The notes beneath the pieces are model-generated. The model was given only the letters and a program-made list of their open reading frames with translations. It did not search any database and was not told the origin of the DNA. The position numbers and the translations under genes were made by a program. Positions 1-36,632 of a stretch of DNA of 36,632 bases are shown in pieces (positions within the stretch are counted from its first letter, which is position 1; the number at the start of each line of letters is the position of its first letter). Source of the DNA: Ramlibacter sp. (GTDB lineage Bacteria; Pseudomonadota; Gammaproteobacteria; Burkholderiales; Burkholderiaceae_C); assembly GCA_036561125.1 (NCBI GenBank), contig DATBPW010000139.1:1-36632 (forward strand). The letters run 5' to 3'.

Positions 1-1722
1 CTTGCTGCGGTCCTTGTAGTGCGGGTACATCTGTTCGAACAGCTGCAGGTTGTGGCGCCGGAAGCGCATCGCCTGGCGCCGGGCTTCGCCAGGCGCGAAG
101 CCGAGGTTTTCGAGCACGGTGCGCCCGCTGCGCAGGCTCGATTCGAACAATTCGCGCTCGACGAGCACGACGTTGCGATCGCGCAGGCGGTTCCAGTGCG
201 TCACGTCGCGGGCGCGCGCGACGAGCACGAGATGCGGGAAGTTCTCGCGCGCCAGGTCGACGATCGCCAGCGACTGGTCCACGTCGTCGACCGCGACCAG
301 CAGCACCTTCGCGTCTTGAGCCCCGGCGGTGCGCAGCAGGTCCAGCCGCGTCGCGTCGCCGTAGAACACCTTGTAGCCGAAGGCCCGCGCGGCCTCGATC
401 ATGTCCGCGTCGTGGTCGAGCACGGTGGACGCGATGCCCTGCGCGGTGAGCAGGCGCCCGACGATCTGGCCGTAGCGCCCGAAGCCCGCGATGATCACCG
501 GCGCGTGCTGCAGCTCATTGATCTCCTCGAGCTGCGGCGTGTTGCAGTTGGCCCAGCGCGGCAGCAGCCACTTGTCGATGGCGACGAGCAGCAGCGGCGA
601 CAGCAGCATCGACACCGCCACGGCGCCGATCAGCAGCGACGACGCTTGCGGCGACATCACGTCCAGCCCCGCCGCGGACTGGAACACGACGAACGCGAAC
701 TCGCCGCCCTGCGCGAGCAGCAGCGTGAACACGGGCCGCTCGAACACCGGGATCTGCATGCGGCGCGCCAGCGGATAGATCACCAGCGCCTTCGCCGCCA
801 TGAAGGCGATGACGATGCCGGCCATGAGCAACGGCGAGCGCGCGAGCACGCCGAAGTCGATGCTCATGCCGACGGCGATGAAGAACAGGCCGAGCAGCAG
901 GCCCTTGAACGGCTCGATGTCGGTTTCGAGTTCGCGCCGGAATTCGCTTTCGGCGAGCAGCACGCCCGCGAGGAACGCGCCGAGCGCCATCGACAGCCCG
1001 GTGAGCTGGCACAGCGCCGCGATCGCCACGACGAGCAGCAGCGACGCGGCGGTGAAGATTTCCGGCGTGCGGCTGCGCGCGATCCAGCGCAGCAGCGGCC
1101 GCAGCGCGAGGCGTCCGCCGAGGACGATCACCGCCACCACGCCGACGATGCGTAGCGCCTCGAACCAGCGGTTGGTCGTGGCCGCATCGTGATCGGTCGC
1201 GCTTCCCAGCAGCGGCAGCAACGCGATGATGGGGATGGCGGCGACGTCCTGGAACAGCAGGATCGAAAAGCCCGCCTGGCCGCTCGACGTGGGCAACAGG
1301 TTGCGTTCGCCCATCACCTGCAGCGCAATGGCGGTCGACGACAACGCGAGGCCGAGCGCCGCGATGGTCGCGACACGCCACGGCACGCCGGCCGCAATGG
1401 CGACGACACCGATCAGCGCGGCGCAGGCGAGCACCTGCACGCTGCCCCAGCCGAAGATCGGCCGGCGCATGCTCCACAGCCGCCGCGGTTCGAGCTCCAG
1501 CCCGACCAGGAACAGCATCAGCACCACGCCGAATTCGGCGAAGTGCAGGATGTCGGGCGCGTTCGTGACGATGCGCAGGCCCCACGGGCCGATCGCGATG
1601 CCCGCGGCGAGGTAGCCGATGATCGAACCGAGGCCCGCCGCGCGCGCGAGCGGCACCGCGAACACCGCGGCGGCGAGGTAGACGAGGCTGCTGGTGAGCC
1701 AAGCCGGCAGGTGGTCGATCAT
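1..1722 (-). CDS. kefC: Glutathione-regulated K+ efflux antiporter KefC/KefB (3' end outside window)
   Basis: Not in the ORF track because it runs off the edge. Manual translation from the ATG at 1722 gives MIDHLPAWLTSSLVYLAAAVFAVPLARAAGLGSIIGYLAAGIAIGPWGL..., followed by CPA2 motifs (LLFQDVAAIP, IEPFKGLLLGLFFIAVGM, QGGEFAFVVF) and a KTN domain (IIAGFGRYGQIV). ATGA overlap with the kefF stop. Confidence 0.93.
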   Translation of the reverse strand, partial: MIDHLPAWLTSSLVYLAAAVFAVPLARAAGLGSIIGYLAAGIAIGPWGLRIVTNAPDILHFAEFGVVLMLFLVGLELEPRRLWSMRRPIFGWGSVQVLACAALIGVVAIAAGVPWRVATIAALGLALSSTAIALQVMGERNLLPTSSGQAGFSILLFQDVAAIPIIALLPLLGSATDHDAATTNRWFEALRIVGVVAVIVLGGRLALRPLLRWIARSRTPEIFTAASLLLVVAIAALCQLTGLSMALGAFLAGVLLAESEFRRELETDIEPFKGLLLGLFFIAVGMSIDFGVLARSPLLMAGIVIAFMAAKALVIYPLARRMQIPVFERPVFTLLLAQGGEFAFVVFQSAAGLDVMSPQASSLLIGAVAVSMLLSPLLLVAIDKWLLPRWANCNTPQLEEINELQHAPVIIAGFGRYGQIVGRLLTAQGIASTVLDHDADMIEAARAFGYKVFYGDATRLDLLRTAGAQDAKVLLVAVDDVDQSLAIVDLARENFPHLVLVARARDVTHWNRLRDRNVVLVERELFESSLRSGRTVLENLGFAPGEARRQAMRFRRHNLQLFEQMYPHYKDRSK

Positions 1723-2345
1723 GAGTTGGGCCTGTCGACGGGCGGCACTTCGCACGCCGGGCATTGCGGCAGGTCGGCGAGCTCGGGCCAATCGGGATAA
1801 CTCGCGAGGCGCTCGCGGAACACCGCCACGTGCCGCCCGACTGCGTCTTCGCTCGCGCGGCGCGCGGCGTGCAGCACGAGCGGCGGCAGGAAACGCATGC
1901 CGCACAAGGCGGCCGTCTGCTCGTACGGCGGCATGAAGGCGTCGAAGAAGTAGCGGTTGTAGCCCTGCGGGTGGTACGACTCCTCGGGCCCACCGGTGGT
2001 GGCGACCAGCCACAGGTCGCGGCTTTGCAGGGCCGTGCCCTGGTGGCCGTACGCCCACCCATAGGCGAGCACTTCGTCGAACCAGAGTTTTTGCAGCGGC
2101 GGCATCGAGTACCACTGGATCGGGTGCAGCAGCACGATCAATTGCGCCGCCTGCGCGGCCTGCTGCTCGGCGGGCACGTCGATGTCGAAATCCGGGTACA
2201 GCGAATACAGGTCGCGCACGTCGGCGGAGGCGACGCCTTGCGCCGCCTCGAACAGCCGCCGGTTGACGCGCGACACGCGCCAGTCGGGGTGCGCGGCCAG
2301 CACGAGGACCGGCTTCGCTGGATCTTCCTTGGCTTGCTCAACCAT
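1719..2345 (-). CDS. kefF: KefF/KefG-type NAD(P)H-dependent flavodoxin-fold ancillary protein
   Basis: AHP..SRVN, DLYSLYPDFDIDV, HPIQWYSMPPLQKLWFDEVLAYGWAYG motifs; translationally coupled to kefC. Confidence 0.9.
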   Translation of the reverse strand: MVEQAKEDPAKPVLVLAAHPDWRVSRVNRRLFEAAQGVASADVRDLYSLYPDFDIDVPAEQQAAQAAQLIVLLHPIQWYSMPPLQKLWFDEVLAYGWAYGHQGTALQSRDLWLVATTGGPEESYHPQGYNRYFFDAFMPPYEQTAALCGMRFLPPLVLHAARRASEDAVGRHVAVFRERLASYPDWPELADLPQCPACEVPPVDRPNS

Positions 2346-2377
2346 TTCTGTACGATAGCGCGGAGGAGGTGCCCATC

Positions 2378-2995
2378 ATGCCCGTCGTGGTCGTTGCGAA
2401 TCCCAAAGGCGGCGTCGGCAAGTCGACGCTGGCCACCAACATCGCCGGTTACTTCGCGAGCAAGGGCCACACGGTCATGCTGGGCGACGCCGACCGCCAG
2501 CAATCGTCGCGATTGTGGCTGGGACTGCGGCCGGCCGCAGCCCGGACCATCACGGGGTGGGACGTCGGCGAAGACAGGCTCGCCAAGCCGCCCAGGGGCA
2601 CGACGCACGTCGTGCTCGACACGCCGGCCGGCGTGCACGGCAAGGCGCTCAAGCAGGTGGTCGACCTGGCGGACAAGGTCGTCGTCCCGCTGCAGCCGAG
2701 CATCTTCGACATCTATGCGACGCGGCACTTCCTCGACGAGCTCGCCCTGTTGAAGAAGAGCGCGCACAAGCAGGTGGGCATCATCGGCATGCGCGTCGAC
2801 CCGCGCACCATCTCCGCCGACAAGCTGCAGGAGTTCGTGGCCGGCCTGAAATTGCCGGTGATCGGCTACCTGCGCAGCACGCAGAACTACATCCACCTCG
2901 CCGCGCGCGGGCTCACGCTGTTCGACGTCGCGCCGGGCCGCGTCGAGCGCGACCTCGAGCAGTGGAAGGACATCTGCCGCTGGCTGGACAACTGA
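2378..2995 (+). CDS. ParA/Soj-family ATPase (short, orphan)
   Basis: Deviant Walker A NPKGGVGKST, DADRQ, VVLDTPAG. SD GGAGGAGG at 2362-2369 favours ATG 2378 over GTG 2369. Confidence 0.88.
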   Translation: MPVVVVANPKGGVGKSTLATNIAGYFASKGHTVMLGDADRQQSSRLWLGLRPAAARTITGWDVGEDRLAKPPRGTTHVVLDTPAGVHGKALKQVVDLADKVVVPLQPSIFDIYATRHFLDELALLKKSAHKQVGIIGMRVDPRTISADKLQEFVAGLKLPVIGYLRSTQNYIHLAARGLTLFDVAPGRVERDLEQWKDICRWLDN

Positions 2996-3021
2996 AACCA
3001 GGGCAGCGGTAAAGTCCGCGC

Positions 3022-3480
3022 ATGAAGCGCACATTCGAGAAGCTCTCCGACCTCGCCGCGCTCGTGGGCGAGGAAGTCGCGGTGAGCGACTGGCTCACGG
3101 TGACGCAGGAGCAGGTGAACCTGTTCGCGCAGGCCACCGGCGACCACCAGTGGATCCACATCGACGTCGAGCGCGCGAAGAAGGGGCCGTTCGGCGCGCC
3201 GATCGCGCACGGCTTCCTCACGCTGTCGCTGCTGCCCAAGCTGCTCGAAAGCTCGATCGACGTGCGCGAGACGCGCATGGGCGTCAACTACGGGTTGAAC
3301 AAGGTGCGCTTCACCGCGCCGGTGCCGGTGGGCAGCCGCCTGCGCGCCCGCACGAAGCTGCTGGCCGCGGACGCGATCGAAAACGGCGGGTTCCAGTTCA
3401 CGTGGAACGTGACGATCGAGCGCGAGGGCGGCGACAAGCCCGCCTGCGTGGCGGAATCTATTTCCCGCCGTTATCCCTGA
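3022..3480 (+). CDS. MaoC-family (NodN-like) dehydratase
   Basis: FAQATGDHQWIHID..., GAPIAHGFLTLSL, NYGLNKVRF hot-dog fold motifs. Confidence 0.9.
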   Translation: MKRTFEKLSDLAALVGEEVAVSDWLTVTQEQVNLFAQATGDHQWIHIDVERAKKGPFGAPIAHGFLTLSLLPKLLESSIDVRETRMGVNYGLNKVRFTAPVPVGSRLRARTKLLAADAIENGGFQFTWNVTIEREGGDKPACVAESISRRYP

Positions 3481-3934
3481 ACTGGTTCTGGCGCCACGCC
3501 TCGAACACCGTCACCGCGACCGCGTTTGACAGATTCAGGCTGCGCTGGCCGGCGCGCATCGGCAGCTTCAGTCGCTGCTCCGGCGGGAACGATTCGCGCA
3601 GCTGCGGCGCGAGGCCGCTCGTCTCCGAGCCGAACACCAGCCAGTCGCCGGGCGCGAACGGCGTGTCGTGCACGAGTTGCGTGCCGCGCGTGGTCAGCGC
3701 GAACATGCGCGTGCGGTCGGGCTGCATCGATTCGAGGAGCGCGTCCCAGCTCGCGTGGCGGCGCACGTCGGCGTACTCGTGGTAGTCGAGCCCGGCGCGC
3801 TTCATCAGCTTGTCCTCCATCGAAAAACCGAGCGGCTCGACCAGGTGCAGCGCGCATCCGGTGTTGGCCGCGAGCCGGATCACGTTGCCGGTGTTGGGCG
3901 GGATCTCGGGCTGGACCAGGACGATGTTGAACAT
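3458..3934 (-). CDS. trmL: tRNA (cytidine/uridine-34 2'-O)-methyltransferase TrmL
   Basis: IVLVQPEIPPNTGN, RAGLDYHE, FGSETSGL, RSLNLSN SPOUT motifs. Confidence 0.95.
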   Translation of the reverse strand: MFNIVLVQPEIPPNTGNVIRLAANTGCALHLVEPLGFSMEDKLMKRAGLDYHEYADVRRHASWDALLESMQPDRTRMFALTTRGTQLVHDTPFAPGDWLVFGSETSGLAPQLRESFPPEQRLKLPMRAGQRSLNLSNAVAVTVFEAWRQNQFRDNGGK

Positions 3935-4645
3935 TCAGTCGTGCCCCGGTTCGTCGGTGCGCGCGAAGACGATGGCCGTGACGTTCGCGGCGCCGCCTTC
4001 GCGCAGCACATGAGCGGCCGCGTGGATCGACGCGCCGCTGGTCATCACGTCGTCGACCAGCACGACGCTCTTGCCGCGCACTGCGTCAGGCCGCAGCGGA
4101 TCGAGGGCGAACGCACCTTTCACGTTGGCGACGCGCGCCTTGCGGTCGAGCGCCAACTGCGCGGGCGTGTGCCGGATGCGCAGCAGCAGCGTCGCGTCGG
4201 TGCGCTTGGGCGCCAGCTGCTTCGCCAGTTCGAACGCCTGGTTGAAGCCACGCTCGGCCAGCCGCTCGCGCGCGAGCGGCATCGGCAGCACGAGGTCGGC
4301 CTGGTCCAGGGCCGGCTCGACCCACGGCGCGCTGCGCATCAGCGTGGCGAACACGCGCGACCAGCCGGCCTGCCCGTGGAATTTGTACTGCGTGACCAGG
4401 TCCGACCAGGGATAGCCATAGGTCACTGCCGCATGGCAGGCATCGACCGGCGGCGGCTGCGCAAGGCAGCGCCCGCACTGCGTGATGCCCGGCGGCACCG
4501 GCAGCGCGCAACGCACGCAGCGCGAACGCGGCTGCGCGAAGCGAGCGACACAGGCTTCGCACAACGGCTGCGCCGGCCACGCGCGGCACACGGCGCACTG
4601 GCCGGGCAGCGTGCTTTCGACTCCCTGCATCAGCCGCTGGAACAT
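3935..4645 (-). CDS. comF: ComF-family protein (zinc ribbon + phosphoribosyltransferase domain)
   Basis: N-terminal CxxC pairs, RGFNQ, VLVDDVMTSGAS PRPP loop. Confidence 0.9.
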   Translation of the reverse strand: MFQRLMQGVESTLPGQCAVCRAWPAQPLCEACVARFAQPRSRCVRCALPVPPGITQCGRCLAQPPPVDACHAAVTYGYPWSDLVTQYKFHGQAGWSRVFATLMRSAPWVEPALDQADLVLPMPLARERLAERGFNQAFELAKQLAPKRTDATLLLRIRHTPAQLALDRKARVANVKGAFALDPLRPDAVRGKSVVLVDDVMTSGASIHAAAHVLREGGAANVTAIVFARTDEPGHD

Positions 4646-4670
4646 GGCCGGTCAATATACTCGGCGCGCG

Positions 4671-5555
4671 ATGGCCGATGCGCGACCTCCTTCGATCGAC
4701 CCGGCGGCTGCGGCGCGCTGGCGGCATGCCGCGCCGGCGCGGTCGCCGTGGCTGCACGAGGAAGTGGGGCGGCGCATGGCCGAGCGGCTCGAATGGATCC
4801 GCATCGCGCCGGCGACCTGGGCCGACTGGGAGCCGGTGCGCGGCGGCCTCGAGGCGCATCGCCTGGTTGCCGCTCGCTATCCGCGAGCGCAGTGCTGGGT
4901 GGTCGAGCACGCCCCGAAACACGTCGCAGCCGCGCGACGCGAACTCGCGCGGCCGTGGTGGCGCCTGGGGGCGGCCGCCGTGCACTTCGATGCGGTCCCT
5001 GCTGCCGGCGTGCAGATGCTGTGGGCGAACATGGCGCTTCACATGGCGGCCGATCCGCAGACATTGATCGCCGCGTGGCACCGAACGCTCGCGGTCGACG
5101 GCTTCCTGATGTTCTCGTGCTTCGGCCCAGACACTCTGCGCGAGTTGCGCGCGCTGTATGCGCGCCTCGGCTGGCCGCCGCCCGCGCACGAATTCACCGA
5201 CATGCACGACTGGGGTGACATGCTCGTGCATGCGGGCTTCGCCGAACCGGTGATGGACATGGAGCGCGTCACGCTCACCTGGGAGAGCCCCGGGCGCATG
5301 CTGGGCGAACTGCGCGAGCTCGGGGCGAACCTGAATCGCGCGCGATTCACGGGGCTGCGCGGCCGCGCGTGGCGACGCCAGCTCGACGCGCACCTGGACG
5401 GCTTGCGCGGCGCCGACGGCCGCCTGGCCCTCACGTTCGAGATCGTCTACGGCCATGCGATCAAGCCGCTGCCGCGCGTGCGCGTGGCCGGCGAAAGCGC
5501 GGTTTCCGTGCAGGACCTGCAAACGATGTTGCGGGGCGGCCGCAAGCCGGGCTGA
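4671..5555 (+). CDS. BioC/NDUFAF5-like SAM-methyltransferase-fold protein
   Basis: WLHEEVGRRMAERL, LWANMALH, FSCFGPDTLREL, FTDMHDWGDMLVHAGFAEPVMDME, LTFEIVYGHA; divergent from comF. Start taken at ATG 4671 because the longer ORF overlaps comF. Confidence 0.8.
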   Translation: MADARPPSIDPAAAARWRHAAPARSPWLHEEVGRRMAERLEWIRIAPATWADWEPVRGGLEAHRLVAARYPRAQCWVVEHAPKHVAAARRELARPWWRLGAAAVHFDAVPAAGVQMLWANMALHMAADPQTLIAAWHRTLAVDGFLMFSCFGPDTLRELRALYARLGWPPPAHEFTDMHDWGDMLVHAGFAEPVMDMERVTLTWESPGRMLGELRELGANLNRARFTGLRGRAWRRQLDAHLDGLRGADGRLALTFEIVYGHAIKPLPRVRVAGESAVSVQDLQTMLRGGRKPG

Positions 5556-5572
5556 GCCTGCTTCGGGGCCGC

Positions 5573-5598
5573 TACAATGCTCCGTTGATTTTCGTCAA
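5573..5598 (+). promoter_or_regulatory. -10 element (TACAAT) followed by an FNR/Anr-type box (TTGAT-tttc-GTCAA) at the head of the cox cluster
   Basis: TACAAT at 5573-5578; TTGAT-N4-GTCAA at 5585-5598, one mismatch to TTGAT-N4-ATCAA. Confidence 0.65.
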
Positions 5599-5609
5599 AA
5601 AAGTTCGTG

Positions 5610-6092
5610 ATGCCCGTGCCGAAACCAGTGTTTCGTTTCGCCACCGTCCAGGGCCAGGCCATCTACTGGTTCCTGAAGCGCAACTGCTCGGTCACGCCGC
5701 AGCAGTTGGGCTGGCTCTATGCGTCGCTGTGCGTCGTGTCGCTGGGAATCGCCGGCGCGTTCTGGGCGGTGGGCGCGGTGCTGGTGCTGCCGTTCGCGTG
5801 GCTCGAACTGGCCGCGGTGGGCCTGGCGTTCCTCGTGTACGCGCGGCATGCGAGCGACGGGGAGCGCATCTCGATCAAGGGGCGGCAGCTGGTCGTCGAG
5901 CTGGAGAATGCCGGCCAGCTGCAGCGCGCCGAATTCAACCGGGATTGGGTGAGGGTGGAGCCGGTCGCCGACGACCGCTCGCTCATCCAGCTGTCGGGGC
6001 AGGGCCGGCAAGTCAACGTGGGGCGCTTCGTGCGCCCCGAATTGCGCCCGGCGCTCGCGCAGGAGATCCGAAGGGCACTGCGCGAAGCGTGA
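5610..6092 (+). CDS. DUF2244-family membrane protein
   Basis: LKRNCSVTPQQL, two TM helices, VNVGRFVRPELRPALAQEIRRAL; typical position upstream of coxB. Start is GTG 5607 or ATG 5610. Confidence 0.8.
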   Translation: MPVPKPVFRFATVQGQAIYWFLKRNCSVTPQQLGWLYASLCVVSLGIAGAFWAVGAVLVLPFAWLELAAVGLAFLVYARHASDGERISIKGRQLVVELENAGQLQRAEFNRDWVRVEPVADDRSLIQLSGQGRQVNVGRFVRPELRPALAQEIRRALREA

Positions 6093-6163
6093 GGGGAAGA
6101 CGGCGGCGGCCTTCAGGGGCGGCCGCGGCAAGAGACAAGAATCGAAAGCCAACCGAAAACACC

Positions 6164-7324
6164 ATGAAGAGCATTTCCACCAAGCTGGCCTGGCTGCTGC
6201 CCGCAGCGGGCTTCGTGCCCGCGGCACATGCCGTCAATTCGCTGCCCGGCGGCCCTGGCGTGCTGCAGCTCAACCTGCACGACGCGGTCACGCGCATCGC
6301 CGTCGAGCAGGGCTGGCTGCACTGGTTCATGCTGATCACGTGCTTCGTGATCTTCCTGATGGTGTTCTCGGTGATGTTCTATTCGATCTGGAAGCACCGC
6401 AAGTCGGTGGGCCACGCGCCCGCGAGCTTCCACGAATCGGTGACGGTCGAAGTGATCTGGACCATCATCCCGTTCCTGATCGTGATCGGGATGGCGCTGC
6501 CCGCGACGAAGGTGCTGGTCGCCTCGAAGGACACGAGCAACTCCGACGTGACGATCAAGGCCACCGGCTACCAGTGGAAGTGGGGCTACGACTACCTCAC
6601 GGGCGAAGGCCAGGGCATCTCGTTCCTGTCCACGCTCGATCCCACGATGCGCGAGATGTCCAACGAAGGCGCCAAGGGCGACATCCCGGACGATTACCTG
6701 CTGCGCGTGGACAACCCGCTGGTCGTGCCGGTCAACAAGAAGATCCGCATCATCACCACCGCCAACGACGTGATCCACTCGTGGGGCGTGCCCTCGTTCG
6801 GCGTGAAGCAGGACGCGATCCCCGGCTTCGTGCGCGACACCTGGTTCCGCAGCGAGAAGACCGGCGACTTCTACGGCCAGTGCTATGAGCTGTGCGGCAA
6901 GGAACACGCCTACATGCCGATCCACGTGAAGGTGCTGTCCGCGGCCGACTACACCGCATGGGTGGGCGACCAGCAAAAGAAGATGGCCGCCAAGGCCGAC
7001 GACCCGAAGAAGGTGTGGACGCTGGCCGACCTGGAGGCGCGCGGCGAAAAGGTCTACGGCGGCACGTGCGCCGCGTGCCACCAGCCCAACGGCAAGGGCG
7101 CCGGCCCGATCCTGCCGCTGGACGGTTCGCCGATCGTCAACGACGCGGACAAGGACAAGCAGATCCAGGTGGTGCTCAACGGCCGCAACGGCATGCCGTC
7201 GTGGAAGGCGTCGCTGTCGTCCACCGACATCGCGGCCGTCATCACCTTCACGAAGAATCACTGGTCCAACCACACGGGGCAGGTCGTCCAGCCGGCCGAC
7301 GTGGTGGCGCAAGGCGGCAAGTAA
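6164..7324 (+). CDS. coxB: Cytochrome c oxidase subunit II with C-terminal cytochrome c domain
   Basis: [17 protein letters not shown], CuA motif [12 protein letters not shown], haem c motif CAACH. ATG at 6164; the ORF-track start at 5369 overlaps other genes. Confidence 0.96.
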
Positions 7325-7364
7325 GCCGCGGCTCAACGAATCGACAGGAACGAGGTCCAACACC

Positions 7365-9017
7365 ATGAGCGCAGTTCTCCCGCAAGGCGCCGCCGATCAC
7401 TCGCACGACGAGCACCACCATGCGCCCACCGGCTGGCGCCGCTGGGTCTATGCCACGAACCACAAGGACATCGGCACGCTGTACCTGCTGTTCGCCTTCA
7501 CGATGCTGATGATCGGCGGGCTGCTCGCCATGATGATCCGCGCCGAGCTGTTCGAGCCCGGCCTGCAGTTCGTGAACCCCGAGCTGTTCAACCAGCTCAC
7601 CACGATGCACGGGCTGATCATGGTCTTCGGCGCGATCATGCCGGCCTTCGTGGGCTTCGCGAACTGGATGGTGCCGCTGCAGATCGGCGCGCCCGACATG
7701 GCGTTCGCGCGCATGAACAACTTCAGCTTCTGGCTGGTGATCCCCGCGGCGATCATGCTGGTCGCGTCGTTCTTCGTGCCCGGCGGCGCACCCGCCGCGG
7801 GCTGGACGATCTACGCGCCGCTCACGCTGCAGATGGGTCCGTCGATGGACATGGCCATCTTCGCGCTGCACATCCTCGGCGCGAGCTCGATCATGGGCTC
7901 GATCAACATCATCGTCACCATCCTGAACATGCGCGCCCCCGGCATGACGCTGATGAAGATGCCGCTGTTCTGCTGGACGTGGCTGATCACCGCCTACCTG
8001 CTGATCGCCGTGATGCCCGTGCTGGCCGGCGCGATCACGATGACGCTGACCGACCGCCACTTCGGCACGACGTTCTTCAACCCCGCCGGCGGCGGCGACC
8101 CGGTGATGTTCCAGCACATCTTCTGGTTCTTCGGCCACCCCGAGGTCTACATCATGATCCTGCCGGCCTTCGGCATCATCAGCCAGGTCGTGCCGGCGTT
8201 CTCGCGCAAGAAGCTGTTCGGCTACGCCTCGATGGTGTACGCCACCAGCTCGATCGCGATCCTGTCGTTCATCGTGTGGGCGCACCACATGTTCACCACC
8301 GGCATGCCGGTGACGGGCCAGCTGTTCTTCATGTACGCGACGATGCTGATCGCGGTGCCGACGGCCGTGAAGATCTTCAACTGGATCGCGACGATGTGGC
8401 AGGGCTCGATGACGTTCGAGACGCCGATGCTGTGGGCCGTGGGCTTCATCTTCGTGTTCACGATGGGCGGCTTCACGGGCCTGATCCTCGCGATGGCGCC
8501 GATCGACCTGCTGCTGCAGGACACGTATTACGTCGTCGCGCACTTCCACTACGTGCTCGTCGCCGGTTCGCTGTTCGCGATGTTCGCCGGCTTCTACTAC
8601 TGGTCGCCGAAGTGGACGGGCGTCATGTACAACGAGCGCAACGGCAAGATCCACTTCTGGAGCTCGCTGATCTCGTTCAACCTGACGTTCTTCCCGATGC
8701 ACTTCCTCGGGTTGGCCGGCATGCCGCGCCGCACCGCCGACTACCCGGCGCAGTTCGCGGACTTCAACATGATCGCGTCGATCGGCGGCTTCTGGTTCGG
8801 CTTGTCGCAGGTGTACTTCCTGTTCTTCGTGCTGCTGCCCGTGCTGCGCGGCAAGGGCCAGGTGGCGCCGCAGCGCCCGTGGAACGACGCTGACGGCAAG
8901 GGCGCGGAAGGCCTCGAGTGGGAAGTGCCGTCGCCGGCACCGTTCCACACGTTCGAGACGCCCCCGCGCCTGAACGCGGCGGCGACGAAGATCATCGACG
9001 CACCGGCCGCGCATTGA
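7365..9017 (+). CDS. coxA: Cytochrome c oxidase subunit I (type A1, aa3)
   Basis: [43 protein letters not shown]. Confidence 0.98.
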
Positions 9018-9037
9018 CCGTGCTGCACGAGCATTTC

Positions 9038-9151
9038 ATGACGCCGGAAGAGCGCAAGAAGTCGAACGTGCGGCTGGCGCTGGTGCTGGCGTCGGTCGCG
9101 GCCGTGTTCTTCATCGGCTTCATGGTCAAGATGGCCCTGTTCGGCCACTGA
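9038..9151 (+). CDS. 37-aa single-TM cytochrome oxidase small assembly protein
   Basis: MTPEERKKSNVRLALVLASVAAVFFIGFMVKMALFGH; fills the gap between coxA and ctaG. Confidence 0.8.
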   Translation: MTPEERKKSNVRLALVLASVAAVFFIGFMVKMALFGH

Positions 9152-9160
9152 AGGGACCCA

Positions 9161-9751
9161 ATGGCAAAGGGCCAGAACGCGAAGATGCTGGGCAAGCTGG
9201 CCGTGGTCGCGGCCGGCATGTTCCTCTTCGGCTATGCGCTGGTGCCGCTGTACAAGCACATCTGCGAAGTCACGGGCATCAACGTGCTCGCGGTCGGCGA
9301 AACCGAAGTGCCGGGCTCGTCGCGGGCCGCGCCGAACACGCAGATCGACAAGACGCGCACGATCACGGTCGAGTTCGACGCGAACGCGCACGGGCCGTGG
9401 TCGTTCAAGCCCGCCCTGAATTCGCTGAAGGTGCACCCCGGCGAACTCGCAACCGTGATGTACCAGTTCCGCAACGAGCAGAACCGCCGCATGACGGCGC
9501 AGGCGATCCCCAGCTACGCGCCGCGCGAGGCGGGCCCGCATTTCAACAAGGTCGAGTGCTTCTGCTTCAGGCAGTACACGCTCGACCCCGGCGAATCGAA
9601 GCAGTGGCCGGTGTCGTTCGTCATCGACCCGAAGCTGTCGAAGGACGTCACGACGATCACGTTGTCGTACACCTTCTTCGAGGTGGGCAGCCCGGTGCCG
9701 CCCGCGCCGGACTCGCAGGCCGCCGCGCCGGGGGCGGGCCATGCGTCATGA
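9161..9751 (+). CDS. ctaG: Cox11/CtaG copper (CuB) insertion protein
   Basis: FGYALVPLY..IC.VTG, FNKVECFCF, ITLSYTFF. Confidence 0.95.
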   Translation: MAKGQNAKMLGKLAVVAAGMFLFGYALVPLYKHICEVTGINVLAVGETEVPGSSRAAPNTQIDKTRTITVEFDANAHGPWSFKPALNSLKVHPGELATVMYQFRNEQNRRMTAQAIPSYAPREAGPHFNKVECFCFRQYTLDPGESKQWPVSFVIDPKLSKDVTTITLSYTFFEVGSPVPPAPDSQAAAPGAGHAS

Positions 9752-9933
9752 ATTTCCTGCAGACCGTCAAGGCCGTGCTGTGGTCCTTCCTCGGGATCCG
9801 CAAGCGCAGCGACTTGGAGCGGGACCTGGGCGGGCGCCTGAACCCGTTCGCGGTGATCGTGGTGGCCTTCGTGCTGGTCGCCGTGTTCGTGGCGGGATTG
9901 ATCACGCTGGTGCACTTCGTGGCCGCGAAGTGA
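9748..9933 (+). CDS. DUF2970-family small membrane protein
   Basis: MNFLQTVKAVLWSFLGIRKRSDLERD...LNPFAVIV; ATGA overlap with ctaG. Confidence 0.8.
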   Translation: MNFLQTVKAVLWSFLGIRKRSDLERDLGGRLNPFAVIVVAFVLVAVFVAGLITLVHFVAAK

Positions 9934-9975
9934 ACGGCTAGTGGAACAGACAGAACAAAGGAACGGAGAAGCGAA

Positions 9976-10857
9976 ATGAGTTCGAACGCCAGCGGTGCAG
10001 CGCCGTATTACTTCGTGCCCCACCCCTCGCGGCATCCCGCGACGGCGGCAATGGGCCTGCTGATCATCATCGCCAGTGCTGCCGCATGGATCAACGGCAC
10101 CGAGTGGGCCCGGTGGACGACGCTGGTCGGCCTGCTGTGGCTGTTCGCGGTGCTGTTCCAGTGGTTCCGCGACGCGATCGGCGAGAGCGAAGCGGGCAGC
10201 TACGGCCACAAGGTGGACATCTCCTACCGCTGGAGCATGAGCTGGTTCATCTTCTCCGAGGTGATGTTCTTCGGCGCGTTCTTCACCGCGCTGTGGTGGA
10301 TGCGCGCGCACTCGATCCCGTCGCTCGGCGGTGTCGACAACGCCCTGCTGTGGCCCGACTTCAAGGCCGTGTGGCCGTCGGCGTCGCCCGGCGCGACGGC
10401 GTCGCCCGCCGACATCATCGAGCCGTTCCAGACGATGACGCCGTTCTGGCTGCCGACGATCAACACGGCGCTGCTGCTGTCGTCCGGCGTGACCGTCACC
10501 ATCGCGCACCACCTGCTGCGCGAAGGCAAGCGCGGCCCGACGATCCTGTTCATGTGGTTCACGGTGCTGCTGGGCGCGACTTTCGTCTGCGTGCAGGCCT
10601 ACGAATATCACCACGCGTACACCGAGCTGAACCTCAAGCTCAGCTCCGGTGCGTACGGCTCCACTTTCTTCATGCTCACGGGCTTCCACGGCTTCCACGT
10701 GCTGGTCGGCATGCTGATGCTGCTGTTCATCACGCTGCGCCTCATGAAGGGCCACTTCACGCCCGAGCGGCACTTCGGCTTCGAAGGCGCGGCGTGGTAC
10801 TGGCACTTCGTCGACGTGGTGTGGCTGGGCCTGTACACGTTCGTGTACTGGCTGTGA
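9976..10857 (+). CDS. coxC: Cytochrome c oxidase subunit III
   Basis: WFIFSEVMFF, INTALLLSSG, FFMLTGFHGFHV, AAWYWHFVDVVW. Confidence 0.97.
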   Translation: MSSNASGAAPYYFVPHPSRHPATAAMGLLIIIASAAAWINGTEWARWTTLVGLLWLFAVLFQWFRDAIGESEAGSYGHKVDISYRWSMSWFIFSEVMFFGAFFTALWWMRAHSIPSLGGVDNALLWPDFKAVWPSASPGATASPADIIEPFQTMTPFWLPTINTALLLSSGVTVTIAHHLLREGKRGPTILFMWFTVLLGATFVCVQAYEYHHAYTELNLKLSSGAYGSTFFMLTGFHGFHVLVGMLMLLFITLRLMKGHFTPERHFGFEGAAWYWHFVDVVWLGLYTFVYWL

Positions 10858-10880
10858 CGGCGCGCGCGACCGAAGCGAAC

Positions 10881-10904
10881 AAGGGCCGCACCAGCGGCCC
10901 TTTT
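10881..10904 (+). terminator. Intrinsic terminator after coxC (possibly bidirectional)
   Basis: AAGGGCCGC-acca-GCGGCCCTT-TT perfect hairpin between convergent genes. Confidence 0.7.
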
Positions 10905-11136
10905 ACTTGGCGAGCGGAATGCCCGTGGGCTGGATGTACCCGAGCTTCCAGGACACGAGCAGGCAGATGAACAGCAGCACCGACAAGCCGATGCGAAACG
11001 CCAGCGCGCGCGCCATGCGGTCGCCGCGGGCCTTGTCGTCCTTGACGTCCTTGCCGCCGCGCATCATGAAGAACAGCGCCGAGCCCAGGCTGGCGACGAT
11101 GGCAACGAACGCGAGCGCGACGATCAGTTTCAGCAT
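10903..11136 (-). CDS. Twin-transmembrane-helix small protein (DUF2909/HIG1-like)
   Basis: 77 aa, MLKLIVALAFVAIVASLGSALFFMMR...MARALAFRIGLSVLLF...GYIQPTG; typical inverted gene between coxC and SURF1. Confidence 0.85.
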   Translation of the reverse strand: MLKLIVALAFVAIVASLGSALFFMMRGGKDVKDDKARGDRMARALAFRIGLSVLLFICLLVSWKLGYIQPTGIPLAK

Positions 11137-11151
11137 CGTCCCGATTATCCC

Positions 11152-11883
11152 GTGAGCGCGCAAAGCCGGCTTCGCTTCTTCGTCGTGACGCTCGCCGCGC
11201 TGGCGGGTATCGCCGTGACTTTCTCGCTGGGCTGGTGGCAACTCGGTCGCGGCCGGGCGCGCGACGCGCTGCAGGCGCAGATCGACGCGCGCGGGAAAAT
11301 GCCGGCGGTCTCGCAGTTGTCCCTGCTCACCGCGCATCCCGAGGCCTCCTTGCACCTGCCCGTCGTGCTCCGCGGGACCTGGGATGCGGCCCACACCGTG
11401 TACCTCGACAACCGACAGATGCGCGGCGTGCCCGGCTTCTATGTCGTGACGCCAATGGTGCTCGACGGCATTCCCGGTGCAGTGCTCGTGCAGCGCGGGT
11501 GGATTCCGCTCAACTATGAGCGGCGCGACAAGCTCGCGCCGGTGCAGACGCCCGGCGGCGTGGTCGAAGTGCAGGGCCGCATTGCCCCGCCACCGGCGAA
11601 GCTCTTCGAGTTCCGGCAAGCCGAGTCCGGCCCGATCCGGCAAAATCTCGACATCGCGGCATTCGCGGCCGAGACGCACTTGCCGCTCGCGAGCGTCTCC
11701 GTGCAGCAGACGCAGCCGGCTGCTTCGGAAGGCCTGCTGCGGGACTGGCCCCGGCCGGGCAGCGGCAGCGAAAGGAATTACGGCTACGCCTTCCAGTGGT
11801 GGGCCATGAGCACGGCCATCGCGATCCTCTATGTCTGGTTCCAGTTCATCGCCCCTCGCAGAAAGCCACGGCATGCTCGATGA
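11152..11883 (+). CDS. SURF1/Shy1 family oxidase assembly protein
   Basis: LGWWQLGR, YLDNR, GFYVVTP, LVQRGWIP, NYGYAFQWW. Confidence 0.93.
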   Translation: MSAQSRLRFFVVTLAALAGIAVTFSLGWWQLGRGRARDALQAQIDARGKMPAVSQLSLLTAHPEASLHLPVVLRGTWDAAHTVYLDNRQMRGVPGFYVVTPMVLDGIPGAVLVQRGWIPLNYERRDKLAPVQTPGGVVEVQGRIAPPPAKLFEFRQAESGPIRQNLDIAAFAAETHLPLASVSVQQTQPAASEGLLRDWPRPGSGSERNYGYAFQWWAMSTAIAILYVWFQFIAPRRKPRHAR

Positions 11884-12556
11884 GCCGCTGGGGCTGACGG
11901 TCCACTCGCTGCCTTCGCCGCAGCAGTCGGCGCAGGCCGACAGCGGCCGGACCAGGGCCGGGCGCATCAAGATGCTGCTCGTGCTTGCGGTGTGCGCGGC
12001 GCCGGTGATCGCGTCGTACTTCACCTATTACGTCGTGCACCCCCAGTCGCCGAAAAGTTTCGGCACGCTGGTCCAGCCGCAGCGTCCCCTGCCCGACGTG
12101 AGCGCGACGGCGCTCGATGGCAAGCGGGTGCCGCTGCGCAGCCTCAAGGGCCAGTGGCTGCTCGTGAGTGTCGCGGGCGGCGCATGCGACACGGGATGCG
12201 AGCGCAACCTGTATTTGCAGCGGCAATTGCGCGAATCGTTCGGCAAGGACAGGGATCGCGTCGACTGGGTCTGGCTCGTGGACGACAACTCACCGGTACG
12301 CCCGCAGCTGCAGCCCGCGCTGGCCGGAGCGACGGTGCTGCGCGTCGACGCGGCGCAGCTCGCGCAGTGGCTCGCGCCCGAGCCCGGCCATGCGCTGCAC
12401 GACCACATCTACGTCGTCGACCCGATGGGCAACTGGATGATGCGCTTCCCGCAGGCGGACCGGCGCGCGCTCGATACCGTTGCGGCGAAGAACATGAAGC
12501 GCGACCTCGACCGCCTGTTGCGCGCGTCGGCGTCGTGGGACCTGCCGGGGCGTTGA
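11831..12556 (+). CDS. SCO-like thioredoxin-fold membrane protein
   Basis: One TM (CAAPVIASYFTYY), CDTGC CxxxC motif, IYVVDPMGNWMMRFP. Start could be 11831 or 11873. Confidence 0.78.
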   Translation: MSGSSSSPLAESHGMLDEPLGLTVHSLPSPQQSAQADSGRTRAGRIKMLLVLAVCAAPVIASYFTYYVVHPQSPKSFGTLVQPQRPLPDVSATALDGKRVPLRSLKGQWLLVSVAGGACDTGCERNLYLQRQLRESFGKDRDRVDWVWLVDDNSPVRPQLQPALAGATVLRVDAAQLAQWLAPEPGHALHDHIYVVDPMGNWMMRFPQADRRALDTVAAKNMKRDLDRLLRASASWDLPGR

Positions 12557-12560
12557 AGCG

Positions 12561-13709
12561 ATGCAGCAGTCCACGCTCTTCGACCTGTCGCCGGCCGTGC
12601 ACGTGATGTTCATGGGCATCGCGGTCGCGCTCGGGCCGCTCGCCTGGGCCTGGTCGCGCACGTTGCAGGGCGGCGCCGCGCGCCGGCTGCAGGCACTCAC
12701 GATGCTCACGCTTTTCCTCACGTTCGACCTCGTGCTGTTCGGCGCGTTCACGCGCCTGACCGATTCCGGGCTGGGCTGCCCCGACTGGCCCGGGTGCTAC
12801 GGCCATGCCAGCCCCATCGGTGCGGCGGCGCAAATCGGTGCGGCGCAGGCGCAGATGCCCACGGGTCCGGTCACGCATGCGAAGGCGTGGATCGAGATGA
12901 TCCATCGTTACCTCGCGACCGGCGTCGGTGTGCTGATCGTGACGCTGCTGGTCGCCACATGGTCCGAGCGCAAGCGCGGCGCGGCGGTCAGCCCTTGGTG
13001 GCCCGCCGTCACGCTCGCTTGGGTCTGCGTGCAGGGCGCTTTCGGCGCGTTCACCGTAACGCTCAAGCTGCTTCCGGCCGTCGTCACGCTGCACCTGCTC
13101 GGCGCGCTCGTGCTGCTCGCGCTGCTCGTGCGGCAGGGCGTCGCGTATGTGCATTCGCAAAGCGGCCGCGGCCGGGTGGAGATTCCGGGTGCGCTGCGTA
13201 CGTCACTGCTGGCGACGCTTGCTCTGTTGTGGCTGCAGGTGGCCCTCGGCGGCTGGGTCAGCACGAACTACGCGGTGCTCGCCTGCAGGACGTTCCCCAC
13301 GTGCCAGGGTTCGTGGTGGCCTTCGATGAACTTTGCGCAGGCTTTCGAGCTGTGGCGTCCTCTCGGGATGACGGGCGCCGGCGAGCCGATCGACTTCGCC
13401 GCGCTGACCGCGATTCATTACACGCACCGCCTCGTCGCTTATGCGGTGTTCGCGGCCGTCGCACTGCTCACATGGCAGTTGCTGCGCGCCGGTGTGTTGC
13501 GAAGGCAGGCGCGCTGGTTGGCCGCGTTGGCCTTGCTGCAGTTCGCGACGGGGCTGTCCAACGTCGTCCTCGGCTGGCCGCTGGTCGCGGCCGTGATGCA
13601 CACCGGCGGCGCCGCGGCGCTCGTCGCCGTGCTGACATGGGCCGCGTGCGAGAGCCGCGCGGCACAGACTGTGGACGCAGTCGCGCACGTGCGCGAGGTT
13701 TCGGCATGA
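12561..13709 (+). CDS. ctaA: Haem A synthase CtaA/Cox15
   Basis: [19 protein letters not shown], second Cys pair CRTFPTC, HYTHR, multiple TMs. Confidence 0.92.
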
Positions 13710-14614
13710 GCGCCGCCCGCCCCCAGCCAGTCGCCGCGCCCTGGTCGTCGCGCTTCTCGCAGTTCTACGCGCTGACGAAACCGCGCGTCGTGCAGCTCAT
13801 CGTCTTTTGCGCATTGATCGGCATGGTGCTGGCCGTTCCCGGCGTGCCGACGCTGGCCGACCTGCGGCTGATGGTCGTCGGCTGCGTCGGGGTCTGGCTC
13901 GTCGCCGGCGCGGCCGCAGTCTTCAACTGCCTCGTCGAGAAAAGCATCGACGCGAAGATGCGCCGCACCGCCTGGCGGCCCACGGCCAAGGGCGAGCTGG
14001 GCGATTGGCAAACACTCGGTTTCGCCGCGATCCTGTGCGCGATCGGCTCGTGGGTGCTGTACGCGTACGTCAATCCGCTGACGATGTGGCTCACGTTCGC
14101 GACGTTCGTGGGCTACGCGGTGGTCTACACGGTGATCCTCAAGCCACTGACGCCGCAGAACATCGTGATCGGCGGTGCGTCGGGGGCGATGCCGCCCGTG
14201 CTTGGCTGGGCCGCGATGCGCGGCGACGTCGGGCCCGAGGCGCTGATCCTGTTCCTGATCATCTTCCTGTGGACGCCGCCGCACTTCTGGGCACTCGCGC
14301 TCTATCGCGTGGAGGATTACCGCAAGTCGGGGCTGCCGATGCTGCCTGTCACGCACGGGAATGAATTCACGCGATTGCAGGTATTGCTCTATACGCTGGT
14401 CCTGTTCGCCGCCTGCCTGATGCCGTTCGCGTATGGAATGAGTTCGTGGTTCTACCTTGCCGCCGCGGTCGCGCTGAGCGCCGGGTTCGTGTCGTACGCG
14501 TGGCGGCTGTGGCGCGAGTATTCGGATGCGCTCGCGCGCAGGACCTTCCGCTTTTCGCTGATCCACCTGAGCCTGCTGTTCGCGGCGCTGCTGGTGGACC
14601 ACTACCTGCCCTGA
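13706..14614 (+). CDS. cyoE: Protohaem IX farnesyltransferase (haem O synthase)
   Basis: [50 protein letters not shown]; ATGA overlap with ctaA. Confidence 0.96.
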
Positions 14615-14618
14615 CCCC

Positions 14619-15203
14619 ATGAAACGCCGCCACCTCCTCACGCTCGCCGCCGCACCGCTGCTGGTCGCGGCGTGCTCCGAATCGAAACCCAAGTTCAACG
14701 CGATCGACCTCACCGGGGCCGACTACGCGAAGGACTTCCACCTGCCCGACACCGACGGCAGGATGCGCAGCCTCGCCGACTTCAAGGGCAAGGTGGTCGC
14801 GCTGTTCTTCGGCTACACGCAGTGCCCCGACGTGTGCCCGACGACGATGACGGAACTCGCGCAAGCCAGGCAGAAGCTCGGCGCGGACGGCGACAAGCTG
14901 CAGGTGCTGTTCATCACCGTCGACCCCGAGCGCGATACGCCGAAGGTGCTCAAGGCCTACATGGGCAACTTCGACCCGAGTTTCATCGGGCTCGTGCCGA
15001 CGGCGGCGCAGCTCGAGCAGGTCGCGAAGGACTTCAAGGTCTATTACAAGAAGGTCGACGGCCCGACGCCCACGAGCTACACGATGGACCACTCGGCAGC
15101 GACCTACATCTACGACCCGGAAGGCCGGCTGCGCCTGTATGCGCGTTACGGCAACGGGCCGCAGGTGCTGGTCTCCGACATCGAAAAGCTGCTGCACGCG
15201 TAG
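14619..15203 (+). CDS. sco: SCO1/SenC-family copper chaperone lipoprotein
   Basis: Lipobox LVAAC, FFGYTQCPDVCPT, ITVDPERD, YTMDHS. Confidence 0.94.
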   Translation: MKRRHLLTLAAAPLLVAACSESKPKFNAIDLTGADYAKDFHLPDTDGRMRSLADFKGKVVALFFGYTQCPDVCPTTMTELAQARQKLGADGDKLQVLFITVDPERDTPKVLKAYMGNFDPSFIGLVPTAAQLEQVAKDFKVYYKKVDGPTPTSYTMDHSAATYIYDPEGRLRLYARYGNGPQVLVSDIEKLLHA

Positions 15204-15208
15204 CTGCG

Positions 15209-16027
15209 ATGGAGCAGGCCGCCCCGCGCAAGGGCGCACACCGCATCGAGCTGATCCCGCCCGAGGTGCTCGACGCGCTGAACGAGGGACTGATTCCCAC
15301 GGCCAACCTCAATGAGTTCCTGGCCCTGGACGTGGCACGGTTCGCGGCGAATGTCGCGCGCCACATCGGCGTCGACCCGCGGCACGAGCGCCTTGCCGAC
15401 ACGCTGGCGATGATGGGCGCGTTCAGCAAGGTCAAGCGGCACGAGCATGTGGCACGCGCCTTCTACGACATTGTCGAAACGCGCGCCGACCGCGACGCGG
15501 TCGCGCACGCGCTCGCGACGCACCCGAGCGACATCGCGCGCTCCTGGGCCGCGCAGTGGGTGATGTTCGCGCGCATGCCGCTCGCGCGGAAGCTCGGCGC
15601 GCTGCGACGATTCGCGGCCGATTCGCATTTCGGCGTGCGCGAAATGGCGTGGATGGCGGTGCGCGACGAGGTTGCCGGTGACGTCGAAGCCGCGGTGGCG
15701 CTGCTCATGCCTTGGGTCTTCGATGAGGACGCGAACGTGCGGCGCTTCGCGTGCGAGCTCACACGCCCGCGCGGCGTGTGGTGCGCGCAGATCGGTGAAC
15801 TCAAGCGCGAGCCGTGGCGGGCGCTGCCCCTCATCGAGCCGCTGCGCAGCGACCCGAGCCGTTACGTGCAGAACTCGGTCGCGAACTGGCTCAACGACGC
15901 GAGCAAGACGCAGCCCGAATGGGTCGAGAAAGTCTGCTCGCGCTGGGAGCGCGGATCGCGCACGCCCGAGACGCGCTACATCGTGCGGCGCGCGCGCCGG
16001 TCGCTGGTGAACCTCAACGCGTCGTGA
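15209..16027 (+). CDS. HEAT-repeat DNA alkylation repair protein (AlkC/AlkD-like)
   Basis: FAADSHFGVREMAW, NVRRFACELTRPRGVW, DPSRYVQNSVANWLND; ATG 5 nt after the sco stop. Confidence 0.82.
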   Translation: MEQAAPRKGAHRIELIPPEVLDALNEGLIPTANLNEFLALDVARFAANVARHIGVDPRHERLADTLAMMGAFSKVKRHEHVARAFYDIVETRADRDAVAHALATHPSDIARSWAAQWVMFARMPLARKLGALRRFAADSHFGVREMAWMAVRDEVAGDVEAAVALLMPWVFDEDANVRRFACELTRPRGVWCAQIGELKREPWRALPLIEPLRSDPSRYVQNSVANWLNDASKTQPEWVEKVCSRWERGSRTPETRYIVRRARRSLVNLNAS

Positions 16028-17003
16028 TCCCGCGCATCTGGATGATGCCGCCGAGCAGCGCGGTGTCCTGCTTCATGCGGTTCGCGAGCCCCTCGGGCGA
16101 CGTGCCCGCGACCTGCCAACCCTGGATGAACAGCTGCTGGCGCACCTCGGGCCGGCGCGCGATCTCCGCGATCAACGTCGACAGCCGGTTGACGATCGGC
16201 TTGGGCATCGACGCGGGGCCTGCCGCCGCCGTCCAGATCTCCAGTTCGAAGCCGCGCGTCACGCCTTGCTCGTCCAGGCTCGGGTACTCCGGCACCAGCG
16301 GGCTGCGCCCGTGCGACGTGACGCCGATGGCCTTGAGCTTGCCCGCGCGGATGCTTTGCGACGCGAGTCCCGGGGGCAGCAGCGCCAGCTGGATCTGGCC
16401 GGCGATCATCGCGGTGATCACCTGCGGGTTGCCGGGATAGGGCACGTGCACCGGGTCGATCTGCGTCTTCGTCTTGAGCAGCTCCATGCCGATGTGGCCG
16501 ACGGTGCCCACGCCGGGCGAGCCGTAGCTCCACTTGTTGCCGGCATTGCGCGCCGCGAGGAAAAACTCCTGCGCGGTGTGGCCCGGCGTGCTGTTCGAGG
16601 CCGTGAGCAGCAGCGGCGCCGTGCCGATCAGCGAGATCGGCGCGAGGTCCTTGGCGGGGTCGAACGGCGTCGCGGGGTTCAGCAGCTTCGCGATCGTCAT
16701 GTTCCCGTTGATCATGATGCCGATCGTGTGGTTGTCCGTGGACCTGACGACCTGGTCCGTCGCGATGTTGCCCGCCGCGCCCGGATGGTTCTCCACCACG
16801 ACCGGCTGGCCCAGCGCCTTCGACAGCGGGTCGGCGATGGTGCGGGCCACGAGGTCGGGCGTCGAGCCCGCGGGAAAGCCGACGAACAGGCGCACCGGCC
16901 GTGTCGGCCAGGCGGCCATGGATGCGGACTTCTGCGCCCACGCGATGGGCGTTGCGGAGGCGGCGGCAGCAGCGGCCAGGAGCGTGCGGCGTTGGAGCGT
17001 CAT
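16014..17003 (-). CDS. Bug/TctC tripartite tricarboxylate transporter substrate-binding protein
   Basis: RR signal peptide, WPTRPVRLFVGFPAGSTPDLVAR, VVVENHPGAAG, YGSPGVGTVGH, HVPYPG. Confidence 0.92.
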   Translation of the reverse strand: MTLQRRTLLAAAAAASATPIAWAQKSASMAAWPTRPVRLFVGFPAGSTPDLVARTIADPLSKALGQPVVVENHPGAAGNIATDQVVRSTDNHTIGIMINGNMTIAKLLNPATPFDPAKDLAPISLIGTAPLLLTASNSTPGHTAQEFFLAARNAGNKWSYGSPGVGTVGHIGMELLKTKTQIDPVHVPYPGNPQVITAMIAGQIQLALLPPGLASQSIRAGKLKAIGVTSHGRSPLVPEYPSLDEQGVTRGFELEIWTAAAGPASMPKPIVNRLSTLIAEIARRPEVRQQLFIQGWQVAGTSPEGLANRMKQDTALLGGIIQMRGITTR

Positions 17004-17060
17004 GGAAAAGCTTTCGTGCAAATGGATTGGCGTGAGCGCGAATCGTAGCAAGCCGCGCGG

Positions 17061-18803
17061 TCAGAAGTTCAGCGGGCGAATCACCTTCCTGGATTCGTGG
17101 TGGATCGCGTTCACGCCGTCCGTGACCCACCGAAGGCTGCCGTCGGCGTCGAGCTGGCGGTCCGGCAGCATCGCCGCGGCCACGTGGAACTTCAGCACGA
17201 TCCCCGCCGGCAGGGCCTCGGAGTGGCGCAAGCCGCTGGCGACCAGCTGCTGCGCGCGGTTCGCGGCCTCCTGCGGCGTCGCCGGGCCTTCGAGCAGCAC
17301 GGCGAACGCGTGGTCGCCGACGCGGGCGGCCATGTCGACGTCGGCGGCGACGTTGCGCAGCAGCGATGACGCCAGCACCAGCGCGCGCTCGGCCGTGTCG
17401 CGACCGTATTCGGCCATGATCGAGTCGTAGTTCGCGATCTTCGCGACGACCAGCGCGCACGCATGTTTCAGCGTCGTGCAACGCTGCAGCGCATCGTCCA
17501 GGCGCTGCAGGAACGTGCGCGTGTGCGCCAGGCCCGTGAGCGTGTCGCTGCGCGACAGCGCCGCGGCCCGCACGGCCGCTTCGCGCCGCCGGCTGCCGCG
17601 CAGGCTGATCGCGTAGAACAGCACCGGCATCTCCAGTGCGGCGCCCATGGACACACCGTAGCGCGTGAGCGGGCTCACCGGGATCAGCATGAAGCCGCGC
17701 AGGAGCGGGAACACCGCCATGACGAGGACCGGCAGGAAGCCGAGCGCGATCAGCCGCACGTGCGGATCGTCGCCGCGAACCCACACCACCACGATCAGCA
17801 CCGCCACGATGAACAGCGACAGGCTCGCGAGCGCGACGACGAGCAGGAACGACAGGCGTGAAGCCAGCACGACGTCCAGCGCCACCGACGACAGCAGCGC
17901 CGCGATGCAGGCCCACACGATGAGGTCGAGCGCGCGCGAATAGCGCTGCGGCTCCGTCACCGTGCGCGCGAACCACAGCGCGGCCGCCGCGGAGATGCCC
18001 GGCAGGACGAAGGTTGCCATTTCGTTCCACTTCAACGCGCGGTCCCACACGTGCTCCGCGCCGACGCCGAGGTAGGCGAGTTGGCCCGCAGCCAGTGCGA
18101 TGACGTAGATCGCGTAGATGGCGAAGTTGCGGTCGCGGAAGGCCAGCGCGTTGCCGATCGAGACGATGGCGATGAGCAGCGCGAGGCTGAAGTAGCCGCC
18201 CAGCAGGAACTGTTCCGTCTCGCGCGCGGAGAACAGCGTGGACTGGTCCTTGATCGTGAGCGGTGCCGCGAAGTCGACGCGTTCGTGCTCGATGCGCAGC
18301 CAGTAGTGGACCGGTTGCGGCGTGCGGCCTTCGAGCTCGAACGTGGGCAGGCGGCCGGGCAGCGGCCATTCGGAGACAGGCCGCGAGTCTCCGGCCTCCT
18401 GGACGATCCACCGGCCGCTCGGGTTCTGGTGGAACAACTGGGCGCGGTCGATGCCCGACGAGCCCAGCTCGAGGAACCAGCGCTGGTCGCCCGCATCGAC
18501 CGCGTCGAACCGGATCCACAGCGCAGCGCCGTCGATGTTGTAGCTCGTGCCGGCTTCGCGCAGCTTCCACGGGATCGGGTAGCCCGCGTTCTCCAGGTCC
18601 ACGGGTGTCGCGTGGCGCACGGGGTCGATCCAGAACAGCGCGCGCCGCGCCAGCGGAATGGCCTCGGGGTCGGAGCCCAGGACGATCGGCGCCGGCACGG
18701 GCACGCCGCGCGCTTCCTGAGCGTGTGCCGCGACTGCCAGCAGGCACGCGAGCATCAGCAGCGGCCACAACAGCGCGGCCAATGTTGTCCTGGGTTCCCT
18801 CAC
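17061..18803 (-). CDS. 7TMR-DISM sensor protein with degenerate GGDEF domain
   Basis: Signal peptide, periplasmic DISMED2-like region (LWIRF...ELGSSGIDRAQLF), ~7 TMs, then DTLTGL...ARVGDHAFAVLL. Probable GTG start at 18803; the longer ORF-track start overlaps the rpoH terminator. Confidence 0.82.
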   Translation of the reverse strand: MREPRTTLAALLWPLLMLACLLAVAAHAQEARGVPVPAPIVLGSDPEAIPLARRALFWIDPVRHATPVDLENAGYPIPWKLREAGTSYNIDGAALWIRFDAVDAGDQRWFLELGSSGIDRAQLFHQNPSGRWIVQEAGDSRPVSEWPLPGRLPTFELEGRTPQPVHYWLRIEHERVDFAAPLTIKDQSTLFSARETEQFLLGGYFSLALLIAIVSIGNALAFRDRNFAIYAIYVIALAAGQLAYLGVGAEHVWDRALKWNEMATFVLPGISAAAALWFARTVTEPQRYSRALDLIVWACIAALLSSVALDVVLASRLSFLLVVALASLSLFIVAVLIVVVWVRGDDPHVRLIALGFLPVLVMAVFPLLRGFMLIPVSPLTRYGVSMGAALEMPVLFYAISLRGSRRREAAVRAAALSRSDTLTGLAHTRTFLQRLDDALQRCTTLKHACALVVAKIANYDSIMAEYGRDTAERALVLASSLLRNVAADVDMAARVGDHAFAVLLEGPATPQEAANRAQQLVASGLRHSEALPAGIVLKFHVAAAMLPDRQLDADGSLRWVTDGVNAIHHESRKVIRPLNF

Positions 18804-18817
18804 CCCGTCATTGTTGC

Positions 18818-18847
18818 AAAAGAAAAGGCCCGCCAGACAGGCGGGCC
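18818..18847 (-). terminator. Intrinsic terminator of rpoH
   Basis: GGCCCGCC-5 nt-GGCGGGCC hairpin followed on the minus strand by TTTTCTTTT, ~25 nt after the rpoH stop. Confidence 0.8.
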
Positions 18848-18871
18848 CGTTCGATCGCAGGGTTGTGCGCG

Positions 18872-19807
<936 letters not shown>

Positions 19808-19848
19808 GCCAGAGACTCCTTTCATATATGGAGCGTATACCGCCCATA

Positions 19849-19875
19849 TTAGCACTCTGTTAGACGGAGTGCTAA
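19849..19875. promoter_or_regulatory. CIRCE element (HrcA operator) upstream of rpoH
   Basis: Exact consensus TTAGCACTC-N9-GAGTGCTAA. Confidence 0.95.
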
Positions 19876-19886
19876 AGAGGAAGTTC
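19860..19886 (-). promoter_or_regulatory. SigmaE (RpoE/AlgU)-type promoter for rpoH
   Basis: Minus strand GAACTT-N16-TCTAA, matching the sigmaE consensus (cf. E. coli rpoH P3). Confidence 0.8.
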
Positions 19887-19969
19887 AGTCCGGCAGACGG
19901 AAATCTGCGGCGGCCCGGAAGAGCTATTTGGGGCCGGTCGGAGCGATTTCCAGCCGTCGCCGGCCGAGG

Positions 19970-20434
19970 CTAGCCGCGGATGCCGAGCTTGCCGTAGAGC
20001 TTGGCGAGGACGAAAAGCGGCCCGACCCACAGGTATTGGAGGTCTTCGAAGAACGATGGTTTCCTGCCCTCGATCCTGTGGCCGACGAACTGCGCGACCC
20101 ACGCAAGCACGAACACTAGGGCGGAGACCTGCAGCACGTACGAGCCGAGCGACTGGACGAGCGCGACGCCCAGCAGGGAAATGGCCGCCATCGACGCGAG
20201 GAACACCGGCGAGCCCAGCCGTGCGTAATACACCATGCTGGCGAGCAGGAAGGCGTACGCGACCAAGGGGTGCATCGCGTACATCAGGCCAACGAGGCTC
20301 ACCATGATCAGCGGGATCGCCACGCAATGGATCGCGCTGTTGCGCGGGTTGCGGTGGCTTTCGCCGTAATGCGCGAGCAGCTGGTCCACGCGCCGCGAGT
20401 CGGTGGGCGCCGGTCCGTCCGTGGTCGTGCTCAT
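19970..20434 (-). CDS. Mpo1-like / DUF962 membrane protein
   Basis: YGESHRNPRNSAIHCVAIP, AWVAQFVGHRIEGRKPSFFEDL; SD AAAGGAGG before ATG 20434. Confidence 0.88.
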   Translation of the reverse strand: MSTTTDGPAPTDSRRVDQLLAHYGESHRNPRNSAIHCVAIPLIMVSLVGLMYAMHPLVAYAFLLASMVYYARLGSPVFLASMAAISLLGVALVQSLGSYVLQVSALVFVLAWVAQFVGHRIEGRKPSFFEDLQYLWVGPLFVLAKLYGKLGIRG

Positions 20435-20483
20435 GCGAACCTCCTTTTGGAAGAATGGTGCCATTGTCGCAAAGGAATCCGCC

Positions 20484-20825
20484 ATGCCGGACGTCAATGG
20501 TCCTTTCAAAATCTCCGTCGTGACCACGACCGTCGGCTCCATGAAGGATGCCGATCGCCTGGCCCGCGCGATCATCGAGAAGGAGCTGGCCGCGTGCGTC
20601 CAAGTCGACGCAGTCGCGTCGTCCTTCTTCAAGTGGGAAGGAAAGTTGTGTGCCGAACCGGAAGTGAGGCTGACGATCAAGACCATTCCCATGCGGCTGG
20701 CCGGCCTCGAGGCGTTCTTCGAGGAAGCGCATCCCTACGAGCTGCCGCAGTTCGCCGTGACCGAAATGGGCACGTCGAAAGTCTACGGTTCGTGGGTGAG
20801 GGCGAACTGCGCGGGCGACTGCTAG
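20484..20825 (+). CDS. cutA: CutA divalent-cation tolerance (PII-like) protein
   Basis: LAACVQ, SFFKWEGK, E....IKT, HPYELP; SD AAAGGA upstream. Confidence 0.9.
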   Translation: MPDVNGPFKISVVTTTVGSMKDADRLARAIIEKELAACVQVDAVASSFFKWEGKLCAEPEVRLTIKTIPMRLAGLEAFFEEAHPYELPQFAVTEMGTSKVYGSWVRANCAGDC

Positions 20826-21892
20826 CGCACGACCACGCGCGCGCCGTCCGGCGCGGCGCGGCATTCCCCGATCACTGCGGCGCTCGCGAAACCATGGGCG
20901 CGGAAGATATCCATCACGCCGCCGACTGCGCCCGCGGCGCACGATACGAGCAGCCCCCCGCTCGTCTGCGGATCGGACAGCAAGGCCTGGTCCACCGCAG
21001 CGAAGCCGTCGGGCAGCACGATCGACTGGCCATAGCCCGCCCAGTTGCGGCCCGATGCGCCGGTCACGAAGCCATCGCCCGCGAGCGCACGGACGCCGGC
21101 GAGCACGGGCACCTTCGCCCAATCGATCGCCACTTCGAGGTTCGCGCCGCGCGCGAGCTCGAGCGCATGCCCCGCAAGGCCGAAGCCCGTCACGTCAGTG
21201 AGCGCATGCACGCCGTCCAGGGCTGCGAGCTCCGGCCCGGGCGTGTTGAGTTTCGTCGTGGTCTCGATCATTCGCCGGTACCCGTCCCCATCGAGCTTTT
21301 CCTTCTTGAGCGCGGCCGAGAGGATGCCGACGCCCAGCGGCTTGCCGAGGACGAGCACGTCACCCGCGCGCGCATCGGCGTTGCGCTTGACGCGCCGCGG
21401 GTGCACGAGACCGAGCGCGACGAGCCCATAGATCGGCTCGACCGAGTCGATCGTGTGGCCGCCGGCGATCGGAATGCCCGCCGCGCGGCACACGGATTCG
21501 CCGCCTTCGAGGATGCGCCCGATCGTCTGCGTGGAAAGCACGCTGATCGGCATGCCGACGAGCGCGAGCGCCATGATCGGCTTGCCGCCCATCGCGTACA
21601 CGTCCGAGATGGCGTTGGTCGCGGCGATGCGGCCGAAGTCGTACGCGTCGTCGACGATCGGCATGAAGAAGTCGGTGGTGGCGATCAGCGCCTGCTCGTC
21701 GTTGAGCTTGTACACGGCCGCGTCGTCGGCGGTCTCGATGCCGACAAGCAGTTCCGGCGGCATCGGCATGCGCGCGGTGCCCTTCAGGATCTCCGACAGC
21801 AAGCCGGGCGCGATCTTGCAGCCGCAACCGCCGCCGTGCGACAGCGACGTCAGGCGCGGCTCGGCGGCGAGCGGGTTCAGGGGGGCGTTCAT
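20822..21892 (-). CDS. selD: Selenide, water dikinase (selenophosphate synthetase; SenC-type)
   Basis: RLTSLSHGGGCGCKI, DDAAVY, TTDFFMPIVDD, NAISDVYAMGG, GGHTID, DVTGFGLAGH, DPQTSGGLL. Active-site residue is Cys (TGC), not Sec. Confidence 0.96.
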   Translation of the reverse strand: MNAPLNPLAAEPRLTSLSHGGGCGCKIAPGLLSEILKGTARMPMPPELLVGIETADDAAVYKLNDEQALIATTDFFMPIVDDAYDFGRIAATNAISDVYAMGGKPIMALALVGMPISVLSTQTIGRILEGGESVCRAAGIPIAGGHTIDSVEPIYGLVALGLVHPRRVKRNADARAGDVLVLGKPLGVGILSAALKKEKLDGDGYRRMIETTTKLNTPGPELAALDGVHALTDVTGFGLAGHALELARGANLEVAIDWAKVPVLAGVRALAGDGFVTGASGRNWAGYGQSIVLPDGFAAVDQALLSDPQTSGGLLVSCAAGAVGGVMDIFRAHGFASAAVIGECRAAPDGARVVVR

Positions 21893-22881
21893 GGACTTTC
21901 CTCGAGATGTCGGGCCAGGTCGAGCACGGCCCGGCGTTCGGTGTCGGGCGAGAAGAGCGGCGCGCGCAGATCGCATTGTGCGCGCAGCCGCGCCAGCAGG
22001 GACGTGGCAGGGTCATCGCTGCCCTGCGTGGCCCGGCAGACCTTGAGCAGGTGCGCCAGCGCCTTCGCGTCGCCGTGCGGGAAATAGCCTTCGTAGCCCG
22101 GGCCGAGCAGCCCGATGTTGCCGGAGATGCGCGATGCGAGCACCGGCGTGCCGCTGCAGACCGCTTCCATGATGGCGTGGGCGCCGCCTTCGATCGCGCT
22201 CGTGTGCACGAGCAGGTTCGCGCGCTGGATTTCGCGCAGTGTTTCCTCGTGCGGCAGCTCGCCAAGCCAGTGGTAGGACGGGCACTCGGCGGCGGTGCGG
22301 TGCGCGCGTTCAGCCCAGATTTCCTCGTCGGCGCGGCCGATGTGGTGCAGCTCGATGTCAGGGCGCTGGCGCAGCAGGCGCGCTGCTTCGAACAAGGTCT
22401 CGGGGCTTTTCACGTCGCGCAGGTGCCCGACCATCACCGCGCGCAGCCTGTCGTTGGGCTTCGGCGTTGCCTCGCGTGAAGCCACGGACTGGTAGATCAC
22501 GCGCGCCTTGTGCCGATGCACGGCCGGCAGCGCTTCGAGCCCGAGTTCCTGCAGCACGACGAGCTGGCCGGCGAAGTCCAGCGAGCGGCGTGCCGCCGGA
22601 TCGATGCCGATGTCGCGGTACAGGTCCGTGCCCGTCAGGACGAGCGCGAGTTTCCCAGGCGACCGTGCCTGCGCCCACGCGGCGATCGAATCGGCGGAGC
22701 GCCGCGCGTGCAAAGCGATCATGGACCGGTCGCGCTCCGACTGCGCGTCCGGCCAGCTCATCACCGTGCGCACGTCGAACGCCTCTGCGAGGAATGAAGA
22801 CCAGCGGTGCGCCGTCTGCCAGTTGCCGTTGTTGGCGGCAGCGAGGGCGGGGCTTACGATCACGACCGATGGACGCGGCAT
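21889..22881 (-). CDS. senB: GT4-type selenosugar synthase SenB-like glycosyltransferase
   Basis: SPALAAANNGNWQTAHRW, ALHARRS, LTGTDLYRD, VGHLRDVK, EGGAHAIMEA; 4-nt overlap with the selD start. Confidence 0.88.
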   Translation of the reverse strand: MPRPSVVIVSPALAAANNGNWQTAHRWSSFLAEAFDVRTVMSWPDAQSERDRSMIALHARRSADSIAAWAQARSPGKLALVLTGTDLYRDIGIDPAARRSLDFAGQLVVLQELGLEALPAVHRHKARVIYQSVASREATPKPNDRLRAVMVGHLRDVKSPETLFEAARLLRQRPDIELHHIGRADEEIWAERAHRTAAECPSYHWLGELPHEETLREIQRANLLVHTSAIEGGAHAIMEAVCSGTPVLASRISGNIGLLGPGYEGYFPHGDAKALAHLLKVCRATQGSDDPATSLLARLRAQCDLRAPLFSPDTERRAVLDLARHLEESP

Positions 22882-24044
22882 TCACGGTTTATAGCGCGGC
22901 GCACGCGTTGCGCACAGGCGGGCGCGCCCATGTGCGCGCCGCGCTCGAAGGTGCGCGCAAGCGCACGCTGCTCCTGGCCGATGCATACGCCGCGGCGCTG
23001 GCCGCGCAAGCCTTGCGCGTGCCCTACCGGTCGACGTTGAATCCGCCGCTGTGGGAATGGGGGCACGTCGCGTGGTTCCAGGAATGGTGGATCGCGCGCA
23101 ACCGCCAGCGCGCGCTGGGCGTCGCATGCGACCCGGACCACGAACGCGCGCCTTCGATCATCGCGAATGCGGACGCGATGTACGACTCCAGCCGGGTCGC
23201 GCATGCCTTGCGGTGGGAACTGCCGCTGCCGGACGAGCACGGCACCCGCGCGTACATGGCAGCGACGCTCGAGCAGACGCTCGCCGCGCTCGAGCGCATC
23301 GACGAGCCGACCGACGACTCGCTGTATTTCTTCCGCCTGGTCGCGCTGCACGAGGAAATGCACAGTGAAGCGGCGAGCTACATGGCACAGGCGCTGGGTA
23401 TCGACGTTCCCGCGGCCGCACTGCGCGCTGTTCCTGCGCTCGAGCGAGACCGCGGCGCGGTGCGCGTTCCGGCGCAGCACTTCACGGCAGGCTGGAGCGG
23501 CGCGGGCTTCGCTTTCGACAACGAACTGCAGCCGCCGGGCGTCGCGCTCGATGCATTCGATATCGATGCACAGCCGGTTTCATGGGAGCGTTTCATCGAG
23601 TTCGCGCAGGCGGGGGGCTACCGTGACCGCCGGTGGTGGGACGACGCAGGCTGGAGCTGGCTCGAGCGCAGCGGCATTCCCGATCACGAGCAGCGCGCCA
23701 TGCCGGGCACGGCCGCGACCCACCTGAGCGCATTCGAGGCGCAAGCCTGGTGCCGCTGGGCAGGCCGCCGCTTGCCGACCGAATTCGAATGGGAGTGCGC
23801 GGCGTTGGCGTCGCCGGAGTTTTCTTGGGGCCAGGCCTGGGAATGGACCTCCTCCCCGTTCGAGCCCTACCCGGGTTTCGCGCCGCATCCGTATCGCGAC
23901 TATTCGCAACCATGGTTCGGCACGCGGCGCGTGCTGCGCGGCGCTTGCCCTGCGACGTCCGCTTCGCTCGCCCACCCGCGCTATCGCAATTTCTTCGAGC
24001 CGCATCGCTGCGACACCTTCGCCGGCTTTCGCAGCTGTGCCTGA
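22869..24044 (+). CDS. senA: EgtB-family non-haem iron enzyme, selenoneine synthase SenA-like
   Basis: DinB-like N-domain (NPPLWEWGHVAWFQEWW; LHEEMHSE = HxxxHxE) plus FGE-sulfatase domain (FAFDNE, RLPTEFEWE, WEWT, YRDYSQPWF, YRNFF, FAGFRSC). Start taken at ATG 22869. Confidence 0.87.
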   Translation: MDAAFTVYSAAHALRTGGRAHVRAALEGARKRTLLLADAYAAALAAQALRVPYRSTLNPPLWEWGHVAWFQEWWIARNRQRALGVACDPDHERAPSIIANADAMYDSSRVAHALRWELPLPDEHGTRAYMAATLEQTLAALERIDEPTDDSLYFFRLVALHEEMHSEAASYMAQALGIDVPAAALRAVPALERDRGAVRVPAQHFTAGWSGAGFAFDNELQPPGVALDAFDIDAQPVSWERFIEFAQAGGYRDRRWWDDAGWSWLERSGIPDHEQRAMPGTAATHLSAFEAQAWCRWAGRRLPTEFEWECAALASPEFSWGQAWEWTSSPFEPYPGFAPHPYRDYSQPWFGTRRVLRGACPATSASLAHPRYRNFFEPHRCDTFAGFRSCA

Positions 24045-24050
24045 TGCGGC

Positions 24051-25148
24051 TCAGGAACCCAGCAGCGCCAGCGCGAATTCGCGCGCGTTGAAAGTCTCGA
24101 GGTCTTCCAGCTTCTCGCCGACGCCGATGAAATAGACCGGCACCGGCTTTTCCTGCGCGATCGCAGCCAGCACACCGCCCTTGGCGGTGCCGTCCAGTTT
24201 GGTCACGACGAGTCCCGTGAGGCCGAGCGCTGCGTCGAACGCCTTCACTTGCGCGAGCGCGTTCTGGCCGGTGTTGCCGTCGATGACGAGAAGCACTTCG
24301 TGCGGCGCGCTGGGTTCGGCCTTCTGCACCACGCGCTTGATCTTGCGCAGCTCCTCCATCAGGTGCAGTTGCGTCGGCAGGCGGCCCGCGGTGTCGACGA
24401 GCACGACGTCCTTGCCGCGCGCGCGGCCCGCGGTGACGGCGTCGAACGCGACGGCGGCGGGGTCGCCGCCTTGCTGGCTGACGATCTCGACCGTGTTGCG
24501 GTCGGCCCAGACCGCGAGCTGCTCGCGCGCGGCCGCGCGAAACGTGTCGGCTGCCGCCAGCAACACCGATTCGCCGCTGTCGGCCAGGTGTTTCGTGAGC
24601 TTGCCGATCGACGTGGTCTTGCCGGCGCCGTTCACGCCCGCGACCATGACCACGGTCGGCTCGTGCTCGCCGATGACAAGTTCCTTCTCGAGCGGCTTGA
24701 GCAACTGCGTCAGCGAATCGATGAGGATGTTCCGCGCCTGCACGGGGCGCGAGGCGCCGCTTTGCGCGACCCGGCGCTTGACTTCGGTGATCAGGTGCTG
24801 CGTCGCCTTCACGCCGGTGTCGGCCATCAGCAGCGCCGTTTCGAGCTCTTCATAGAACGCGTCGTCGATCTGCGCGCCGGCGAAGACTTCGGACAGTGTC
24901 GAGCCGGTCTTGCGCAAGCCTTGTGTCAGGCGCTCCATCCAGGTCTTGCGCTCGGGCGCGACCGGCGCGGCGACGGGGATTTCGATCGCCTGCACGACCG
25001 CAGTGCCGATCAATCCGCCCGAGGCCGGCGCAGGTGCGGGCGCCGGTGCGGGCGCGACGGCAGAGCTGTCCTCGGCCGCAGGGGCAGGCACGGCTGCCGG
25101 AAGGGGCGCAGGCGTGGCCGCGGGTTTTTTACGGAAGAAACTGAACAT
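24051..25148 (-). CDS. ftsY: Signal recognition particle receptor FtsY
   Basis: GVNGAGKTT, DTFRAAA, DTAGR, TKLDGTAKGG; Pro/Ala-rich N-terminal region. Confidence 0.97.
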   Translation of the reverse strand: MFSFFRKKPAATPAPLPAAVPAPAAEDSSAVAPAPAPAPAPASGGLIGTAVVQAIEIPVAAPVAPERKTWMERLTQGLRKTGSTLSEVFAGAQIDDAFYEELETALLMADTGVKATQHLITEVKRRVAQSGASRPVQARNILIDSLTQLLKPLEKELVIGEHEPTVVMVAGVNGAGKTTSIGKLTKHLADSGESVLLAAADTFRAAAREQLAVWADRNTVEIVSQQGGDPAAVAFDAVTAGRARGKDVVLVDTAGRLPTQLHLMEELRKIKRVVQKAEPSAPHEVLLVIDGNTGQNALAQVKAFDAALGLTGLVVTKLDGTAKGGVLAAIAQEKPVPVYFIGVGEKLEDLETFNAREFALALLGS

Positions 25149-25177
25149 TGCCACGCTTCTTAGAATCACACGATTCT

Positions 25178-26587
25178 ATGAAAGCTCTCCTTCACCGCTT
25201 GCTGTGCGCCTTGACGCTCGCAGCTTTCATCCCCCTTGCACCTTCGTTCGCCCAGTCGCCGCCGCAAGCAGCGAAGGTCGAACAGTTCAAGCTCGATAAC
25301 GGTTTCACCGTGATCGTCAAGCCCGATCATCGCGCGCCCACGGCGGTGCAGATGGTCTGGGTGCGAGTGGGTTCCATGGACGAAGTCGACGGCTGGACCG
25401 GGATCGCGCACATCCTCGAACACATGATGTTCAAGGGCTCGAAGCTGCTCAAGGCGGGCGAGTTCTCGCAGCGCGTCGCGGCGCTGGGCGGGCGCGAGAA
25501 CGCGTTCACCATGAAGGACACGACGGGCTTCTACCAGCAGATCCCGGCGAACAAGCTCGAAGACGTGATGAAGCTCGAGGCCGACCGCTTCGCGACCAAC
25601 CAGTGGCCCGACGACGAATTCAAGCGCGAGCTCGAGGTGGTGAAGGAGGAACGCCGCTGGCGTGTCGACGACCAGCCGCGCGCGCGGATGTGGGAGGCGC
25701 TCGATGCGGAGATCTACGAAGCATCGCCGTACCGCCGGCCGGTGGTCGGGTGGATGGGCGACCTCGATTCGATGCAGCCGAATGACGCGCGCGACTTCTA
25801 CCACCGCTGGTACGTGCCCGCGAACGCGGTGCTCGTGGTCGTCGGCGACGTCGATCCGCTGAAGGTGAAGCAGCTTGCGCAGAAGTACTACGGCAGCATC
25901 CCGGCGCGGCCCGTGCCGGTCCGCAAGCCGCGGCCCGAACCGGAGCAGGTCGGCATCCGTCATCTCGAGTTCAAGGCACCGGCGGACCAGGCGTATGTCG
26001 CCCTTGCGTTCAAGGTGCCGCAGTTGCGCTCGTTCGACGCGACCCCGGACAACGACGACGCGCTCGCGCTCACCGTGCTGTCGGCCGTGCTTGACGGCTA
26101 TGCCGGCTCCCGCCTCGATCGCGCATTGACGCAAGGGCCCGACCGTGTGGCCGACAGCGCCGGCGCATCCAACGGCCTGTGGGGACGCGGCCCGCAACTG
26201 TTCGTGCTCGATTGCGTGCCCGCAAAAGGCAAGACGCCGGAGCAGTGCGAATCCGCGCTGCGCGCCGAAGTCGCGAAAGTCGCGCAGGGCGGCGTGACGG
26301 AGGCCGAACTCAATCGAGTCAAGACGCAGTGGGTCGCGAGCCAGGTGTACCGGCTCGATTCGATCATGAACCAGGCACAGGAGCTCGGCTCGCAATGGAT
26401 CATCGGCATGCCGACCGACGCCCAGGAAAGGCTGATCCAGCGCCTGCGCGGCGTGACGGCTGCGCAAGTGCAGGCGGTCGCAGCGAAGTATTTCGGCGAC
26501 GACCAGCTCACGGTCGGCATCCTGCGGCCGCAGCCGATCGACCCCAACCGCAAGCCGCGCCAGCGCCCGGCGGGCGTGCGCGATTGA
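25178..26587 (+). CDS. M16B zinc peptidase, catalytic subunit (exported)
   Basis: Signal peptide; inverzincin motif HILEH; ENAFT; ELEVVKEERR. Confidence 0.92.
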   Translation: MKALLHRLLCALTLAAFIPLAPSFAQSPPQAAKVEQFKLDNGFTVIVKPDHRAPTAVQMVWVRVGSMDEVDGWTGIAHILEHMMFKGSKLLKAGEFSQRVAALGGRENAFTMKDTTGFYQQIPANKLEDVMKLEADRFATNQWPDDEFKRELEVVKEERRWRVDDQPRARMWEALDAEIYEASPYRRPVVGWMGDLDSMQPNDARDFYHRWYVPANAVLVVVGDVDPLKVKQLAQKYYGSIPARPVPVRKPRPEPEQVGIRHLEFKAPADQAYVALAFKVPQLRSFDATPDNDDALALTVLSAVLDGYAGSRLDRALTQGPDRVADSAGASNGLWGRGPQLFVLDCVPAKGKTPEQCESALRAEVAKVAQGGVTEAELNRVKTQWVASQVYRLDSIMNQAQELGSQWIIGMPTDAQERLIQRLRGVTAAQVQAVAAKYFGDDQLTVGILRPQPIDPNRKPRQRPAGVRD

Positions 26588-26603
26588 AGGCGGAAAGAAC
26601 AAC

Positions 26604-27965
26604 ATGAAGACGAACAAGCAAACTTTCCGTGCGCTCCTGCTCCTCGCGTGCTTTGCGGCTTTCGGGTCGCGCGCATTTGCGGCGATCCCGATCCAGCACT
26701 GGGTCCAGCCCAGCGGGGCCAAGATCTATTTCGTCGAGAGTCCCACGTTGCCGATGGTGGACGTGCGTGTCGATTTCGACGCGGGCGACCGCCGCGAACC
26801 CGCGGACAAGGCCGGCCTCGCGGGCGTGACGGCGGGCATGACCGAAAAGGGTGTCGCCGCGCACGGCAGCGAACCGGCGCTCGACGAGAACCAGCTGGGC
26901 GAAGCGTGGGCCGACCTCGGCGCCGACATGGGCGAGGGCGCATCGTCGGACCGCATGAGCTTTTCGGTGCGCACGCTGAACTATCCCGACATCATGCCGA
27001 AGGCCATCGCGCTGGCCGCGCGCGTGCTCGGCGAGCCGTCGTTCCCGGAGGACATCTGGAACCGGGAGCGGCAGCGCCTGCAAGCCGCGATCCGCGAGGC
27101 GGACACGAAGCCCGGCACGATCGCGGGCAAGGCTTATTCGAAAGCGGTGTACGGCTCGCATCCGTACGGCTACGAGATGACCGAGCAGTCGCTCGCGAAC
27201 ATCAGCGTGGCCGACATGCGCGAGTTCTACCGGATGCTGCAGCCCTGCCGCGCGAAGGTGACCATCGTCGGCGCGGTGACGCGCCCGCAGGCCGACCAGA
27301 TCGCGACGACGTTCCTGTCGCGCCTGCCCGCCGCCACGAGCGGCACCTGCGCGCCACTGCCGGCGGTGCCCGAGGTGCAACCGCTGGCCGCCGCGTCGGT
27401 CAAGAAGATCCCGTTCAATTCCGCGCAGGCGCACATCCTGATGGGCCAACCCGGCTACAAGCGCGCGGATCCCGACTACTTCCCCCTGCTGGTGGGCAAT
27501 TACATCCTCGGTGGCAGCGGCCTCGTCTCGCGCTTGCCGATCGAAGTGCGCGAGAAGCGCGGCCTGTCGTACAGCGCCGGCAGCAGCTTTTCGCCCGGCC
27601 TGCACGCGGGCGCCTTCACCGTGAGCATCCAGACGCGCCCCGACCAGGCCGAGGAAGCCTTGAAGGTCGCGCGTGAGGTGGTCGCGCAGTTCGTCAAGGA
27701 GGGCCCGACGGACGCTGAACTGAAGGCCGCGAAGGGCTTCCTCGTCGGCGGGTTCCCGCTGCTGATCGACAGCAACCGCAAGTTGCTGGACAACGTGGCG
27801 AACATCGCCTGGAACGACCTGCCGCTCAATTACCTCGACACGTGGACCGCCAACGTGGAGAAGGTCACCGCCGCGGACGTGAGGGCCGCTTTCGAGCGCA
27901 AGCTGCAGCCGGACCGCATGGCGACCGTCATCGTCGGCGAGCAGCCCGCGGATCCGGCCCATTAA
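26604..27965 (+). CDS. M16B peptidase-like partner subunit lacking HxxEH (exported)
   Basis: Signal peptide; GLAGVTAGMT in place of HxxEH; C-terminal ILGGSG..SRL..EVREKRGLSY. Confidence 0.88.
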   Translation: MKTNKQTFRALLLLACFAAFGSRAFAAIPIQHWVQPSGAKIYFVESPTLPMVDVRVDFDAGDRREPADKAGLAGVTAGMTEKGVAAHGSEPALDENQLGEAWADLGADMGEGASSDRMSFSVRTLNYPDIMPKAIALAARVLGEPSFPEDIWNRERQRLQAAIREADTKPGTIAGKAYSKAVYGSHPYGYEMTEQSLANISVADMREFYRMLQPCRAKVTIVGAVTRPQADQIATTFLSRLPAATSGTCAPLPAVPEVQPLAAASVKKIPFNSAQAHILMGQPGYKRADPDYFPLLVGNYILGGSGLVSRLPIEVREKRGLSYSAGSSFSPGLHAGAFTVSIQTRPDQAEEALKVAREVVAQFVKEGPTDAELKAAKGFLVGGFPLLIDSNRKLLDNVANIAWNDLPLNYLDTWTANVEKVTAADVRAAFERKLQPDRMATVIVGEQPADPAH

Positions 27966-27980
27966 GTACATCTTTTTGAC

Positions 27981-28011
27981 GGCACCCCTGTCAAAGTTGA
28001 CAGGGGTTGCC
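27981..28011. repeat. Near-perfect inverted repeat (operator or hairpin)
   Basis: GGCA-CCCCTGTCAA-ag-TTGACAGGGG-t-TGCC; perfect 10-bp arms at 27985-28006. Confidence 0.75.
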
Positions 28012-28050
28012 AACACGACTCTTGCAATGCTTCCCAGAATGCACCCATCG

Positions 28051-28151
28051 CTGTCACACGATCGGTGCTCGCAAGGGCGCTGCAGGTTTTCCCGCAAGTA
28101 GAGTGAAAGAGTGGGCCGGGCTTCCCGCAAGGGCGTCCGGCTCTTTTTTTT
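28051..28151 (+). ncRNA. Putative structured small RNA with GCAA tetraloops and intrinsic terminator (family not recognised)
   Basis: Hairpin CGGTGCTC-GCAA-GGGCGCTG with three G-U pairs, an unpaired linker, then a GCAA-capped terminator hairpin + T8. 5' end is approximate. Confidence 0.55.
28113..28151 (+). terminator. Strong intrinsic terminator
   Basis: GGGCCGGGC-tt-CCC-GCAA-GGG-c-GTCCGGCTC followed by TTTTTTTT. Confidence 0.85.
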
Positions 28152-28172
28152 GCGTGCCGTAAGCTCGGCTCC

Positions 28173-28745
28173 ATGACCCGACATGCCGCACCCCCGCGCG
28201 AGGTCCGCATCATCGGCGGGCAGTGGAAGCGCACGAAGCTGCCGGTACGCGACAAGCCCGGCCTGCGGCCCACACCCGACCGCGTTCGAGAAACGCTGTT
28301 CAACTGGCTCGGCCAGGACCTGGATGGCTGGCGCTGCATCGACGCTTTCGCGGGCACCGGCGCGCTGGGTTTCGAAGCCGCGTCGCGCGGGGCGGCGCAG
28401 GTGCTGCTGGTCGAGCAGGACCCGGAACTCGTCGAGCTCATGCGCGCAACGAAGCAGAAGCTGCAGGCCGGCGCCATCGAAGTGCGGCGCGCCAACGGCC
28501 TGTCCGTGCTGGCCGAGGCGGCGCCGGGATCGATCGACGCGATCTTCCTCGACCCGCCGTTCGACGCGAACGCCTGGGACAAGGCGCTGCACGCGGCCAG
28601 CGCCGCGCTTGCGCCCGGCGGCTTCATCTATCTCGAGGCGCCGGCGCAGTGGACCGCCGCGCAGCTCGCGCCCTTCGGCCTCGTGGCCGACCGGCACCTC
28701 AAGGCCGGGGCGGTCCACGCGCACCTGCTGCGGCGGGCTGCATAA
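28173..28745 (+). CDS. rsmD: 16S rRNA m2G966 methyltransferase RsmD
   Basis: VRIIGGQWK, LRPTPDRVRETLFNWL, DAFAGTGALGFEAASRGA, FLDPPF. Confidence 0.96.
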   Translation: MTRHAAPPREVRIIGGQWKRTKLPVRDKPGLRPTPDRVRETLFNWLGQDLDGWRCIDAFAGTGALGFEAASRGAAQVLLVEQDPELVELMRATKQKLQAGAIEVRRANGLSVLAEAAPGSIDAIFLDPPFDANAWDKALHAASAALAPGGFIYLEAPAQWTAAQLAPFGLVADRHLKAGAVHAHLLRRAA

Positions 28746-28770
28746 TCCCGCGCATGTGCTGGAGCCGCCG

Positions 28771-29280
28771 ATGAGCCACAAGCCCGTGATTGCCGTGTAC
28801 CCCGGCACTTTCGACCCCATGACGCTGGGGCACGAGGACGTGATCCGGCGTGCGACGAGCCTGTTCGACAAGGTGGTGGTCGCGGTCGCCGCGGGCCATC
28901 ACAAGAAGGCCATGTTCACGCTGGCCGAGCGCATCGAGATGGCGCGCGAGGCGGTGGTGCACCTGCCGAGCGTCGAGGTCGAGAGCTTCTCCGGGCTGGT
29001 GCGTGACTTCGTCCTGTCCAAGGGCGCGAAGGCGATGGTGCGAGGCCTGCGCGCCGTGACCGACTTCGATTATGAGTTCCAGCTCGCGGGCATGAACCGC
29101 AGCCTGATGCCCAACGTCGAGACGGTGTTCCTCACGCCCAGTGACAAGTACCAGTTCATCAGCAGCACGTTCGTGCGCGAGATCGCCGTGCTCGGCGGCG
29201 AGGTGGACAAGTTCGTGTCGCCTTCGGTGCAGCAGCGCCTGATGGAAAAAGTGCGCAGCCTCGGCGGGCCGCAGTCCTAG
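28771..29280 (+). CDS. coaD: Phosphopantetheine adenylyltransferase
   Basis: AVYPGTFDPMTLGH, VRGLRAVTDFDYEFQLA, ISSTFVREIA. Confidence 0.97.
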   Translation: MSHKPVIAVYPGTFDPMTLGHEDVIRRATSLFDKVVVAVAAGHHKKAMFTLAERIEMAREAVVHLPSVEVESFSGLVRDFVLSKGAKAMVRGLRAVTDFDYEFQLAGMNRSLMPNVETVFLTPSDKYQFISSTFVREIAVLGGEVDKFVSPSVQQRLMEKVRSLGGPQS

Positions 29281-30488
29281 CCGGCCGCGCGCGCCAGCGC
29301 ATCGCGATGGATGCGCACGAAGAGGTCGCGCTGCGCATGGCTGCCGCCGATCTCGCCAAGCCGCGGCAGCGCTCGATCCAGTTCCGCGGCCGCAGTCGGA
29401 TAGTCGCCTCGCGCGTGCGCGAGCAACCCGCGCGCGGCGGGCGAGGCGACGTCCTGCCAAACGCCTTTCGAATGCGGCGGTGCGTCTGCGGCGTGCGCTT
29501 CGATGTTGCGCATCAGTGAATCCGCTTCGGGTCGTCCCGCGCGTGCGAGGCCGTACAGGTACTGCACGTCGAGGAACGGGAGCACGTGGTCCGACGTGCG
29601 CGGGGCGAGGAAGTCCGCCAGGTCCTGCCAGCGGTTGCCGACGTCGAGCCCCGCCAGTTCCAGCCGCGCCAGCAGCGACACGGCGTTGACCTGGTCCTGC
29701 GAGTAGTCCTTCGCGACGCCCCACACCTGCGTGTCGTACAGGTGCAGTGCTTCGCCGGTCTCGCCCAGCTCGATCAAAAACAGCGCCTGGTGCCACCAGT
29801 TGTGCGTGACCATGAACGAGTTCAATCCCGTCCACGTGTCGCTGACCGACCGCATGAACTCGCTGCCTTCGCGATGCCGGCGCTGCGTGAGCATCACGTG
29901 CGCCAGCGCGTGGTGCGCCCACGGTTCCTTGCGCTGCATGTCGATGGCCCGCCGCGCGGCCGCTTCCGCTTCCTGCAGCCGATGGCACTGCTCGAAGCCG
30001 AACGCGAGCATGCCGTGGAAATACGGAATGTCGCGCGCGGCGTCCCAAGCGTGCATCGCGATGCGCAGCATGCTGTGCGCATCGCCCATGTTGAACAGGT
30101 GGTACTGCCCGAGCTTGAGCGACGCCAGGTCGCGCGGGAACTGCTTCGCCTGCTCTTCGTGCAACTGCGCCGCCAGCGGGATGTCGCCATCGGCCCAAGC
30201 CGCGACGGCCGCGATGAAGCGCTGCTCGCGCGGCGTCGCGCGAGCAGCGCCTTCCTGCGCCTTTTCGATGAAGGGCTTTGCGTTGGCGGGCGCATCGCGC
30301 GACTCCGCGAACATGTGCACCGCGCCCGCATAGGCCTGCACGATCGGGCTGTCGTCGCCGCTCGCGGCGGCGATCGCATTGACGGCGCGCGCTTCGCTCG
30401 AGATGAAGCCGCCGACGAAGTCGTCGACGCTCGCCAGTCCCCGCTCGCTCGTGAGCGTGACCGGGTTGCCGAGCGAATCAGTCCACAT
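29277..30488 (-). CDS. TTC38-like tetratricopeptide-repeat protein
   Basis: GMLAFGFEQ, EPWAHHALAHV, HNWWHQALF, IGGSHAQRDLF, resembling the eukaryotic TTC38 family. ATG 30488 has a GGAG SD and overlaps the amidase end. Confidence 0.8.
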   Translation of the reverse strand: MWTDSLGNPVTLTSERGLASVDDFVGGFISSEARAVNAIAAASGDDSPIVQAYAGAVHMFAESRDAPANAKPFIEKAQEGAARATPREQRFIAAVAAWADGDIPLAAQLHEEQAKQFPRDLASLKLGQYHLFNMGDAHSMLRIAMHAWDAARDIPYFHGMLAFGFEQCHRLQEAEAAARRAIDMQRKEPWAHHALAHVMLTQRRHREGSEFMRSVSDTWTGLNSFMVTHNWWHQALFLIELGETGEALHLYDTQVWGVAKDYSQDQVNAVSLLARLELAGLDVGNRWQDLADFLAPRTSDHVLPFLDVQYLYGLARAGRPEADSLMRNIEAHAADAPPHSKGVWQDVASPAARGLLAHARGDYPTAAAELDRALPRLGEIGGSHAQRDLFVRIHRDALARAAG

Positions 30489-31914
30489 GCTCCGCCGCGG
30501 GCGAGGGCGGTTGCGGCCATGGCCGCTGTTCGCCGCGGATGATTTCGAAGGCGCGCGCGACCTGAAGCACACCGAGGTCGTCGAAGCGACGGCCCGCGAT
30601 CTGCAGGCCGATCGGCAAACCGCTCGCCGTGTAGCCGCAATTGATCGACGCCGCCGGCTGCTCCGACATGTTGTACGGCACCGTGAAACCGATGTGCTCG
30701 AGATTGCGCAGCGGGTCGTTCGTCGGCGACGCGTGCTCCGCCGGATAAGCGGGCATCGGCGCCGTCGGCGAGATCACGTAGTCGAACGCGTTGCACGCCG
30801 CGTTGGCCTGCACGCGCGTGTTGTGGAACTGGCTGTAGGCGCGAAAGACCGCCTCGCCCGACATGCCCGCCGCGCTGTCGGCCCATTGGCGGATGTAGGG
30901 CAGCACGCGTTCGCGGCGCTGCTGCGGCAATGCGCTCAGGTCGATGTGCGACCGCATGCGCCAGAACCAGTCCATCCCTTCGAGCATCGACTGCGTCATG
31001 AACGGCTGCATCGGCACGACGGTGGCGCCCGCGCGCTCGATCAGCCGAGCAGCGTTCTCCACCGCCTTGCGCACCTCGGGCTCGACGGCCAGGCCGCAGC
31101 CGGCTTCGAGCAGCAGGCCGATGCGCAAGCCCTTCAGCTTTTCGGCGCCCTGCTCGAACGAGGCCCACGCGATGTCCTGGTAGGGCAGGTTCATGCTGTC
31201 GCGAACGTCGGGCTTCGTGAGCACCTGCATGAACCACGCGGCGCTTGCGACGTCTCGCGTCATGGGCCCGGCGGCGCGGCCCATGTACGGTGGGTCGATC
31301 GGAATGCGGCCCAGGCTCGGCTTGAGCGTGAAGGTGCCGGTCCAGCCCGCCGGCAATCGCACCGATCCGCCGATGTCGGTGCCGATGTGCAGCGGCCCGT
31401 AGCCCGCCGCTGCGGCTGCGGATGCACCCGCGCTCGAGCCGCCCGAGGTGAGCGCGAGGTTCCATGGATTGCGCGTGAGGGGATGAAAGCTCGACACGCC
31501 CGACGACAACATGCCGTAGTCGGGCATGGTCGTCTTCGCGACCATCACGCCGCCCGATTCGCGTATGCGTGCGGCGGGCGGCGCATCGGCGGGCGCGGGC
31601 ACCAGCTCGGTCGCGCCCGTGCCCAGCGGCACCGGGTCGCCCTGCGTCGCGATGTTCTCCTTGATCGTGAGCGGCACGCCGTCGATCGGGCCGAGCGGCG
31701 CGCCTTTCATCCAGCGCGCTTCGCTCGCTCGCGCCTGCTCGAGCGCCAGCTCGGGGCGCAGCAGGTAGAGCGCGTGGATGTGCTGTTCCCAGCGCTCGAC
31801 ATGGCCGAGCACCGATTGCACGACTTCCACCGGCGAGAGTTCGCGTTTGCGGTAGAGGTCGACGAGCGCGGGTGCGCTCAGCTCGTGCAGCGCACGAGGG
31901 GACTGCCTGGACAT
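30478..31914 (-). CDS. Amidase-signature family amidase
   Basis: GPIDGVPLTIKEN (catalytic Lys), GGSSAGA, GTDIGGSVRLPA (Ser-cisSer-Lys triad). Confidence 0.93.
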   Translation of the reverse strand: MSRQSPRALHELSAPALVDLYRKRELSPVEVVQSVLGHVERWEQHIHALYLLRPELALEQARASEARWMKGAPLGPIDGVPLTIKENIATQGDPVPLGTGATELVPAPADAPPAARIRESGGVMVAKTTMPDYGMLSSGVSSFHPLTRNPWNLALTSGGSSAGASAAAAAGYGPLHIGTDIGGSVRLPAGWTGTFTLKPSLGRIPIDPPYMGRAAGPMTRDVASAAWFMQVLTKPDVRDSMNLPYQDIAWASFEQGAEKLKGLRIGLLLEAGCGLAVEPEVRKAVENAARLIERAGATVVPMQPFMTQSMLEGMDWFWRMRSHIDLSALPQQRRERVLPYIRQWADSAAGMSGEAVFRAYSQFHNTRVQANAACNAFDYVISPTAPMPAYPAEHASPTNDPLRNLEHIGFTVPYNMSEQPAASINCGYTASGLPIGLQIAGRRFDDLGVLQVARAFEIIRGEQRPWPQPPSPAAEHVD

Positions 31915-31930
31915 GAGCCGATTGTGCGCT

Positions 31931-33418
31931 TCAGCCGATCGAGATCGACGACAGGTCGTTGGCCGAGATCGGCATGTCCTTCCACAGCCCCTTGATGTCC
32001 TTGCGCGCGATCGTCGGGAACGTCGGCTGGTACATGAAGCCGTTGGCCGCATCCTGCGCGAGGATGCGCTGCGCTTCGCCGAGCAGCTGTGCGCGCTCCT
32101 TGGCGTTGCCGGTGGTCTTGAGCTTGTCGTAGACCTGGTTGAACTTCGGGTCGCTGTAGCCCCAGTAGTAATCGGGCTTGGTGTAGTTGTTCAGGTCGAA
32201 CGGCTCGACGTGCGACACGATCGTCAGGTCGTAGTTGTGCGCGCCGCCGTACGTGTTGGCCAGCCACTGCGCCCATTCGACGTTCTGCACCTTCACGGTG
32301 ATGCCGACCTTCGCGAGCGAGGCCACGACGAACTCGCCGCCCTGGCGCGCGTAGGCGGGCGGCGGCAGCGTCATCGTCAGTTCGAGCGGCGTCTTCACGC
32401 CCGCTTCGGCGAGCAGCTTCTTCGCCTTCTCGGGATCGTAGGGATTGATCTTCGTCGTGTCGACGTAACCTTCCGCGCCCGGCACGTAGTGGCTGCCGAT
32501 CGGCACGCCGAAGCCGTCGGCGGCCGCTTCGATGAAGCCCTTGCGGTCGATCGCGGCGAGGATCGCGCGGCGCACGCGCACGTCGTCCAGCGGCTTGTGC
32601 TTGTTGTTGATCGAGATGATCGTCTTCGCGCGCGAGCCGCCCAACAGCACCTGGAACTGCGGGTTCGACTTGAACTGCGCGACGATGCGCGTCTGGCAGC
32701 GCGGGAACGCGTCGACGTCGCCCGACAGCAGCGCCGCGGCGGCAGCGGACGGATCGGAGATGAAGCGGAACGTCACGCGGCGCAACTTCGGCTGCTGCGC
32801 GCCGTGGTAGCCGTCCCACTTCGACAGCACGCACGACGAGCCCTTGACCCAGTTGTCGAGCTTGTAGGGGCCGGTCCCGGTCGGCTTGGTCGCGTTGGTA
32901 TCGGCGCTCTTGGGCTCCACGATGATCGCCGTGGGTTGGCCCAGCAGGAACGGCAGGTCGGGGTCGATCTCCTTGTTCAGGAGCACCACCGTGTAGTCAT
33001 CGACCACCTGCGTCGTGAGGTTGGCGAACGTGCGCTTGTCCTTGTTGGTGCTCTTCTCGCCGCCCGCGCGGTCGAACGAGAACTTGACCGCGTGCGCGTT
33101 GAACGGCTCGCCGTTCTGGAACTTCACGCCCTTGCGCAGCCGGAAAGTGTAGGTCTTGAGGTCGGGCGAGATTTCCCAGCCTTCGGCGAGCAGCGGCGTC
33201 ACCTTGCCGTCGCCGTTGATCTTGGTGAGCGTCTCGTAGACGTTGTACAGCGTGACTTCGCCGATCGCCGCCGCCGCGCCGGCCGTGGGGTCGAGCCCCG
33301 GCGGCTCCAGCTGCATCGCGATGACGATCGAATCCTTGCCTTTCTGCGCGAACGCGGGCAGGGCGAGCGGCAGCGTCGAAGCGGCCGCGGTGGCCAGGAG
33401 GGTTCTGCGTTTGATCAT
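31931..33418 (-). CDS. ABC transporter substrate-binding protein, family 5 (DppA/OppA-like)
   Basis: RR signal peptide, LDP, YETL, PLLAEGW, LRKGVKFQNG, GTGPYKL, DVRVRRAI. Confidence 0.93.
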   Translation of the reverse strand: MIKRRTLLATAAASTLPLALPAFAQKGKDSIVIAMQLEPPGLDPTAGAAAAIGEVTLYNVYETLTKINGDGKVTPLLAEGWEISPDLKTYTFRLRKGVKFQNGEPFNAHAVKFSFDRAGGEKSTNKDKRTFANLTTQVVDDYTVVLLNKEIDPDLPFLLGQPTAIIVEPKSADTNATKPTGTGPYKLDNWVKGSSCVLSKWDGYHGAQQPKLRRVTFRFISDPSAAAAALLSGDVDAFPRCQTRIVAQFKSNPQFQVLLGGSRAKTIISINNKHKPLDDVRVRRAILAAIDRKGFIEAAADGFGVPIGSHYVPGAEGYVDTTKINPYDPEKAKKLLAEAGVKTPLELTMTLPPPAYARQGGEFVVASLAKVGITVKVQNVEWAQWLANTYGGAHNYDLTIVSHVEPFDLNNYTKPDYYWGYSDPKFNQVYDKLKTTGNAKERAQLLGEAQRILAQDAANGFMYQPTFPTIARKDIKGLWKDMPISANDLSSISIG

Positions 33419-33493
33419 CTTTTTCTCCAACGAGGGTGTATCGAGCGGCACCATCATCCCCGAGCGGGCGCAGGCAACGCAAGAGGGGTTTGC

Positions 33494-34288
33494 TTAGCTC
33501 GGCTCGGTTGGGGGAACCGCTTCGAGCAGCGCCCGCGTGTACGGGTGCTGCGCGTCGCGGAACAGGCGCTCGGGCGGGCCCTGTTCGACGATCACGCCCT
33601 CGCGCAGGACGCAAACGTCGTCGCACAGGTGCTGCACCACGGCCAGGTCGTGGCTGATCAGCAGGTACGTCACCCCGAACCGTGCCTGCAGGTCCTGCAT
33701 CAGATTGAGAACTTGCGCTTGAACGGACACGTCCAGCGCGCTCACGGGCTCGTCGGCGACGATCAGGCGCGGGCGAGTGACCAGCGCGCGCGCGATCGCG
33801 ATGCGCTGGCGCTGCCCGCCGGAAAACTCGTGCGGGTATTTCGACGCGTCGTTGGCGCGCAGTCCGACGGATTCCAGCGCTTCGATCGCCTGCTCGCGCT
33901 GTTCCTGGCGTGATGCGCCTTGCGCCGCAAGCGGTTCGCCGACGATGCGCGCGACCGGCTGGCGCGGATCGAGCGAACCGTACGGGTCCTGGAACACCAT
34001 CTGGAAATCGCGGCGCGCCCTGCGCATCTCCTCGCGCGGCAAGGCGTGCAGGTCGCGGCCGAGCATCTTCACCGAACCGGAGGTCGGCTTGTCGAGTGCC
34101 ATGACGAGGCGCGCGAGCGTCGACTTGCCCGAACCCGATTCGCCCACGATGCCCATGCTGCGGCCCGCCTCGATCGAGAAGCTCACGCCGCGCAGCGCGT
34201 GCACCTTGTGCGGGGGCGCAGTCAGCTTCTCGCGCGGCAACGTGTACTCGCGCACGAGATTCTCGACTTGCAGCAGCGGCGCGCTCAT
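33494..34288 (-). CDS. ABC transporter ATP-binding protein (OppF/DppF-like)
   Basis: GESGSGKST, FSGGQRQR, VADEPVSALD, HPYTRALL. Confidence 0.93.
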   Translation of the reverse strand: MSAPLLQVENLVREYTLPREKLTAPPHKVHALRGVSFSIEAGRSMGIVGESGSGKSTLARLVMALDKPTSGSVKMLGRDLHALPREEMRRARRDFQMVFQDPYGSLDPRQPVARIVGEPLAAQGASRQEQREQAIEALESVGLRANDASKYPHEFSGGQRQRIAIARALVTRPRLIVADEPVSALDVSVQAQVLNLMQDLQARFGVTYLLISHDLAVVQHLCDDVCVLREGVIVEQGPPERLFRDAQHPYTRALLEAVPPTEPS

Positions 34289-35274
34289 GCCGCCTTCCTC
34301 CTGGCCTGCGCCACCGCATCCAGCCGGATGCATCGCGCGTGATGTCCCGCTTCGACTTCGTACGGCGGCGGCACGGTCAGGTAGCACCCGGGAATCGTGA
34401 ACGAGCACCGCCCCGCGAAGGGGCAGCCGGGCGGCAGGTCCACCAGGTCGGGCACGGTGCCCGGGATCGTCACGAGCTTCTGCCCCTTCGGCGCACGCAA
34501 GCCCGGCCGCGCGCCGAACAGGCCGAGCGTGTACGGATGCATGCGATTTGCGAACACCGAGCGCGTCGGCCCGTCCTCCACCACGCTGCCGCCGTACATC
34601 ACGAGCATGCGCTGTACGTTCTGCGCGATCACGCCGAGGTCGTGCGAGATCAGCATCAGCGCCATGTGGCGCTCCTCCACGATGCCGGCGATCAACTCGA
34701 GGATCTGCTTCTGGATCGTCACGTCCAGCGCCGTCGTCGGCTCGTCGGCGATCAGCAGTTGCGGCTCGCACGCGAGCGCCATCGCGATGGTGATGCGCTG
34801 GCGCTGGCCGCCCGAGAACTGGTGCGGGTAGGCGTCGAAACGCTGCGCGGCATCCGGGATGCCCACGCGATCGAGCAGCGCGATGGCGCGCTTCTTCGCG
34901 TCGGTCGCGTTCATGCCGCGGTGCAGGCGCAGCGGCTCCGCGACCTGCTTGCCGATCGTGTGCAGCGGGTTGAGCGCGGTCATCGGCTCCTGGAAGATCA
35001 TGCCGATGCGGTCGCCGCGGATGGCGCCCATCTGGCGGTCGCTCTTGGTCGTGAGCTCCTCGCCGCCGAAGCGGATGCTGCCCTCGACCTTCGCGCCTTC
35101 GGGCAGCAGGCCCATGACGGCCATCACGGTGATCGACTTGCCGCAGCCCGACTCGCCGACGATGCCCAGCGCCTGCGCCTTGTCGACGGCAAAGCTCACG
35201 TCGCGGATCGCGTACGCGGGGCCGCGCTGCGTTTGCAGCTTGACCGAGAGGCTTTCGACTTCGAGCAGGGCCAT
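34285..35274 (-). CDS. ABC transporter ATP-binding protein (OppD/DppD-like)
   Basis: GESGCGKS, FQEPMTALNP, FSGGQRQR, ADEPTTALD, C-terminal Cys-containing domain (GCPFAGRC...C...C). Confidence 0.93.
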   Translation of the reverse strand: MALLEVESLSVKLQTQRGPAYAIRDVSFAVDKAQALGIVGESGCGKSITVMAVMGLLPEGAKVEGSIRFGGEELTTKSDRQMGAIRGDRIGMIFQEPMTALNPLHTIGKQVAEPLRLHRGMNATDAKKRAIALLDRVGIPDAAQRFDAYPHQFSGGQRQRITIAMALACEPQLLIADEPTTALDVTIQKQILELIAGIVEERHMALMLISHDLGVIAQNVQRMLVMYGGSVVEDGPTRSVFANRMHPYTLGLFGARPGLRAPKGQKLVTIPGTVPDLVDLPPGCPFAGRCSFTIPGCYLTVPPPYEVEAGHHARCIRLDAVAQARRKAA

Positions 35275-36149
35275 CAGCGTTTCCTCGCCAGCCGCGGATC
35301 GAAGATGTCGCGCAAGCCGTCGCCCAGGAGGTTGAGGCCCAGCACGGCGAGCGCGATGGCGAGGCCGGGATACACGGCGAGCATCGGCGACTGGAACATC
35401 AGCGTCTGTGCTTCCGAGAGCATGCGGCCCCACGACGGCTGCGGCGGCTGGGTGCCCAGGCCGAGATACGACAGCGCCGCCTCGGCGAGGATCGCGATGG
35501 CGAAGCGGATCGTCGCCTGCACGATCAGCACCGACGCGATGTTCGGCAGCACGTGTTCCATGGTGATCGCGAAAGATCCCTTGCCGCACGCGCGCGCGGC
35601 CAGGACGAATTCGCGTGACCACACGGCGTTCGCCGACGCGCGCGTGATGCGCGCGAAGGTCGGGATGTTGTAGATGCCGATCGCGGCGATCGCGTTGACC
35701 ATGCCCGCGCCGAACGCGGCGGTCAGCATGATCGCCGACAGGATCGCCGGGAACGCGAAGCCGAAATCGGCGATGCGCATGATCGCTTCTTCCCACCAGC
35801 CGCGTTTCGCGGATGCGAGCAGGCCGAGGGCCGTGCCGATCACGAGGCCGATTGCGACCGCGATGACGCCGACTGCGATCGAGGCACGCGCGCCCACGAG
35901 GAGCAGCGAGGCGACGTCGCGCCCGTACGCGTCCGTGCCGAACCAGTGCGCGCCGCTCGCGGGCTGCAGCCGGGACGGCATGTCCACGTCGTACACGGAG
36001 TAGGGCGTCCAGAAGTAAGACACGACAGCCGCGACCACGAGCAATGCCGAGAGCAGCGCGCCGATCGTGAAGCTGCGATTGCCGAGCGCACGCCGCCAGA
36101 AACCGGGGCCGTGCACCAACGGGGGAACTGCAACGGGGAGCGCACTCAT
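35274..36149 (-). CDS. ABC transporter permease (OppC/DppC-like)
   Basis: HWFGTDAYGRD, EFVLAARACG (EAA loop), HVLPN, EAALSYLGLG, NLLGDGLRD. Confidence 0.93.
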   Translation of the reverse strand: MSALPVAVPPLVHGPGFWRRALGNRSFTIGALLSALLVVAAVVSYFWTPYSVYDVDMPSRLQPASGAHWFGTDAYGRDVASLLLVGARASIAVGVIAVAIGLVIGTALGLLASAKRGWWEEAIMRIADFGFAFPAILSAIMLTAAFGAGMVNAIAAIGIYNIPTFARITRASANAVWSREFVLAARACGKGSFAITMEHVLPNIASVLIVQATIRFAIAILAEAALSYLGLGTQPPQPSWGRMLSEAQTLMFQSPMLAVYPGLAIALAVLGLNLLGDGLRDIFDPRLARKR

Positions 36150-36155
36150 GGCCGG

Positions 36156-36632
36156 CTAGATGTCGCTCGCCTTCACGCGCGGGTCGATGACCGCATACAG
36201 CACGTCGACGATGAAGTTCACGATGACCACCATCGCCGCGAGCAGCATGACGCAATTGCGCACGACGATGAGGTCGCGGTTGGAGATCGACTGGAAGATC
36301 AGCCGGCCGAGGCCCGGCAGGTAGAACACGCTTTCGACGACGATCGTGCCCGCGAGCAGCTCGGCGAACTGCAGTCCCATGATCGTGATGACCGGGATCA
36401 TCGCGTTGCGCAGCACGTGGCCCCACAAGGTGCGCGTGCGCGACGCGCCTTTCGCGCGCGCGGTGCGCACGAAGTCCTCGCGCGAAACCTCGAGCACGGC
36501 GGAGCGCGTGATGCGCGCCAGGATCGCCGACTGCACGACGGCGAGCGCGAGCGCCGGCAGCATCAGCGCCTTGATGCCGGCGAGGACGCCGTCGTCCCAG
36601 CCGGGGAAGCCGCCGGCCGAAAACCAGTGCAG
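36156..36632 (-). CDS. ABC transporter permease (OppB/DppB-like), 5' end outside window
   Basis: DFVRTARAKG, HVLRNAMIP, VESVFYLPGLG, DVLYAVIDPR; frame stays open to the window edge. Confidence 0.92.
   Translation of the reverse strand: MHWFSAGGFPGWDDGVLAGIKALMLPALALAVVQSAILARITRSAVLEVSREDFVRTARAKGASRTRTLWGHVLRNAMIPVITIMGLQFAELLAGTIVVESVFYLPGLGRLIFQSISNRDLIVVRNCVMLLAAMVVIVNFIVDVLYAVIDPRVKASDI

Follow-up and report, generated by a model that had tools for sequence, protein, structure and literature searches.

A senABC cluster of Ramlibacter sp., a probable selenoneine pathway, and its overlapping senA and senB genes

A 36,632-nucleotide contig of Ramlibacter sp. (hereafter the window) was found to carry a senABC cluster which, judging from sequence comparisons, very probably makes selenoneine, with hercynine supplied by an egtD product encoded on another contig (probability about 0.92). 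Selenoneine is the selenium analogue of ergothioneine, an antioxidant. The cluster is a close and intact copy of a known, reconstituted, and crystallised pathway, and is an ordinary find in this respect. As shown in Table 1, all three ORFs lie where the first-pass annotation had placed them, and the reading frames of senA, senB, and selD are unbroken. The same annotation had described a Cys-type selenophosphate synthetase translationally coupled to a glycosyltransferase, back-to-back with an EgtB-like enzyme having iron ligands and an FGE domain. The SelD protein does carry the Cys-type GGGCGCK motif, and the stop codon of senB overlaps with the start codon of selD in an ATGA sequence (21889-21892) with a GAGGA ribosome site just 5′ of it. 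The true start of selD is 21892 (356 aa) rather than the longest-ORF start at 21976. The EgtB-like protein has the iron ligands H66 and H161-x3-H165-x-E167 as well as the FGE domain. The 5′ ends of the divergent senA and senB genes overlap head-to-head by 13 bp (22869-22881). The cluster is flanked by housekeeping genes, with ftsY and two M16 peptidase genes on one side and cutA, an Mpo1-like gene, rpoH, and a GGDEF protein gene on the other. Its GC content of about 0.65-0.70 does not depart from the rest of the window. Another gene of this genome has its named close homologues in Ramlibacter, which points to that genus as the probable host.

Table 1. Features of the sen locus (positions in the window)
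Feature	Position	Strand	Remarks
senA, selenoneine synthase (non-heme Fe selenoxide synthase)	22869..24044	+	391 aa; NF041186, PDB matches, composite motif
senB, selenosugar synthase (GT-B/GT4 fold)	21889..22881	-	330 aa; TIGR04348, RsSenB 8K5U
selD/senC, Cys-type selenophosphate synthetase	20822..21892	-	356 aa; PRK00943, TIGR00476; ATGA overlap with senB
Putative -10 box TACGAT of senA	22855..22860	+	Predicted; within senB codons 8-9, 8 nt 5′ of senA ATG
Putative -10 box TATAAA of senB-selD	22888..22893	-	Predicted; within senA codons 7-9, 6 nt 5′ of senB ATG

Identity of the three gene products

The senA product was placed against SenA, EgtB, and OvoA by profile scores, the composite motif, and a quick tree, and all of them give SenA. 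It scored 471.3 bits with the NCBIfam SenA model NF041186 (cut-off 420), 212 bits with the EgtB model (cut-off 360), and 71.5 bits with the OvoA model (cut-off 400), so that neither of the latter two was passed. The top PDB matches are V. paradoxus SenA structures 8RYZ/8K5I (E = 9e-144), followed by OvsA (9e-44) and EgtB (3e-39). In the subfamily scheme of PMC11030361, which is based on composite motifs, SenA reads xNEH--HRHxHYYN(F/Y)(F/Y)R, OvsA xNEH--HRHxHYMQAYR, EgtB-I xSDH--RRHQHYYNWDR, and EgtB-II xSHHYYRRHQHxYNFFx. The window protein reads xNEH--HRHMHYYNFFR. It matches the SenA motif exactly, including the His triad, the catalytic Tyr363, and the change of EgtB Arg87 to His, and it fails the motifs of OvsA, OvoA, and EgtB-I/II/IV. 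All of the residues named in PMC11237966 (N63, E68, H71, R120, H167, H171, Y363, N395, F397, and R401) are kept when the V. paradoxus numbering is set by eye on a pairwise alignment. In a quick IQ-TREE analysis of 32 proteins, the window SenA lies inside a 99%-supported clade of 13 SenA sequences of the genus, far from the six EgtB sequences. SenA was above the cut-off in 20 of the 41 sampled genomes, and senB adjoins 16 of the 18 other SenA loci above the cut-off.

The senB product was likewise placed against SenB. It passed the NCBIfam SenB model TIGR04348 with 421 bits (cut-off 300), and the nearest structure is 8K5U (E = 5.5e-123) of RsSenB, a different protein from a Ramlibacter sp. (PMC10891094), Variovorax SenB also matching at about 1e-122. 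The residues N20, T23, H58, T83, D86, R155, K158, E231, and E239 are kept. Two positions differ in the V. paradoxus numbering; R22 is Q, as it is in RsSenB, and V236 is A, which changes the published sugar-binding motif EGGAHV (PMC10891094) at its last position to EGGAHA. According to the paper on SenB, position 236 makes a main-chain contact. SelD scored 534 bits with PRK00943 (cut-off 299) and 425 bits with TIGR00476 (cut-off 125). In summary, the earlier proposal that the triad matches senABC is supported by the sequence tests made. Its remark that standard annotation hides such a cluster does not hold, as NCBIfam equivalog models name both SenA and SenB and both were passed.

The closest known system is the sen cluster of V. 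paradoxus DSM 30034 (Kayrouz & Seyedsayamdost, bioRxiv 10.1101/2022.04.13.486033; structures 8K5I, 8RYZ, 8JJQ, and 8FBX), which has the same three genes with senB overlapping selD. As far as the sen and egt genes are compared, the two organisms are also alike in the SenA composite motif, in the catalytic residues of SenB, and in having an egt locus apart from the sen genes that would provide the hercynine. On the other hand, the window SenA (391 aa versus 416 aa in V. paradoxus) lacks a short stretch of the FGE domain, and the window SenB differs from the V. paradoxus enzyme at the two positions given above.

A third member of the SenA/EgtB family is encoded outside the window on another contig (C102). 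It scored 384 bits with the SenA model, which is below the cut-off, and it nests among the SenA sequences on a long branch in the quick tree. Its motif reads xELH--HRHMRWHRFAR. In the best 120 of its 3,127 homologues (E < 1e-60), Arg stands in place of the third iron His and Trp in place of the catalytic Tyr without exception (120/120 each), and Ala replaces F397 in 119/120. The idea that this is an unreported protein was dropped; the motif resembles VVLH--PRHLRWGGFAR, which Supplementary Table 4 of PMC11030361 gives for 'Unknown F' (V. paradoxus), an uncharacterised subfamily of 75 members. No literature on selenoneine synthase paralogues was found. This conserved protein is worth a separate look, and the verdict on senABC is unaffected by it.

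Proposed pathway and rival explanations

The pathway chemistry in this organism is proposed by analogy with the characterised orthologues of V. paradoxus and Ramlibacter. From selenide and ATP, SelD would make selenophosphate, which SenB would use with a UDP-sugar, likely UDP-GlcNAc, to form a C-Se glycosidic bond; the K158 of SenB may then support cleavage of the Se-P bond to yield a free 1-seleno-sugar. Hercynine would come from the EgtD of another contig. SenA, with a three-His Fe(II) center, O2, and Tyr342, would couple the selenium of the 1-seleno-sugar to C2 of hercynine, and the resulting selenoxide may eliminate spontaneously to selenoneine without an EgtE step, as proposed for Variovorax. 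The V. paradoxus pathway has been reconstituted in vitro, and more than 800 sen clusters were reported in 2022 (bioRxiv 2022.04.13.486033). SenB activity has been shown for the Ramlibacter enzyme (PMC10891094).

The first-pass annotation had supposed that hercynine is made elsewhere or imported, or that the acceptor differs. Searches for egtD found nothing above the cut-off on the window's contig. In the whole assembly (3.38 Mb in 537 contigs, 90.8% complete), another contig (C39) has an EgtB gene followed immediately by egtD (399.7 bits against a cut-off of 290.9), and this pair fits the first of these options. The C39 EgtB is an EgtB-II (532 bits; xSHH..RRHQHVYNFFA) and fits this type at the 14 mapped sites. 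In the published view, hercynine is drawn from the ergothioneine route (bioRxiv 2022.04.13.486033), and the co-occurrence of egtD and EgtB-II on C39 agrees with such a route in this genome.

Could the EgtB-like gene of the window encode an ordinary ergothioneine sulfoxide synthase whose position next to selD is incidental? The fold, the three-His iron triad, and the hercynine acceptor are common to SenA and the type I and II EgtBs, and the EgtB model does give a weak match to the window protein. However, this match is below the EgtB cut-off whereas the SenA model was passed, and the thiol-binding residues differ; the window protein has N, E, and His where EgtB has S, D or H, and Arg. Both motif and tree contradict the idea, and the genome has its true EgtB-II as a separate gene beside egtD, which makes a sulfoxide synthase in the window hardly credible. 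It is also very unlikely that the product is ovoselenol (5-selenohistidine) or some other selenometabolite. The ovs cluster (OvsA/OvsM and SenBC) has the SenBC selenosugar cassette in common with the window and a related Fe enzyme (PMC11030361), OvsA is the next PDB match after SenA, and egtD is absent from the window. Yet the window motif ends with YYNFFR instead of YMQAYR, no OvsM or other methyltransferase gene was seen adjoining the cluster, and egtD is present in this genome whereas most ovs hosts lack it (PMC11030361).

Finally, the sen genes might be genuine but silent or decaying, with selD alone kept for selenouridine. Such cases may exist in the genus, where senB is present in just 16 of 24 genomes, one genome (G014) has a senA remnant of 47 codons beside senB, and another (G007) has senB without senA within the 9 kb fetched. 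For the window itself this is a slim prospect, as both frames are full length, none of the catalytic residues checked is lost, and the two putative -10 boxes are unbroken. The preferred reading is a senABC cluster that likely makes selenoneine.

The selD locus and the senA-senB cassette

Is selD dedicated to the sen cluster, as had been claimed? It was noted earlier that selA, selB, selC, and selU are not in the window, and genome-wide searches for selA, selB, tRNASec, and selU indeed gave nothing above the cut-off on the window's contig. In the 90.8% complete assembly as a whole, selA had no match, selB had only one GTPase match below the cut-off, and no tRNASec was above the gathering score or among the 35 tRNAs predicted by ARAGORN. 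On the other hand, selU was located on other contigs (C239 and C435), unlinked to the sen cluster. Two selU genes were considered and rejected, as the two sequences overlap at contig ends with 97% identity and appear to be variants of a single gene from different strains. The second selD that was sought was not found above the cut-off; the only copy is the one in the window, though another could be unassembled. Because this is the only selD above the cut-off and selU is present, the window selD most likely supplies the formation of selenouridine in tRNA as well, and SenB and SelU are the two likely users of selenophosphate in this genome.

The comparison was extended to 24 genomes of the genus, which are kin and in several cases incomplete, so that the counts are descriptive. 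selU was matched in all 24 (above the cut-off in 23), selD was present in 22, and selA in 4. The selD gene is in a single copy in 21 genomes and in two copies in one (G005), where ftsY neighbours one copy and senB the other. Among the 23 selD loci, senB lies directly upstream in 14, ftsY lies directly upstream without senAB in between in 7, and 2 matched none of the tested neighbours. In G019, senAB and selD are on separate contigs. The seven ftsY-selD loci, together with the single selD and the unlinked selU of the window's genome, contradict the word "dedicated". Most simply, selD would belong to the ftsY-selD-cutA-rpoH region as a resident, with a senA-senB cassette gained in front of it or lost from there. 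Across the genus, 'SenC' is in most cases the one housekeeping SelD, and therefore a selD knockout would affect selenoneine and selenouridine alike.

The senA/senB junction and putative promoters

At the junction, TACGAT-N8-ATG was found on the senA strand in 15 of the 16 loci of the genus examined. A SenA match follows in 14 of the 15, and G014 has only its remnant there. The TACGAT box forces the ninth codon of senB, for Val, to be GTA, a codon used at only 6 of the 318 other Val positions of the same senB genes. In the sixteenth locus (G007), the box, GTA, and ATG are all lost. On the opposite strand, a script found TATAA(A/C) 6 nt 5′ of the senB ATG or GTG in 14 of the 16 loci; in a fifteenth, seen by eye, the box precedes a GTG by 3 nt and an ATG by 6 nt, and it is missing in G007. 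A scan with the sigma-70 consensus, which is blind to -10-only promoters, gave no full -35/-10 promoter in 20300-24300 (0.2 expected). In Burkholderia cenocepacia, leaderless mRNAs have been described with a TA-rich box directly upstream (PMC4603805). Among 2,148 long ORFs of the window's own genome, a -10-like hexamer precedes the ATG by 6 nt in 54 cases, by 7 nt in 41, and by 8 nt in 19, against 1-9 cases at each of the other out-of-frame spacings and 13-27 at in-frame ones; this census is rough and lends weak support, as the pattern was hand-picked and both the senA and senB boxes are included.

Because conserved -10-like boxes lie 6-8 nt before the start codons, the senA and senB-selD mRNAs are likely leaderless, and the sequence points to two overlapping divergent promoters. 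It is somewhat more speculative, but I lean towards it, that senA-senB is a self-contained bidirectional cassette. Each promoter would lie within the first codons of the other gene, and both mRNAs would be leaderless and antisense to each other at their 5′ ends. The cassette would have been placed before the housekeeping selD, whose transcription would now come from the senB promoter, so that one selenophosphate supply serves selenoneine and tRNA selenouridine. No literature on overlapping or leaderless sen promoters was found, although the layout may already appear in journals behind subscription, among them Nature with its version of the 2022 paper and the supplements to it. The overlapping-promoter layout offers a first testable idea for the transcription of sen genes. 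If the bidirectional cassette is real, the conserved 'VYS' near the N-terminus of SenA would reflect the promoter and not protein function.

SenA-derived proteins outside the sen cluster

A SenA-derived paralogue is encoded elsewhere in the own genome of the Ramlibacter strain, on contig C102. In the best 120 of its 3,127 homologues under an E-value of 1e-60, the third iron-binding His is replaced by Arg and the catalytic Tyr by Trp in every sequence (120/120 for both). The paralogue resembles the uncharacterised 'Unknown F' subfamily described in PMC11030361. It was found that the same type occurs in four genomes of the genus lacking senAB (G003, G008, G016, and G020). In the scanned loci, a gene for a PBP_like-domain regulator lies close to the paralogue in 5/5 cases and TRAP transporter genes in 4/5. 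The protein may act as a binder that lacks catalytic activity, or as an enzyme recruited to another role.

Many more SenA-derived proteins with eroded motifs were seen in same-family genomes (L073-L101), for example xDQH--PRHLHWYAFHR, xETH--PRHRCGAQGAD, and xNLH--HRHACFARFAQ. Several other proteins from these genomes (L076, L077, L084, and L089) have an intact SenA motif and no senB inside about 1.5 kb.

senB loci without a complete senA

In a related genome, G014, just a 47-codon senA remnant lies 5′ of senB, and both -10-like boxes are retained. The remnant appears to consist of the senA start and the extreme C-terminus; a full-length senA lies on a different contig. In G007 (81% complete), about 3.8 kb of other DNA separates senB from ftsY. 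This locus is perhaps a selenosugar-only cluster or a case of senA loss.

Locations and other loci

Variant sen loci and other loci noted
Feature	Location	Strand	Remark
SenA-derived paralogue	L006:737-1948 = G000:C102	-	own genome, outside window
senB with senA remnant	L058 = G014:C29:30572-34501		
senB-selD, no nearby senA	L068 = G007:C2:7000-16000		
egtB, then directly egtD	L001 = G000:C39:2886-5110		egtB with type II motif
selU (mnmH), two pieces	L008, L009 = G000:C239, C435		
SCO1/SenC-family copper chaperone	window 14619-15203	+	PF02630; inside cytochrome c oxidase operon
Mpo1-like gene and cutA	window 19970-20825	-, +	divergent; immediately downstream of selD

Given the adjoining egtB and egtD, the organism likely makes ergothioneine too. 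Since the two selU pieces are overlapping contig ends with 97% identity, a strain mixture in the assembly is suggested. The stop codons of cutA and selD overlap (20822-20825). The Mpo1-like gene and cutA adjoin selD also in relatives without senAB; thus, both are outside the sen pathway. The label 'SenC' on the copper chaperone has no connection with the SenC of selenoneine synthesis, and it could lead to annotation mix-ups.
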